Origin: an uncultured Gemmatimonadales bacterium
GTDB lineage: Bacteria > Gemmatimonadota > Gemmatimonadetes > Gemmatimonadales > GWC2-71-9
NCBI GenBank assembly: GCA_963748815.1
Contig: CAVVKJ010000008.1
Span: 64,001-128,000, forward strand
Length of the DNA stretch: 64,000 nucleotides
Direction of reading: 5' to 3'
Positions 1 through 64,000 of the stretch are shown piece by piece. The translations under genes and the position numbers were made by a program. The notes beneath the pieces were generated by a model, which did not search any database, was not told where the DNA came from, and saw nothing but the letters and a program-made list of their open reading frames with translations. How positions within the stretch are numbered: the first letter of the stretch is position 1; each line of letters opens with the position of its first letter.

Positions 1-156
1 CTGGAACTGGGTCACGAAGTCGGCGGGGTGCACCGTGCCGGAGGCGTCGCTCGCCGTCTGGCCCGCCACGAAGAGCGTCCGACCGCCGGCCGGGGCCAGC
101 AGGCCGTCGTTCCAGCCCTTCGGCTGGCCGCGCGGGTTGATGATCTCCCAGCTCAT
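1..156 (-). CDS. RidA/YjgF family protein (N-terminal part, runs off window start)
   Basis: Manual translation from ATG at 156: MSWEIINPRGQPKGWNDGLLAPAGGRTLFVAGQ...FVTQF; the LFVAGQ motif is typical of the family; directly follows the SDR stop; not in the ORF track. Confidence 0.8.
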   Translation of the reverse strand, partial: MSWEIINPRGQPKGWNDGLLAPAGGRTLFVAGQTASDASGTVHPADFVTQFQ

Positions 157-157
157 G

Positions 158-928
158 CTACGCCTCCCTGCCGTCGATGACGACGGCCTCTCCGTTGCGG
201 TCGCCCGACGCGTCGGTCACCTGCGCCAGGACCGCGGCGGCGACTTCCTCCGGCTGCACCATCCGTCCCCCCGGCATCGTGGCCAGGAGGGCGGCGCGCG
301 CCTCCTCGGCGCTCTTGCCCGTTTTCCGCACGATGTTGGCGATGGTGGTTTCGGTCATCGGGGTGTCGACATACCCCGGGCAGACGGCGTTGACGGTGAC
401 GCCGGTGCCCGTGAGCTCCGCCGCGGCCGCGCGTGTGAGCCCGACCAGCGCGTGCTTGCTCGCCACGTACGCGGAGATGTACCGCGCCCCCTCCAGCCCC
501 GCCACGCTGGCCACGTTCACGACCCGCCCCCACTTCCGCTCCAGCATGTCGGGCAGGAACGCCTGCAGGCAGAGGAAGGCGCCGGTCGCGTTGATCCGGA
601 TCATCTTCTCCCAGTCGTCCAGGCTGGTGCGCAGGATCGACGCCGACTCCGCGACGCCGGCGTTGTTCACCAGGATGTCCACCGGCCCCAGCTTCTCCTT
701 GGCGATGGCGGCGAGGCGGGTGATGGCGGCGGGGTCGGTGACGTCGCACGCCGCCCCCCAGACGTTGCGGCCTTCCTGGCGCAGTTCCTCCGCCTGGCGC
801 TCGAGCTTGCTGAGCGTGCGACCGGAAATGACCACCGACGCGCCGGCGTCGGCCAGCGCGCGCGCCACCGCCGCGCCGATCCCCTGGCCGCCCCCCGTCA
901 CCACCGCCGTCTTGCCATCGAGTCGCAT
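158..928 (-). CDS. SDR family NAD(P)-dependent oxidoreductase
   Basis: TGGGQGIG, NNAG, YVASK catalytic motif, VCPGYVDT. Confidence 0.95.
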   Translation of the reverse strand: MRLDGKTAVVTGGGQGIGAAVARALADAGASVVISGRTLSKLERQAEELRQEGRNVWGAACDVTDPAAITRLAAIAKEKLGPVDILVNNAGVAESASILRTSLDDWEKMIRINATGAFLCLQAFLPDMLERKWGRVVNVASVAGLEGARYISAYVASKHALVGLTRAAAAELTGTGVTVNAVCPGYVDTPMTETTIANIVRKTGKSAEEARAALLATMPGGRMVQPEEVAAAVLAQVTDASGDRNGEAVVIDGREA

Positions 929-940
929 CCGGGTACTCTC

Positions 941-1694
941 TCAGTCAGTCTGGAGCAGGGGAAGGGCGGCCTCTTCGAGAATGGCGCCCAGCGCGTCGAT
1001 CAGGCCGCGACCCTCGGCGGCGGAGGCGTCGGCGGGCCAGCCGAAGTAGGCCCGCGGCCCTCCCGCCTCGGCAAAGGTGCCCTGGCCGGCGCGGATCGCC
1101 ACCGAGAGCGAGTTCGGGTTCGGTGGGAGCTCCACGCGGATGTCGCGCACCAGCTCCGGCCGCTCCGCCAGCACGATCGAGGTCTCGAACCGCCCCGCGT
1201 GGCAGGCGCCGGTCTGGAACTCCTCGCCCAGCCGCTGGGACCACGGCTTGCGCGCGAGGTTGGGGAAGGCCACCCGCATCCCGTCGGCGCGGATCGTCTC
1301 GACCGCCTCGGCGCACGGCGCCTAGATGCTCCGGGTCGAGATGGGCGCTCACCACCACCATCCTGGTGAACCCTTGGGCGGCGAGGGCGTCGGCGACATC
1401 TTCCAGCAGCGCCACGAGGGTGGCGGGCCGCACGCCGATCGTGCCGGGGAAGGCGGCCGCGAATGGCGCAGGGGTCAGGGCGACCGTCGGGAGCACCACC
1501 GCCGTCACGCCCCGGGCGGACAGGCGCTCCGCGCCGACCCGGGCCATCGCCTCGACGATGATCACGTCGGTGGAAAGCGGCAGGTGGGGGCCGTGCGCCT
1601 CGGTGGCGCCGAGCGGGACGATGGCCACCGCGCGGGACCGGTCCAGCGCCGCGACCTCCTCGTATGTTGCCGTGGCGAGCCAGCACACCGTCAT
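941..1694 (-). CDS. Creatininase-family amidohydrolase (frameshift near 1300)
   Basis: N-part MTVCW...PLGATEAHGPHLPLSTD...FPGT...SAH lies in one frame; C-part with HAGRFETS lies in ORF 941..1279. Confidence 0.85.
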
Positions 1695-1724
1695 CCGAAC
1701 CTCGTTCCATCCGGGAGTCCGCCC

Positions 1725-3242
1725 GTGACGTTTGAACCGCCGGAGCGCTTCAATATCGCCGATCACCTGCTCGATGCGCGCATCCGCGAGGGGCGCGGGT
1801 CGCGCGTGGCGCTGGTGACCGATCAGCGGACCTGGAGCTATCGGGACGTGCAGGACCTGGCCAACCGCTACGGCAACCTGCTCAGGGAGGCGGGGGTGAT
1901 GCCGGAGCAGCGGGTCATCATCGCCCTGCCCGACGGGCCGGAGTTCGTGGCGGCGCTGTTCGGCATCTTGAAGATCGGGGCAGTGGTGGTGATGGTCAAC
2001 CCGGACCTCAAACCCGACGCCATCTCCTATTTCTATCAGTACACCCGCGCCCGGGTCGCCTTCGTCCACCCGGGCAACCGCGAGGCGTTCGAGGCGGCCC
2101 GCGTCGAGGCGCCCCTCCTGGCCGAATTGATGGTGGTCGGCACCGAAACGCTCGACCGCCGGCTGGAAGCGCAGTCCCTGGATATGGAGTCCTTCCCCAG
2201 CCATCGCGACGATGCCTGCATCTGGCTTTTTTCCGGCGGCACCACCGGGCAGCCGAAGGCGGTGCAGCAGAGCCACTGGAGCTTTGCCCACACCACCGCC
2301 TGCTACGGGCAGGGCGTCCTGGGGCTCACGGAGGACGACGTCACCATGTCGGTGCCGAAGCTCTTCTTCGGCTATGCGATGGGCACCAACCTTTTCTTTC
2401 CCTTCTCGGTCGGTGCCCGGAGCGTGCTCTTTCCCGACAAGCCGACGCCGGAACTTCTCTTCGAGGAGATCGCGAAGCATCGGCCCACGGTGTTGGTGAA
2501 CGTCCCCACGATGGTCAACCACATGGTGACCCACCCCGCCGCCGCCACCGCCGACCTCTCCTCGCTGCGCCTCGCCACGTCGGCCGGGGAGGCGCTGCCG
2601 GTCGAACTCTACGACCGGTGGAAGGCCGCGTTCGGAGTGGAACTCCTCGACGGGCTCGGCACCGCCGAGATGTGGCATGTCTTCATTTCGTCCAAGCTCG
2701 GGGCCGTTCGGCCCGGGACGATGGGGACGGTGGTCGAGGGGTTCGAGGTGCGGGTGACCGACGACGACGGGAATCCGTTGCCCGACGGCGAGGTCGGCTG
2801 GCTCCGGGTGCGGGGGAACGCCCGCGCCATCGGCTACTGGCAGCAGATGGAGAAGACGGCGCAGGCCTTCCAGGGGGAATGGTACGTGTCGGGGGACATG
2901 ATCCGACGCGACGGCGACGGGTACTTCACCTACTGTGGTCGCGGCGACGACATGCTCAAGGTGGGGGGCCGCTGGCTGGCGCCGCAGGAGGTGGAGAACT
3001 GCCTGCTGCAGCACCCGGCGGTCAAGGAAGCGGCGGTCGTGGGGGTGGTGGACGGGCAGGGGCTCACCAAGCCGCACGCCTTCGTGATCGCGAAGAAGCA
3101 GACGGCCGGCCTGGATGAGGAGCTCAAGGCCTTTGTCCGGGAGCGGCTGGAGCCGTACAAGGCACCAAGAGAGGTTGTCTTCCTGGATGACTTCCCGCGG
3201 ACCCACCTCGGCAAGGTGGATAGGGGAAGCTGCGTGGACTGA
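1725..3242 (+). CDS. Benzoate-CoA ligase family AMP-dependent ligase
   Basis: GTG start at 1725; FSGGTTGQPK, PKLFFGYAMG, SAGEALP, DGLGTAE, GRGDDMLKVGG. The C-terminus may lack one G (would read DRGKLRGLRTEA, stop at 3256). Confidence 0.9.
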   Translation: MTFEPPERFNIADHLLDARIREGRGSRVALVTDQRTWSYRDVQDLANRYGNLLREAGVMPEQRVIIALPDGPEFVAALFGILKIGAVVVMVNPDLKPDAISYFYQYTRARVAFVHPGNREAFEAARVEAPLLAELMVVGTETLDRRLEAQSLDMESFPSHRDDACIWLFSGGTTGQPKAVQQSHWSFAHTTACYGQGVLGLTEDDVTMSVPKLFFGYAMGTNLFFPFSVGARSVLFPDKPTPELLFEEIAKHRPTVLVNVPTMVNHMVTHPAAATADLSSLRLATSAGEALPVELYDRWKAAFGVELLDGLGTAEMWHVFISSKLGAVRPGTMGTVVEGFEVRVTDDDGNPLPDGEVGWLRVRGNARAIGYWQQMEKTAQAFQGEWYVSGDMIRRDGDGYFTYCGRGDDMLKVGGRWLAPQEVENCLLQHPAVKEAAVVGVVDGQGLTKPHAFVIAKKQTAGLDEELKAFVRERLEPYKAPREVVFLDDFPRTHLGKVDRGSCVD

Positions 3243-3284
3243 GGACCGAGGCCTGACGACACATCGGGGCGGGAAGATTGGACC

Positions 3285-3357
3285 GCCGTCATCCCGGCGA
3301 AAGCCGGGATCCAGTTGCGCAGGAACACTGGACCCCGGCCTTCGCCGGGGTGACAGC
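3285..3357. repeat. Inverted pair of REP-like palindromic elements
   Basis: gccgtcatcccggcgaaagccgggatccag (3285-3314) and ctggaccccggccttcgccggggtgacagc (3328-3357). Confidence 0.85.
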
Positions 3358-3403
3358 TGGGTTCTTCCCCGCTTCCCCGCCGTTGTATTACCCTTCAGAG
3401 ACA

Positions 3404-3495
3404 CCGCCAGGGGCATCCCCGCGCACGTCGGCGCGACGGATTGAGACGATACCCTTGGAACCTGATCCGGCTCATACCGGCGAAGGGAGCGCGGC
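3404..3495 (+). promoter_or_regulatory. TPP (THI-box) riboswitch
   Basis: aggggc...tgaga...ataccctt ggaacctgatccggctcataccggcgaaggga matches the TPP aptamer consensus; it abuts the thiC ATG, so the SD (gggag) lies in the closing stem. Confidence 0.93.
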
Positions 3496-5176
<1,681 letters not shown>

Positions 5177-5187
5177 CCGGAGGCACC

Positions 5188-6251
5188 ATGACCGGACGGA
5201 TGGATGCCCAGGCGCGGGCCGACCGTGTCCGCGCCTTCCAGGAGGAGCTGGCCGAGCTCGAATCCGAACTCGGCGGGGTCCTCGACGATGCCCAGCGGGA
5301 ACGCGTCGCCCGGCACCACGAGCAGCTCCTCGCCGAGCTGGCCCGTCAGTACGATGTCGCCACCACCACTTCCGGCCGCCAGCTCGCCCTCGGCCTCCGC
5401 TTCGCCTCCTTCCTCGGCGCGCTCGCCCTCTGCATCGCGGTGGTGCTCTTCGTCGAGCGGTTCTGGGGCGGACTCTCGACCGGCGGGCAGGTCAGTCCCT
5501 GCTCGCGCTCGGCGACCGCCTCGATGCTCGGCCTCACCGAGTTTGCCGCCCGCCGAGAGAAGACCCTCTACTTCGCGGGGCTGGCGGCGCTGGTGGCCTT
5601 CGCCGCCTTCGTCACCGACGTCGCGACGCTGCGCCAGGTCTACAATGTCACGCTCGTCACCAAGGGAGTTTCTGCTCTGGGCCGTCTTCGGCAGCGGCGC
5701 TCGCCTACGGGTACGGACTCCGGATGCTCCTCCTCGCCGCGCTCGTCACCGGGTCGATCTGGGTGGCGGGGACGCTGGCCACCCTGGGCGGATTCTTCTG
5801 GACCGACATCTTCATGCGCTCCGAGCTGTTCCTGCCGCCCGCCCTGCTCGCCGTCGGCCTCGGCATGGTGCGCCACACCGACCGGCGCGAGTCCTTCGGC
5901 GGCGTCTACCGGATCTTCGGACTCCTGCTGCTCTTCTGGTGTGTCATCTGGCTCGCGGCCAGCGGGCAGGGCAGCGTCCTGCCGCTCACGGTGCACCAGG
6001 TCGAGATCTTCTATCAGCTCCTCGGCTTCCTGGCGGCGGGGCTCACCATCTGGTATGGCATCCGGCGGGGGTGGAACGCCGTGACGAACACCGGGGTGGT
6101 GGCCTTTACCATCCTCCTCTACCTCAAGGCGACCGACTGGTGGTGGGACTGGATGCCGCGCTGGCTCTTCTTCCTGACCCTCGGCGCCATCGCGGTGGCG
6201 GTGATGCTCGTGCTTCGGCGACTCAAGACCCGCGTGGGGGAGGCCGCATGA
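5188..6251 (+). CDS. DUF2157-type multi-pass membrane protein (frameshifted)
   Basis: MTGRMDAQARADRVRAFQEEL... with TM segments; C-part ...DWWWDWMPRWLFF in ORF 5724..6251; frame breaks between ~5495 and ~5700. Confidence 0.7.
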
Positions 6252-7030
6252 TGAACCGTGGCCTGCTGGCGGCCGGCGCCACGCTGGTCCTGGCCAACGC
6301 GATGATCCTCGGCGGGGTGATGCGGAACCGCAGCGGCAATCCTGACGCGGTCGTCCGGCTGAGCGAGCGGGAACTCGAAAGCTGGGGTCAAGTCTCGGAG
6401 GGGGCGGAGCCCCTGCTGGATCTTCGGCTCCGGTGGCAGACCGCCCCCGGTCCCGGCGGGACGCCGTGGTTTGATCGCGCGCGGCTCGAGGCGCTTGGCG
6501 AGCACAACCTCCCGTCGCCCGACGACACCACGCACACCTTTGGCTGGATGCGGCCCACGCGCCCCGGCTATGTCGTGCTTGAACTGGCGGGACCGGCGTG
6601 GGAGCGGTGGAGGGAGGCGGAGCGGGTGCGAATCGACTCGATGGCGGCCATGGCCGACTCCGGCCCTGACGGCGGAGCGCACGTCCATGGACCGCGGTCG
6701 GGAGCCTCCGGCAGTTCGCGCCTGATGGCCGTGGACTTTGGCCTCGATCCGCTGGTGCTGCGCGAGCAGTATCCGGAGCGGAGCCAGTACCTCATCCTGC
6801 CGGCCACCTATCGCGCCGACGTTACGGCCGCGGTGCGCGATTCGGCGGGCGCCATCACCGCGCCGGGCAAGGTCACGGGGGAGGTCAGCCAGCTGCTTCC
6901 GGGGACCGTCCACGTGCCGAGGCCGCTGCGGGATTCGCTCCTGGCCCTCGGCGCGGTGAAGCGGGATTCGACGACGCACTTCGAAGTGACGCTGAAGGTG
7001 GGGAAGAAGTGGGAGGCGTGGGTGGAGTGA
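6248..7030 (+). CDS. DUF4824-like protein
   Basis: MMNRGLLAAGATLVLANAMILGGVMRNRSG...LSEREL, WFDRARLEALG, SRLMAVDFG; ATGA overlap with the upstream gene. Confidence 0.7.
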   Translation: MMNRGLLAAGATLVLANAMILGGVMRNRSGNPDAVVRLSERELESWGQVSEGAEPLLDLRLRWQTAPGPGGTPWFDRARLEALGEHNLPSPDDTTHTFGWMRPTRPGYVVLELAGPAWERWREAERVRIDSMAAMADSGPDGGAHVHGPRSGASGSSRLMAVDFGLDPLVLREQYPERSQYLILPATYRADVTAAVRDSAGAITAPGKVTGEVSQLLPGTVHVPRPLRDSLLALGAVKRDSTTHFEVTLKVGKKWEAWVE

Positions 7031-7072
7031 CGGCGGGGCAGGGGGGCCGCGGGGCGGGGAGGCAGGAGCATT

Positions 7073-7244
7073 CCGTCACCCCCGCGAAAACCGGGACAGC
7101 CGTCACCCCGGCGAAGGCCGGGGTCCAGTGTCGGGACATCGGAGTCTGGCAGTCGTTGAAAGCAGGGACAGCTGTCACCCCGGCGAAAGCCGGGGTCCAG
7201 TGTCGTTCCAGGAACATGGATCCCGGCTTTCGCCGGGATGACGA
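7073..7244. repeat. Cluster of four REP-like palindromic units between convergent genes
   Basis: Units at ~7073-7096 (degenerate), 7099-7128, 7171-7200 and an inverted copy at 7216-7244; consensus gtcaYcccggcgaaRgccgggRtcca. Confidence 0.85.
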
Positions 7245-7268
7245 CATTTCGGACCCGCGCTTCCCCGC

Positions 7269-7667
7269 CTAATCGCCTCTCTTGTACTTCTCGATCTCCC
7301 GCCGCTGCTTCTTGTTCGGCTTCCCCTTCTCCTGGAAGAGCGGTGGCGGCATCGCCTTGAGCCGCAGCGCCATCGATTCCCGCGCGGAGCGGCTGGCCGC
7401 GGTTTCCTCGTAGAGGGTAACGGCCACGCTGGCCGGCCCCCGCCGTTCGCTGAGCCCCCGCACCTCCACATCCCATTCATAGGGGGGCTGCCGGAACTGG
7501 ATCCGGTCCCCCACCCGCACCGCCTTGGAGCGCTTGGCGCCCTGGCCGTTCACGTCCACCTTGCCACCGTCGATGGCCTCGACCGCCAGCGCCCGGGTCT
7601 TGTAGAACCGCGCCGCCCACAGCCACTTGTCGAGCCGGACCGTCCCCGGCACCTCGCGTTCAGGCAT
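7269..7667 (-). CDS. hslR: Ribosome-associated heat shock protein Hsp15 (S4 domain)
   Basis: VRLDKWLWAARFYKTRALA...GGKVDVNG...RRGPA...KPNKKQRR; ATG at 7667. Confidence 0.92.
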   Translation of the reverse strand: MPEREVPGTVRLDKWLWAARFYKTRALAVEAIDGGKVDVNGQGAKRSKAVRVGDRIQFRQPPYEWDVEVRGLSERRGPASVAVTLYEETAASRSARESMALRLKAMPPPLFQEKGKPNKKQRREIEKYKRGD

Positions 7668-7857
7668 GCCGGAAAGATACCGCCGGGCACCTCCCGGGCG
7701 TCCCCCCTCTCCATATTCATGGAGAGGGGACACGGGGGTGAGGCAGAACGGCGGGGCCGGGAGGCCGACGGCGTGGGGGGCCGACACACGACACGCAGTT
7801 CTGCCGACGCGTCCCTTAGCGACTTCAGCCGTGCCGCGGCGTCTGCCGTGCGACTCA

Positions 7858-7887
7858 CTGGACCCCCGCCTTCGCGGGGGTGACGGC
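7858..7887 (-). repeat. Single REP-like unit
   Basis: ctggacccccgccttcgcgggggtgacggc; same family, with a compensatory stem change. Confidence 0.8.
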
Positions 7888-7923
7888 GGTCGATATCCTT
7901 CGCAGTCCGTCAGTCCCCCTTCC

Positions 7924-7954
7924 TTGACATCTTCCTTTGTCAACTATATAGTTG
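7924..7954 (+). promoter_or_regulatory. Sigma70 promoter with a palindromic operator over the -10 box
   Basis: TTGACA (7924-29)-N17-TATAGT (7947-52); perfect palindrome CAACTATATAGTTG at 7941-7954. Confidence 0.8.
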
Positions 7955-7999
7955 TAGAATAATGAAAGGGCCCCGACGCCCAACCAAGGACATCATCGC

Positions 8000-9345
8000 A
8001 TGCTGAGATCCTTCATCCCTGTTGCCCTGGCCCTCGCGCCGCCACTCCGCTCCGGGCGCAGGCGCCGCTGACCCTGGCCGACGCCTTCCGTCGCGCCGAT
8101 TCCGCGGCCTACGCCAACCGGATCGCCGCCGGCGGCGCCCGCGCCCAGGAGGCCCAGTCCACCGCCGCCCTCCAGGGGATCCTCCCCACGGTGCGCGCCG
8201 AGGCCGGGTACTTCCAGACCGACAACCCGCTGGGCGCCTTCGGCTTCACCCTGCAGCAGCGTGGCGTCTCGATGGCCTCCTTCAACCCGGCCAGCCTCAA
8301 CTACCCCGACGCGGTCACCAACTGGAACGGCGGGCTGGTCGCCGAGGTCCCCCTCATCAACGTCGACGCCTGGTTCGGCAAGGCCGCCGCGTCGAGCGCC
8401 GGCGCCGCCGCGGAGGCCGGCTCCGGCTGGACCCGCGAGACCACCCGGGTGGACGTGACCCGCGCCTACTTCGGCGCCATCCTCGCCCGGGAGCAGGTCC
8501 GGACCCTCGAGGCCGCCACCGCCGCCGGCAAGGCGCACGTGAAGCAGGCGGAGTCGATGGTCACCAACGGTCTCGCGACCAGGTCCGACGCACTCCTCGC
8601 TGCGGTGCAGGCCGGCCAGGTCGAGGCGCAGCTCATCGGCGCCCGCGGCAACGCCGGCATCGCCGTGGCGCAGCTGGCGCTGATGCTCGGTCAGCCCGGC
8701 GACACCTCCTTTGTCCTCCCCGACTCGCTGCCGTCGGCGGCGCAGATCCGCGAGCTCGTCGCGCTCCCGTACGGCGACTCCCTGTCCGCCCGTCTCGACG
8801 TGACCGCCGCGCAACTCGGAGTGCAGGCCGCCGAGCGCGACGTGCGCCGCGCCAACGCGGTGTACATCCCGCGGCTCAACGGCTTCGGCCGCCTCGACTG
8901 GAACAGCCCCGACCAGCTCTTCGGCGGGCAGAGCAGCTACACCGTCGGCGTCATGGCCTCGTGGACCCCCTTCGCCGGCGCCTCCGAGATCGGAGCACGC
9001 CAGGCGGCGCAGGGCCGCGCCGACGCCGCCCGCGCCATGGCCGAAGCCGCCACCGCCGGCGCCGCCCTCGAACAGACCGCCACCCGCACCCAGCTCGCGG
9101 TGGCCGTCGCCCGGCTCGGCATCGCCGAAGTGTCGGTGGAGCAGGGGACCGAGGCGCACCGCATCGTGGCAAAGAAGTACGCCGGCGGTCTCGCCACGGT
9201 CGCCGAACTCCTCAGCGCCGCCGCCGTCGAAACGCAGACCCGGCTCGGCCTCGCCGACGCCCGTTACCAGACCATCACCGCCGACGCGGCGGCTCGGCAG
9301 GCCGCCGGCGCCGACCTGATGGCGCTCACCGTCCTGGAGAATTGA
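8000..9345 (+). CDS. TolC-family outer membrane efflux protein (frameshift in the signal peptide region ~8040)
   Basis: ATG at 8000 after aagga; ...[14 protein letters not shown] continues in frame with ORF 8191..9345 ([20 protein letters not shown]). Confidence 0.85.
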
Positions 9346-9346
9346 C

Positions 9347-10368
9347 ATGCGCAAGATCATTCCGGTCGCCGGCATCCTGATGGCGAGTCTTGCCCTCGGT
9401 GCCTGCGGGTCCGATGCCGAGAACGTCTCCGGCGAGAGGCTGCCACTCGGCGGCGTGGCCGTGGCGGTCACCGACACGACCGTCGTGGACGCCTTCGAGG
9501 CCGCCGGCACCGCCGACCCGATCCGCGCCGCCACGCTCAGCACCAAGCTGATGGGCTCGGTCACGGCCGTGCCGGTGCTACGAGGGCGACCGCGTCGCCG
9601 CCGGCCAGGTGCTGGTCCGGCTCGATGCCCGCGACCTCGACGCCAAGCGCGCCCAGGTCGAGGCCGGCCTCGCCGAGGCGACCGCGGTGCACAGCGACGC
9701 GACGGTGCAGGTGGGCCGGATCCGCGCGCTCTACGCCGACAGCGCCGCCACCAGGGCGCAGCTCGACCAGGCCGAGACCGGCCTGGCCCGCGCCACCGCG
9801 GCGGTCGCCAGCGCCAGGGCGATGGCCGCCGAACTGGCGGCCACCGCCTCGTACGCGGAAGTCCGCGCGCCGTTCGCGGGTGTGGTGACCCATCGCTTCG
9901 TCGATCCGGGATCGTTCGCGGCGCCGGGTGCGCCGCTCGTAACGGTGGAAGACGCCGGCACGCTGCGGGTGACCGTCAGCGCCGCCCCCGACGCCGTGCG
10001 CGGCCTCAAGGCCGGCACGACCGTCACCGCCATCATCGGCGACGTGACCGTCGACGCGAAGGTGGAGGGGGTGGTGCCCTCCGGGCCCAATCTCTACACC
10101 GTCAACGCACTGGTCCCGAACGCCAAGGGCGAGTTCCTCAGCGGCAGTTCCGCCACGCTGGCGCTCCCGCGCGGGACGCGCCGCGCCATCCTCGTGCCGG
10201 CCGGCGCCGTCGTTCGTCAGGGCGACCTGACCGGCGTGCGCACCGTGGCAGACGGCCAGCCGACGTTGCGCTGGGTCAAGCTCGGCCGCACCGCCGATGG
10301 CGATGGTGGAGGTGCTCTCCGGCCTCGCTGCGGGTGACACCGTGGTGGTGGCCGGCGGGGAGCGCTGA
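9347..10368 (+). CDS. RND periplasmic adaptor (MFP) lipoprotein (frameshifts at ~9580 and ~10300)
   Basis: LGAC lipobox; [46 protein letters not shown] spread over three frames. Confidence 0.85.
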
Positions 10369-10370
10369 TC

Positions 10371-13300
10371 ATGGGCATCGCCGGACGGATGGCGCAGGCG
10401 TTCCTGCATTCGAAGCTGACCCCGCTCGTCACGGTCGCGTCGCTCGCGGTCGGCGCGCTCGCCATCCTCGCGACGCCGCGCGAGGAAGAGCCGCAGATCT
10501 CGGTGCCGATGATCGACGTCATCGCCGTGATGCCCGGCGCCTCCCCCGAGGAGGTCGAGAACCTGCTCACTCGGCCGATCGAGAAGCTGATGTGGGAGGT
10601 CCCCGGCGTGGAGTACGTCTACGCCATGGCCGGCGAATCGATGACGCTGGTCACGGTGCGTTTCAAGGTGGGCGAGAACCAGGACCTCGCCACGAGTCGC
10701 GTCTTCAACAAGATCGGGTCCGCGGCGGACCAGGCGCCCCCGGGCGCCATGCCACCGATGATCAAGCCCCACGGCATCGACGACGTGCCGATCCTGGCGC
10801 TCACGCTGCACGGCGGTGGCTACGGCTCCGACGAGCTGCGCGCCATGGCCACGCACCTGGCCGACGAACTCTCCACCATTCCGGACCTCGCCCGCATCGA
10901 CCTGATCGGCGGCGAGCCGACCCAGTTGCGCGTGACGCTCGACCCGGCCCGGCTGGCGGCGAGCGGCGTCACCCCCGGCGAAGTGATGCAGGCGCTTCGC
11001 GCCGCCAACGTGCGTCTCCCCGCCGGCGAGTTCGCCTCCGCCAACGAGGTCTTCCTCGTCTCCGTCGGCGCGCCGATCCGCTCCGCGCAGGACGCCGGCG
11101 ACGTCGTCGTCGCCAATCGCGCGCGGACCCGGTCTACCTCCGCAACGTCGCCACCGTCGTCGAGGCCCCGGCCGAGGCCACCGACTACGTGACCCACGCC
11201 GCACGCGGCGAGAGCGGGGCGCAGGCGGTGACGATTGCGGTGGCCAAGCGCCCCGGCGTCAACGCCACCGACATCGCGCATGCCGCGCTGGAGCGGGTGG
11301 ACGAGGCGCGGAGCCGGCTCCTTCCCGCCGACGTGCTGGTGGACGTCACCCGCAACTACGGCGAGACGGCCAGCGAGAAGTCCAACGAGCTGATGCTGCA
11401 CCTGCTCATCGCGACGCTCTCCGTCACCGTCCTGATCGGCCTCTTCCTCGGCTGGCGCGAGGCGCTGGTGGTGCTGGTGGCGGTGCCCGTCACCCTGGCG
11501 CTGACGCTCTTCGTGTACTACGCGCTGGGGTACTCTCTCAACCGGATCACGCTCTTCGCGCTGATCTTCTCGATCGGCATCCTGGTGGACGACGCCATCG
11601 TGGTGGTGGAGAACATCTACCGCCACCTCCAGATGGGCGACCGCGCCCCGGACGTGGCCGCGGTCGAGGGCGTGGACGAGGTCGGCAACCCGACCATCCT
11701 CGCCACCTTCACCGTCATCGCGGCCATCCTGCCGATGGCGTTCGTCTCCGGCCTCATGGGTCCCTACATGCGGCCCATCCCGGTCGGCGCCTCGGCGGCG
11801 ATGCTCGCCTCGCTCGCGGTGGCGTTCATCATCACGCCGTACCTGGCGCTGCGCCTCCTCAAGGGGCACGTGGCCCCCGGGCCGCACATGCCCGACCGCG
11901 CGCACGAGCCGGAGGAGCTGTCGGGCTTCGCGAAGTTCTACACCGGCATCATGACGCCGCTGATGGACATCCCGCGCCGCCGGATGGCGTTCTACGGCGG
12001 GATCGTGGCGCTGCTGCTCGTGTCGATGGGACTGCTGGCGGTCAAGCTGGTGGAAGTGAAGATGCTGCCCTTCGACAACAAGTCGGAGTTCCAGGTGGTG
12101 CTCGACCTGCCCGAGGGCGCCACGCTCGAGACCTCCAACGCGGCGGCCGGCGCGGTGGCGGCCTACCTGCGCACGGTGCCGGAAGTCACCAGCACCGAGA
12201 CCTACGCCGGCACCTCGGCGCCGTTCAACTTCAACGGCCTGGTGCGGCACTACTTCATGCGCCGCGGCGCCAACGTGGCCGACGTGCAGGTGAACCTCCT
12301 CCCCAAGGGCGAGCGGAGCCGGCAGAGCCACGACATCGCGGTGGCCGTGCGGCCGGCGGTGGATTCGATCGCGCGGCGCTTCGGCGCCAACGCCAAGATC
12401 GCCGAGATTCCCCCCGGCCCGCCGGTGCTCTCCACGCTGGTGGCCGAGGTGTACGCCGCCGACGACAGCACGCGGCTCCTGGCGGCCACGAAAGTCAAGG
12501 CGGTCATGGAGTCCACGCCCGGCGTGGTGGACGTGGACTGGACCGTCGAGGCGCCGCAGGCCAAGCGATGCCTTCCGCGTGGACCGGGTGCGCGCCGCCG
12601 AGGCGGGCGTCACGGTCGAACAGGTGGCGCAGGTGCTGACGATGGCGCTCTCCGGCGCCGACGCCGGGCTGGCCAGCGTGCCGACCGCGCGCGAGGGCGT
12701 GGCGATCGTGCCCCGGCTCGGCTTGACCAGCCGGAGCGGCGTCGAGGCGCTGCTGGCGGTGCCGGTGGCCACGCCGCGCGGCCCGACGCCGCTGGGGCGG
12801 TTCGTCACGGTGGAATCCACCACCCGCTCGCCGCTCCGGATGCGGAAGAACCTCCGGCCCGTCATCTACGTGACCGGCGACGTGGCCGGCACCATCGAGT
12901 CGCCGGTGTACGCCATCCTCGCCATGAACAAGGCGCTCGACACCGTGCAGGTGCACGGCGCGTCCATCGCGCGCTACAACGCGACCGCGCCCGACCGGCT
13001 CGACGAGACCGCCATGAAGTGGGACGGCGAGTGGCAGGTCACCATCGAGGTCTTCCGCGACCTCGGCCTCGCCTTCGCCGCCGTGCTGGTGCTCATCTAT
13101 GTGCTCGTGGTGGGGTGGTTCCAGTCGTTCAAGATCCCCCTCGTCATCATGGCGCCGATTCCGCTGACCCTCATCGGCATCCTCCCGGGGCACGCCCTGA
13201 CCGGGGCGTTCTTCACCGCGACGTCGATGATCGGGATGATCGCGCTGGCGGGCATCATCGTGCGGAACTCGATCCTGCTGGTGGATTTCATCCAGCTCGC

Positions 13301-13541
13301 CGAGGCGCGCGGCCGTCCGCTCCGCGAGGCGGTGCTCGAGGCGGGGGCGGTGCGGTTCCGGCCGATCGCGCTCACCGCGGCCGCCGTCGTCATCGGCGGG
13401 ATCGTGATGGTGCTCGACCCGATCTTCCAGGGCCTCGCGGTGGCGCTGATGAGCGGCGCCATCGCGGCCACACTGCTCACCATGGTGGTGGTGCCGCTCC
13501 TCTACTGGGAGCTCCGGCGCCGCGAAGGAGCCACGTCATGA
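10371..13541 (+). CDS. RND transporter permease, PREEEPQI subtype (frameshifts at ~11125 and ~12570)
   Basis: [54 protein letters not shown] across ORFs 10371, 9347-frame and 12579. Confidence 0.9.
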
Positions 13542-13822
13542 AAATGCTGATGCTGACCTACAGCGGCGCCGAGCCGGCGCGGATCTCCGCGCTCCTCGAT
13601 GCGGCCGGCGTGCCCGGCCACACCTGGTTCGAGGGCGGGCATGGGCATGGGCTGACCGGGCCGCGGGCCGGGACCCGGGCGTGGCCCGGCAGCGTGACCG
13701 TCGGGTTTGCCGTGGTGGAGGACGCGGTGGCCGTGACGGCCGCCGCGAGGTGTCGCGAGGCGGAACTTCCCCCGGGCGAGCGGCTGCACGTGGCCGTCAT
13801 GCCCGTCGATTCATTCTCTTAG
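13538..13822 (+). CDS. Small P-II-like, transporter-associated protein
   Basis: MKMLMLTY...[26 protein letters not shown]; 94 aa; ATGA overlap with the RND stop. Confidence 0.6.
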
Positions 13823-13837
13823 GCGTGGAGGTGGCTG

Positions 13838-14044
13838 ATGTGCAATGATGCAATCATCCGGCGGATCGCCGGGCTCTTCGTGATGGCGTCGGTGGCGCTG
13901 GGGTTCTGGGTGCATCCCGGGTTCCTCGCCTTCACCGCCTTCGTGGGATTCAACCTCTTTCAGTCCAGCCTCACCGGGTTCTGCCCGCTGGAGCGGATCC
14001 TGGGGAGCGTGGGCTTGTTCGGCTGCGAGCCGAAGAAGGCCTGA
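13838..14044 (+). CDS. DUF2892 (YgaP-like) membrane protein
   Basis: IRRIAG...FVGFNLFQSSLTGFCP. Confidence 0.88.
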   Translation: MCNDAIIRRIAGLFVMASVALGFWVHPGFLAFTAFVGFNLFQSSLTGFCPLERILGSVGLFGCEPKKA

Positions 14045-14047
14045 ACC

Positions 14048-14377
14048 CTACCGGCGGCGGCGGAGGAGTTTCTTCTTCCGGTCGAGCTCCTCCTCCAGCC
14101 CGCCGCACACCAGCTCACACATCGTGAACACCTGCGGGTCGGTGATCCGGTACCAGCTGGTGGTCCCTTCCTTCCGGCGGTCCACGTAGCCCTGCTGCAG
14201 CAGCACCTGCAGGTGCTTCGACACGTTGGCCTGGCCGCCCCCTGTCCGCTCGGCAAGGTCTCCCACGGAACACTCCCCGGCGCGCAGCGCCTGCAGCAGC
14301 CGGAGCCGCATCGGCTCGCCAAGGGCCTTGAACCGCTCGGCGATGGCCGAGGCGTTGGAATCGCTGAGTTCGAGCAT
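14048..14377 (-). CDS. ArsR/SmtB family transcriptional repressor with C-terminal CELVC
   Basis: FKALGEPMRLRLL, QANVSKHL; ATG at 14377 preceded by ggagggg. Confidence 0.92.
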   Translation of the reverse strand: MLELSDSNASAIAERFKALGEPMRLRLLQALRAGECSVGDLAERTGGGQANVSKHLQVLLQQGYVDRRKEGTTSWYRITDPQVFTMCELVCGGLEEELDRKKKLLRRRR

Positions 14378-14399
14378 GTACCCCTCCAGGGAATCACTA

Positions 14400-14415
14400 T
14401 ACAACTATCTGGTAA
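14400..14415. promoter_or_regulatory. Candidate second ArsR operator
   Basis: tacaactatctggtaa shares TACAACTAT and 10/14 positions with the palindrome at 7941; it sits in an AT-rich patch upstream of arsR. Confidence 0.55.
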
Positions 14416-14530
14416 TATAGTAATTCCAGCCCCGACGCGCCACACTCGGCAGGTGGTCGTCTCACGGCCCGAGATTGCTTCGTCGGCCCCTGGCGGGGCC
14501 TCCTCGCAATGTCAGAAGGGGACGCCGCCC

Positions 14531-14560
14531 CTCAGTCCTCAGTCCCCAGTCCTCAGTCCT
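14531..14560. repeat. Heptamer tandem repeat (CTCAGTC)x4
   Basis: ctcagtc ctcagtc cccagtc ctcagtc ct. Confidence 0.8.
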
Positions 14561-14574
14561 GATAGATTTGCCGT

Positions 14575-15324
14575 ATGCCCCTCCTCGGCCTCTCTCTCGC
14601 CCTCGTCATCGGCGTCTCCCTCGGCCTTCTCGGCGGGGGCGGGTCCGTCTTGACGGTCCCGATCTTCCATTACGTCCTGGGCTACGGGGTCAAATCGTCC
14701 ATCGCCATGAGCCTGGCCGTCGTCGGCGTGACCAGCGCCGCCGGCGCCCTGGGCCGGCTCCGGAACGGGGAGCTCAACGGCCGGGCGGTGCTCACCTTCG
14801 CGCCGGTGGCCATGCTCGGCACCTTCGTCGGTGCCCGGGTGGCCCTCCTCGTCCCCTCCATCGCCCAGCTGATTCTCTTCGCGGTGACGATGCTGGTGGC
14901 CGCCCTTTTCATGTGGCGGGGACGGCCCGCCGACGCCCATGCCCCCGAGCGGCCGCACCCCGTGCTCGTCGCGCTCATTGGCGGTGCCGTGGGGATCCTC
15001 ACCGGGCTCGTCGGGGTGGGCGGGGGGTTCCTGATCGTGCCGGCGCTGGTCCTCCTCCTCGGCGTGCCGGTCAAGGAAGCCGTCGGCACTTCGCTCGGGG
15101 TCATCGCCCTCAACTCGGCGTCGGGATTTGCCGGGTACTGGGGGAAGGTGGATATTGATCTGCGCATGATGGCGGGCTTCACCGCCGTGGCGATCGTCGG
15201 TGTCTTCGTCGGCACGCTGCTCGGCCGGCGGGTGAGCCCGGGCAATCTCCGCAGGGGATTCGCCGTGCTGCTGGTGGTCGTCGGGGCGGCGATCCTCCTG
15301 AAGAGCCTGCTCGGGCAGGCCTGA
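14575..15324 (+). CDS. TauE/SafE (TSUP) sulfite exporter family protein
   Basis: GLLGGGGSVLTVP, GLVGVGGGFLIVPAL, AVGTSL. Confidence 0.92.
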   Translation: MPLLGLSLALVIGVSLGLLGGGGSVLTVPIFHYVLGYGVKSSIAMSLAVVGVTSAAGALGRLRNGELNGRAVLTFAPVAMLGTFVGARVALLVPSIAQLILFAVTMLVAALFMWRGRPADAHAPERPHPVLVALIGGAVGILTGLVGVGGGFLIVPALVLLLGVPVKEAVGTSLGVIALNSASGFAGYWGKVDIDLRMMAGFTAVAIVGVFVGTLLGRRVSPGNLRRGFAVLLVVVGAAILLKSLLGQA

Positions 15325-15345
15325 ACCTCTCTCGGAATCCTGACC

Positions 15346-16770
15346 ATGTTCTTCCAGCGCTTCTACGACGACACCCTCGCCCAGACCAGCTACCTCATCG
15401 GCTGCGCCGCCACGGGTGAGGCGATGGTGATCGACCCGAACCGGGACGTCGCGCAATACGTGCGCGCCGCCGAGGACGAAGGGCTCCGGATCACGCACGT
15501 GACCGAGACCCATATCCACGCCGACTTTCTTTCCGGGACCCGGGAGCTGTCACACCTCACGGGTGCGGTGATGTATCTCTCCGACGAGGGCGGCCCCGGC
15601 TGGCAGTACGCTTTCGCGAAGCAGGGCGGGGCGGTGCTGCTCCACGACAACGACCACTTCATGGTCGGCAACATCCGGTTCGACGTCCTCCACACCCCGG
15701 GGCACACGCCCGAACACATGGCCTTCGTGGTGACGGACACCGCCGGCGCCACCGGGCCGATGGGCATCGTCACCGGCGATTTCGTGTTCGTGGGTGACGT
15801 GGGCCGGCCCGACCTGCTCGAGAAGGCGGCGAAGGTGGCGGGGTCGGCGGACGGCGCCGCCCGCGCGCTCTGGAAGAGCCTCGCCAAGTTCCGGACCCTC
15901 CCCGACCACTTGCAGGTGTGGCCCGGCCACGGCGCCGGCTCCGCCTGCGGCAAGGGAATGAGCGCGGTGCCGCAGAGCACCGTCGGCTACGAGAAGCTCT
16001 TCAACTGGGCGTTCGGCGCGGCCACCGAGGACGAGTTCGTGGCGCAGGTGCTCGCCGGGCAGCCCGAGCCGCCGAAATACTTCGCCGAGATGAAGCGTCT
16101 CAACCGCGACGGCCCGCCGATCCTGGACGGATTGCGCACGCCGCCACGGATCGAGGGCGCGCGCCTGCCGGAGCTGCTGGCCTCGGGTGTGACCGTCGTG
16201 GACGCGCGCCCCAGCGAGGCGTTCACCGCACGGCATATCCCCGGCACCATTCACATCCCGCTGGACCGCTCCTTCACCACCTGGGCGGGGTGGCTGCTGT
16301 CGTACACCGAGCCGTTCTACCTCCTGGTGAGTGGCGACTCGCCGGAGCGCCTCCACGAGGCGCTCCGCGACCTGGCCATGATCGGGCTGGACGGGGCGGC
16401 GGGGTGGTTCGGATCGGATGCGATTGCGGCGTGGGGCAAGGAGGGGCTGGCGTACGGCAACACGGCGTTGATCACGCCGGAGGAGCTCGCGGGCCGGCAG
16501 GAGCGCAACGGGCTGGCGGTGCTCGATGTGCGCGGTCAGGCCGAGTGGCAGGCGGGTCACTTGCCGGGGGTCGGCAACATTCCGCTCGGCTACCTCCTCG
16601 ACCGGATCGACGAGGTGCCCGCAGGCCGACCCCTGGTGCTGCAGTGCGGCGGTGGGACGCGTTCCCTGATCGCCGCGAGCCTCCTCGAGTCCCGCGGCAT
16701 CGTCGACGTCATCAACCTCACCGGCGGCATCACGGCGTGGGAGAAGGCGGGGCTGCCGGTCGAGCGCTAG
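15346..16770 (+). CDS. MBL-fold persulfide dioxygenase fused to two rhodanese domains (CstB-like)
   Basis: ETHIHADFLSG, HTPGHTPEH, GDVGRPDL, PGHGAGSACGK; C-terminal rhodanese loop QCGGGTRS. Confidence 0.9.
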   Translation: MFFQRFYDDTLAQTSYLIGCAATGEAMVIDPNRDVAQYVRAAEDEGLRITHVTETHIHADFLSGTRELSHLTGAVMYLSDEGGPGWQYAFAKQGGAVLLHDNDHFMVGNIRFDVLHTPGHTPEHMAFVVTDTAGATGPMGIVTGDFVFVGDVGRPDLLEKAAKVAGSADGAARALWKSLAKFRTLPDHLQVWPGHGAGSACGKGMSAVPQSTVGYEKLFNWAFGAATEDEFVAQVLAGQPEPPKYFAEMKRLNRDGPPILDGLRTPPRIEGARLPELLASGVTVVDARPSEAFTARHIPGTIHIPLDRSFTTWAGWLLSYTEPFYLLVSGDSPERLHEALRDLAMIGLDGAAGWFGSDAIAAWGKEGLAYGNTALITPEELAGRQERNGLAVLDVRGQAEWQAGHLPGVGNIPLGYLLDRIDEVPAGRPLVLQCGGGTRSLIAASLLESRGIVDVINLTGGITAWEKAGLPVER

Positions 16771-16778
16771 CTCGGATT

Positions 16779-16847
16779 GCCGTCACCCCGGCGAAAGCCG
16801 GGGTCCATGTTTAGTTCCCCGCTTCCCCGCTTCCCCGCTTCCCCGCC
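16779..16847. repeat. REP-like unit followed by (CTTCCCCG)n octamer repeats
   Basis: gccgtcaccccggcgaaagccggggtcca, then ttccccgc x4, between convergent genes. Confidence 0.8.
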
Positions 16848-16856
16848 TAATCAGCG

Positions 16857-18704
16857 TCAGCCGACGACGTACGCTTCCATGGCAAAGTATTCGGCGAGCC
16901 CCAGGCGATTCAGCATCGCCGCCGTTTCCTTGTTCCGCGCTTCCACCCGCTGCCAGAACTCCCGCTCGTCGTGCGCGCCGGGAAATGGCGCCGAGTCCTT
17001 CTGGCTCTGGTGCTTGAAGATCGCCTGGATCTTGAGCTTCAGTTCCTCCTGGCTCATCGGCACCAGCCAGGTCGCCTCGGTGACCGGCCACTCCTGCCAG
17101 GCCCCCCGATAGAGCCACGTCTCCGGTCGCGTGCCGGTCATCTCCGCCAGGGCCCGGTCGATCGCTTCCTTGCACATCCGGTGGGTGCCGTGCGGGTCGC
17201 TCAGGTCGCCGGCCACGAAGATGAGCTGCGGGCGCGTCTCCTCGAGGAGCGCCAGCACGATCTGCACGTCGGCCGCGCCGATGGGGTCCTTGCGCACCTT
17301 GCCGGTCTGGTAGAACGGGAGGTTGAGGAAGCGGGCGTTCGGGGCGCCGAGGCCAATCGTTTCGAGCGCGCTGACCGCCTCGCCCTCCCGGATGATGCGC
17401 TTGACCGCCTGGATCTCCGCGCTGTCCACGGTCCCCGGCGCCTTGGTGGCGAGGAACTCCCTCACCTCGGCGGTGAAGCCAGGCACATCCGCCTTCCCGA
17501 TGCCCCGATCCCGCGCCAGCCGCTCAAGGAAGTCCACGTAGCGCCGGACATCATGATCGAAGACGGCGATGTTGCCGCTCGTCATGTAGGCCACGGTGAT
17601 CTCGTTCCCGTTCTGCGCCAGCTTGTGCAGGATGCCGCCCATCGAGATCACGTCGTCGTCAGGATGCGGCGAGAAGACGAGGACGCGGCGGCCCTCCGGC
17701 AGCTTCGACCGGCCCCGGATGCGGGCGCCCAGCGCGTTGAAGACCGTCCCGTTCACCGCGCCGGGGGAGCCGTGCCGGGCCACCAGCGACGACAGCTTGT
17801 GCTCGGCGTAGTCCCCCTGCGTGAGCTTCAGGATCGCCTTCCCGGTGCGGAGGGAGAGCCAGGTCACGGCGCGGACGGTGAGCTCCGGTGTCCACTCGAC
17901 TTCGTCCACCAGCCAGGGCGTGGCGACGCGCGTCAGGTCGGCGGCGGCGGCGGTGTCGAGGTAGAAGGTGGTGTTGGGGTGGCGTTGCAGAAACGTGGCG
18001 GCCACCTCGAGATCCACCGCCCCCTCCACCGCCCGGCGGACGATGGCCGACTTGTGCTCGCCGGTGGCGAGGATGGCGATCTCGCGCGCCTCGAGGATCG
18101 TCGCGATTCCCATGGTGACCGCCTCGCGCGGCACGTGCTCCTCACCGAAGAAGTCCGCGGCGGCGTCCCGGCGGGTGATCACGTCCAGCTGCACCAGGCG
18201 GGTGCGGCTCTCCACGCCCGATCCCGGTTCGTTGAAGCCGATATGCCCGGTCTTCCCGATCCCCAGCAACTGGAAGTCGATGCCCCCCGCCGCCGCGATG
18301 GCGGCCTCGTAGCGCTCGCACATCCCGTGGACGCCCTCGCGCGCCACCCCGCCGTCAGGGACGTGGGTGTCGGCGGGGTCGATGTCGATGTGGTCGAAGA
18401 GATTTTCCTGCATGAAGCGCCGGTAGGAGTGGATGCTCTCCGGCGCCATCGGCCAGTACTCGTCGAGGTTGAAGGTCACCACCCCCCGAAAGCTCAACCC
18501 CTCCTCGCGGTGCATCCGGATCAGCTCCCGGTACACCCCGATCGGGGTGGACCCGGTGGCCAGGCCGAGCACCGGCCGGGCGCCCGCCGCCCGCCGCTCG
18601 GCGATGACGTCGCGGATGCGCGCCGCGATGGTGCGGGCGAGCGCCTCGTGGCTCTCGAGCACCACGGTGGGGATCCGCTCCGGGCCTCTGGCGGGGTGGG
18701 ACAT
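16857..18704 (-). CDS. nagB: Glucosamine-6-phosphate deaminase with C-terminal PIG-L-like domain
   Basis: GLATGSTP, TFNLDEY, GHIGFNEPGS; then SPHPDDDVISMGG, DPHGTH, KHQSQKD. Confidence 0.93.
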   Translation of the reverse strand: MSHPARGPERIPTVVLESHEALARTIAARIRDVIAERRAAGARPVLGLATGSTPIGVYRELIRMHREEGLSFRGVVTFNLDEYWPMAPESIHSYRRFMQENLFDHIDIDPADTHVPDGGVAREGVHGMCERYEAAIAAAGGIDFQLLGIGKTGHIGFNEPGSGVESRTRLVQLDVITRRDAAADFFGEEHVPREAVTMGIATILEAREIAILATGEHKSAIVRRAVEGAVDLEVAATFLQRHPNTTFYLDTAAAADLTRVATPWLVDEVEWTPELTVRAVTWLSLRTGKAILKLTQGDYAEHKLSSLVARHGSPGAVNGTVFNALGARIRGRSKLPEGRRVLVFSPHPDDDVISMGGILHKLAQNGNEITVAYMTSGNIAVFDHDVRRYVDFLERLARDRGIGKADVPGFTAEVREFLATKAPGTVDSAEIQAVKRIIREGEAVSALETIGLGAPNARFLNLPFYQTGKVRKDPIGAADVQIVLALLEETRPQLIFVAGDLSDPHGTHRMCKEAIDRALAEMTGTRPETWLYRGAWQEWPVTEATWLVPMSQEELKLKIQAIFKHQSQKDSAPFPGAHDEREFWQRVEARNKETAAMLNRLGLAEYFAMEAYVVG

Positions 18705-18726
18705 GGCCCAAATCTAACCGGAATCC

Positions 18727-18746
18727 GCTTGACGCCCGCTTGACCC
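18727..18746 (+). promoter_or_regulatory. Direct-repeat motif GCTTGAC-N4-GCTTGAC (copy 1)
   Basis: gcttgacgcccgcttgaccc; the identical 20-mer occurs at 20532. Confidence 0.65.
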
Positions 18747-18788
18747 CCCGGCCCGAACCTCCAGTCGCAACCCTGACTGGAGGTCGTT

Positions 18789-19166
18789 ATGCGGTTCCCA
18801 CGGATGCTCCCGACCCTGTTCCTGGTCCTGACGCTCGGCGCCTGCCACAGCTATGAACCGGTGACGGTGCCCCTGCCTGATTACGCCCCGGCGGTGGACG
18901 GCCGGAACGAGATGCGGCTCACACTGGTGACCGGTGAGCGGATGACGCTGTCGGACACCTACGTCGCCGGCGGGTCGGTCTACGGGTATCCTCTCGACGC
19001 CCCGAGCACCGGCTACGCGCCGGTCGCGGTGCCGGTCAGCGCCATCCAGAAGGCCGACCTCCGGAAGCCGCACGCCTCCAAGCCCCTCGCCTACGTCGTG
19101 GGCGGAGCGCTCATCGCGGGCACAGTGGCGGCCTCGGCGAGCCTCTTCGGCGCGGTGCGGCGCTGA
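18789..19166 (+). CDS. Small lipoprotein with C-terminal hydrophobic helix (paralog 1)
   Basis: ggagg RBS; LGAC lipobox. Confidence 0.75.
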   Translation: MRFPRMLPTLFLVLTLGACHSYEPVTVPLPDYAPAVDGRNEMRLTLVTGERMTLSDTYVAGGSVYGYPLDAPSTGYAPVAVPVSAIQKADLRKPHASKPLAYVVGGALIAGTVAASASLFGAVRR

Positions 19167-19233
19167 TCGCCCGGCGGGATGGTCGCCTGCGGCAAGGTTA
19201 CATTTCCGCCTTCGGATCATCCCCGGAGGCCCC

Positions 19234-19851
19234 ATGGAGTCCCGTCGCATCGAAGCACTGGTTGATGGCGTCTTTGCCGTCGCGATGACCGTGCTCGTGC
19301 TCCAGGTGCCCGTGCCGGCGCTCCCCGATCCGGTCACGGGCGCGGAAGTGGTCGATGCGCTCTGGGCGCTCCTCCCCTCGATCGCCACCTACGCCGTCAG
19401 CTTCCTGATCCTCGGGACCCTCTGGGTCGGCCACCACGACCAGTCGCGCCTGATCCGGCGCACCGATTCTGCACTGGTCTGGTCGAATCTTTTCTTCATC
19501 CTCTGCGTGGCGTTCGTGCCCTTCGCCACGGCGTTCGTCTCCCGCTACCCGCTCCAGCAGGCCGCGATCGTGATCTACGGCGCCACCCTGCTCCTGGCCG
19601 GGATGTTCCTGTTCGCCCACTGGAACCACGCGGTCAACCGCGGCCTCGTTGCCGAGGAGGTCACGCCGGAGCTGGCCGAGGTCGTGCGGGAACGCATCTC
19701 GATGGGGATGGCCGCCTTCCTGGTGGCCACGATCGCCGGGGCGTTCCTCCCGAAGGTGGGGCTCCTCCTCTTCGCGTGCATCCCGATCCTGTACTTGCTC
19801 CCCCGGCGCATCGATCCCGACATGGTCGAGGAAGCCGCCACGAACGAGTAG
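19234..19851 (+). CDS. TMEM175 family K+ channel protein
   Basis: RIEALVDGVFAVAMTVLVL, YAVSF...W..HH, PFAT. Confidence 0.9.
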   Translation: MESRRIEALVDGVFAVAMTVLVLQVPVPALPDPVTGAEVVDALWALLPSIATYAVSFLILGTLWVGHHDQSRLIRRTDSALVWSNLFFILCVAFVPFATAFVSRYPLQQAAIVIYGATLLLAGMFLFAHWNHAVNRGLVAEEVTPELAEVVRERISMGMAAFLVATIAGAFLPKVGLLLFACIPILYLLPRRIDPDMVEEAATNE

Positions 19852-19866
19852 CACCTCTGGCGCCGG

Positions 19867-19966
19867 TGTCAGTTTGACGGCATGGGTACGCCCCGCGTGT
19901 CACGGTGACAGGCGGGGCGACTTGTCGCTGTCAGGATGGCGCCCGTCGGTTGGCACGCCGGCTGCA
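19867..19966 (+). promoter_or_regulatory. Sigma54-type promoter preceded by three TGTCA-N3-TGRCR sites
   Basis: TGGCACG-ccgg-CTGCA at 19951-19966; sites at 19867, 19898 and 19929. Confidence 0.7.
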
Positions 19967-20039
19967 ATTCCCTCCTCCCGATGGATCACGATGCGTGGTC
20001 CGATCACGAGACCCAATTCCAATTCAGGAGGAGTGCATC

Positions 20040-20462
20040 ATGTTGACGCTGACCCGCCGCCCGACCCGCATGCTCGACGACGTCTTTGCCGGCTGGCCCT
20101 TCGGCCAGGAGCCGGACGGTGCCTTGACCGCCAGCTGGGTGCCCGCCGTCGATGTCTTCGAAGACAAGGAGCACGTGCGGATCATGGTGGAGGTGCCGGG
20201 GGTCAATCCGGACGACATCAAGATCTCGCTCGAGCAGCAGACCCTGACGATCAGCGGTGAGAAGAAGCAGGTGAGTGAGGAAAAGACCGAGCGGGTCCAT
20301 CGGTACGAGCGGACCTACGGCAGTTTCACCCGCCGCTTCACCCTGCCCGCGACGGTGGACGCGGAGAAGATCGAGGCCAAGGCCGAGCAAGGTGTGCTGG
20401 TGCTCACCATTCCGAAGTCGGAAAAGGCCCGGCCGCGGCAGATTCCCATCAGTCTCGGCTAA
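20040..20462 (+). CDS. Hsp20/alpha-crystallin family small heat shock protein
   Basis: aggagg RBS; PAVDVFE, ERTYGSFTRRFTLP, GVLVLTIPK, IPI C-terminal motif. Confidence 0.95.
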   Translation: MLTLTRRPTRMLDDVFAGWPFGQEPDGALTASWVPAVDVFEDKEHVRIMVEVPGVNPDDIKISLEQQTLTISGEKKQVSEEKTERVHRYERTYGSFTRRFTLPATVDAEKIEAKAEQGVLVLTIPKSEKARPRQIPISLG

Positions 20463-20486
20463 TCGGCGCACACGCTCGCCGTACGA

Positions 20487-20526
20487 CGCCCCTCCCCGGC
20501 TTGTCCGGGGAGGGGCGCCGTCTTTT
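20487..20526 (+). terminator. Intrinsic terminator of hsp20
   Basis: cgcccctccccgg-cttgt-ccggggaggggcg followed by ccgtctttt. Confidence 0.75.
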
Positions 20527-20531
20527 GGGGT

Positions 20532-20551
20532 GCTTGACGCCCGCTTGACCC
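20532..20551 (+). promoter_or_regulatory. Direct-repeat motif GCTTGAC-N4-GCTTGAC (copy 2)
   Basis: Identical to 18727-18746 and at nearly the same distance from the next ATG. Confidence 0.65.
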
Positions 20552-20594
20552 TGCCGCCCCATCCTCCTCCCGTCCAGCAACGAGGGAGGACCCG

Positions 20595-20945
20595 ATGCGC
20601 CGCACCCCATTGACCGCCGCCATGCTCCTGGCCGTCCACCTGTCGGCCTGCACCAGCTATCAGGCCCTCGCCAACCCGTCGGTCGAACTCGGCGCGTCCC
20701 CGATGCAACTCGACGAAGTCCGCGTCACACCGGTGACCGGCAAGCGATTCTACCTCACCTCGTCCCTCATCTCGGGCGACTCTCTCTTTGGCGTGCGGTC
20801 CGGAGGCGACCGGACCGCTATCGCGCTCTCCGACGTGAAGCGAATCGAGGCGCGCTATGTCTCGACCACCTTGGTCGGAACGCTGTTCTGCGTGGTCGCG
20901 GTGTTTGCGGTCAACGCCGAGTCCTGCTCGGTGGACTCGGAGTAG
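20595..20945 (+). CDS. Small lipoprotein (paralog 2)
   Basis: ggagg RBS; LSAC lipobox; GDSLFG; C-terminal hydrophobic helix. Confidence 0.72.
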   Translation: MRRTPLTAAMLLAVHLSACTSYQALANPSVELGASPMQLDEVRVTPVTGKRFYLTSSLISGDSLFGVRSGGDRTAIALSDVKRIEARYVSTTLVGTLFCVVAVFAVNAESCSVDSE

Positions 20946-20947
20946 CC

Positions 20948-21319
20948 ATGCGCGCGCTTCGCGGTCGTCTGCGCCTGTCGATCAACCTCCTGCTGCTGGC
21001 GGTGTTCCTCCCCGGCTGCGCCACGTATTCGGTCATGCCCGATCCGGCGTCGACTCTGAAAGCGCCGCAGACCGAGTTCAAGCAGGTGCGCGTCATGCTC
21101 CGGTCCGGCGAAGAATTTACCCTGCAATCTCCGCGCGTCGAGGGCGATTCGCTGCGGGGGACCTGGCCGAACTCCCTGGTGCAGAGTGTGGCCTTGACTG
21201 ATGTCGCCACCGTGCGAGTGAAGCGGAGCAACGTCGGAAGGACAGCGGGCTTGGTGGTGCTTTCGGCCGCAGCGGTATGGGGAATACTCTTGACCTTCGC
21301 GCTTGTCGTTTCCGATTGA
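20948..21319 (+). CDS. Small lipoprotein (paralog 3)
   Basis: LPGC lipobox; GDSLRG...VALTDV; C-terminal TM helix. Confidence 0.72.
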   Translation: MRALRGRLRLSINLLLLAVFLPGCATYSVMPDPASTLKAPQTEFKQVRVMLRSGEEFTLQSPRVEGDSLRGTWPNSLVQSVALTDVATVRVKRSNVGRTAGLVVLSAAAVWGILLTFALVVSD

Positions 21320-21376
21320 CTACGGAAAGCGTCGCCACGGTTCAGGTGGGTGACGGAGTCTCGAACGTGGGCATTC

Positions 21377-22048
21377 TCAGGTCGCGCCCACGTCCAACCC
21401 CGCCTCCAGCGCGAACCGCGTCAGCCCCGCCACCGTGCGGATCCGAAGCTTCCGCATCAGGCTCTCCCGGTGCGTCTCCACCGTCCGGTGGCTGATCCCG
21501 AACCGCGCCGCGATCTCCTTGTTGGTCTCCCCCTTCACGATGCCCAGCAGTACGTCTCGCTCCCGGCCGGTGAGCGCGTCCAGCGCCTGCCCCCGCTGCG
21601 CCTCCTCGAGCTCGCCCCGCACCGCGGTCGTCAGCATCGCGGCGATGCGCTGGCTGTAGTACGACTCCCCCGCGTGCACCGCCGACACCGCGGCCCGCAG
21701 TTCGGTGGCGGCCAGGTCCTTCAGCAGATACGCGTGCGCCCCCGCCCGCACCGCCTCCAGCACGTACTCCGGATTGTCGTGCATGCTGAGGATGACCACC
21801 CGCACGTCGGGCAGTTCCTCGTGCAGCGCCGCCGCCACCTGCAGTCCGGTCATCCCCGGCATCGTAATGTCGAGCACCGCCACGTCAGGCGTCGCCTCCC
21901 GCGCCAACGCCAGCGCCTCGTCGCCGCTCGCCGCCTCGGCGACCACCTCGAACCCCGGTTCCTGCCGGAAGACGTGGCGAATGCCCTCGCGGACAATGGC
22001 GTGGTCGTCGGCGATCAGGATGCGAATGGGGCTGGCGCTGTCAGTCAT
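21377..22048 (-). CDS. NarL/FixJ family response regulator (REC + LuxR HTH)
   Basis: IADDH, LDITMP, LTGRERDVL, NKEIA, TVETHR. Confidence 0.95.
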   Translation of the reverse strand: MTDSASPIRILIADDHAIVREGIRHVFRQEPGFEVVAEAASGDEALALAREATPDVAVLDITMPGMTGLQVAAALHEELPDVRVVILSMHDNPEYVLEAVRAGAHAYLLKDLAATELRAAVSAVHAGESYYSQRIAAMLTTAVRGELEEAQRGQALDALTGRERDVLLGIVKGETNKEIAARFGISHRTVETHRESLMRKLRIRTVAGLTRFALEAGLDVGAT

Positions 22049-23831
22049 GCGTCGGTCCTCGGCTGGTGGTGTCCGGCGTGGTGGCGTCGCGCGGGAGGCC
22101 GACCCGCACCCGGAGCCCCTTGCCCGCGGGCGCCTCGATGGAAACGGTGCCGCCGAGCGCCCCGATCCGCTCCCGCATGCCGGTGATCCCCATGTGTCCC
22201 GGACGCTCGATCGTGTCGGGGGTGATGCCCGCCGGCAGGCCCCGGCCGTCGTCCTGGACCGTCAAGGTCAGCCCGCGGTCGGCCTGGGATATCGTGACGG
22301 TGATCGAGCGTGCTTCGGCGTGACGCGCCACGTTGGACAGCGCCTCCTGCAACGCCCGGAAGAGCGCAAGTTCGGCGTCCTTGGAGAGCGGGCGCAGGGT
22401 GGCCGGCGCGTCGAGTGTCACCACCAGCCCGCTCCGCTGCGTAAACTCGGTAATCAGCGAGCGGAGCGCCGGCAGCAGGCCGAGATCGTCGAGCAGCGAC
22501 GGCCGCAGCGAATGCACCACGCTCCGGATGCCGCGGATGCCGGTGTCGACCAGGTCGAGCGCGTGGTCGATCCGCACGGTCGCCTCGGGGGGCACTCCGT
22601 TCCGCAGGACGCCCAGCTCCATCTTGACCGCCGAAAAGACTTGTGCTGTCTCGTCGTGGAGTTCGCGGCTGAGGCGGCGCCGTTCCTCCTCGTGCTGCTC
22701 CACCATGCGGGCGGAGAGCCGCGCCAGTTCCACCGTGCGCGCGTGGAGCCGGCGGGTCAGGTCGGCGTTGGCGAGGCCCGCCCCCACCTGCTGGCCCAGC
22801 GTCACCATGAACCCCTCGTCGAGGGCGGCGAAGGGATCGCGCGCGTTCCCCGTCAGGACCAGCGCGCCGGACGCCTCGGTCCCCCGGAAGACCGGGAGGA
22901 CCGCTTCGAAGAGATGCTCCCGGCCCTTTCGGAGCGCGGAGGAGCCCAGCTGGGGGCGCCCGGTGAGCATCGCCTGCTGCAGGCGCGCCGCCAGCTCCGG
23001 CGGCGGCGCGGGTGGCCACCCGGCGCAGGCGCCGGCGCCGCGCACGCAGTGGACTCCATCGTCGCCGCGCATGTAGAGCGCCGTGCCGCTGACCGCCGGC
23101 AGCGCCAGCGGGCGCTCGAGCAGTGCCGCGAGCACGTCCTGGTCTTCACGCCCCGCCCGCTGCAGGTCGCCGGAGAGCGCGCCCAGCGCGCTGAGCCCGC
23201 GGCGCAGGTCGTCGAGCACCAGGAGGAGGATGCCGGTCCCCACCGCCAGCTCGAAGAAGATGTCGAGGTAGTAGCCCCACGGATTCCACGCCCCCTGGGC
23301 CCGGAGTATCAGGTAGTCGAGGTGATGGACGCCCCAGAGGGTGAAGGCGCCGGCCAGGAGTCCCGCGCCGGTGCCCCCCACCCGGTCGAAGTGCCGGAAG
23401 AACACCCACCCCGTAGCGAGCGTGGCGAAGGAGAGGAACAGCACCGCCGGCAGCGCGGCCCAGACGAAGTGGTCGAGGCGGTAGATCGCGATGTACGACC
23501 AGACCGGCGGAAAGAGGGCGACGAGGAAGTACCGGTGCCGCCACCGCGGCTGGCGGACGAAGACCAGCGCCGCCCAGAGCAGCGCCAGCGCCGTCCATCC
23601 CGTGAAGACCTGGTGCCAGTAGAGCCACCCCGGCCGGGCGGTGGCCAGGAAGCTGAGGATGGCCCACATCCGCAGGACGTACATGGCCCACGCCGCGGCG
23701 AACCAGGCGAAATAGGGCTTGCGGTACCGCCGATACAGGTGGAGGCAGAGCGCGGCCAGCGCCGCGAGGATGACCGCCTCGAGGATGGCGGCCGCGCGCT
23801 CCATGCCGATCGGTGGGAGGGGCAGTTGCAT
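22041..23831 (-). CDS. Membrane sensor histidine kinase (multi-TM + GAF-like + HisKA_3 + HATPase)
   Basis: ERRRLSRELHDETAQ, QEALSNVARHA, DDGRG, GITGMRER; ATG at 23831. Confidence 0.92.
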   Translation of the reverse strand: MQLPLPPIGMERAAAILEAVILAALAALCLHLYRRYRKPYFAWFAAAWAMYVLRMWAILSFLATARPGWLYWHQVFTGWTALALLWAALVFVRQPRWRHRYFLVALFPPVWSYIAIYRLDHFVWAALPAVLFLSFATLATGWVFFRHFDRVGGTGAGLLAGAFTLWGVHHLDYLILRAQGAWNPWGYYLDIFFELAVGTGILLLVLDDLRRGLSALGALSGDLQRAGREDQDVLAALLERPLALPAVSGTALYMRGDDGVHCVRGAGACAGWPPAPPPELAARLQQAMLTGRPQLGSSALRKGREHLFEAVLPVFRGTEASGALVLTGNARDPFAALDEGFMVTLGQQVGAGLANADLTRRLHARTVELARLSARMVEQHEEERRRLSRELHDETAQVFSAVKMELGVLRNGVPPEATVRIDHALDLVDTGIRGIRSVVHSLRPSLLDDLGLLPALRSLITEFTQRSGLVVTLDAPATLRPLSKDAELALFRALQEALSNVARHAEARSITVTISQADRGLTLTVQDDGRGLPAGITPDTIERPGHMGITGMRERIGALGGTVSIEAPAGKGLRVRVGLPRDATTPDTTSRGPTHD

Positions 23832-23900
23832 CCCTGCAAGATATTCGGGAAACGGGCCCGCCGCCGTCCGGTTCGCGGGTCGGCCCGCCGGGGTATAGCT

Positions 23901-25313
23901 TTGACGGCACCCCCGGAAGGAGCAGGCTTGGGCGCTGGACAGGGATCCACACCGTTCGCCACCGCGTACGGCCGCCTCATCGCCGCCTACCGCGCCGGTC
24001 CGACGGCGGAGCCGGAGGCTGCCGCCCTGCTCGCCGAGGTGGCGGCACTGGTGGCCACACGGCCCGTGTCCGTCGAGGCGGGGCTCTTCCTCTCCGGCGA
24101 ATACGACACCGCGAACCTCCGGTCGCACCTCCTGCGCCGGCAGGTTGAACTCCTGTCCGTGGCCGCGGGCGCCCCCGCCGATGCGCTCGAGTCGCTGGCG
24201 CGCGCGCTGGGCGGGGACGCGCCGCTTCCCGAGCACGCGGCGCTGCGCTACGAAATGGTGACGCAGGTCGTTCCGGTGTCCCGGGCGCACACCCCGACGG
24301 CCAAGGCGGTCGCGGCCCCGCCGCCGCTCTTCCTGATGGGTGCCGAGGTGTTCGCGGACGAGGATGATCGCGCCCCCTCGGCGTTTGGCGCCGAGGTCGC
24401 CGCGCTCACCGCGGAACTCGGCTCCGCCCGCGAACGGGGAGCCTGGATGGAGGCGCTGCACGCCGCGCAGGCGCTGGTGCGGCTCAGCGGCCGCGTCCCG
24501 GAGATGGACCGGCGCACGGTGGCCATCACCGCCCGCCGCGCGCTCTCACGCCCGATGCTGATCGGGATCATTGAACACGCCATCCGCACGCCGGAGGAGC
24601 AGGCGCGCGCCGCGGAAGTGCTGCAGTGGCGCGGCGGCGAGGCCGCTGACCTGATGCTCGAGGCCGTCCGGAAGACCGAATCCCCCGAACCGCATCGCTT
24701 CCTCCTCGACGCCCTCGCCCGCATGCCCGACGCCGTCCCACTCCTGGTCCCGATGCTCCGGAGCCCGCACTGGCACGAGGCGCGGCACGCGGCGGAGATC
24801 CTGGGCCGGCAGATGGTCCCCGACGCCCTCCCCGCCCTCCGCGCGCTGCTCGCCCACCCCGAGGCACGGCTGCGCGGCGCCGTCCTCGATGCGTTGGCGC
24901 GCTACCCGGCACAGTACGGGACCGAGGCGCTGCGGGAAGGACTCTCCCACCCGACTCCCGAGACGAGGCAGGACGCGGCGACAGCCATCGGGAGGCGCGG
25001 GGGCGGCGCCTTGGCGATGCCGCTCCTGGCCGCCATCGAGGCGGAGCGGGACCACGCCACGTGGAAGGTGATGCTCGCCGCCCTCGGGCGGATCGAGGCG
25101 CCCGAAGCCGCCGCCGCCATGAGCTCGGTCGCGCTCCGCCGGCGAGGATTTCTTTCGCGCGGGGGGTTTTCGCTGGCGCAGCGGCTCGAGGTCGTGGCGG
25201 TCCTGGCGGCCTCGCCGACCAGGGCGGCCAGGCAGGCGTTGACGAGGGTGGCGCGGGAGGCGGAGGGGGAGGTCGGTGCGGCGGCCCGGGGGGAGCTGGA
25301 CCGCCGCGCCTGA
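23901..25313 (+). CDS. HEAT-repeat-containing protein
   Basis: C-terminal part of ORF 21705..25313 (TTG at 23901, start uncertain); repeats such as WHEARHAAEILG and ETRQDAATAIG. Confidence 0.72.
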   Translation: MTAPPEGAGLGAGQGSTPFATAYGRLIAAYRAGPTAEPEAAALLAEVAALVATRPVSVEAGLFLSGEYDTANLRSHLLRRQVELLSVAAGAPADALESLARALGGDAPLPEHAALRYEMVTQVVPVSRAHTPTAKAVAAPPPLFLMGAEVFADEDDRAPSAFGAEVAALTAELGSARERGAWMEALHAAQALVRLSGRVPEMDRRTVAITARRALSRPMLIGIIEHAIRTPEEQARAAEVLQWRGGEAADLMLEAVRKTESPEPHRFLLDALARMPDAVPLLVPMLRSPHWHEARHAAEILGRQMVPDALPALRALLAHPEARLRGAVLDALARYPAQYGTEALREGLSHPTPETRQDAATAIGRRGGGALAMPLLAAIEAERDHATWKVMLAALGRIEAPEAAAAMSSVALRRRGFLSRGGFSLAQRLEVVAVLAASPTRAARQALTRVAREAEGEVGAAARGELDRRA

Positions 25314-25319
25314 CCGGGG

Positions 25320-25964
25320 CTACAGGCGGTGCACTTCCAGCTTCTGGAGGTGGATGCTGAGGTTATGGTTGACCCGCACGCCGACCACGCCCTTGGTGTC
25401 GACGTCCGCGGCCTTCGCCGAATGGACTTCCTTCCCGTTCACCATGAACGACACCGTGCCGTCCTTGATCAGGACCGTCAGCTCGTTGCTGGCGTTGCCC
25501 TCGGCGTCCACCGCCTTGATGGCGTCGTTGGCGGTCCAGTCCACGACCTTCGTGGTCTTGTCACCCATCCGCCGCTTGATCAGGAACTTCCCGTCGCCGC
25601 GGATCAGGAAATAGGTGTACGCCTGGTCCGGCCCCTGGAGATCCTGTCCACCGATGAACATCCCGTAAGACTCGGCGTGCATGGGCTTCGGCGGGGTGCT
25701 GTGCAGCAGGGCGACCAGGTGGGCATTCCCGCTGGTGGTGTCGGTCGGCTGGTAGAAGATGGCCGCCGGCCCGAGGGTGATGTGCCAGCCCGGCGCCATA
25801 TCCACGAAGCTCACCTTGGTGAGCGGCGCGCTGCCGTCCACCCGCGCCATCCACCCCTTGGGGAGGGTGCCGCTGCCCTGCACGGCCTTGTCGGGATCGG
25901 CCTGGCCGAACGCGGGCGCGGCCAGCGCCAGGCTGAGGGCGGAAATCGCAAGAAGTCGTCGCAT
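25320..25964 (-). CDS. Secreted beta-sandwich hypothetical protein (DUF1080-like)
   Basis: Signal peptide MRRLLAISALSLALAAPAFG; beta-rich body; gagg RBS. Confidence 0.75.
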   Translation of the reverse strand: MRRLLAISALSLALAAPAFGQADPDKAVQGSGTLPKGWMARVDGSAPLTKVSFVDMAPGWHITLGPAAIFYQPTDTTSGNAHLVALLHSTPPKPMHAESYGMFIGGQDLQGPDQAYTYFLIRGDGKFLIKRRMGDKTTKVVDWTANDAIKAVDAEGNASNELTVLIKDGTVSFMVNGKEVHSAKAADVDTKGVVGVRVNHNLSIHLQKLEVHRL

Positions 25965-26076
25965 AGGGACCTCGAATGTGCGGGGGAAGTGTATGGGGGG
26001 GCGCCGGTTGCGAGGCGCTCCCGATCGGTATAAGCTACTCCGTTGACTGTCGGATGTTAACCCCGGGGAGCGCGCA

Positions 26077-26241
26077 ATGTTCGGTTTCGTCGAGATGCTG
26101 CTGGCGGGCGTGGGGGCAGGGATGATCCTGCTGGCCCTGACCTTCGTGTCCGCGCTCATCGGAGTCCTCGTCAATGCGATGATCGCCCTCTTTGCCGGGC
26201 CGGTCATCGATCAGGTCCTGGCCCGGAAGGCCGCCCGCTGA
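26077..26241 (+). CDS. 54-aa hydrophobic membrane peptide
   Basis: ggggag RBS; MFGFVEMLLAGVGAGMILLALTFVSALIGVLVNAMIALFAGPVIDQVLARKAAR; below the ORF-track cutoff. Confidence 0.6.
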   Translation: MFGFVEMLLAGVGAGMILLALTFVSALIGVLVNAMIALFAGPVIDQVLARKAAR

Positions 26242-26275
26242 TCCCCCCGGGCGGCCGCCAGACGCCGCCCTAGCC

Positions 26276-26358
26276 GGAATCCTTTCCTTCCAGCGTTCGT
26301 ACGTGTATCCTAGACCCCGCCCTCGAGGCGGGAACTTTTCGTAACTCCAAGCCGTATA
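26276..26358 (+). promoter_or_regulatory. Two tandem ECF-sigma-like promoters
   Basis: GGAATC-N16-CGTA (26276-26301) and GGAACT-N16-CGTATA (26331-26358). Confidence 0.45.
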
Positions 26359-26436
26359 AGCATCTTCGCCACGTGAGCCGGGGTCCGGTCTTCACCGGAG
26401 CCCCCGCGCCCTCGGCCTGTTCAGGAAATCGGCCCC

Positions 26437-29400
26437 ATGTTTCTCTCGGATATTTCCGTCAAGCGGCCCGTCCTCGCGACGATGATGAGCCTGGCCATCG
26501 TGCTCTTCGGGGCCATCGGCTACACCCGGCTCAGCGTCCGCGAGTACCCCGACATCGACCCCCCGATCATCTCGGTCTCCACCTTCCTCCCCGGCGCCAA
26601 TCCCCGGGTCATGGAGTCGGCGGTCACCGACATCCTCGAAGAGGAGCTGAGCACGGTCGAGGGACTCCGGACCCTGACCAGCACCAGCGGCGAGCAATCC
26701 AGCAACATCACCCTCGAGTTCAACCTGGGCCGCAGCGTCGAGAGCGCGGCCCAGGACGTCCGCGACAAGGTGAGCCGGGTGCGCGGCAGGCTCCCCCGGG
26801 AAGTGCTGGAGCCGGTCATCGCCAAGCAGGACGCGGACGCCCAGCCCTTCTACTGGCTCGCCCTCTCGGGCGAGAACTACAAGCTGCTGGACCTCTCGGA
26901 CATCGGCGACCGTGTGGTGAAGCAGCGGCTCCAGTCCATTCCGGGAGTCGGCAACTCGTTCATCGCGGGCGAGCGCCGCATCTCGATGCGGATCTGGATT
27001 TCGGCGAAGGAACTCGCCGCCCGCGGCCTGACCGTGCAGAACGTCGAGGCCGCCATCCGCAGCCGGAACGTGGAAATCCCCGCCGGCCGGATCGAGTCCG
27101 ACAACCGGGAGTTCACCGTCCGATCCCTGGGCGAGCTCAAGACCCCGCAGGAATTCGGCGACCTCGTCGTCGCCAACCAGGACGGCCAGCTGGTGCGGTT
27201 GCGCGACCTCGCGCGCGTCGAGCTCGGTCCCCGGGACGAGCGCAGCGTGCTGCGGTTCAACGGCACCTCGGCCGTCGCCGTCGGCATCGTGCGGCAGTCG
27301 AAGGCCAACATGGTGGACGTGGCAGATTCGATCCGCGCTGCGCTGCCGAAGATCGAGGAGGCGCTGCCCCCCGGGGTGCAGCTCCGCACCGCCTTCGACC
27401 AGTCCATTTACGTCAAGCGCTCCATCAGCGAGACGATCGACACGCTCTTCCTGGCGTTCGGGCTGGTGGTCATCATCATCTTCCTGTTCCTCCGGAACCT
27501 GCGCGCCACCATCATCCCCGGCCTGGCCATCCCGGTCTCGATCGTCGGCGCGTTCGGGGTGATGTACTTCCTCGGCTTCTCCGTCAACACCTTTACCCTG
27601 CTGGCCCTCATCCTGGCCATCGGCCTCGTCGTGGACGACGCCATCATCGTGCTGGAGAACGCCTACCGGCACCAGGAGGAACTCGGGGAGGACCCGGAGA
27701 CCGCCGCGATGCGCGGCACCAGCGAGATCGGCTTCGCCGTCATCGCCACCACCGTCTCCCTGGTGGCCGTCTTCGCCCCGCTCGCCTTCCTGCAGGGCAC
27801 GACGGGTCGTCTCTTCAACGAGTTCGGCGTGGCGCTGGCCGGCTCCGTCGTCATCTCCGGATTCGTGGCGCTCACGCTCACGCCGATGCTCTGCGCCCGG
27901 ATCCTCCGGGTGCCGAAGAGTCACGGCGCCGTCTACCAGAGCCTCGAACGCGGCCTCAACTGGCTGGCGGTCACCTACGCCGCCACCCTGGCCTGGGCCA
28001 TCCGCCACCGGACGGTGGTCATCGCCGGCGCCGGCGTCTCCCTCGTGGTGGCGTACGTCACCTTCAACACGCTCAAGCGCGAGTTTATCCCCGCGGAGGA
28101 TCGCGGCTTCTTCATGGCCGCCACCACCGCGCCGCAGGGCTCCACCGTCCAGTACACCGACGGGTACCAGCAGCAGGTCGAGGCGGTGATGGCCGGGGTC
28201 CCGGAAATCAACTCCTACTTCAGCGTCGTCGGGTTCGGCGGCGACGTGAGCGGCGGCTTCCTGTTCGTGAACATGAAGGACTGGCGCGACCGGGTCCGCA
28301 GCACGCAGGAGGTCATCGGCGGGATCATGCCGCAGCTCTTCGGGATTCCGGGCGTGATGGCGTTTGCCTTCGCACCCTCGCCGATCGGCGGGTTCGGGAG
28401 CCCGGTGCAGTTCGTGGTGCAGCACCCAGACTTCGATTCGCTGGCGGCGGTCATGCCCGCCTTCCTGGCCCGTGCCAGCCAGATCCCGGGGCTGGTCAAC
28501 GTCCAGTCCAGTCTCAAGGTCAACAAGCCGGAGCTGACCGTCCGGTACGACCGCGACCGCGCGGAGGATCTCGGCGTTTCCGTGTCGGACGTCGGCTCCA
28601 CGCTCGAGACGATGCTCGGCGGCCGGCGCGTCAGCACCTTCACCCGGGACAACAAGCTCTACGACGTGATGGTGCAGCTGAGCCCCGACGATCGCGCCAC
28701 GCCGTCGGACATGACCTCGCTCTACGTCCGCGGCCGCGCCGGGCAGCTGATCAACCTGGCCGCCGTCACCACGGTGGACGAGGGGGTCGGTCCGCAGCGA
28801 CTGTTCCACTACAACCGGGTGCCGTCGTTCACCATCAGCGCCAACCCCCTCCCCGGGTTCACCCTCGGCGAGGCGCTCGACAGCCTGAACGCGGTGGCGG
28901 CGGAACTCCTGCCACGCGGCGGCTCCACCGCGCTGAGCGGCGAGCTCCGGGAGTTCGCCGAAAGCGGCACGGCGCTCTACTTCGCCTTCCTGCTGGCGCT
29001 CCTGGTGGTGTACATGGTGCTGGCGGCGCAGTTCGAATCGCTGGTGCACCCCTTTACGGTGCTGCTCGCGGTGCCGCTGGCGGTCACCGGCGCGCTGGTG
29101 ACGCTGTTCTTCACCGGCGCCACCCTGAACCTCTACAGCCAGATCGGCATGATCCTGCTCATCGGGCTCGCGTCGAAGAACTCGATCCTCCTCGTCGAGT
29201 ACGCCAACCAGCTCCGTGAACAGGGCAAGGGGCTGCTCGAGGCCACGCTCGAGGCGGGCCGGGTGCGGCTCCGCCCGATCCTGATGACCGCCTTCGCCAC
29301 GATCTTCGGCGCCCTGCCGATCGCGCTGGGCCTCTCCGCCGGCTCCGAGAGCCGCCAGCCGCTGGGGTACGTGATCGTCGGCGGCATGTTCGTGTCCACC

Positions 29401-29511
29401 TTCCTGACCCTGTACCTCGTTCCGGTGGTGTACGTGCTGCTTGAAACCCTGCGCGAAAAGCTGGGCGCCCGCCGGCACGCCGTGGCGGCATCGCCCGAGG
29501 GGATCGCATGA
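26437..29511 (+). CDS. RND efflux permease (AcrB/MexW-like)
   Basis: [55 protein letters not shown]. Confidence 0.95.
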
Positions 29512-30818
29512 TCGCGCTGCCCCTGCTCGCGCTGCTCCAGATGGCGCCGGCCCACCGGGTGCCGCCGGTGGCGTCGCCGGACTCCATGCCGTCGGTCACC
29601 CTCGCCGAGGCGCTCCGCGAGGCCACCCGCTTCGACCCGAACTACGTGCAGGCCGCCGGGTTCGTGGCCGAGGCCACCTGGGTCCGCCGCGCCGCGATGC
29701 TCGTGTTCGTGCTGCCGTCGATCACGGCGTCCGTCGATTTCACCGGCTCCACCACGCCCTCGTTCAACTTCGGCACCAACAGCCTGTCGAGCACGATCGT
29801 GACGGCGCGGCTCGATGCGCGGTACGATCTCTTCACCGGCGGCCGCAAGGTGGCCGACTACCAGCGGGCGACGGCGGCGCTGCAGGGCGCGGTCGCCAAC
29901 GAGGCCGGCGCCAGCTTCCTCGCCGCCGCCCAGACCGAGGCCACCTTCTACGACGTCCTCGCGCGGAAGGGGCTGGTGGGCGTCGCCCAGCGGCGGGTCG
30001 AGCGGGCCCAGTCGCAGCTCGACATCTCGCGGGCGCGCGTCCTCTCCGGGGCCGCGGTGCAGACCGACTCGCTGCAGGTGCTCCTGGAATTCACGCGCGC
30101 CCGGGTCGACCTGCTCCGCGAGGCCGCGGGGCTTGAGGTGGCGCGCGCGGAGCTGGGTCGCCGGGTGGGTCTCGCGGTGGCGGTCGATGCCGCAGGCTCG
30201 GACACGACGACCGCGCCCGCCCTTCCGGTCACGCTCGAGGAGGCGGTGCAGATCGCGCTCGCCCAGGGTCCCGACATCCGCGTGGCCGAGGCGGAGGCCC
30301 GCGCCACCGCCGCGACCGTGCGGGCCCGGAAGGCCTTCTTCCTGCCGTGGGTGAGCCTCTCCGGAAGCGCCGCCGCCTACGACGACAAGTTCTGGCCGAC
30401 GGCCGCCGACCGCACCTCGGGGTCGCTGACCATCAGCCTCCCGATCTGGAACAACGGCGTCCGCGAAATCGCCCTCGCGCAGGCCAATGCGGCCAACGAC
30501 GTGGCCATCGCCGTGCGCGACGACCTGCAGCGTGGCGCGCTCGCCGACGTGACCCGGAGCTACAGCGCCTACGAGACGGCGGCCGCCGCGGCGGAGCTCG
30601 CGGCGGAGGCGGTCATCGTGGCGCAGGAGAACTACCGGGTGCAGGAAACCCGCTACCGCGCCGGCGCCGTGGACATCATCGAATTCCTGAACGGCCAGGT
30701 CGACCTGGCCGACGCCGAATCGGGGCTCGTGCAGGCCCGCTACGCCACCAAGCTCGCGCTGGCCGGACTCGAAGTGATTCTCGGCCGCCGCCTCTTTCCC
30801 AGCGAGAACTCCCAGTGA
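29508..30818 (+). CDS. TolC family protein
   Basis: Signal peptide; two OEP-like repeats; RYRAGAVDIIEFL. Confidence 0.88.
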   Translation: MIALPLLALLQMAPAHRVPPVASPDSMPSVTLAEALREATRFDPNYVQAAGFVAEATWVRRAAMLVFVLPSITASVDFTGSTTPSFNFGTNSLSSTIVTARLDARYDLFTGGRKVADYQRATAALQGAVANEAGASFLAAAQTEATFYDVLARKGLVGVAQRRVERAQSQLDISRARVLSGAAVQTDSLQVLLEFTRARVDLLREAAGLEVARAELGRRVGLAVAVDAAGSDTTTAPALPVTLEEAVQIALAQGPDIRVAEAEARATAATVRARKAFFLPWVSLSGSAAAYDDKFWPTAADRTSGSLTISLPIWNNGVREIALAQANAANDVAIAVRDDLQRGALADVTRSYSAYETAAAAAELAAEAVIVAQENYRVQETRYRAGAVDIIEFLNGQVDLADAESGLVQARYATKLALAGLEVILGRRLFPSENSQ

Positions 30819-31894
30819 CCCGTACCCCGACCCTCCTCCTCCTCGCCCTCTTCGCGGCGGCCTGTTCCAAGGGTGACCCCAACGCCGCCGGCCACGGCGG
30901 CCAGGGCGGCGGACCACCCGCCGCGCTCGTCGAGGTCGCCCTTGCCTACACCGACACCGTCGTGGACGCGATTGCCGCGACCGGCGAGATCGAGGCGGTC
31001 CAGTCCATCAATCTCCGCCCCGAAGTGGACGGCCGGATCGTCGGCATTCTTTTCCGGGAGGGCGACGAGGTGGCCGCCGGCACGCCGCTCTTCAAGGTGG
31101 ACGACGCGGAGCTCAAGGCGCAGGTGGCGCGGGCCGAGGCCGATCGCGACCTCGCCGCCCAGGCGCTGGCCCGCACCCGCCAGCTGATCACGGAGAAGGC
31201 GTCCTCGCAGGCCGACCTCGAACGCGCCGAAGCCACCGCGCGCAGCACCCAGGCGGCGCTCGACCTGCTGCAGCTCCGGCTGGAGCGCACCACCGTGCGC
31301 GCCCCGTTCGGCGGCGCCACCGGTCAGCGCATGGTGAGCCTGGGCGACTACGTCACCTCGTCGACCCAGCTGGTGTCGCTCCAGACGGTCAACCCGGAGC
31401 GCGCCGCGTTCCAGGTCCCTGAGCGCTATGCCGAACGGCTCCGCCGCGGCCAGGAAGTCACCTTCCGCGTGGCGGCGCTGCCCGGCCAGGAGTTCGTCGG
31501 CGTGGTCGACTTCGTGGACCCCGTCGTCCGGCTGCCGGGTCGGACCATCACGGTGAAGGCGCTGGTCCCCAATCCGAAGCGCACGCTGCAGGCGGGGATG
31601 TACGTCGACCTCCGGCTCGCCGCCGAGGTGCGCGCCAACGCCGTCGTGGTACCGGAGCAGTCCATCGTGCCGCTGCAGGGCGCCAACTTCGTGTACGTCG
31701 TGCAGGACGGCAAGGCGTCGCGGCGCCAGGTGGGCCTCGGTATCCGGGCCCCCGGGATCGCAGAGGTCCGCAGCGGTCTCGACGCGGGCGACACGGTGGT
31801 CATCGGCGGGGCGGAGCGACTCCAGGATGGAATGCCGGTGACGATCAAGCCGATGCCCGAGGTCGTGCCGCCCGCCCCGGGCGAGGGCTCCTGA
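30815..31894 (+). CDS. RND periplasmic adaptor (MFP) lipoprotein
   Basis: GTG at 30815 (GTGA overlap); AAAC lipobox; PEVDGRI, TTVRAPFGG, SGLDAGDTVV. Confidence 0.92.
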   Translation: MTRTPTLLLLALFAAACSKGDPNAAGHGGQGGGPPAALVEVALAYTDTVVDAIAATGEIEAVQSINLRPEVDGRIVGILFREGDEVAAGTPLFKVDDAELKAQVARAEADRDLAAQALARTRQLITEKASSQADLERAEATARSTQAALDLLQLRLERTTVRAPFGGATGQRMVSLGDYVTSSTQLVSLQTVNPERAAFQVPERYAERLRRGQEVTFRVAALPGQEFVGVVDFVDPVVRLPGRTITVKALVPNPKRTLQAGMYVDLRLAAEVRANAVVVPEQSIVPLQGANFVYVVQDGKASRRQVGLGIRAPGIAEVRSGLDAGDTVVIGGAERLQDGMPVTIKPMPEVVPPAPGEGS

Positions 31895-33846
31895 GCCAGG
31901 TCGAGCGGCGCACCTGCCGCGTCGTCACGACCCTGCTCCTGCTCCTCGGCGCCGCGGCCGGGACGGTCGCCGCCCAGGCGTCGGTCACCGGCCGCTGGCA
32001 CATGCGGGTGAGCAGTGGCAGCACGATTCTCCGCGGCGATCTCCGTCTCGAACAGCGCGGCAATGCGCTCACCGGAAGCCTGGCGCTCGAGTCGAGTGAC
32101 GGCCCGCCGGTCGCCATTCAGGCGGGCCGGGTCGGCACCGGTGGGGACGTGGAGTTCAGCGTGGACGGCCCGGAGTCGATGCGATTCACCGGCCGGCGGA
32201 ACGGGGCGGGGCTGGCGGGTCAGGTGGGGGTCGATCGGGGCCGCGCCTGGCAGTGGACCGCCGAGCGTCTCCCGGAGGGGGCGGAGTTCTACGCGGCGCT
32301 GCCGCGCTTTCGTGTGGTGCAGCTGACGCTCGGACGAAACGTGACCGAGATTCGCCTGCCGGGCGCGTGGGTGGCGGCGGCAGAGCAGGGTGACGGCGCC
32401 GCCGCGCGCGCGGCGGCGCTCGCCACGGCCGCCGGCCTGACGCCCATCCCCGCCGATTCGATTCGCGACCTCGGCTACTTGCCCGCGCTGGGCCTGGCGC
32501 GGCGGGCGGAGCTCGTTCCCGCCCTGGTGCGGGCGCTCGAGGCGATCCGCGCCGACTTGCCGCCGGGCGAGCGTCCGCAGTTCGACGCGCTCTTCCGGCC
32601 GCGCGGCGAATGGCTGGTGGACCTGCACGCCGCCGCCCTCGACGCGGCGCGCCATCGATTTCGGAGCGCCACCTGGGAGGACGCGGAGCCGGCCCTGGCC
32701 GGGTCCGGGCTCCTCCCCTCCAACCTTCCGGCCGGCGCCTCGATCATTCCCATCGCGCTCTATCGACTCGCGGTGCTCCGCGAGCGGGACAGCCTCGCGT
32801 TCGAGGCCGCGCGGGACCGACTCCAGCGCGGGGGGGACGCGTCGGCGCGGGTCACCGACGCGCTCCTCGACGGCTACCGCGACGCCGCCCCCTGGCAGGG
32901 ACAGGCGGTGGCGTTCCTGCTTTCGGCCAACTGGGTGCAGGACGCGCGGGGGCGCACCTCCCTCGCCGGCCTGATGCGGGCGGCGTGGGACGACCCCGAC
33001 CTCCCGATCCCCGCGATCCGGCCCCGCTTCTTCGGCATTCCCGAAGCGATTCCCCGGGTGGGAATTCCCGGCGAGGCGGTGCGGCGGATGGTCGTTCCCG
33101 AAAACTGGGCGGCGGAGCAGTGGGCGGCGTTTCGCGGTGCCGGTGCGGTGCTCGATGTGGTGCGCCGGCTCCGGCTCGACATCGGCGTCAACACGACGCT
33201 CGACGCCGACGGGCCGTGGCTGGTGACGAGCGTGGCCCGGGAGGCCGCGGCCACGCCGGCCGGATTTCTCGAGTCGCTCGACGAGATCGTTGAGGACCCC
33301 GGGAGCCCGCCGCTCTTCGCGGTGGCGACGGCGCTCCACGAGTGGCAGCACCTGCTGATGGAGCGGTATCGGCTCCTCCAGGAGGACGAGGGCACCCTGC
33401 AGCCGGCCGGGACGGGGCTCCGCTACGTGGCCGCGGACCTCTTCCTGGCCGAGGGCTACGCGGAGTGGGCCACGGCCCGCATGCTGGCGCCGGTGCTGGC
33501 GCGCGTGCCGATGCTCGGGGTCGGCGACGCACAGAAGCTCGCCGTGCTCGAGGCCGAAGATGCGGCCAATCCGCATGTGCTCGGGCTCCAGATGCTGCGG
33601 GCCCTCGACGCCGCGCTCGGCTCCCCGGACGCCGCCCGCAACCTCGTGTTCGCGCACGCGGACTCCCCGGCGGCCGTGGCCGCCGCCGTACCCGCGTGGC
33701 GGCACGCCGAGACGCCGGACCGGGTGCTGGCAGCCCGCGGCCAGCGCAAGCTGACACCCGAGACTATTTTTACGATTGAAGACGGGGTCGGTGACGTCAT
33801 CGGTGCGCGCATCCGCGTCGCACCCGATCCCTCGGCAACCCGATAG
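31891..33846 (+). CDS. Secreted hypothetical protein with HEXXH zinc-peptidase-like motif
   Basis: ORF 32002..33846 extends upstream in frame through a signal peptide to CTG at 31891; ALHEWQH and downstream AEGYAE. Confidence 0.65.
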   Translation: MSQVERRTCRVVTTLLLLLGAAAGTVAAQASVTGRWHMRVSSGSTILRGDLRLEQRGNALTGSLALESSDGPPVAIQAGRVGTGGDVEFSVDGPESMRFTGRRNGAGLAGQVGVDRGRAWQWTAERLPEGAEFYAALPRFRVVQLTLGRNVTEIRLPGAWVAAAEQGDGAAARAAALATAAGLTPIPADSIRDLGYLPALGLARRAELVPALVRALEAIRADLPPGERPQFDALFRPRGEWLVDLHAAALDAARHRFRSATWEDAEPALAGSGLLPSNLPAGASIIPIALYRLAVLRERDSLAFEAARDRLQRGGDASARVTDALLDGYRDAAPWQGQAVAFLLSANWVQDARGRTSLAGLMRAAWDDPDLPIPAIRPRFFGIPEAIPRVGIPGEAVRRMVVPENWAAEQWAAFRGAGAVLDVVRRLRLDIGVNTTLDADGPWLVTSVAREAAATPAGFLESLDEIVEDPGSPPLFAVATALHEWQHLLMERYRLLQEDEGTLQPAGTGLRYVAADLFLAEGYAEWATARMLAPVLARVPMLGVGDAQKLAVLEAEDAANPHVLGLQMLRALDAALGSPDAARNLVFAHADSPAAVAAAVPAWRHAETPDRVLAARGQRKLTPETIFTIEDGVGDVIGARIRVAPDPSATR

Positions 33847-33854
33847 GTGCCTGC

Positions 33855-34721
33855 ATGACCGACACGCCGCGCTCGATCGTTCCGGCCGCTCCGGCCCTCA
33901 AGTCCCCCGAATTCGGGCTGGCCCTCGGCCTGGTGCTCGGGCGCTTCGCGCTCGACATGAACGACCTGCACTACGGCTACTGGACGCCGGACCTCCCGCT
34001 CACGGCGGCCAACCTCCCCGTGGCCCAGGCGCGGTACACCGACAAGCTCATCGCCGACATTCCGGAGGGGGTCACGTCGATCCTCGACGTCGGCTGCGGC
34101 GCCGGCAACACCGCGCGCAAGCTGCTCGACAAGGGCTACGAGGTGGTGTGCCTGTCGCCCAACGCCTGGCTGAACGTCGAGGCCCAGAAGGCGGTCGGCG
34201 ACCGGGCCGTCGTGTACCTGTCGCGGTTCGAAGACTTTGCGCTCGACCGGAAGTTCGACCTGATCCTCTTCAGCGAGAGCTTCCTGTTCATGAACGCCGA
34301 CCAGGCGCTGGCGAAGGCCGAGTCGATGCTCAATCCGGGCGGCTACATCCTGATTTCGGACATCTTCCGGGTGCCGTCGGACCAGAAGAGCCCCATCGGC
34401 GGCGGACAGGACATCCGCCGGTACCAGGCGCTGATGGCGGCGTCCCGGTTCGCCATGGTGAAGGACACCGACATGACGGCGGAAATCGCGCCGACCTTCG
34501 ACCTCCTGAACCTGGCGTACCAGGAGGCGATCATGCCGGCGTACGCGCTGATCCTCGCCAAGCTGGAGGCGTCCAATCCGCTGGTGATGAAGTTCGTGCG
34601 CTGGAAGTGGCGCAAGAAGTTCGCGAAACTCGAGGCGAAGCACTTCACCGGCCAGCGCACCGGCGCCCACTTTCGCGTCCACAAGAGCTATCGTCGCACC
34701 CTCTACCGGCTGGCGGCCTGA
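33855..34721 (+). CDS. Class I SAM-dependent methyltransferase
   Basis: LHYGYW, ILDVGCGAG, FDLILFSES, LNPGG. Confidence 0.9.
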   Translation: MTDTPRSIVPAAPALKSPEFGLALGLVLGRFALDMNDLHYGYWTPDLPLTAANLPVAQARYTDKLIADIPEGVTSILDVGCGAGNTARKLLDKGYEVVCLSPNAWLNVEAQKAVGDRAVVYLSRFEDFALDRKFDLILFSESFLFMNADQALAKAESMLNPGGYILISDIFRVPSDQKSPIGGGQDIRRYQALMAASRFAMVKDTDMTAEIAPTFDLLNLAYQEAIMPAYALILAKLEASNPLVMKFVRWKWRKKFAKLEAKHFTGQRTGAHFRVHKSYRRTLYRLAA

Positions 34722-35194
34722 TGGCGGCGGCCTCCGGCCCCGCCGTGGGGGCCAAGGCGCCCGCCTTCCGGCTCCCCTCGGACGCGGGTGAGCCGGTGGC
34801 GCTCACGGATTTCAAGGGCCGCCCCGTCGTGCTGTACTTCTACCCGAAGGACGACACCTCCGGCTGCACCACGGAGGCCTGCGAGTTCCGCGACAGCTGG
34901 CGCGCGGTCCAGGCGGCCGGTGCGGTGGTGCTCGGCGTGTCGCCGGATGGCGCCGCAAGTCACCAGAAATTCAAAAGGAAGTATGAGCTTCCGTTCACGC
35001 TGCTCGCCGACGAGGACCACGCCGTGGCCGAGGCGTACGGTGCCTGGGGCGAAAAGAGCATGTACGGGCGGAAGTATTTCGGGGTGCTCCGCAAGACGTT
35101 TGTCATAGACGGACGAGGGAAAATCACGCACTGCTTTCCCAAGGTGAAACCCCGCGGCCACGCCGCCGAAGTGCTCGCCGCCCTCGCGGAGTGA
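34721..35194 (+). CDS. bcp: Thioredoxin-dependent thiol peroxidase (Bcp)
   Basis: VLYFYPKDDTSGCTTEAC, WGEKSMYGRKY. Confidence 0.93.
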   Translation: MAAASGPAVGAKAPAFRLPSDAGEPVALTDFKGRPVVLYFYPKDDTSGCTTEACEFRDSWRAVQAAGAVVLGVSPDGAASHQKFKRKYELPFTLLADEDHAVAEAYGAWGEKSMYGRKYFGVLRKTFVIDGRGKITHCFPKVKPRGHAAEVLAALAE

Positions 35195-35253
35195 CGCCGG
35201 CCCGTCCGTAGTCCTACGGATTGCCGGCCCCGCTGCGGGGACCGTACTCTGGT

Positions 35254-36342
35254 GTGCCCAAATACCTGGAGATTCCCATTCGTACCGCATCGTTCCTGGC
35301 CCTGCTGGCCGCCGCCCCGCTGCTCTCCTGCAGCAGCACCGTCAAGGTCGTCGCGACGCCCGCCATGCCGGTGGAGGCCCTGCCGGGCGAAACCCACCTC
35401 CGCAACATCCAGCAGCTGACGCACGGCGGCAACAATGCGGAGGCGTATTTTTCGAAGTCCGGCCGGCAGCTGATTTTTCAGCGCCAGGAAGACCTCGCCG
35501 CCGGGTGCGACCAGGAATACATCATGAATACCGATGGCACCGGCATGCAGCGGGTGTCGAACGGGCTCGGGCGCACGACCTGCGGATTCTTCTACGACAA
35601 CGACAAGCGGATCCTCTACAGCAGCACCTTCGAATTTGACGCGGCCTGTCCGGTGCGGCCCGACATGTCGAAGGGGTACGTCTGGCCGCTCGGGCACTTC
35701 GAGATCTATTCGGCGCGGAGCGACGGCACCGAGCTGACCAAGCTCACCGACGACAAGGCGTACAACGCCGAGGCCACGGTGTCTCCCGATGGCAAGCGGA
35801 TCATCTTCACCAGCACCCGCGACGGCGACATCGACCTGTACAGCATGAACATCGACGGGTCCGACGTCCGCCGCCTCACGTCACGCGTCGGGTACGACGG
35901 CGGGGCGTTCTACTCCCCGAACGGCAAGCAGATCGTGTGGCGCGCCTCGTATCCGGTCACGGCGGCGGACAGCGCCGATTACCGCGACCTGCTGACGCAG
36001 CGCCTGGTGCGGCCGGCCGCGCTCGAGCTCTGGGTGGCCAACGCCGACGGCAGCGACCCGCGCCAGGTCACCCGGATCGGCGGCGCCAACTTCGCCCCCT
36101 TCTTCACCCACGACGGCAAGCAGATCATCTTCACGTCGAACCACCTGGACCCGAAGGGGAGGAATTTCGACCTCTTCCTGGTCAACGTGGACGGCAGCGG
36201 GCTCGAGCAGATCACGACGGATCCCGATTTCGACGGCTTCCCGATGTTCAGCCCCGACGGCAAGCGCCTGGTCTGGGCCTCGAACCGGAACGCGAAGACC
36301 CGCGGCGAGACCAACGTCTTCATCGCGGAGTGGGTCAAGTAG
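35254..36342 (+). CDS. TolB-like PD40 beta-propeller lipoprotein
   Basis: GGNNAEAYFS, SPDGKRI, YDGGAFYSPNG, FPMFSPDG; LLSC lipobox; start is GTG 35254 or ATT 35278. Confidence 0.88.
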   Translation: MPKYLEIPIRTASFLALLAAAPLLSCSSTVKVVATPAMPVEALPGETHLRNIQQLTHGGNNAEAYFSKSGRQLIFQRQEDLAAGCDQEYIMNTDGTGMQRVSNGLGRTTCGFFYDNDKRILYSSTFEFDAACPVRPDMSKGYVWPLGHFEIYSARSDGTELTKLTDDKAYNAEATVSPDGKRIIFTSTRDGDIDLYSMNIDGSDVRRLTSRVGYDGGAFYSPNGKQIVWRASYPVTAADSADYRDLLTQRLVRPAALELWVANADGSDPRQVTRIGGANFAPFFTHDGKQIIFTSNHLDPKGRNFDLFLVNVDGSGLEQITTDPDFDGFPMFSPDGKRLVWASNRNAKTRGETNVFIAEWVK

Positions 36343-36371
36343 CCGCGCGGCACCGGGCGGCAGGGGAAACT

Positions 36372-36410
36372 GCGGGGCATCGACGCGCGTACGGAGCGTC
36401 GATGCCCCGC
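36372..36410. terminator. 15-bp stem-loop between the TolB-like gene and lepB
   Basis: gcggggcatcgacgc-N9-gcgtcgatgccccgc; no U-tract. Confidence 0.5.
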
Positions 36411-36489
36411 GGCGCGACGCCCCTTCACCACGCGCGCGCCGCCGGTTAGGTTACCGCGCCCTCCCTCTCACCAGGACTCGACGACGCCC

Positions 36490-37212
36490 ATGGCCCAGCC
36501 CAAACCCGCTCCGGCACAGCCGGCCTTCCTGCTCTGGCTCTGGGAATGGGTCAAGTCCATCACCGTCGCGCTGCTCGTCTGGCTGGTCCTCCGGACCTTC
36601 CTGGTCCAGGCGTTCCGGATTCCCTCCGGCAGCATGGAAAACACCCTGCTCATCGGGGATTTCCTCTTCGTCAACAAGGCGCTCTACGGCGCGGAAATCC
36701 CGCTGATCCACAAGCGGCTCCCCGCGTTCCGGGAGCCGCAGCGCAACGACATCCTGGTCTTCGACTCCGTCGAGGAGCCGATCGACGTGGTCAAGCGCAT
36801 GGTGGGAATGCCGGGGGACACCCTGGCGATGGAAGGCGGGCAGCTGATTCGCAACGGCGTGCGGCTCGACGAGCCGTACGTGGTGCACGCGTCGCCACTG
36901 CCGCTGGCGGGGCCGGAACAGCGGTTCATCATGCGCCAGTGGCAGGTCAAGCATCTCGTGGGGCGCGACACTGCCACCTACAACCCCGATCTGCAAGACT
37001 GGGGGCCAATCGTCGTCGCCCCCGATTCGTACTTCATGATGGGCGACAGTCGCGACAACTCGCATGACAGCCGCATGTGGGGCTTCCTGCCGCGGAACAA
37101 CGTGCGCGGCCGCCCGATGTTCATCTACTACAGCTACGACGCCAAGAGCTGGAAGCCGGTGCCGTTCCTGACGGCGATTCGATGGGGACGGACCTTCAGC
37201 CGCCCGAGGTAG
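36490..37212 (+). CDS. lepB: Signal peptidase I
   Basis: IPSGSMENTLLIGD, VVKRMVGMPGD, GDSRDNSHDSR. Confidence 0.95.
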   Translation: MAQPKPAPAQPAFLLWLWEWVKSITVALLVWLVLRTFLVQAFRIPSGSMENTLLIGDFLFVNKALYGAEIPLIHKRLPAFREPQRNDILVFDSVEEPIDVVKRMVGMPGDTLAMEGGQLIRNGVRLDEPYVVHASPLPLAGPEQRFIMRQWQVKHLVGRDTATYNPDLQDWGPIVVAPDSYFMMGDSRDNSHDSRMWGFLPRNNVRGRPMFIYYSYDAKSWKPVPFLTAIRWGRTFSRPR

Positions 37213-37391
37213 CGGCGGAACGCCCCGCGGGGCGGTTCCGGCGGTGGTGGCGCTTCCCCAGGAGCTGGGCGGAGGTGCGTCGCCTCGGCTGGCGCGCGGT
37301 GCTGGCGTTCGTGCTCTTCTACCTCGTGCGCGACCTGCTGCTCTACGTGCTCCTGCCCTACCTCGTCTATCGCGAGGTCGTGACGCCCTAG
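37209..37391 (+). CDS. Small membrane protein (start uncertain)
   Basis: ...WRFPRSWAEVRRLGWRAVLAFVLFYLVRDLLLYVLLPYLVYREVVTP; strong GC3 codon bias in this frame. Confidence 0.5.
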   Translation, partial: VAAERPAGRFRRWWRFPRSWAEVRRLGWRAVLAFVLFYLVRDLLLYVLLPYLVYREVVTP

Positions 37392-37657
37392 CCGGCCTCG
37401 GGCGGATGATACGGGGATTCCGGCGAACGCGAGGGATCGGGGGCCCGGGGCAGGTACGCCGCGCTCCGGCCGCACTTGGTACAGTGCAGGGCAATGCGGC
37501 CAAGTTCCGGCGGCGCGCTGGCGGGGGGACGCTTGGGGGTGCGGGTAATCGATTCGGTACCGCAGGAGGGGCAGACCAAGGGCTTCCCGTCACGGTCAGC
37601 TGCGACCAGGGCGAGCGCTTCCGGCGCACGGAATTCCTTGATGCCCCGACGGCCCAT
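37388..37657 (-). CDS. Small zinc-ribbon protein
   Basis: CPSCG...CTKCG; ggaagga RBS before ATG 37657. Confidence 0.65.
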   Translation of the reverse strand: MGRRGIKEFRAPEALALVAADRDGKPLVCPSCGTESITRTPKRPPASAPPELGRIALHCTKCGRSAAYLPRAPDPSRSPESPYHPPEAG

Positions 37658-37860
37658 GGGCGGTCCTTCCGAGGGGCGAGTGTCGCCCCCGCTCCAATCT
37701 ACGGTTTGCCGATGGACCGCGCAAAGCCGTCCCGACGGGCCTGCCGACTCCCGATCCGGCTCTGGCGTGATGGTGGCGATAAGGTGTAGCGACGGTGTCG
37801 CCAAATCTTGCTCCTCCCCACATTTCCTGTCCTGATTCCATTCGCCGCAGCCGGTTCGGC

Positions 37861-37889
37861 TTGACTGGACCCCGCCGGTGTGGTACGTT
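37861..37889 (+). promoter_or_regulatory. Sigma70-like promoter with extended -10
   Basis: TTGACT-N17-TACGTT with TG at 37881-82. Confidence 0.5.
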
Positions 37890-37963
37890 GGCGCCGGCAA
37901 GGCTTAACGCGACATAGCGTTACGCCGTCCCAACCCCTGCTGTCCCGGTCTGAAGGAGTCCCC

Positions 37964-38371
37964 GTGGTGTCTGAACTCGGCGGTGCACAAATCTCCACCC
38001 TCCTCGAGAGCCTTCCGGGCATCGCGACGGTGCTGCGGAGTCCTGTGGCGGACGCCCTGGTAAATATCATCCGTGCCGCGGCCCGACTCTCGGAGTTCGA
38101 CATCGCCGATGCCGATGAACTGGTCAAATACGCCACCCGTCGCGGGCTCCTGGCCGAGGATGAAGGCGACCGATTGATGTCCGACCTGCAGGCGGCGCAC
38201 CAGAAGAAACTCGACCGGATCGCGGCCCGGCCAAAGCCCGGGGCCGCCAAGGCGGCCAAGGGAACCAAGGCGAAGCCGAAACCGAAGGCCAAGCCCAAGG
38301 CGACGGCGGTCAAGAAAGCGCCCACCAGGAAGGCGCCGGTCAAGAAGGGCCCCGCCAAGAAGAAGCACTAG
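37964..38371 (+). CDS. Hypothetical protein with Lys/Ala/Pro-rich histone-H1-like tail
   Basis: aaggag RBS; helical N-part, then AAKAAKGTKAKPKPKAKPKATAVKKAPTRKAPVKK. Confidence 0.78.
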   Translation: MVSELGGAQISTLLESLPGIATVLRSPVADALVNIIRAAARLSEFDIADADELVKYATRRGLLAEDEGDRLMSDLQAAHQKKLDRIAARPKPGAAKAAKGTKAKPKPKAKPKATAVKKAPTRKAPVKKGPAKKKH

Positions 38372-38388
38372 GTTCGCCCTCCCAAGAG

Positions 38389-38423
38389 AAAGCGCCCCCC
38401 GGCATCGAGCCGGGGGGCGCTTT
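38389..38423. terminator. Bidirectional intrinsic terminator
   Basis: aaagcgccccccggc-atcga-gccggggggcgcttt between convergent genes. Confidence 0.85.
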
Positions 38424-38443
38424 GTCGTGGAGCCGGCGGCGGC

Positions 38444-40138
38444 TCAGGTACGGAAGGCGTTCATGGCGTCGGTCAGTCGCGTCGCGCCCTGCAGGAGATC
38501 GCCGGCGGCAGCCGCCATCTCCTCGGTCGAGGCGCTCTGCTCTTCCGCCGCCGCGGTCACTTCCTGGCTGGCGGAGGCGTGCTCCGTGGCCGAGGCCGCC
38601 ACTTCGGCCGTCTTGCCGCCGAGCTGGTCGACGATCGTCCGGTTGAGGGCCGCCTGCGCGGAGACCACCGCGGCGGCGGTCCGCACCTCCTGCACCGCGG
38701 CGCCGATGTCGTCGAGTGCGCGGGCGGCGGCACCCGCCACCCCCTCGATGCCCCGCACCTTCCCGGTGCCGATCTGCATCGTGCCCGACACCTCGCGCAC
38801 CTGGTTGCGGATGAACTGCACCGTCTTGGTCACATCCTCGGCGGCCCGCGCGCTGGAGTCCGCGAGGTGCCGGACCTCCTCCGCCACCACCGCAAATCCC
38901 CGCCCATGTTCCCCCGCGCGCGCCGCCTCGATGGCGGCGTTGAGCGCGAGCAGGTTGGTCTGCGAGGAGATCTGCTTGATCAGGTCGATGAACTCGGTGA
39001 TCGACTCCGACTTCCGCGCCAGTTCCTGCACCTGCTGGGCGGACGTCTGCACCACTTCCCGGACGTCGAGCAGGGTCTGGCCCGCGGCCGCCACGTCGGT
39101 CCGGTGCCGGACGGCGAGGTCCCGGATGGTGTCGCCGAGGGCCACGACGCGGGTCGAGGCCTCGTCGGCCTGAGCGGCGGTGGCCCGGAGCCGGCCGAGG
39201 AGTTCGTCGGCGTCGCGCATCCCGTGCACCTGGGTCTCGGCGCTGTGCGACATCTTCACCATCGCCGTCGAGATTTCGCCGCTGCTGGCCGCCAGCTCCT
39301 CGCTCATCGCGGAGAAATCGCTGGCGCTCCCCGAGATCTGGTTCGACTCCTTCACCACGATGCCCACGACTTCGCGGAGGCGGGCCGCCATTTCATCCAT
39401 GGCGCCGGCCAGCCGCCCGAGCTCGGTCGGCATCTCGCCGAGGGTCACGGGGCGGAGGTCGCCGCCGCCGAACCGTTCCGCGGCGCCGACGAGCCGGCGG
39501 AGGGGGAGGTCCACCGTGCGGACGGTGTAGATCGTGGTGGCGACGCCGAGGACCAGCGCCAGCCCGAAGAGCGCCCAGACGTTCCGCTCGCGCCGGCCCG
39601 CCTCCTGGCGCAGCGCCTGGATGCGGATCAGCGCCCGGGCGCTCTGGGAGCGGGAGAGGGCGCGGACGTCGGCCACCAGCGTGTCGGCGGGGGCGCGGGC
39701 GGCGTCGGCAAACCGGCGCGCCTCCGCATCGCGGCCGAGGTCGGCGAGCGCGTGCGCCATCGAGTAGGAGACTTCGATCATCGCCTGTTCTTCGGCGATC
39801 TTGTTCGTGATGTAGCGGTCCTGCGTCGAGAGGCCCGACAGCTGCCGGAAGGTCTGCTGGTAGGCGTAGGCGGAATCGCCGCTGGCGATGAACTCCCGCT
39901 GCAGCGCCACCGACGGGTCGAGGAGGTACTGCTCCGCGCTCCGGATTTCGTTGAGCACCGCGCCGACCAGCCCGCTGCCGGCCTCGGTGCCGGCCAGCAG
40001 GGCGGAGGTCTCGACCTCGACCGCCTGGCTGATGGAACGCACCGCGCGGGTGGCGCTCACGGCGATCAGGAGGACGAGCGTCACCAGCACCGCCATGCCG
40101 AGGCTCACCCGGCTCCGGAGGCTCTTGAGGAGGTTCAT
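38444..40138 (-). CDS. Methyl-accepting chemotaxis protein
   Basis: Two TMs, [35 protein letters not shown]. Confidence 0.95.
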
Positions 40139-41277
40139 TGCCCCCCCGCCAGTTGCATGACGCCGTCGCGCACCTCGCCGACGTAAATCTTCAGGCTCGG
40201 CACGTCGCCGTTCTCGTCGAAGGCGATGGTGCCCATGGCCCCCTCGTAGGCCGGCGTCGTGGTGCCGATGCCGGCAAAGGCATCCCGCACCGCCTGCCGG
40301 TCCGTCCCCACCCGCTGCATCGTCTCCCGCAGCATGTACACCGCGTCATACGCCGCGGCGCCCGACCCGTTCGGGTCGCCCGCCGCCGGGAACCGGGCGC
40401 GATAGGCCTCGACGAAGCGGCGGTTGGCGGGGGTGTCCGTCTGCGGGAAGTACGACGAGGTGACATACGTGCCGTTGGCGACCGGTCCGGCGAGCGCGAT
40501 CTGCTCCAGGCCGTCGCCGCCCATGGCCGGGATGCCGAGGTTCTTCTTCCGGGCCTCCGTCAGGATGGTGCGGCCGTCGAGGTCGTAGCCGGCGATGACC
40601 ATGAACTGCGCCCGCTTGTTGCGCGTGAGGAGGTCCACGTACGGACTCACGTCCGGCGTGTCGCCCAGATAGGGATAGGCGCCGATCACGCTGCCCTGGA
40701 GCGAGGTGAACTCCGTCTCGAAGGCGGTGCGGATGCCGCGGCCGTATTCGCTGTTGGTGTAGAACACCGCCCCCCGTGTGAACCCCAGCCGCTCGCTCGC
40801 CCAGTGGGCCAGCGCCGACCCGTGCGCCAGGTCGCTGGGGCAGACGCGGAAGGTGTAGGGGCCGGCGTCGGTCACCGCCGGGGCGGACGCGGCGGGGGCG
40901 ATTTCCAGGAGGGGGTTGTCGCCGCCGTTGTAGACCGGCGCCGCCGCCAGCGTCGGACCCGAGAATCCATGGCCGATGACGGCCACGACCGGCGAGTTGT
41001 AGAAGTCGGTCGCCACGACGATCGCGGAGTCGGTGTCGGCGTAGTCCTCGCGTTCCACCAGCTGGATGGGGCGGCCGTTGACGCCGCCCGCCGCGTTGAT
41101 TTCCTCTACGGCCAGCTGGGCGCCGTAACGGATGGGCAGACTCAGCGGGTCGGTGAAGTTGGCCGCCACCCCGATCTGGATGGCACCACTGCCACCGCCG
41201 CAGGCGGCAACGAGAACAAGACCCAGGAGGACCGCGCCAAGGCGCGTGCCACCCGGCCGACGAGAATGCAGGACCAC
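40135..41277 (-). CDS. LivK/BraC-like periplasmic binding lipoprotein
   Basis: VAAC lipobox; [38 protein letters not shown]. Confidence 0.9.
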
Positions 41278-41346
41278 GTCAGGCTCCGGGCGTGATGCTG
41301 TGGAAATCCGCGCGAACGGACAGGTGCTCAGGGGAGATACCGTAGG

Positions 41347-41898
41347 TTAGCCGGGTGGACGGGGCTTTGCAATCGGCGGTGGGCGTGTTTCGCCGACGTT
41401 CCAGCCGTCGAGGACGGGGCCGTCCACGAGGCTGACCGACGTTTCGATCCGGCCCGCACCCGAACGCCAGGTGAGACGCAGCATTTGCGTACCGAGAATC
41501 CACTGCGCCATCCCCTGGGCGCCCTGCACCGTGGCAGGTTGCGGACCGTACGTGCCTTCGATCTCGTCGCGCCACCGGAGGAAGTCGGCGGTGGGAAGGG
41601 TGGCGGAAACGGTCACGACGCCGGTAAGGCTGTCGATGGCGGCGAGCCAGACCGCGACCGGCGTGCTGGTCACGGGATCGACCGCCGTGGCCCGGCATTC
41701 CTGCAGCCGGGGATCGGCGGTGCTGCGCTGGCAGGACAGTCCCTTGCCCAGCAGGAGCCGGACCTGCGCGTCGGTGGCGGCGAGCGACACGCCGGCGCGG
41801 AACCCGTAAAACGAGAGCGAGGCGCCCTGCGCCTCGGCGGGCGCGGCCGCGCAGAGGCCGAGCAGCGCGAGGGCGAGTCCCGGCGGGACGCGGATCAA
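41347..41898 (-). CDS. Secreted hypothetical protein
   Basis: TTG start overlapping the csp stop; signal peptide ending AEA; two Cys in the mature part. Confidence 0.65.
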
Positions 41899-42095
41899 CC
41901 CTTCCGGACGTTGGCCGCCTGGAGGCCCTTGGGACCCTCGACGATGTCAAACTCGACCGCATCTCCCTCGGCGAGGGAGCGGAATCCCTCCATCGTAATC
42001 GCGGTGTGGTGCACGAAGACGTCCTTCCCGCCTTCCTGCGCGATGAACCCGAACCCCTTCGCGTCATTGAACCACTTCACGGTGCCCTTCGCCAT
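41895..42095 (-). CDS. cspA: Cold-shock protein (CspA family)
   Basis: [31 protein letters not shown]. Confidence 0.95.
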
Positions 42096-42224
42096 TGCCG
42101 CAACCTCGGTTCAGCGGGAAAAAAATGGCCGATCGGAGCTGGCGCATCCGAGCGGCGGGACCTATGACGACTCCATCTTTCGACTGCCACGCATGATCCA
42201 AGCTGCGACGAGCGGGGATTTCTG

Positions 42225-42761
42225 TCAATACGCCGGCGGCGCCGACAGCGTGAGTCCCACCGAGCGCAGTTCGTGGTCCAGCAGCCAGCCCTTCGTCTCG
42301 AGTCCGCCGCCGTAGCCGACCAGCCCGCCGTCCTTCCCCACGACGCGGTGACAGGGGAGCAGGATGGCCAGGTGATTCGAGCCGTTCAACTGGCCCACGG
42401 CCCGGGGATGGATGCCCGTGACCGTGGCGATCTCCTCGTACGAGCGCGTCTCGCCGAACGGAATGGCGGTCAGCGCCCGCCACACCGCCGCCTGCGCGTC
42501 GCTGACGGTCAGGTACTCGGTGAGGTAGGCGGGATACGGGAAGGGGCGGGGGCGTCCGGCGAAATAGGCGGTGAGCCACGAGGTGGCCTGCCGGCAGGGG
42601 CCGGTGTCGATGACCGCCCCGGGGGCGTGCTCCTGCAGTCGTTCGGCCAGCCGCAGGCGTCCGGTCCGTTCGGCAAACTCGACGATCAGCGGGCCTTCGC
42701 GCGCCTCGAGGATGGTCAGGACGCCGACGGGTGACTGGTAGGATGTCCACTCAATGCGCAT
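42225..42761 (-). CDS. ogt: Methylated-DNA--protein-cysteine methyltransferase
   Basis: IPFGETRSY, LPCHRVV, GYGGG. Confidence 0.92.
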   Translation of the reverse strand: MRIEWTSYQSPVGVLTILEAREGPLIVEFAERTGRLRLAERLQEHAPGAVIDTGPCRQATSWLTAYFAGRPRPFPYPAYLTEYLTVSDAQAAVWRALTAIPFGETRSYEEIATVTGIHPRAVGQLNGSNHLAILLPCHRVVGKDGGLVGYGGGLETKGWLLDHELRSVGLTLSAPPAY

Positions 42762-42874
42762 CGGGTTTCTCCCCCGCCCAATCTACCCGTGGCGGGGCGC
42801 GTTGGCCACGCGCCGGCGGTGGACGTTTTCCGCCACCGGTGTAACTTGAGCGACCCTTTGCACGGAGCAACCCG

Positions 42875-44845
42875 ATGCTGTTCGCCCTCGCCTTGATGCT
42901 GCAACAGGTGCCGACGCCGACGCCGGTCGCCACGGTCAGGATTCATCCTGCCGAGGCGGCCGTGACGGTCGGCGACACGCTCCGGCTCACCGCGCAGGCG
43001 TTCGACTCCGCCGGGCGCGAACTTTCGGAGGTGCGCGTCCGGTGGTTCCAGGCGGGGGGACAGTTCGAGGGGACGGTGGACAGCACCGGGCTTGCGACGG
43101 CGGGCGCCGTCGGCGCGTTGCGAGTGACGGCGCTCGTCTCCGCGCAGGGGGGCGGCCGGGCCAAGACGGCGTTCGCGGTCATCACCATCGTGCCGGGACC
43201 CGCGGCGGCCATCGCGCTGCAGCCGGCGCCGACCGGGCTCTACGTCGGGCAGAGTGTCGCCGTGCGCGCCGCCGTCACCTCCGCCGCCGGCGATGCGCGG
43301 CACGATCCCGTCACCTGGACCTCCGACCAGCCGGGCGTCGTGAGCGCGTCGAGCACCGGCATCCTGACTGCCGTGCGGCCGGGCCGCGCCACGGTCACGG
43401 CCCGCGCCGGACAGGCCGCCACCACCCTCCAGATCTCGGTGGCCGCCAACCCCGTCTCCAGCGTGGAGGTGAAGCCCGCCGTCGCGACGGTGCGCACCGG
43501 CGACGTTGTCCGGGTGACCTTCGAGGCCCGGGACCGCTCCGGCGCCGCGGTGGCGGGTGTCCTGCCGGAGTGGACGGTCCAGCCCGGCTCGGCGCTGATC
43601 GAGTCCGATGGCGGGTTCGTGGCGAACGCGCCGGGGGTGTACCGGGTCGTCGGGACCTTTGCGGGGCGCGCCGCCACGGCCACCGTGACCGTCGGGCCGC
43701 GCGACGTCGTGCGCCCCACCACGCTCGTCGGTCGCCTGCCGGTCAAGGGATTCGCGACGATGGAGTTCTGGCTCCATCCCGACGGCCGCCACGGCTACCT
43801 CTCCACCCTCGGTGACCGGGTGTACGCGATCGACCTGGCCGACCCGGCCGCCCCCGCCATCACCGATTCGGTGATGGTGGACGCCCGCGCCATCAACGAC
43901 ATCATGACCACCGAGGACGGCCGCTACGGCGTGCTGACCCGGGAGGGCGCCTCGAGCCGCAAGAACGGCATCGTCATCCTCTCGTTCGAGGACCCCGCCC
44001 ACCCGAAGGTGATCTCGGAGTTCACCGAGACCGTCACCGGCGGCGTGCACAGCACCTTCATCTACCGCGGCTACGTCTACCTGACCGACGACGCGACCGG
44101 CTCGATGCGTGTCATCGACATCCGCGACCCGATGACGCCGAAACAGGTGGCCCGCTGGGAGACGCCGGGGAGCGGCGCCGGACGGATGCTGCACGACATC
44201 GACGTCCAGGACGGCCTCGCCTACCTGAGCTACTGGAACGACGGCCTCATCATCCTCGATGTCGGCAACGGGATGCGCGGCGGCAGCCCGGACAACCCGC
44301 AGCTGGTGTCGCAATTCAAGTACGACCTGGAGTCGCTCTACCGCGACGTGGCCGCCGTCGGCGGCCCCGGCTTCATCCGCGGCACCCACACCGCCTGGCG
44401 GAGCGGCCGCTACGTCTTCGTCGGCGACGAGGTGTTCGCCGCCAAGCCGCAGGTGACCGCCGGCCCCAGCCTCCTGGGCCTCGGCCGCGCCTACGGTCGG
44501 CTGCATGTTCTCGACGTGTCCGACATTGCGCGCCCCCGCGAGGTGGCCTGGTACGAGCCGAAGGACGGCGGCACCCACAACGTCTGGGTGGCGGGCGACA
44601 CGCTCTACCTCGGCGACTACCAGGGCGGGTTGCGCGTGGTGGATGTCAGCGGAGAGCTGCGCGGTGACCTCCTGGCGCAGGACCGCGAAATCGCCCACGT
44701 CTACACCGGCGACGCCAAGGGGAACACCCCCAACGCCGCCATGGCGTGGGGGGCGATCTATCGCGACGGCAAGATCTATGTGCCCGACGTCTTCTCCGGA
44801 CTCTGGGTGGTCCAGGTGGAGCCGAAGAACGCGTTGACGCCCTAG
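42875..44845 (+). CDS. Secreted Ig-like (Big_2) + LVIVD-repeat protein
   Basis: VTWTSDQPGVVSAS.G Ig repeats; GLAYLSYWNDGLIILDV and LYLGDYQGGLRVVDVS LVIVD repeats. Confidence 0.85.
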   Translation: MLFALALMLQQVPTPTPVATVRIHPAEAAVTVGDTLRLTAQAFDSAGRELSEVRVRWFQAGGQFEGTVDSTGLATAGAVGALRVTALVSAQGGGRAKTAFAVITIVPGPAAAIALQPAPTGLYVGQSVAVRAAVTSAAGDARHDPVTWTSDQPGVVSASSTGILTAVRPGRATVTARAGQAATTLQISVAANPVSSVEVKPAVATVRTGDVVRVTFEARDRSGAAVAGVLPEWTVQPGSALIESDGGFVANAPGVYRVVGTFAGRAATATVTVGPRDVVRPTTLVGRLPVKGFATMEFWLHPDGRHGYLSTLGDRVYAIDLADPAAPAITDSVMVDARAINDIMTTEDGRYGVLTREGASSRKNGIVILSFEDPAHPKVISEFTETVTGGVHSTFIYRGYVYLTDDATGSMRVIDIRDPMTPKQVARWETPGSGAGRMLHDIDVQDGLAYLSYWNDGLIILDVGNGMRGGSPDNPQLVSQFKYDLESLYRDVAAVGGPGFIRGTHTAWRSGRYVFVGDEVFAAKPQVTAGPSLLGLGRAYGRLHVLDVSDIARPREVAWYEPKDGGTHNVWVAGDTLYLGDYQGGLRVVDVSGELRGDLLAQDREIAHVYTGDAKGNTPNAAMAWGAIYRDGKIYVPDVFSGLWVVQVEPKNALTP

Positions 44846-44897
44846 GGGCGGGCGTCCGGTGGCAGCGACGGGGACACCCCTCTATCTTTCCCTGTCT

Positions 44898-45509
44898 ATG
44901 ACTACAACTCAGAATCTCGTGGTACGAAACTTCAACGATCGCGCCGAGGGCCTCGCGCATTTCATGCTGCGGGCCGGAGCGGCGCCGCGATTCATTGCGA
45001 TCGACGACCAGGCCGGTTGCCCGATGGATACCGCCCTCGCCGCCCTCGAGTGGACCCGGGTGGTCGGCATCCTCCGGGATGACGACCTCCTGCACGCCGG
45101 CCGGCTGACCAGCGAAACGGCCGCCGCCGTCGTGGAGCGCAAGTCCGATCGGGGTCCGCAGTTCGTCTACCTCGGCCCGCGCCTCGACGCCCCCCCCATG
45201 GACGTCTTCGAAGGCGCGGTCCTGTACGACGAGCCGGGCGTCAAGGCGGTGGAGTTCAACCAGCGGGCGCACGCCCTCGCGCACTTCCTGCGGGCCACCT
45301 CCGGCGTCGGCGCACTGATGGCGCTCCTCGGCCGGCGCGCCCCCGAGCTGCGGCACCTGCGGCGGTGGCTCGGTCCCATCCTCCAGGAACTCGACGCGCC
45401 CCGCCCCCTCATGGCCGGATGGTTTGCCGCCTCGGCGGGCGGCTGCCTCTTCGCCCTTCCCGAGGGCGACGTCGTTTGCCGGTACATCGAAGTGGGCCTC
45501 GACCCGTGA
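44898..45509 (+). CDS. Hypothetical protein with internal duplication
   Basis: FNDRAEGLAHFMLRA and FNQRAHALAHFLRA; good codon bias. Confidence 0.75.
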   Translation: MTTTQNLVVRNFNDRAEGLAHFMLRAGAAPRFIAIDDQAGCPMDTALAALEWTRVVGILRDDDLLHAGRLTSETAAAVVERKSDRGPQFVYLGPRLDAPPMDVFEGAVLYDEPGVKAVEFNQRAHALAHFLRATSGVGALMALLGRRAPELRHLRRWLGPILQELDAPRPLMAGWFAASAGGCLFALPEGDVVCRYIEVGLDP

Positions 45510-46075
45510 GGCGCCTCCTGGTCCTCGCCCTCTGGGCCTGCGCGCTCGCCGCTCCCCTCGCGGCCCAGGTCGGCCGGGAACACTTCCCTGTGGCGGAGGA
45601 CACCGCGCTCGACGCCGCGCACGCCGTGCAGCAGTCGGCGTTCCTCGTGCTGCGCGACTCGACGGCGTCGATCAGCGCCGCCGGCGCCAAGCTGATGAGT
45701 GACCTGACGCCCACCAGCTCCGTGGTCTGGATGCGGGCGCGCGCCGGTGCGGTCGCCGCTGCCTGTGCCCGCTCCCAGGCCCCCCTCGCGCACGCGAGAA
45801 CGGTCACGGAGCAGGCGGCGTGGCCCAACAAGAACCAGAAGAAGGCCCAGTCCGACCTGCTCAAGGAGATGACGAGCTTCACGCGGGAGCTGACGAAGTG
45901 CCAGGAAGAGTGGACCGTCCTGGCCGCCGACACCAGCCAGACCACGTTGCGCGAAAAGAGCCCGCACGAGATGCAGAAGCTGAATGTCGAGTTGGACAAG
46001 TTCAACCGCTCCGCGCGGACGTACCTTCAGTACATCAGCATCAAACTCCCCCCGCCCGGCAAGGCAGCCCCCTGA
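45506..46075 (+). CDS. Secreted alpha-helical hypothetical protein
   Basis: GTGA overlap; signal peptide MRRLLVLALWACALAAPLAAQ. Confidence 0.72.
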   Translation: MRRLLVLALWACALAAPLAAQVGREHFPVAEDTALDAAHAVQQSAFLVLRDSTASISAAGAKLMSDLTPTSSVVWMRARAGAVAAACARSQAPLAHARTVTEQAAWPNKNQKKAQSDLLKEMTSFTRELTKCQEEWTVLAADTSQTTLREKSPHEMQKLNVELDKFNRSARTYLQYISIKLPPPGKAAP

Positions 46076-46111
46076 GATCGCCCCCATTCCCTCAACCAGG
46101 GGATGGGGATT

Positions 46112-46195
46112 TGTGGATACACATTTCCACATTGGGTGGACAAGCCTGTTACAGGGCTGTCCAGCATCGGTTTATGCGTCCACATTCACCCCACA
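46112..46195. promoter_or_regulatory. Cluster of degenerate DnaA-box-like 9-mers
   Basis: tgtggatac (46112), atttccaca (46123), ggtggacaa (46135), gcgtccaca (46176), caccccaca (46187) versus TTWTNCACA, in a lower-GC island. Confidence 0.5.
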
Positions 46196-46260
46196 TGAAA
46201 TCGCGTAACCCGAATAAATACAGGCACTTGCGAGATTTTCACCGCGCCCTAGCTTAGGGG

Positions 46261-46620
46261 AGCATCTGGACAGGCTGGACTGGCGCTCTCAGGGCGCCCG
46301 GATGGCCGATTCAGGTGAGTTCGGACCGGAGGAGCAGGGGAGGGGACCGATGCTGTAATGGCGCGGTTGCCGATGAGCCTGGACCAAGCCGGCCGAACGG
46401 GTGGAGCCAGTCGCGCGCTCTGCCCACCCCGATCTGGCGCCTCGGGGTGCCGTGCGAAGGGACGGTCCGCGACCCGACCCGACTCGCAGCGCTCGCAACG
46501 ACGACCTCGGCCGGCCACTGCGCTGGCCGGGGCCATGACCGAAGGGGCTCGGCCCCGACGGGTCATTGTGTGAAGCGGCCGCCCGGTGAAGAACCGGGCG
46601 GCCGCTTCTGCTTTGCTTTC
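46261..46620 (+). ncRNA. Candidate structured ncRNA or small-ORF transcript of unknown class
   Basis: Promoter-like TTGCGA-N16-TAGCTT (46228-46255); many hairpins; SD + ATG-CTG-TAA overlapping a 71-codon rare-codon ORF (46358..46573); terminator. Confidence 0.5.
46572..46620 (+). terminator. Intrinsic terminator (16-bp stem)
   Basis: gaagcggccgcccggt-gaaga-accgggcggccgcttc followed by tgctttgctttc; the U-rich side is on +. Confidence 0.8.
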
Positions 46621-46632
46621 ACGACCTCTCCC

Positions 46633-47610
46633 TCACCCGCCCCAGTCGCTCCGGCCGCGGTAAGCACGGCGGCGGTCGAGTTGCCAGAGGGTCCGGGCGC
46701 TCACCAGGCTCTCTCCCTCGAAATTTCCCTCGTCCGCCAGGGCATCGGCCATGCTCGCCGTCTTGGCGCTCGCGTTGTCGGCGTAGTGCAGCACCTCGGC
46801 CTCGAGCGTCATCGGCGCCACGGCGGCCCCGTACTCCAGCCGGCCGTGATGGGACAGCACGAGGTGCTGCAGGATGGCGAGTTCCTGATCGGTGCACGGC
46901 ATCGGGTGGGCCGCACGCACCGCGCGGTCGAGCATGAGCGCGCCGAGGACGACGTGGCCGTGCAGCGTGCCAGCCTCCGACATCGTGAACAGCCCCCCCT
47001 CCCAGCCGTAGGACTCGAGCTTGCCGATGTCGTGCAGCAGGACGCCGGCCAGGACGAGGTCCTGCTCGGCGCGGCAGACCCGCGCGATGGCCCGGGCGAT
47101 GGTGGCGACCTCGGCGGTGTGCTTGAGGAGTCCACCCAGCACGGCGTGGTGCCCGGCGAGGCTGGCGGGACAGGCCTCGTACCGCAGCCGAAAATCGTCG
47201 TCGGCATAGAAGAGATCGAGCGTGGCGGCCAACCGCGGCCGGACGATTTCGGCGCGCCACCCGTCGAGCGTCTTCCAGTAGGGCGCGGGGTCGCCGATGG
47301 AGGGCACCAGTTGGCCCAGATCGACCGCCCCCTTCGGCAGCGGGCGAAGCGACGTGACCTTCAGTTGCCGATGCCCGCGGTAGAGCGCGATTTCGCCGAT
47401 GACCTGCGCCACGTCGCCGGGCGCCAGCCCCGCGATCTTCGGCTGGTCCTCCTGCCAGAACGGGGCGCTCGGCAGCCGGCCACTCGCGTTGCCGAAGGTG
47501 AGGATGGTATGCGGGGTGTCGCCCCCCCGGCGCTCGACCTCCAGGATCAGCAGCGGATCCTGGATGCGCTGGCCGGTGGACAGGCCCGGCAGGTCGGTGG
47601 GGTGGCTCAT
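46633..47610 (-). CDS. YhaM/Cbf1-like 3'-5' exoribonuclease (OB fold + HD domain)
   Basis: OB-like N-terminus; PASLAGHHAVLGGLLKHT, LLHDIGK, LSHHGRLEYG, EAEVLHYAD. Confidence 0.88.
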   Translation of the reverse strand: MSHPTDLPGLSTGQRIQDPLLILEVERRGGDTPHTILTFGNASGRLPSAPFWQEDQPKIAGLAPGDVAQVIGEIALYRGHRQLKVTSLRPLPKGAVDLGQLVPSIGDPAPYWKTLDGWRAEIVRPRLAATLDLFYADDDFRLRYEACPASLAGHHAVLGGLLKHTAEVATIARAIARVCRAEQDLVLAGVLLHDIGKLESYGWEGGLFTMSEAGTLHGHVVLGALMLDRAVRAAHPMPCTDQELAILQHLVLSHHGRLEYGAAVAPMTLEAEVLHYADNASAKTASMADALADEGNFEGESLVSARTLWQLDRRRAYRGRSDWGG

Positions 47611-47712
47611 CAGGTCGGCTCGGTCCGGGAGAAGGGAACGGAGCAAAGGTAACAGCCTCCGCCAGATCGGAGCTCCTTGCCTCGGTTCGTGTCGCGGATA
47701 CCTTCTCCCCCC

Positions 47713-48114
47713 ATGGACGCCCTCCCCCTGCTCCTCCTGACGATGGACCCCGACGGCGCCCCACGCCTCGCCGCCGCCCTGGTGGCCGCCGGACATCAGG
47801 TCATCCCCGCCAGAACCGGCGAGGCGGCGGCGGCGGCGCTCGGCGTGCCCGGGCTCGGCGGCGTGGTCGTGGACCTCGCGCTGCCCGGACTCGATCTGGC
47901 CGCCCTCCGCCGTTCACTCACGCCGGCCAGCCCGGTTCCTCCCGACTCGCTCGCGGACGCCGAGCGGCGACACATTGCCCTGGCGCTGGGCCACACCAGG
48001 GGGAACAAGCGCCAGGCGGCGCTGCTGCTCGGCATTTCGCGCTCCACGCTGCTGCACAAGGTCCGGCGCTATGGCCTCGAGGCGGTCGCGGTTCGGGGAC
48101 GATCGGGCGGGTAG
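47713..48114 (+). CDS. Degenerate receiver + Fis-type HTH protein (no AAA+ domain)
   Basis: VVDLALPGLD; SLADAERRHI..AL..TRGNKRQAALLLGISRSTL. Confidence 0.8.
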   Translation: MDALPLLLLTMDPDGAPRLAAALVAAGHQVIPARTGEAAAAALGVPGLGGVVVDLALPGLDLAALRRSLTPASPVPPDSLADAERRHIALALGHTRGNKRQAALLLGISRSTLLHKVRRYGLEAVAVRGRSGG

Positions 48115-48234
48115 GGGGCTGGCCCGGAGTCGGGAGGACCTCCGGACCCGGCCTCCGCCGGTGCCGTCTTCCGGCGTCGACCGTGCTGAAGCTCTCCAGG
48201 CCCCCGCTCCACTCCGCTCACCGCTCCGCTTCGC

Positions 48235-48666
48235 TCATCGCTCGATCCGCACCCGCCCGAGACGGGAGATGACCACCCGTCGCATCGCCGATCCCTTGGT
48301 GAGGGTCCACGACGCGTTGGAAAACCCCGCGGTGACACCCGTGGGGGAAAAGGTCAGGGTGCGCGCCGGACCGCTCATGGCAACGGCGAAATGGCCTGGG
48401 CCGGGCATGCTCCACCGCCGCGCCGGCCCGCCCGGTTCGATCGCGTCCATGGTGAGGGAGTCCGCCGCGATATGCAGCACCGTGATCCGTGATTCAACGA
48501 CCGCGGCGACCCGCGCCCGCGCGTGCGCCCCGGCGATTTCCCCGGCGGCATGTTCGACCGCCAGGGTGTCGAGCGGTTCGGTGAGCCGGGGCGCGGCGAT
48601 GCCCAGCACCAGCGCCACGAGAGCGATGGCAACGAGGAGTTCGGGGAGGGTGGCGCCGCGGTTCAT
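48235..48666 (-). CDS. FimT/GspH-like minor pilin
   Basis: Prepilin motif RG-ATLPELLVAIALV; C-terminal RVVISRLGRVR. Confidence 0.82.
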   Translation of the reverse strand: MNRGATLPELLVAIALVALVLGIAAPRLTEPLDTLAVEHAAGEIAGAHARARVAAVVESRITVLHIAADSLTMDAIEPGGPARRWSMPGPGHFAVAMSGPARTLTFSPTGVTAGFSNASWTLTKGSAMRRVVISRLGRVRIER

Positions 48667-48806
48667 GGGACACGATAGGTTCCCCCCGGCGGCGTGCGTC
48701 ATCCTGGGGCGGCCAACGTCATCCTTCCCGCGCCGGCGGGCCTTGCTCCCGCCCTGCTCCGGGGGCATACTGCGAGTCCGCTCTCACCCCCCAAGGATCG
48801 GCCCGT

Positions 48807-49211
48807 ATGACACCACGCGTGCTCGTCGTGGACGATGAGCCTGCCATCCGCCATGCGGTGGGTCGGCTCTTCCGACGCGAGGGGTGGGAGGTCGTCACCG
48901 CGGCTACGGCGGGCGAGGCGCTCGCGGAGCTGGAAACGGCGGCGGCGCACGCGGTGCTTCTGGATTATCATCTACCCGGCATGTCGGGCGCGGCGCTCGG
49001 CGCCGAGATCGTGGCGCGCTGGCCCGCGCTCACCGGGCGGCTGGTCTTCGTGAGCGGGGATCCGCACCTGAGTGCCGACGCCTTCCCGGCGGCCTGCCGC
49101 GGGGCGCGGCTGATTCCAAAGCCGTTCGACCTCCTCGAGCTCGCGGCGGCGGTGCGGGAAATGCTCGCCGCGCCAGGCGCCCCTACAAATTCCTCCGGGA
49201 ACTCTGCATGA
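48807..49211 (+). CDS. Single-domain response regulator
   Basis: VLVVDDE, LLDYHLPGMSG, VSG, KPF. Confidence 0.9.
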   Translation: MTPRVLVVDDEPAIRHAVGRLFRREGWEVVTAATAGEALAELETAAAHAVLLDYHLPGMSGAALGAEIVARWPALTGRLVFVSGDPHLSADAFPAACRGARLIPKPFDLLELAAAVREMLAAPGAPTNSSGNSA

Positions 49212-49864
49212 CACTTCCTTCCGGGCTGGCCTCGCTGGCGGGCGCCGACCCGCTGGTGGCCCTCCGTGCCTATCGTGCGCTGGCTCCCTGGAGCCTGCGG
49301 GATCTCGCGTCGCTGGCCGGCGCCTTGCTGGAGGCGTCGAACATCGTCCCGGTCAATGCGGCGGCGCGCGCCCTGCCGGGGGAGCGGACGATCCGGTTCT
49401 ACGTGGCCCGCGGCCTGGTGAGCCCGCCGGAGGGGCGGGGCACGGCGGCCACCTACGGCTACCGCCACTTGCTGCAGGTGCTCGTGATCAAGTTGCGGCA
49501 GATGGAAGGCGCGACGCTCGATTCGCTCGGCAAGGAACTGGCGGAGCTGGCCGGCGACATGATGGAGCGGCGGGTCGCGAGCGCGCTCGGACCGGCGCTC
49601 CCGCCGCCGGAGCGGGTGCTCGCCGCGCCGGGAACGCACGAACCGCGGGGGCGCGTGGCGCGCGCCATGCAGTCGGCGTTGCCGGTACCCGGGCAGCCCC
49701 CGCGACCCACGACCTGCCGGCGGCTGCCGTGCGGGCCGGGGGTGGAGCTCCTCCTCGACGAGCGGCATCCCGCCCTCCAGGTACCGGGGGCCGAAGGGGC
49801 CCTGGCCCGGGACATCGCGCGGCTGCTCGAACAGGCGGGAACCGGCGCGCCGACCACGCCTTGA
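49208..49864 (+). CDS. MerR-like HTH transcriptional regulator
   Basis: ERTIRFYVARGLVSPP.GRGTAATYGYRHLLQ; ATGA overlap. Confidence 0.8.
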   Translation: MTLPSGLASLAGADPLVALRAYRALAPWSLRDLASLAGALLEASNIVPVNAAARALPGERTIRFYVARGLVSPPEGRGTAATYGYRHLLQVLVIKLRQMEGATLDSLGKELAELAGDMMERRVASALGPALPPPERVLAAPGTHEPRGRVARAMQSALPVPGQPPRPTTCRRLPCGPGVELLLDERHPALQVPGAEGALARDIARLLEQAGTGAPTTP

Positions 49865-49892
49865 GTCCGTTTCTTCCTCCCCGGAGTCTGGC

Positions 49893-50465
49893 ATGACGAC
49901 GATTCTCTTCTTCGTGGTACTCGCGGCGATCCTCCTGTGGGGAGTCGGCGCGTACAACGCCCTCATCAGCCTGAAGAACCAGGTGCAGAACGCCTGGACG
50001 CAGATCGACGTGCAGCTCAAGCGGCGGCACGACCTGATTCCCAACCTGGTGAACACGGTCAAGGGGGCGATGGACTACGAGCGCGGCACGATGGAGGCCG
50101 TCATCAACGCGCGGGCCAAGGCGATGGGCGCGCAGGGCGTGAAGGCCACCGCCGAGGCCGAGGGGCAGCTGACGCAGGCGCTCGGCAAGCTCTTCGCGCT
50201 GATGGAGAACTATCCCGACCTCAAGGCCACCGCCAACGTGCTCCAGCTCCAGGAGGAGTTGACCAGCACAGAAAACCGGATCGGGTTCTCGCGGCAGCAC
50301 TACAACGACGTCGCGACCGAGTACAACACGAAGCAGCAGCAGTTCCCCGTCAACCTCGTGGCGGGCATCGCGAAGGCGACCCCGGCGGATCTCTGGGTCA
50401 TTGCGGATGACAGGGAGCGCGCCGTGCCGACGGTCGACCTGTCCACCCGTCCTCCGGGCGCGTGA
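49893..50465 (+). CDS. lemA: LemA family protein
   Basis: NAWTQIDVQLKRRHDLIPNLV, ENYPDLKA, TENRI. Confidence 0.95.
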   Translation: MTTILFFVVLAAILLWGVGAYNALISLKNQVQNAWTQIDVQLKRRHDLIPNLVNTVKGAMDYERGTMEAVINARAKAMGAQGVKATAEAEGQLTQALGKLFALMENYPDLKATANVLQLQEELTSTENRIGFSRQHYNDVATEYNTKQQQFPVNLVAGIAKATPADLWVIADDRERAVPTVDLSTRPPGA

Positions 50466-51496
50466 GCGAGGCCAATCTCTTCGCCCAGCAGGCGGCCAAC
50501 CGCCGACGGTCGGCCTGGTTGGTCGCCGGCTTCGTGTTGTTCTTCGCCTGGATCGGGTTCGGCGGTGACTACGCCTTCTACCTCCTCACCGCCGGCGCCC
50601 CGGCCGGCGCGTACCGCCACGTCGTCCCCTTCATCGGCCTGCTGACGACCGCGGCGGCGGCCGGCCTCTGCTATTTCTCCTGGAAGACCGGTCCCCGACG
50701 CGTCCTGCTCGCGGCAGGGGCGTGGGAAATCGTGACGCCCGCGTCGCCGGCGCACCTGCAGCTCATGAACGTGACCGAGGAGATGGCGATCGCGGCCGGG
50801 CTGCCGAAGCCCACGGTCTGGGTTGTGCCGGACCCGGACCTCAACGCGTTCGCGACCGGCCACGACGCGCGGCACGCCAGCATCGCCGTCACGGAGGGGC
50901 TGCTGGCCGCGCTCGATCGCGATGAGCTGCAAGGGGTGGTCGCGCACGAGATGTCCCACATCCAGAACGACGACGTGAAGCTGATGACGCTGCTGGCGGG
51001 GATGCTGGGGGCGGTCGCGCTGCTGTCCGACGGGATCGGCCGCTACCTGCGGATGGGGGGGCGGATGGGCGGGTCGTCGCGGAGCGGTGGGGGCCGGAGC
51101 GGCGGGAAGGGGGGTAATCCCCTGGGCGCGGTGCTGCTGGTGCTCTGGGTCTTCACGCTGCTGATCGCCCCGGTCGTGACCCGGCTCCTGGCGATGGCGG
51201 TGAGCCGGAAGCGGGAATACCTCGCGGACGCGAGCGCGGCGCAGCTGACCCGGCACCCGGAGGCGCTCGCCCGTGCGCTCGAAAAACTCGACGCGGCGTC
51301 GGCGCCGACCCGGAGCATCACGCAGGGGGCGGCCCACCTGTGCATCGTGGATCCCGCCGAGCGGCGGTTCAGCGAGCGGGAAGGCATCGTCGGAGACGTC
51401 TTCGCCTCCCACCCGCCGATCCGGCTCCGGGTGGCCCGCCTCAAGGCGATGGCCTTCCAGCAGGCGAAGCGTGAGGCGGGAGTGCTGCCCGCCTAG
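50462..51496 (+). CDS. htpX: M48 family zinc metalloprotease (HtpX-like)
   Basis: NAFATG, AHEMSH, SRKREYLAD, SHPP. Confidence 0.9.
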   Translation: MSEANLFAQQAANRRRSAWLVAGFVLFFAWIGFGGDYAFYLLTAGAPAGAYRHVVPFIGLLTTAAAAGLCYFSWKTGPRRVLLAAGAWEIVTPASPAHLQLMNVTEEMAIAAGLPKPTVWVVPDPDLNAFATGHDARHASIAVTEGLLAALDRDELQGVVAHEMSHIQNDDVKLMTLLAGMLGAVALLSDGIGRYLRMGGRMGGSSRSGGGRSGGKGGNPLGAVLLVLWVFTLLIAPVVTRLLAMAVSRKREYLADASAAQLTRHPEALARALEKLDAASAPTRSITQGAAHLCIVDPAERRFSEREGIVGDVFASHPPIRLRVARLKAMAFQQAKREAGVLPA

Positions 51497-52524
51497 GCGA
51501 GGTCCGGCAGGGAGAGCGCCGCGGCCAGTCCCTCCGGGTCGAGCGGGAGACCCAGGACCTCGGTCGGCTCGGCCGCCCGCGCCACCGTGCCGTCGCCGTC
51601 CTGGAGGATGAACAACTGGTAGGGCCGGACGCCGGGCGCCGGGAGGTTGGCGGGGAGGGAGCGCTCCGCCACCAGGACCAGTGACACGTCGAATCCCTGC
51701 GCGGCCGGGACGAGCGCCCCCGGCCCGAGGACGCGCTGCACCGAGTACCCGGCGCGGCGGAGGATGGACTCCACCACCCGCGCAGTGCCTTCCTCCGGCA
51801 CCAGCACCAGGGCGCGCCCCCGCTGGGGCACTTCCGCGCGGGCGCCCTCCTGCAGGTCGATCATCCGCACGCCGTGCGCGTATTCCGAGGTCGCCGCCCG
51901 CCGCAGTTCCCCCGCCCGCTTCACGATTTCCCGGATCCGCTCGAGCATGCCACGGATGGTGTCCAGCGACTGGCGCTGCGCGGCGCTCAGGGGATCGGGC
52001 CCGCCGGCGAGCAGCTCCAATTCGGCGGACGCCGCCATCAGTGGGTTGTTGATCTCGTGGTGCAGGGTCACCGTCATCTCGCCGACCGCGGCGCGCCGCT
52101 CGACGTGCAGCAGTTCCCGCTCCGCCGTGGCCAGCGCCTCGCGCAACGAGCGCATCCGCCGCACCCGTTCCACCACCTCCGGCAGCATCGCGGCCAGCGA
52201 GCCGTCCTTGACGAGGTAGTCCTCGGCCCCCGCGCGCAGCGCGTCGGCGGCAAAGGTCTCGCTCCCGTGGGCGGTCACCATGACCACGCTCGGCGGCTCG
52301 GGCCAGGCGCGGAGCGCCAGCAGCACCTCGCGCCCGGCCAGGTCGGGGAGGTTCTGGTCGAGGAGCAGCACGTCGGCCCGGGCGGCGGCGAGGAGCGCGT
52401 CGCGCCCCGTTGCCACGTGCTCGAGATCGGTGAACCCGTGCGCCATCAGCGCCGTGGCCGCCAGCCGGACCATCGCGGGATCGTCGTCCACCACCAGGAT
52501 GCGCAATGCGCTCCGTTCAGCCAC
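51493..52524 (-). CDS. Receiver + HisKA (no HATPase) + degenerate receiver protein
   Basis: VVDDD...LLDQNLPD; HHEINNPL H-box; no N/G boxes seen. Confidence 0.8.
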   Translation of the reverse strand: MAERSALRILVVDDDPAMVRLAATALMAHGFTDLEHVATGRDALLAAARADVLLLDQNLPDLAGREVLLALRAWPEPPSVVMVTAHGSETFAADALRAGAEDYLVKDGSLAAMLPEVVERVRRMRSLREALATAERELLHVERRAAVGEMTVTLHHEINNPLMAASAELELLAGGPDPLSAAQRQSLDTIRGMLERIREIVKRAGELRRAATSEYAHGVRMIDLQEGARAEVPQRGRALVLVPEEGTARVVESILRRAGYSVQRVLGPGALVPAAQGFDVSLVLVAERSLPANLPAPGVRPYQLFILQDGDGTVARAAEPTEVLGLPLDPEGLAAALSLPDLA

Positions 52525-54079
52525 GTGCCGCCTCCGTCTCGGTCCGGAATCCCACCCGCGCGAATTTTTCCCATGTCGTCTTGCCCCGCCAGGCGTCGAA
52601 CAGCCCGCGGAGCCGCCAGTACAGTGTAATGTGGCGGAAGCTGAAGGGCACGTTTTCCAGGATGGCGTACCCCAGCAGCACCAGGACGTCCCGCCGCCGC
52701 CCGAAGGGGAGCAGCCCCCGCTGGAGCCGGTCCGCCAGCCCGAACCGGAATCGCCAGGCCCCGACCAGCACCGCGAAGAGGTTGACCAGCATGCCGTAGC
52801 CGAACGCGGCCAGGAAGAAGGCGATCGCGTACGGCCAGTTGATAAGATGGATCCCGAACGCCCACTGCAGGAACAGCAGGAAGGAGAAGAAGAAGTACCC
52901 CGCCATCTCGATCATCGGCCCGTAGTACTCGAAGACCCAGAACGCCGGCAGCGCGAAGGCGCCGATCCGGCCGAAGCGGCGCCGGAACAGCATCGCGCGG
53001 TGGTAGTACAGCGATTCGCGGAGGCCGCGATACCAGCGGCCCCGCTGCTTGCGCAGCGATTCCAGCGATTCCGGCACCTCGGTCCAGGCCACGGGGTGCG
53101 GCAGGAAGGCGATCCGCCGGTCGAGATGCTTGTCGCGGATGTACCGGTGGAGGCGCACCACGATCTCCATGTCCTCGCAGACGGTGCCGGCGCCCTCCGC
53201 GACGTACTCCTGCACGATCCGGTGGCGGACGAACGGCGTCAGGTACCCCCCCGCGCGGATGACCGTCTCCTTCTCGAACACGGCGAACACGCCGGAGAGG
53301 ATCAGGATCGAGTCGAGGCGGTCGAGCCCGGTCCGGCCGGTGGTAAAGGAGCGGAGATACTCGACCATCTGGAACCGCGCCAGCGGATGCCGCGGGAGGC
53401 CGACGCTCACCACCCGCCCGTTGCGGATGGTGCACCCGTTGGCGATGGCCACCTGCCCGCCGACGGCCACGACGCGGGGATCCTCCTGGATCACCCGCAT
53501 CATCTCCTTCAGCGCGCGCTGGTCCAGGATGGAATCGGCGTCGAGGCAGACGAAGTACGGCGCCGTCGAGGCGTTGACGCCCACGTTCAGCGCGTCCGCC
53601 TTCCCCGCGCTCTCCTTGTCGATCACTACCAGCCGGAGCACCCCCGCCGGCATCGGGGCGGTGGCCTCGTAGAGCGCCCGGACCCGCGCCGTCCCGATCG
53701 CCTCCCGGTAGGGAAGATCGGTGCGCCGGAGCTTGAAGGCGCGCTTCAGCCGCTCCAGCGTCTGGTCGCTCGAACCGTCGTTGACCACCACCACCTCGAA
53801 TCGCGGATAGTCGCAGTGGATGAGGTTGGTCACCGAGTCGACGATCGTCACCTCCTCGTTGAACGCCGGGACGATCATCGTCAGCGGCTTCGTCGAGCCG
53901 CTGTGATCGATCAGGTCGAGGTCCTCCACGAAGTGCCCCGCCACCTTGCGCCGGACCTGGCGGGCGGAGAGGCCGATCAGGAGCAGCGTGTAGCTGTTGT
54001 AGAGGATGAAATACGCCAGGAAGAACGGCTGGACCGCCAGCGCGACGACCGTGAGCGTGGTGAGGACGGTTTCCTGCAT
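52517..54079 (-). CDS. GT2 processive glycosyltransferase (PgaC/IcaA-like)
   Basis: VPAFNEE, NDGSSD, GKADALN, DAD, CED, QRGRW; TM helices. Confidence 0.92.
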   Translation of the reverse strand: MQETVLTTLTVVALAVQPFFLAYFILYNSYTLLLIGLSARQVRRKVAGHFVEDLDLIDHSGSTKPLTMIVPAFNEEVTIVDSVTNLIHCDYPRFEVVVVNDGSSDQTLERLKRAFKLRRTDLPYREAIGTARVRALYEATAPMPAGVLRLVVIDKESAGKADALNVGVNASTAPYFVCLDADSILDQRALKEMMRVIQEDPRVVAVGGQVAIANGCTIRNGRVVSVGLPRHPLARFQMVEYLRSFTTGRTGLDRLDSILILSGVFAVFEKETVIRAGGYLTPFVRHRIVQEYVAEGAGTVCEDMEIVVRLHRYIRDKHLDRRIAFLPHPVAWTEVPESLESLRKQRGRWYRGLRESLYYHRAMLFRRRFGRIGAFALPAFWVFEYYGPMIEMAGYFFFSFLLFLQWAFGIHLINWPYAIAFFLAAFGYGMLVNLFAVLVGAWRFRFGLADRLQRGLLPFGRRRDVLVLLGYAILENVPFSFRHITLYWRLRGLFDAWRGKTTWEKFARVGFRTETEAARG

Positions 54080-56370
54080 CAGGCCGCCGGGAGCGCGGCG
54101 CGCACCGCGTGCCGCACCGCCGGGGCTGGATCGTCCGCCGCCAGCCGGTGCGCCGCGGAATCGTCGAGCAGCGCCAGCACGATCCCGGCCGCCTGGCGTC
54201 GCTCGGCGGAGGCGTCGCTGGCCCGCCGGTGCAATTCGGCCAGCGGGAGGACGGAGGCCGCCGCCTCGGCGAGTGCGCGGCGGGGAATGTCCGCTGGCAG
54301 GGTGTCGCCCGATCCCGCGAGGAGACTCGCCACTGCCGCCATGGCCCGCACCTCCTCCGCGGAGTCGGTCGCCAGCACTGCCAGGCTCTGGCCCGCGCTG
54401 CCGGCTGCGCAGGCGGCCGCCACCGCGACCCGGACCGCCGCCACCGGATCGCGCGCCATGCGCTCCAACAGCGTCGCGTCGGCTAGATCGGGGTGGTGCC
54501 ACCAGAGACGGACGAGCGCCGCCCGCACCTCGGCGTCCGGGTCGCGCCACAGCACGCCGAGCACCGCCGAGGCGGAGGGGGGATGGGCCTCGGCCACCGT
54601 GTGGATCACGGCCAGCTTGCCTGCACGATCGTCCGCCTCCATCAGGCTGGCGAGCAGGGCGGGCACCTGGGCCACATCGAGTCGCGTGACGGCGGTGGCG
54701 ATGGCGACGCGCACCAGCGGGGCCGCCGACGGGAAGTGGTCGAGGAGGGTGACGGCCGTCGCGGCGTCGCCCAGCTGGCCGAGGGCCAGGACAGCCTCCC
54801 GCTGCACGGTGGAATCGCTGTCGGCCAGCAGTCCGAGCAGGCTTCGGGACGCCGCGCGGGCCCCCGTCAGCCCGAGGGCCGTGGCGGTTGCGGCGCGGAC
54901 CGCCGGGTCGCCATCCGTGATGTGGGATTCGATTCGCTCGGCGATTGCCGGTCCGCCGAGCTGCCCGACGAGGAGCAACGCGGCGGTGCGCACTTCCCGC
55001 GCCCCGTCGTCGAGATGGTCGAGCGCGGCCGCGATGCCCTCGGTGACCTGGAGTGCGCGAAGCACCTCGAAGGCCCCGGCGCGGAGGGCCGGGTCGGCGT
55101 CGCTGCGGGCGACGTGCACGAGCTCGGTGGCCAGGTCCCGGCGGCCGGCGCGCCGGATCGCCTCGACGAACACGGCGCGGACCGCCGGCGTGGGATGCGC
55201 GAGCCCCTCGGCCAGCAGCTCGCGGGCGCCCGCGTGGCCGAACCTCGCCAGCGTGTCCGTCGCCAGGGTCGTGTTCTCGCCACGTTCGATGGCCTCGATC
55301 ATCCGGGCGGGCACGCCGAGCCGCTCCAGCGCCACCGCCGCGCGGATGCGGATTTCGGGGTCGGCGTCGTCGAGCGCCAGGAGCAGCGGGCCTTCGGCCT
55401 GGGCGCCGACTTGCTCCAGCGCCTCCACGCTGCGCATGCGCACCCACCAGGCGGGGTCGCCGAGGGCGCGGACCAGCCGCTCCACCACGTCGGGCTTGTC
55501 GAATTGTCCGAGCGCCTGCGCGATCCGGGCCCGGACGAAGGGGGCGGGATCGCTCAGGAGGTGATCAAGGAGATACCCGACGGCGCGGCCGTCGCCGAGG
55601 CGCCCCAGGGCGCTGGCGCTCTTGGCGCGGACTTCGTCGTCGAGGTCGCTCAGGGCGTGCACCAGGGAGGGGAAGGCGCGCGCGGCCCCGACTTCGCCGA
55701 GGATGCTCGCGGCCCACGCCCGCGCCGGGTGCCGCGCGGAGTCCTCGAGAAACGCGATCATCGGGTCCACCACGAGCGCGCCGTGCCTGGTCAGGATGTC
55801 GGCGATGCGCGGGACAAGCCACACCTCGGAGTGCTTGAGCGCCTCGACGAGGGGGGCCACCGCGCGGGGGTCGCCGATCCGTGCGAGCGCGCGCAGGGCG
55901 ATTTCGCGGACGTCGGCGTCCTCGCTGCGCGTCGCGGCGACCGTGTCGAGCAGGGCGGGCACCGCGTTCGCGTTGCCGACCCGGCCGAGGAGTTCCGCGG
56001 CGAAGGCGCGCTCCCGCCACTTGGTCGCGGTGCGGAGGCGCGTCACGTACTTGTCCACCAGGCCCAGCTGGTCGTAGGCGTCGAGCAGCCAGGCGGGGCG
56101 CTCGGTGGCGCCGCGGGCCTGCTCCTCGAGCACCGCTTCCAGCGCCTCGAAGTCCCGGAGCGTCGTCAATTCGCGCAGCTGCGGCTCGAGCAGCGCCCGG
56201 TCGCGGAGTGCCAGCCCGGTCACGAGGTCGCGATAGAGTCCCTTGCGGTAGGCGAGGCGCCGCTCGAGGCGGTTGAGATAGGAGGTGTAGAGCAGCCACG
56301 CCAGCACGGCGGCGAGACCGACGCCTGCCATGGCCGCGGCGATGCCGAGGATGATCGGAAGGGTGATCAC
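54079..56370 (-). CDS. Membrane-anchored HEAT-repeat protein
   Basis: N-terminal TM, then many D..VR..A..ALG repeats. Confidence 0.88.
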   Translation of the reverse strand: MITLPIILGIAAAMAGVGLAAVLAWLLYTSYLNRLERRLAYRKGLYRDLVTGLALRDRALLEPQLRELTTLRDFEALEAVLEEQARGATERPAWLLDAYDQLGLVDKYVTRLRTATKWRERAFAAELLGRVGNANAVPALLDTVAATRSEDADVREIALRALARIGDPRAVAPLVEALKHSEVWLVPRIADILTRHGALVVDPMIAFLEDSARHPARAWAASILGEVGAARAFPSLVHALSDLDDEVRAKSASALGRLGDGRAVGYLLDHLLSDPAPFVRARIAQALGQFDKPDVVERLVRALGDPAWWVRMRSVEALEQVGAQAEGPLLLALDDADPEIRIRAAVALERLGVPARMIEAIERGENTTLATDTLARFGHAGARELLAEGLAHPTPAVRAVFVEAIRRAGRRDLATELVHVARSDADPALRAGAFEVLRALQVTEGIAAALDHLDDGAREVRTAALLLVGQLGGPAIAERIESHITDGDPAVRAATATALGLTGARAASRSLLGLLADSDSTVQREAVLALGQLGDAATAVTLLDHFPSAAPLVRVAIATAVTRLDVAQVPALLASLMEADDRAGKLAVIHTVAEAHPPSASAVLGVLWRDPDAEVRAALVRLWWHHPDLADATLLERMARDPVAAVRVAVAAACAAGSAGQSLAVLATDSAEEVRAMAAVASLLAGSGDTLPADIPRRALAEAAASVLPLAELHRRASDASAERRQAAGIVLALLDDSAAHRLAADDPAPAVRHAVRAALPAA

Positions 56371-56518
56371 CGGCGGAACTCGGGGCCGACATGGATAACC
56401 AGGGTCAGTGTTGCCATGGGCCGACGTCGAGCTCCAAGGTGTTTAGGGGTAAAGGGTTACAAAAACGATCGGCAGCGCTTCCGGCGGGGTTGCCGGGGGG
56501 CACAGCCGATCGCAGAGT

Positions 56519-56534
56519 TGCACGAATCGCGCCA
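56519..56534 (-). promoter_or_regulatory. Sigma54-type promoter upstream of the HEAT-GT2 operon
   Basis: Minus strand TGGCGCG-attc-GTGCA with correct GG/GC spacing. Confidence 0.5.
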
Positions 56535-56554
56535 CTGACCGGCGCGAATCGGTG

Positions 56555-57628
56555 TCAGGCGGGGTCGTTGTCTTCGAGGAAGACGAGCGTCTGCCGACGG
56601 GCCATGACGGTTTCGAGGCCGGCGAAGACGGCGGGATCGACGGCGATCCCGGCCAGGTCGCGGATGCGATCCACCGCGAAGTTCGCCGGCATCTTCTCCT
56701 GGTAGGGTCGCGAGGTGGTGAGGGCGTCGAAGATCTCGGCGATGCCCAGGATGCGCGCCCCGAGCGGGATGTCCTCGCCCTTCAGGCCGTCGGGATAGCC
56801 GTCGCCGTCCCACCGCTCATGATGGCTGCGGATGCAGGTGATGGTGTTGTGCAGGTGGGCGAGGGGCGCGAGAATTTGCGTCCCGATGATCACGTGGTCC
56901 TTCACGTGCTCGTACTCGGCGGGCGTCAGCGGACCCTGCTTGGCGAGGATCTCCTCGCGAATGCCGATCTTGCCGATGTCGTGGAGGCGGCCGGCAGTGC
57001 GGATGACCTCGATGTCCTCATCGGAGAGTTGCAGCTCGGCAGCGATCATGGCGGAGAGGTCGGCCACCCGCGCCGAGTGTCCCCGCGAGAAGGGATCTTT
57101 CGCCTCCAGGGCGTTGACCAGCACCTCGAGGGTGGCAATCGTCACCCGCTCCAGCGTGGCCCGCTCGCGCCGCACTTCCGCCGCCCGGATCGCCACCTCT
57201 TCCTTCAGCCACTGGTTGACCTGCGCCGTTTCCATCTGGGTGGCGCGCCGGCGCATGGCCCGCTCCAGCGCCCGTCCGAGGTCCACCAGGTCGATCGGCT
57301 TGATCAGGTACTCGAAGGCGCCCCGCTGCATGCAGAGGGCGGCGGTCGTCGCGTCGGTGACGGCGGTGAGCATCAGGATGGCGAGGTGGGGTTCCAGCTC
57401 CAGCGCTTGGGGAACGAGATCGATTCCGCTCACGCCCGGCATCCGGACGTCGAGCAGCATCCCCGCGATCTTCTGCCGTCCGAGCACGGCGAGCGCCTCC
57501 TCCCCGGAGGCGGCGAGGCTGACCTCGTAGCCCTGCTGGGTCAGGTAGCGCGCGAGCGCGGCCCGAATCGGTTCTTCGTCGTCAACGACCAGCAGTGACG
57601 CCGGTCCCTCTGGCATCGACACGGGCAC
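56555..57628 (-). CDS. REC-HD-GYP c-di-GMP phosphodiesterase (RpfG-like)
   Basis: Receiver domain; GHSARV, LHDIGK, HHERWDGDGYP, RPYQ; start may be 57622 or 57616. Confidence 0.93.
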   Translation of the reverse strand: MPVSMPEGPASLLVVDDEEPIRAALARYLTQQGYEVSLAASGEEALAVLGRQKIAGMLLDVRMPGVSGIDLVPQALELEPHLAILMLTAVTDATTAALCMQRGAFEYLIKPIDLVDLGRALERAMRRRATQMETAQVNQWLKEEVAIRAAEVRRERATLERVTIATLEVLVNALEAKDPFSRGHSARVADLSAMIAAELQLSDEDIEVIRTAGRLHDIGKIGIREEILAKQGPLTPAEYEHVKDHVIIGTQILAPLAHLHNTITCIRSHHERWDGDGYPDGLKGEDIPLGARILGIAEIFDALTTSRPYQEKMPANFAVDRIRDLAGIAVDPAVFAGLETVMARRQTLVFLEDNDPA

Positions 57629-57660
57629 CCTCCGCTGCGGGGAAACGCAGGAAACCTAGC

Positions 57661-58503
57661 CTATCCGACGAACTCCGCCACGACCCGCTCCGGGATCAGG
57701 CCGGCCGCGAAGGCGCGGTCGAGGAGGAGCTGCACCGCCTCGCGTCCCCGCGGGCCGTAGTCCACGGTCCAGTCGTTCACGTACATCCCGACGAACGCGT
57801 CGGTCCGCTCGTCGCCGATGCCGCGGTTATACTGCTTCGCGTGCTCGAGCGCGGGTTGCCGGTGCGCCAGGGCGTACTCGATGCTCATCCGAAGGTCCCG
57901 CGCCACCTGCGCGGTCAGCGCCGCGCCGAGGTCGCGTCGCACCACGTTGCCGCCGAGCGGCAGGGGGAGGCCCGTCTCCCGTCCCCACCACGCCCCGAGA
58001 TCTTCCCACAACTGCAGCCCGTCGTCGGCGTAGGTCAGCTGGCCCTCGTGGATCAGGAGGCCCACGTCGACCTCGCCCCGGTGCACGGCGTCCTCGATCT
58101 GGTCGAAGGGGATGATCACCTCCGTGACCGCCGGCTGGTAGAGCCGCAGCGCCAGGGCGGCCGTGGTCAGGGTGCCGGGGATGCCGACCCGGAGTCCGCG
58201 CAGCGCCTCGCGCGGATCCGCCGGTGCGGGGGCCTTGCTCACGAGGCGCGGTCCGTAGCCGTCGCCCATCGACGACCCGCTCGCCAGCAGCGCGTAGGTC
58301 CGGTGGAGGTGCGCATAGGCGTGGATCGAGACCGCCGAGACTTCGAGTTCGGCCTGCAGCGCCCGGCGGTTGAGCGACTCGATGTCGGAAAGTTCGTGCT
58401 CGTAGCGCAGGTCGCCGGTGTCGAGCTTACCTTCGGCGAGGGCGTAGAACATGAACGCGTCGTCGGAATCGGGGCTGTGGGCGACGTGGATGGTTCGGGT
58501 CAC
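57661..58503 (-). CDS. mqnD: 1,4-dihydroxy-6-naphthoate synthase (futalosine pathway)
   Basis: AHSPDSDDAFMFYAL, GDGYGP, IHEGQLTY, LPLPLG, MYVN; GTG at 58503. Confidence 0.9.
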   Translation of the reverse strand: MTRTIHVAHSPDSDDAFMFYALAEGKLDTGDLRYEHELSDIESLNRRALQAELEVSAVSIHAYAHLHRTYALLASGSSMGDGYGPRLVSKAPAPADPREALRGLRVGIPGTLTTAALALRLYQPAVTEVIIPFDQIEDAVHRGEVDVGLLIHEGQLTYADDGLQLWEDLGAWWGRETGLPLPLGGNVVRRDLGAALTAQVARDLRMSIEYALAHRQPALEHAKQYNRGIGDERTDAFVGMYVNDWTVDYGPRGREAVQLLLDRAFAAGLIPERVVAEFVG

Positions 58504-59177
58504 GGGGTCTCCGCTGCCTGCTGGACGTCGTTGAGAAGTTGTCGGTGCTCGACGTACTCCGGTCGGTCGGCGCGGGCGAGTTCCTTCTCGGCCCGCCGCC
58601 GAAACTGGTCGAGCGCCTCCTGGTACTTCAGGGTGTCGCCCTCGAGCCGGGCGAGGGCGCCCTCGAGGATCGGCCCGAAGAGATGGCCGGGATCCTTCGC
58701 CTCCAGCGTGTCGGCCAGGGCGTGGGCGCCCTGGAAGTTCCCGATCTGGATGGCGATCAGCCCCGCGTGGAATCGGGTGTCGGCGTCCACGGAGTCGAGA
58801 TCGGCGTAGGCCGCCACGGCCAGCGGCGAGAGGCTGGCCACGGTGGCGCTGTCCCACTCGGCGCCGGCCCGCATCAGGCGGTCGAAGAGCTGGGCAAACC
58901 GCTCCTCGGGCCCCAGGCTGCTCAGGTCGGGGAGCGGGACGACGTTCACCGGTGCGCTCCCGGCGTTGGCCATGGCGGGGGGTGCGCCGGGAGGGTCGCT
59001 TCGCGCGACGCCGAACACCACCCCCGCGACCGCCACCACCGAAACGATCCCGGCCACCCTCCAGGCCCGGCGATCTCCCGGGTGGCGGGTGCCCGTCGCG
59101 AGGCGGGCCCCGCACTGGCGGCAAAAGGCGCCGTCCGAGGCCGTGCCGCAGCTGGCGCAGGTGATCTGGGGTGACAT
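58500..59177 (-). CDS. Zinc-ribbon + TM + helical hypothetical protein
   Basis: CASCG...FCRQCG, then a TM segment. Confidence 0.75.
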   Translation of the reverse strand: MSPQITCASCGTASDGAFCRQCGARLATGTRHPGDRRAWRVAGIVSVVAVAGVVFGVARSDPPGAPPAMANAGSAPVNVVPLPDLSSLGPEERFAQLFDRLMRAGAEWDSATVASLSPLAVAAYADLDSVDADTRFHAGLIAIQIGNFQGAHALADTLEAKDPGHLFGPILEGALARLEGDTLKYQEALDQFRRRAEKELARADRPEYVEHRQLLNDVQQAAETP

Positions 59178-59275
59178 CTGGGCTCCAATCTAACCACCCC
59201 GGAGGGGCGCGGCACCGAGGAGTGCTGGCGCCCGATGGCCGATGGCGTTAGCGTGAGGGCATCTCGGAGGGTACC

Positions 59276-59551
59276 ATGGGACAGCCGCAGCACCCCTTGC
59301 CGGCCGCGCTGCCCGAGGCGCCGATGGCCCGCCACCTCGGCGACCTTGGCCGCGCGGATGAACGGTGGCAGGTCTTCCTCGAAACCCGGCCTCAGGGCAG
59401 GACGGTGGCGGGCCGGGTCCACTTCCTTCAGGGCGAGTGCACGCGCAGCTCGGCGTGGATCCTCCTCGAATGGAGCGAACCGGATGTCCTGCAGCGGTTC
59501 AACGAATTCAGCGCCGTGGAGCTCTGGCGCCTGTTGGAGAGCCTGGGGTAG
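59276..59551 (+). CDS. Hypothetical protein (91 aa)
   Basis: ggaggg RBS; good codon bias. Confidence 0.7.
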   Translation: MGQPQHPLPAALPEAPMARHLGDLGRADERWQVFLETRPQGRTVAGRVHFLQGECTRSSAWILLEWSEPDVLQRFNEFSAVELWRLLESLG

Positions 59552-59620
59552 CCTCCGTCCCGATTCCGGGACGGGCGCCGCCTAGCCCCCTCACATCCGA
59601 TCGAGCTCCCGGAGTTCCCT

Positions 59621-61220
59621 CTGCCCCGCCGCCTTACCCTGGCTTTCGCACTTCTCGTCGTGCCCTCAATCGTCGTCGCCCAGGCGACGGGTGATTCGAC
59701 GCAGCCCCCGGTCATCCGCGCCATCGACCTGAACCGCCAGGAGATCTTCGACTCGATGGAAGCCACCCACTGGCTTCAGCGGCTCGCCAACGACCTCCAC
59801 ATCCGCACCCGCCCGATCGTCATCCGGCGGGAGCTGCTGTTCGGCGTCGGCGATGCGTACGACTCCGTGCTCGTGGCGGAGTCGGCCCGCAACCTCCGCT
59901 CCCTCGGCGTCTTTCGCGATGTCCGGATCGATTCGGTCCGCACCGACAGCGGCCTGACGATGCAGGTGGTGACGCGCGACGCCTGGACCACGCGCGCGGG
60001 GGGTCGCCTGCGGACGACGGGCAACCAGGTCTCCATCGGTCTCTCGTTCTTCGAGGACAATTTTCTCGGGACGGCGAGCCGGGCGGGCGTCTCCTTTTCG
60101 GCAGACCCGGTCCGCACCACCTTTGCCCTCGAGGGGTCGCAATCCCGGTTTCTCGGGAGCAGCATCGGGGTGGCCGGTCGATGGGAGAACCGCTCGGACG
60201 GGACGGTGCTCTACGGCCGGGTCAGCCGTCCCTTCTATTCGATCCAGGACCGCCGCGGTTTCCTGCTCACCGCGGAATACCGCGACGAGACCGTCGATCA
60301 GTACCTCGACGGCAATGACGTCGCCGTGGACAGCCTCGCCCACCGGTTCGGCGCCGTCCGCGGGACGGTCGGGTGGGCCCTCTACCGCAAACGGAGGGCG
60401 TACATCCGCAGCGGCGTGCTCGGGCAGGTCATTCGCAACAACTACCAGCCGGCCACCGACACCACCCCGATCCCGCGGACGGTGAATGCGGCCGTCGGGG
60501 GCTACCTGGAATGGAGTCACGTCCGGTATGTCGCTCGAACGGGATTCCAGACGTTCTCCCTCACGGAAGACATCGACCTCAGCACCACGCTGTCCGGCGG
60601 CGTGTATGCGGCCCCGACTTCTTCTGGGCTACGACAGCGCCGGTGTCGGCCTCTTCGCCACCTTCCGCACCGGCGCGACGTTCCGGAACGGCATCGTGCT
60701 GGTCAACGGGATTTCCGACGGGCTGATCACGTCGGCCGGCGTCGACTCGGGCGGCACCGTGCTCAATGCCACCGTGGCCTGGATGCCCGATTCGAACTCG
60801 CTCCTGGTGATGCACGGCAGCGGCGGCGTGCTGACCGACCCCGCCCCGGGGTACGAATTCGACCTGGGGCTGAACAGTGGCCCCCGGGCGTTCGGCGTGC
60901 ACAGCTTCACCGGCAACCGCGCCTTCTTCACTTCCGCGGAGGTGCGGCGCCTGCTCTGGCGTCGCCTCTTCGGCGTGGTGAGCCTGGGCGTCGCGGCCTA
61001 TGCGGATTACGGCGGCGCCTGGTGGAGCAACAGCCCGACCCGCACCGGCACGGACGTCGGCATCGGACTCCGGATTGCGCAATCGAGGTCGTCGCGCGGA
61101 ATCGTGTCGCGGGTGGACCTTTCCTGGCGCTTCGCCAACGATGCCGTGGGGGCGGGCTGGGTCGTGTCGCTCGGGCGCGGCTTCGCGTTCAGCCTCAACG
61201 CCCAGCGGCCGAGTTACTGA
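59621..61220 (+). CDS. Omp85/BamA-like POTRA + beta-barrel protein (frameshift at ~60620)
   Basis: HIRTRPIVIRRELLF.VGD.YD...ESARNLRSLGVF, DNFLG; C-part RAF..HSFTG, DYGGAW, DVGIGLR in ORF 60486..61220. Confidence 0.8.
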
Positions 61221-61281
61221 CGCTGTCGCGCCGTCGGGCAGTCATCTACATTGCGGCACTCTCGACACCCCAGGAGCACCT

Positions 61282-61680
61282 ATGACGGAACCGGCGCCGG
61301 CGTCCCCTCGCCGCGGGTTGAAGCGGAAGACGAAGCTGATCCTGTTCGGCATCCTGCTCGCCCCGATCGCGATCTTCGCGCTGTATACCTGGGCGGCGCT
61401 GACGTGGAACTATTCGGAGGGGGAACGGGCGGGGATCGTGCAGAAGTTTTCGCAGAAGGGATGGATCTGCAAGACATACGAAGGCGAACTCGCCATGACT
61501 TCGGTGCCCGGGGTGATGCCGGTGCTGTGGGACTTCAGCGTGCGCAACGACGCGGTGGCCCAGCAGATTCGCGAGGCGATCGGCAAGCACGTGGCCCTGC
61601 ACTACACCGAGCACCGGGGCGTGCCCGGGACCTGCTTCGGCGAGACGAACTATTTCGTGGACAGCGTGACGGTGCGCTGA
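61282..61680 (+). CDS. Conserved membrane-anchored hypothetical protein
   Basis: aggag RBS; YSEGERAGIVQKFSQKGWICKTYEGELAM. Confidence 0.8.
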   Translation: MTEPAPASPRRGLKRKTKLILFGILLAPIAIFALYTWAALTWNYSEGERAGIVQKFSQKGWICKTYEGELAMTSVPGVMPVLWDFSVRNDAVAQQIREAIGKHVALHYTEHRGVPGTCFGETNYFVDSVTVR

Positions 61681-62966
61681 GCCGGGACCGGGCGGGCGAG
61701 CACGAGGATGCGCACGTACTGCCCGAGCACGGCCAGCACCCCCGCCAGGTAGAGTGACCCACCGGCCAGGACCAGGGGCCGGTGGCCCGCCATGGTTCCC
61801 CCCGCCAATCCCCAGACGCCGAGCGCCAGCAACGCGAGCGAGAGCCGCACCATCCCCGTCGAGGTGAGGTCCTCCTGTGTGGGGGCGCCGGCCTGCGCCG
61901 CACGCGGCCCGAAGAGGTTCATCCAGGCCAGGAACGGCAGGATCTTGTACAGCACCCCCACCACGAGCAGGACCAGCCATCCCGCGATCGCCAGCAACCC
62001 GTAGGTGGTCCAGCTCCGCATGCTGGCGTTCCCCAGCAGGATCGTCGCCCCCAGCACCACTGCCGCCGCAAAGTGCGCCACCCCGAGTGCCACGTGCGCC
62101 ATCGCCGGGTCCATCGGCCGCCGCTCGGCGTGGCGGAAGTAGAGTGCCAGCTGCAGCAGGTAGAGGAGGGCGCTGGCCAGGACCAGCGCGCCGCCGGCGC
62201 GGGTGACCACCGACCATCCGCCGAGTGCGCCAGTGGTCAGGGTGGCCAGGCCGGCCAGGCCGACGGGACCGATCCACTTGAGCGGCCAGGTGGGGGCGCT
62301 GGCCGCGAGCAGGAACATCGGGAGCATCCAGCTGCCCACGCCGACCGCGGTGAAGACCACGAAACCGAAGACGGCCAGGTGGAAGTGGCTGGCGATGACC
62401 GCCATCCGGTCCATCGGCCACCAGCCGAGACTGTTGCCGATCCGGGCCAGGGCCACGAGCATCGCGGTGCCGAGCGCGATGTGCCCCGCCGAGACGTAGC
62501 GGCCGACGACGAGTCCGCGGGGCGCCTTCCGGCGCTGGGGGAGGAGATTCCAGCTGGAGCCGAAGACGCCGGCAAAGAGGAGGAGCCAGCCGACGCCCAG
62601 CAGGGCGGGGCGCCAGAACCAGAAGCCTGTCACCAGCGCGAGGGTGCCGGCGGTGTGCAGGATCCAGGTCCAGTGTGCGACCCGGATGCTGCGGATGGCG
62701 ATGCCGAGGGCGCCGGGAAAGAACTGATTGAGGGCGCCGTAGATCGTGGTGGTCAGCACGCCGAGGGTGAAGATGTGGGTGACGGCGAGGAGGCGGGGGG
62801 ACAGGAAGTTGCCGGCGGCGAGGTCACCTGCGCTCGCGATCAGGCCCATCGCGCCGACCAGCAGCCAGAGCAGCGCGGTGGCAAAGTGTTCGGCGGTGAG
62901 CCAGAAGGGCGGCGGGTGGGCCGGCCCCGCGATCGGGAGGGGGCGGCCCGGAGGCGCAGGTGTCAT
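61650..62966 (-). CDS. Polytopic His-containing membrane protein (NnrS/heme-copper oxidase subunit I-like)
   Basis: About 12 TMs; THIFTLG...GALNQFFP, HFHLAVFG, YKILPFL. Confidence 0.65.
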   Translation of the reverse strand: MTPAPPGRPLPIAGPAHPPPFWLTAEHFATALLWLLVGAMGLIASAGDLAAGNFLSPRLLAVTHIFTLGVLTTTIYGALNQFFPGALGIAIRSIRVAHWTWILHTAGTLALVTGFWFWRPALLGVGWLLLFAGVFGSSWNLLPQRRKAPRGLVVGRYVSAGHIALGTAMLVALARIGNSLGWWPMDRMAVIASHFHLAVFGFVVFTAVGVGSWMLPMFLLAASAPTWPLKWIGPVGLAGLATLTTGALGGWSVVTRAGGALVLASALLYLLQLALYFRHAERRPMDPAMAHVALGVAHFAAAVVLGATILLGNASMRSWTTYGLLAIAGWLVLLVVGVLYKILPFLAWMNLFGPRAAQAGAPTQEDLTSTGMVRLSLALLALGVWGLAGGTMAGHRPLVLAGGSLYLAGVLAVLGQYVRILVLARPVPAQRTVTLSTK

Positions 62967-62976
62967 CCGGCCTAAG

Positions 62977-64000
62977 CTAATTGCCTCCGCAGACCGCCGC
63001 AGCGTAGGAGAAGGGGATCACGCGCTCGCCGCCATTCCCCGGGCCGGCGATCTCCGCGTAGAGGCCGGCCGCACCGGACCGTCGATAGGAGATCCGGGTC
63101 GGGAAGTCGTGGGCGGGGTTGGCAAAGGTGACGCTGCTGTCGGTGACCTGGGTGGCGGCGAAGGACGCGATGGCCTGCCCCGAGGGATCGGCGGTGTAGC
63201 GCAGCGAGTCTCCCTGGCCGGTGATCCGGACGGTTTCCGAGCCGACGACCTTGCCGCCGCGCAGCGTGCGGCCCCGTCCGTCGAGCGATCCGTCGGAGGC
63301 CACCGTCCAGTGCTCCTCGATGGTGACGCCGTTGCGTGCGGTGCTCCAGCAGCCGATCAGCCAGGGGAGGGTGGCCTCGGCGGTCCGCGGGGCGAGCCGC
63401 GCCTTGAACTCCGCGGACTCGAATTCGGACAGGCCGAGGTAGAGCAGCGCCACGAACTGGTCCATGCGGCGCTGGCTTCCGAGCTGCGACGGCCAGGCGT
63501 TGGCGGGCTGGCTCCCCTGGGCCGCTTCCAGCGTGGCGCCGGCCTTCACCTCGGTGGCGACGCCACTGCTGACCCCGAGGAGCATCTCCCGGTAGCGCAG
63601 GAGATCGGCGCGATTCCCGACCGGGCCGTGGCCCGGGACGATGCGGGTGGCGCTGTCGCTGTGGGCCAGGCCCCAGTCCACGCCGGCGAGCATGCCGGCC
63701 AGGCGGCCGCCGGTCCACCAGTCCATGAACGGGGGCGCCAGGTGTTCGAAGAGGTCGCCGATGTGGATGAGGTTCGCGTCGGGGAGCCAGACGATGGCGT
63801 CGCCGTCGGTGTGGGCGGCGGGAATGTGGGTGACGATGACGCGCTGACCGTTGACGCGCAGGGACAGGGTGTCGCGAAAGGTGCGGGTCGGCATCGCGGC
63901 GGGGTCGGCGGGGGTACGATGCCAGTCGCCCCAGGCGGCGATGGTGGTGTCCTTCGCCATCTGCACCGGGAGTTGTTCCTGCCCGATGATCTCGGCGCCG
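62977..64000 (-). CDS. MBL-fold hydrolase fused to a DUF6265-like domain (5' end outside window)
   Basis: AHTDGD, HIGD, VPGHG; then LPWLIGCW...EEHW...FANPAHDFPTRISY. Confidence 0.75.
   Translation of the reverse strand, partial: GAEIIGQEQLPVQMAKDTTIAAWGDWHRTPADPAAMPTRTFRDTLSLRVNGQRVIVTHIPAAHTDGDAIVWLPDANLIHIGDLFEHLAPPFMDWWTGGRLAGMLAGVDWGLAHSDSATRIVPGHGPVGNRADLLRYREMLLGVSSGVATEVKAGATLEAAQGSQPANAWPSQLGSQRRMDQFVALLYLGLSEFESAEFKARLAPRTAEATLPWLIGCWSTARNGVTIEEHWTVASDGSLDGRGRTLRGGKVVGSETVRITGQGDSLRYTADPSGQAIASFAATQVTDSSVTFANPAHDFPTRISYRRSGAAGLYAEIAGPGNGGERVIPFSYAAAVCGGN

Follow-up and report, generated by a model that had tools for sequence, protein, structure and literature searches.

A stretch of intergenic DNA of this uncultured Gemmatimonadales bacterium raises the question of what it encodes: a structured RNA, a small peptide, or both. 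An earlier note, made from the letters of the window alone (the window being the whole 64,000-nucleotide stretch that was analysed), had put forward an undescribed structured RNA with a start-stop mini-ORF and possibly a dual RNA/peptide function. The features found are collected in Table 1.

Table 1 Features of the locus and its neighbours, in window coordinates.
Feature	Position	Strand	Remarks
203-aa conserved hypothetical protein	44898..45509	+	near-constant neighbour of the main copy; candidate non-obligate partner
Five TCCACA/TGTGGA (DnaA-box-like) sites	46112..46196	.	upstream of the promoter
Operator-like motif, putative	46205..46231	+	overlaps the -35; in 85/87 homologs; IHF-like in some relatives
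Promoter, sigma-70-type	46228..46255	+	-35 TTGCGA, N16, -10 TAGCTT; hexamers conserved
Non-coding RNA	46261..46612	+	about 352 nt; both ends inferred from promoter and terminator
P1, variable 5' hairpin	46263..46317	+	dispensable; 110/112 cells paired within the genus
P2 arm with kink-turn	46320..46397	+	G46340.A46376, A46341.G46375, bulge 46372-46374
Constant core, about 95 nt	46400..46493	+	P3 46400-46424, P4 46425-46449, P5/P6 46453-46488
PK1 kissing loop	46410-46415 with 46468-46473	+	
PK2	46436-46440 with 46489-46493	+	
3' domain	46494..46570	+	P7 46494-46502 with 46562-46570 (closing), P8 46505-46532, shortened P9
Intrinsic terminator	46572..46619	+	16-bp stem 46572-46608, weak U-tract
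YhaM-like HD-domain nuclease gene	46633..47694	-	convergent; frequent, not constant neighbour; also in family f2

A self-contained transcription unit

We conclude that the intergenic unit is almost certainly a genuine gene for a structured non-coding RNA that Rfam does not cover. The promoter hexamers that the earlier note had pointed out are present and are kept in place in the homologs, where TTGCGN-N16-TAnnnT is conserved; the letters of the spacer vary and its length is fixed (16 nt in 111 of the 123 distinct full-length copies). The promoter scores below the sigma-70 threshold of the scanner, yet its position is conserved among homologs. The 16-bp terminator also lies on the plus strand as described, though its U-tract is weak, and relatives carry a covarying terminator hairpin in the matching position. 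A conserved promoter and terminator of its own support the proposal that the unit is transcribed separately, and the 364-nt stretch folds with z = -5.06 against 100 shuffles.

Evidence of a transcript comes from public sequencing runs: 24 runs from 20 studies contain part of the 64-kb stretch and 21 of them are recorded as RNA, the runs having been chosen for containing this stretch and their contigs giving neither strand, ends nor level. Contigs from the RNA libraries, with six of the 24 runs serving as evidence, cover the RNA and not its flanks. In the four runs examined they pile up over 46274-46514, including a 207-nt contig over 46274-46480 in run X1 and a 198-nt contig over 46285-46482 in run X3, both with zero differences, and the flanking genes are represented by a few short, diverged pieces. 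The tmRNA locus, used as a control, gives an equally confined pattern in four runs that partly overlap the first set. Confinement of this kind speaks against carried-over DNA and is in keeping with a stable, abundant RNA. Over the 3' 110 nt, contig cover is sparse at 82% likeness, which counts neither for nor against expression.

The search of Rfam that had been suggested leaves the claim of novelty standing. Rfam 15 scans of the region (E up to 5) and of 10 diverse homologous loci (E up to 1) returned hairpin-level noise and nothing near a gathering score, which, together with a covarying core, supports the proposed undescribed structured RNA. It had also been said not to be tmRNA, RNase P or SRP; each of these was found once above its cut-off on other contigs, and ARAGORN reports nothing within the window.

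A structured domain followed by a terminator might also be a cis-acting riboswitch or attenuator of the downstream gene. The next gene, however, is convergent here and varies among relatives, no conserved antiterminator pairing is seen, and the unit is inverted en bloc in some genomes, all of which makes this reading very improbable.

Fold of the RNA and the peptide reading

Both proposed reading frames do occur in the source sequence, downstream of a purine-rich stretch: ATG-CTG-TAA (46350-46358) overlaps a 71-codon ORF with six CGA codons, as described, and a dual-function RNA would use one or both. Their conservation argues otherwise. What had been taken for a strong Shine-Dalgarno sequence belongs to a conserved kink-turn helix, of which it forms one strand; the mini-ORF keeps its start and stop in 5 of 17 genus rows and in none of the 13 rows from other genera; and the 71-aa ORF, which hangs on a one-base difference from most congeners, has its start in 7 of 17 genus rows, mostly with another frame downstream, and no match in Pfam. 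The coding test that had been suggested gives substitution rates of 0.08/0.13/0.12 by codon position, with no third-position excess, as compared with 0.08/0.06/0.35 and 0.04/0.03/0.36 in two flanking genes. None of the tests made here points to the suggested contact with ribosomes. The dual RNA/peptide reading is already refuted as a conserved feature, and we give practically no credence to an RNA that also works through either ORF.

The consensus fold consists of domains strung linearly; from 51 full-length copies RNAalifold derives 80 pairs, and 68 of these show compensatory change. The 5' hairpin P1 is missing from core-only and paralogous forms. The stems of the P2 arm covary, and the kink-turn core pattern, called with the K-turn consensus, is present in 47 of the 51 aligned full-length copies by alignment column count and in 55 of 104 by a strict regular expression. 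Other genera have a multibranched 3' domain that exceeds the one here by about 70 nt. In the longer relatives GAA stands opposite GGUA (35 of 51 aligned copies), and at metagenome loci the long form accompanies the core in 74 of 80 cases, the remaining six being cut by contig ends.

In the core, 39 pairs are paired in 98.2% of cells and 18 of them show double-sided change (76 sequences), far above slid controls, and an unbiased mutual-information scan puts the core pairs first. The covariance model was fitted on the nested pairs alone, with the pseudoknots left out. PK1 and PK2 by themselves are 98.6% paired, with double-sided change at 5 of 11 pairs in a set of 70 sequences that includes paralogs; three covarying pairs of that set belong to PK2. 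PK1 is invariant in the 76-sequence set partly because the search pattern demanded it, and after divergent and paralogous copies were added its outer pair reads GC in 44, AU in 18 and CG in 1 of the 70. Changes in this outer pair often coincide with changes in the pair that closes the P6 loop (A2 columns 22, 82, 90 and 92, window 46410, 46465, 46473 and 46474), a hint at a possible stack, triple or register shift. Three main-locus copies (L212:2582-2695, L214:2512-2619 and L210:2514-2609) retain PK2 and P4 intact but have a partly degenerate PK1, possibly reflecting decay or relaxed function in some lineages.

The stacked hairpins of the earlier note stood in part. The pairing caccccga/tcggggtg holds in 126 of 128 cells within the genus and 101 of 104 outside it. 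Three others were not borne out: catctgg/ccggatg is paired in 53 of 112 cells, catctgg pairing instead with tcaggtg (110 of 112), while ccgattca/tgagttcgg, paired in 33 of 93 cells outside the genus, and gggtgg/ccaccc, paired in 48 of 78, give way to P2a (53 of 60) and P3 (102 of 104). Both pseudoknots had been overlooked.

RNA length is 420-433 nt in most relatives, about 352 nt in the source genus and about 180 nt in core-only forms. Core-only and arm-deleted forms show that the K-turn arm and the 3' multibranch domain are dispensable, and natural truncations down to about 180 nt mark out the smallest core on which probing or cryo-EM could be done.

Alternatively, the core could be a new kind of ribozyme that the arms stabilise from the periphery. 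It is a compact double-pseudoknot structure of near-fixed length with many invariant positions, core-only forms persist, and RNA-processing genes (YhaM-like nuclease, RtcB, beta-CASP) lie beside some copies. No Rfam ribozyme matches it, however, a unit with its own promoter and terminator does not obviously need self-cleavage, no joints are listed in the RNA-library contigs examined, and many genomes have lost or relocated the nuclease gene; we regard catalysis as unlikely.

Range, neighbours and extra copies

A search for homologs across phyla had been proposed as a check, and it returned homologs in two Gemmatimonadales families, with no true match in the other families searched. BLAST finds the element in 16 of 16 same-genus and 35 of 36 same-family genomes. 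A first covariance model (R1) matches 71 of 72 genomes of the RNA's own family (f1), 2 of 2 of the sister family (f3) and 0 of 29 in eight further families. Single weak R1 matches in families f2 (1 of 31, E 0.07) and f7 (1 of 16, E 0.003) were rejected as coding-like DNA lacking the core, and they are gone with the broader model, R2. This second model matches 30 of 30 genomes in f1 and 0 of 121 elsewhere in the class; at YhaM-like nuclease loci it finds the RNA at 5 of 5 in f3 and, with filters off, at none of 10 in f2.

These distribution figures are samples, in which "not found" does not equal "absent"; among other phyla the RNA was found in 0 of 5 genomes, a sample too small to show absence. 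The family tallies (BLAST, covariance models, 6S and the 203-aa protein) include the unpublished genomes G030, G099, G134 and G294, and locus L158 (G099) contributes to the locus-level counts; the claims do not hang on these genomes alone. When 9 of the genome collection's 64 parts were scanned with a pattern, 63 of the 120 matches were discarded as chance before counting, and the 57 that passed the core filter are all titled Gemmatimonadota, mostly Gemmatimonadales. The results show a narrow range within which retention is near-universal, in two Gemmatimonadales families.

The most faithful neighbour is the gene for the 203-aa protein, which lies within 1.6 kb of the RNA at 29 of 30 and 29 of 29 loci in two sets and stays next to it where the RNA is inverted. 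The protein is found in 118 of 125 f1 genomes, 3 of 3 in f3 and 0 of 172 in other families. The RNA is nevertheless present in four of five genomes without a match to the protein, so shared ancestry and synteny may account for the link. The protein is acidic (pI 5.7) and is modelled confidently (pLDDT 83) as a soluble alpha/beta fold; it has no match in Pfam, NCBIfam, PDB sequences, Atlas or Foldseek, its best VIA match (Z 5.1 over 56 residues) is within background, and its 136 cluster representatives are mostly fragments. An apparent internal two-fold repeat and invariant D, H, E and R residues are also seen in it, and these residues could form an active or binding site. In some genera only, a predicted secreted protein of 189 aa that belongs to no known family (window 45506-46075, plus strand) lies between the 203-aa gene and the RNA.

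Two or three copies of the RNA are present in 18 of 71 f1 genomes. One group of extra copies has a sigma-70 promoter with an inverted box module; in a second group TTCAY elements replace the -35. At 7 of 10 second-group loci the neighbours are PRT, Usp, CBS, RtcB, HPF/S30AE, BON or M50-CBS genes, a figure given with no random-locus comparison and for genomes that are related, not independent. HPF/S30AE adjoins 2 of 20 extra copies, and no integrase or transposase family was found in the 60 scanned of the 87 ORFs around extra copies. We take these neighbour families to resemble dormancy (DosR) regulons. A literature search linking them to the DosR regulon found no paper, and the genes of that regulon are mostly listed as "unknown" (PMC7801807).

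Upstream DNA, function and relation to known RNAs

The DNA upstream of the promoter shows the appearance of DnaA-box-like sites in this lineage. The array contains the genome's highest-scoring 150-bp windows (2 of 63,086, both here), and at least four box sites occur in 90 of 107 homolog promoters as against 0 of 105 and 0 of 106 control stretches, with a motif set that was picked after sight of this site. A perfect match to the IHF consensus is present in 27 of 111 promoters, and the source copy has two mismatches. A TAA-N19-TT(A/G) inverted repeat like the one over the promoter recurs at about 17 AT-rich sites on nine contigs of the source genome (for example C9:122282 and C10:1164352).

An origin of replication within the array region was rejected as the main reading, since origin hallmarks are found between dnaA and dnaN. 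That interval (C19, about 112400-112650; locus L154, about 2500-2760) has TCCACA-type boxes, an AT-rich tract and DnaA-trio-like CTA repeats preceded by a tandem box like that of the array, and is the likely oriC of the source genome; its layout recurs in 4 of 5 other genomes checked. On contig C8 the cumulative GC skew dips to a shallow minimum at window 46050-51000 (110-115 kb), a weak signal. An 878-aa frame with two Bac_DnaA-like ATPase domains was also noticed at C10:583983-585611 (minus strand; locus L155) and in five relatives.

The boxes might titrate or reset DnaA, with the RNA acting on DnaA or on initiation, in a replication-control unit like the datA or DARS of E. coli. The genome's densest box cluster does lie directly upstream of the RNA, and in four of five near-complete genomes the main copy shares a contig with dnaA and is 40, 69, 134 and 315 kb from it, pointing away, so that it is origin-proximal in 4 of the 4 genomes where this can be read. 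The datA locus likewise consists of DnaA boxes and one IHF site and is controlled by transcription (PMC10950094), and, for the upstream DNA only, the two share clustered DnaA-like boxes, an IHF-like site, an origin-proximal position and adjoining transcription of a stable RNA. Unlike datA, the putative boxes here lie upstream of the promoter, and the IHF match is partial. The extra copies are divided, one class retaining the inverted box module and another being box-free yet intact in fold. The imperfect IHF site of the source copy also weighs against a datA-like unit, as do the two HU/IHF-family genes of the source genome, which both score under the NCBIfam cut-offs, the weakness of the C8 skew minimum and the origin hallmarks on C19, and we consider such a unit improbable.

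In many relatives the P2 arm carries a palindromic side element. A perfect palindrome of at least 8 nt is present in 63 of 241 copies, as compared with 5.5% of shuffles, and its centre alternates among GAUC, AGCU, GUAC, ACGU and UCGA. The other 178 copies, the source copy included, have no 8-nt palindrome, and in the source copy GACCAAG stands in its place. A switching palindrome of this kind was the criterion for intermolecular pairing in OLE RNA (bioRxiv 10.1101/2024.12.08.627333).

For the function of the RNA we give about an even chance to an abundant protein-binding scaffold that works in trans and whose level is tied to growth state. The core would be the working unit, as suggested by the core-only forms that persist at the ancestral locus, and an L7Ae-family protein may recognise the K-turn. 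Two copies could pair through the palindromic side loop that many relatives carry, an ability presumably lost with the loop in the source genus. Through the DnaA-like boxes, judged from their sequence, the main copy might follow the replication cycle, and the extra copies would answer to another regulator under stress. The analogy with raiA and OLE RNAs suggests that the complex could act as cells change between growth and dormancy. An L7Ae-family gene is present once in 24 of 24 f1 and 9 of 12 f3 genomes; against the scaffold reading, such genes are also found in 23 of 25 f2 genomes that lack the RNA, the palindrome occurs in a minority of copies, and the 203-aa neighbour is acidic and non-obligate.

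A broader proposal is doubtful: a new large RNA class whose core links replication to dormancy, with a main copy driven by DnaA boxes, stress-rewired duplicates in islands of hibernation genes, and a catalyst or dimerising scaffold acting on the initiation or translation machinery. To our knowledge, few classes of large, highly structured bacterial RNAs exist, and the solved ones are catalysts or core machinery. This RNA offers unusually clean comparative support and a signal in many environmental RNA libraries.

6S RNA (RF00013) is likewise an abundant stand-alone RNA with its own promoter and terminator; unlike it, the RNA described here has no single rod with a central bubble and no match to RF00013. 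It was rejected as the "missing 6S" of the lineage, as the source genome carries a separate, divergent 6S-like RNA outside the window (C10, about 1044135-1044305, minus strand), a rod with a central bubble, promoter and terminator that is alignable and syntenic with weak RF00013 matches in f2. None of 44 f1 genomes gave an RF00013 match, which suggests that the 6S model of Rfam does not detect this lineage. HEARO/OMEGA was discarded as well, with no Rfam match and no IscB/IsrB or transposase Pfam match nearby (60 of the 87 ORFs around extra copies scanned). The nanocage RNAs GOLLD and ROOL share ornate, multi-domain architecture and kissing loops with our RNA, which differs in being much shorter, in its fixed chromosomal locus, in having no Rfam match and in giving no match on viral contigs with the one pattern used.

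The RNA might instead be a very divergent relative within a class already described (raiA motif, OLE, 6S/Ms1 or HEARO): the two pseudoknots, variable periphery and minimal form recall raiA RNA (PMC12968392), and the K-turn and palindromic loop recall OLE. Neither the source copy nor the 10 diverse homologs match Rfam, however, the raiA motif (RF03072) gives nothing at the locus and a single 12.7-bit match elsewhere against a cut-off of 101.3, a stem closing the 5' and 3' ends is absent, and the 6S-like RNA is a separate gene; we think such a relationship quite improbable, if somewhat less so than a cis-acting element. A literature search on the taxon and its non-coding RNAs, with most subscription papers outside its coverage, found no description. 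By the searches made here, the RNA matches no catalogued family.

The closest comparisons are with OLE and raiA RNAs. With OLE (bioRxiv 10.1101/2024.12.08.627333) the RNA shares a kink-turn, a palindromic loop of switching centre and a neighbour gene of matching distribution. It differs from OLE in being shorter, in having no match in Rfam and in its palindrome, found in a minority of copies and missing in the source copy; no Pfam or NCBIfam match among the neighbours corresponds to the membrane protein OapA, and the constant neighbour is a soluble, non-obligate alpha/beta protein. The raiA RNA belongs to a different phylum and lies between comFC and raiA, peaking at entry into stationary phase (PMC10861870). 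The main locus described here has other neighbours, and its RNA has no P1 closing the 5' and 3' ends, no UUAGA(C/A)GUAA linker, and a PK1 that is a loop-loop kiss instead of a loop-linker pairing. On the other hand, some extra copies adjoin phosphoribosyltransferase and HPF/S30AE genes, and both RNAs are self-standing, abundant orphans in which variable peripheral stems surround a compact core with two pseudoknots and of which a minimal form exists (PMC10861870, PMC12968392).
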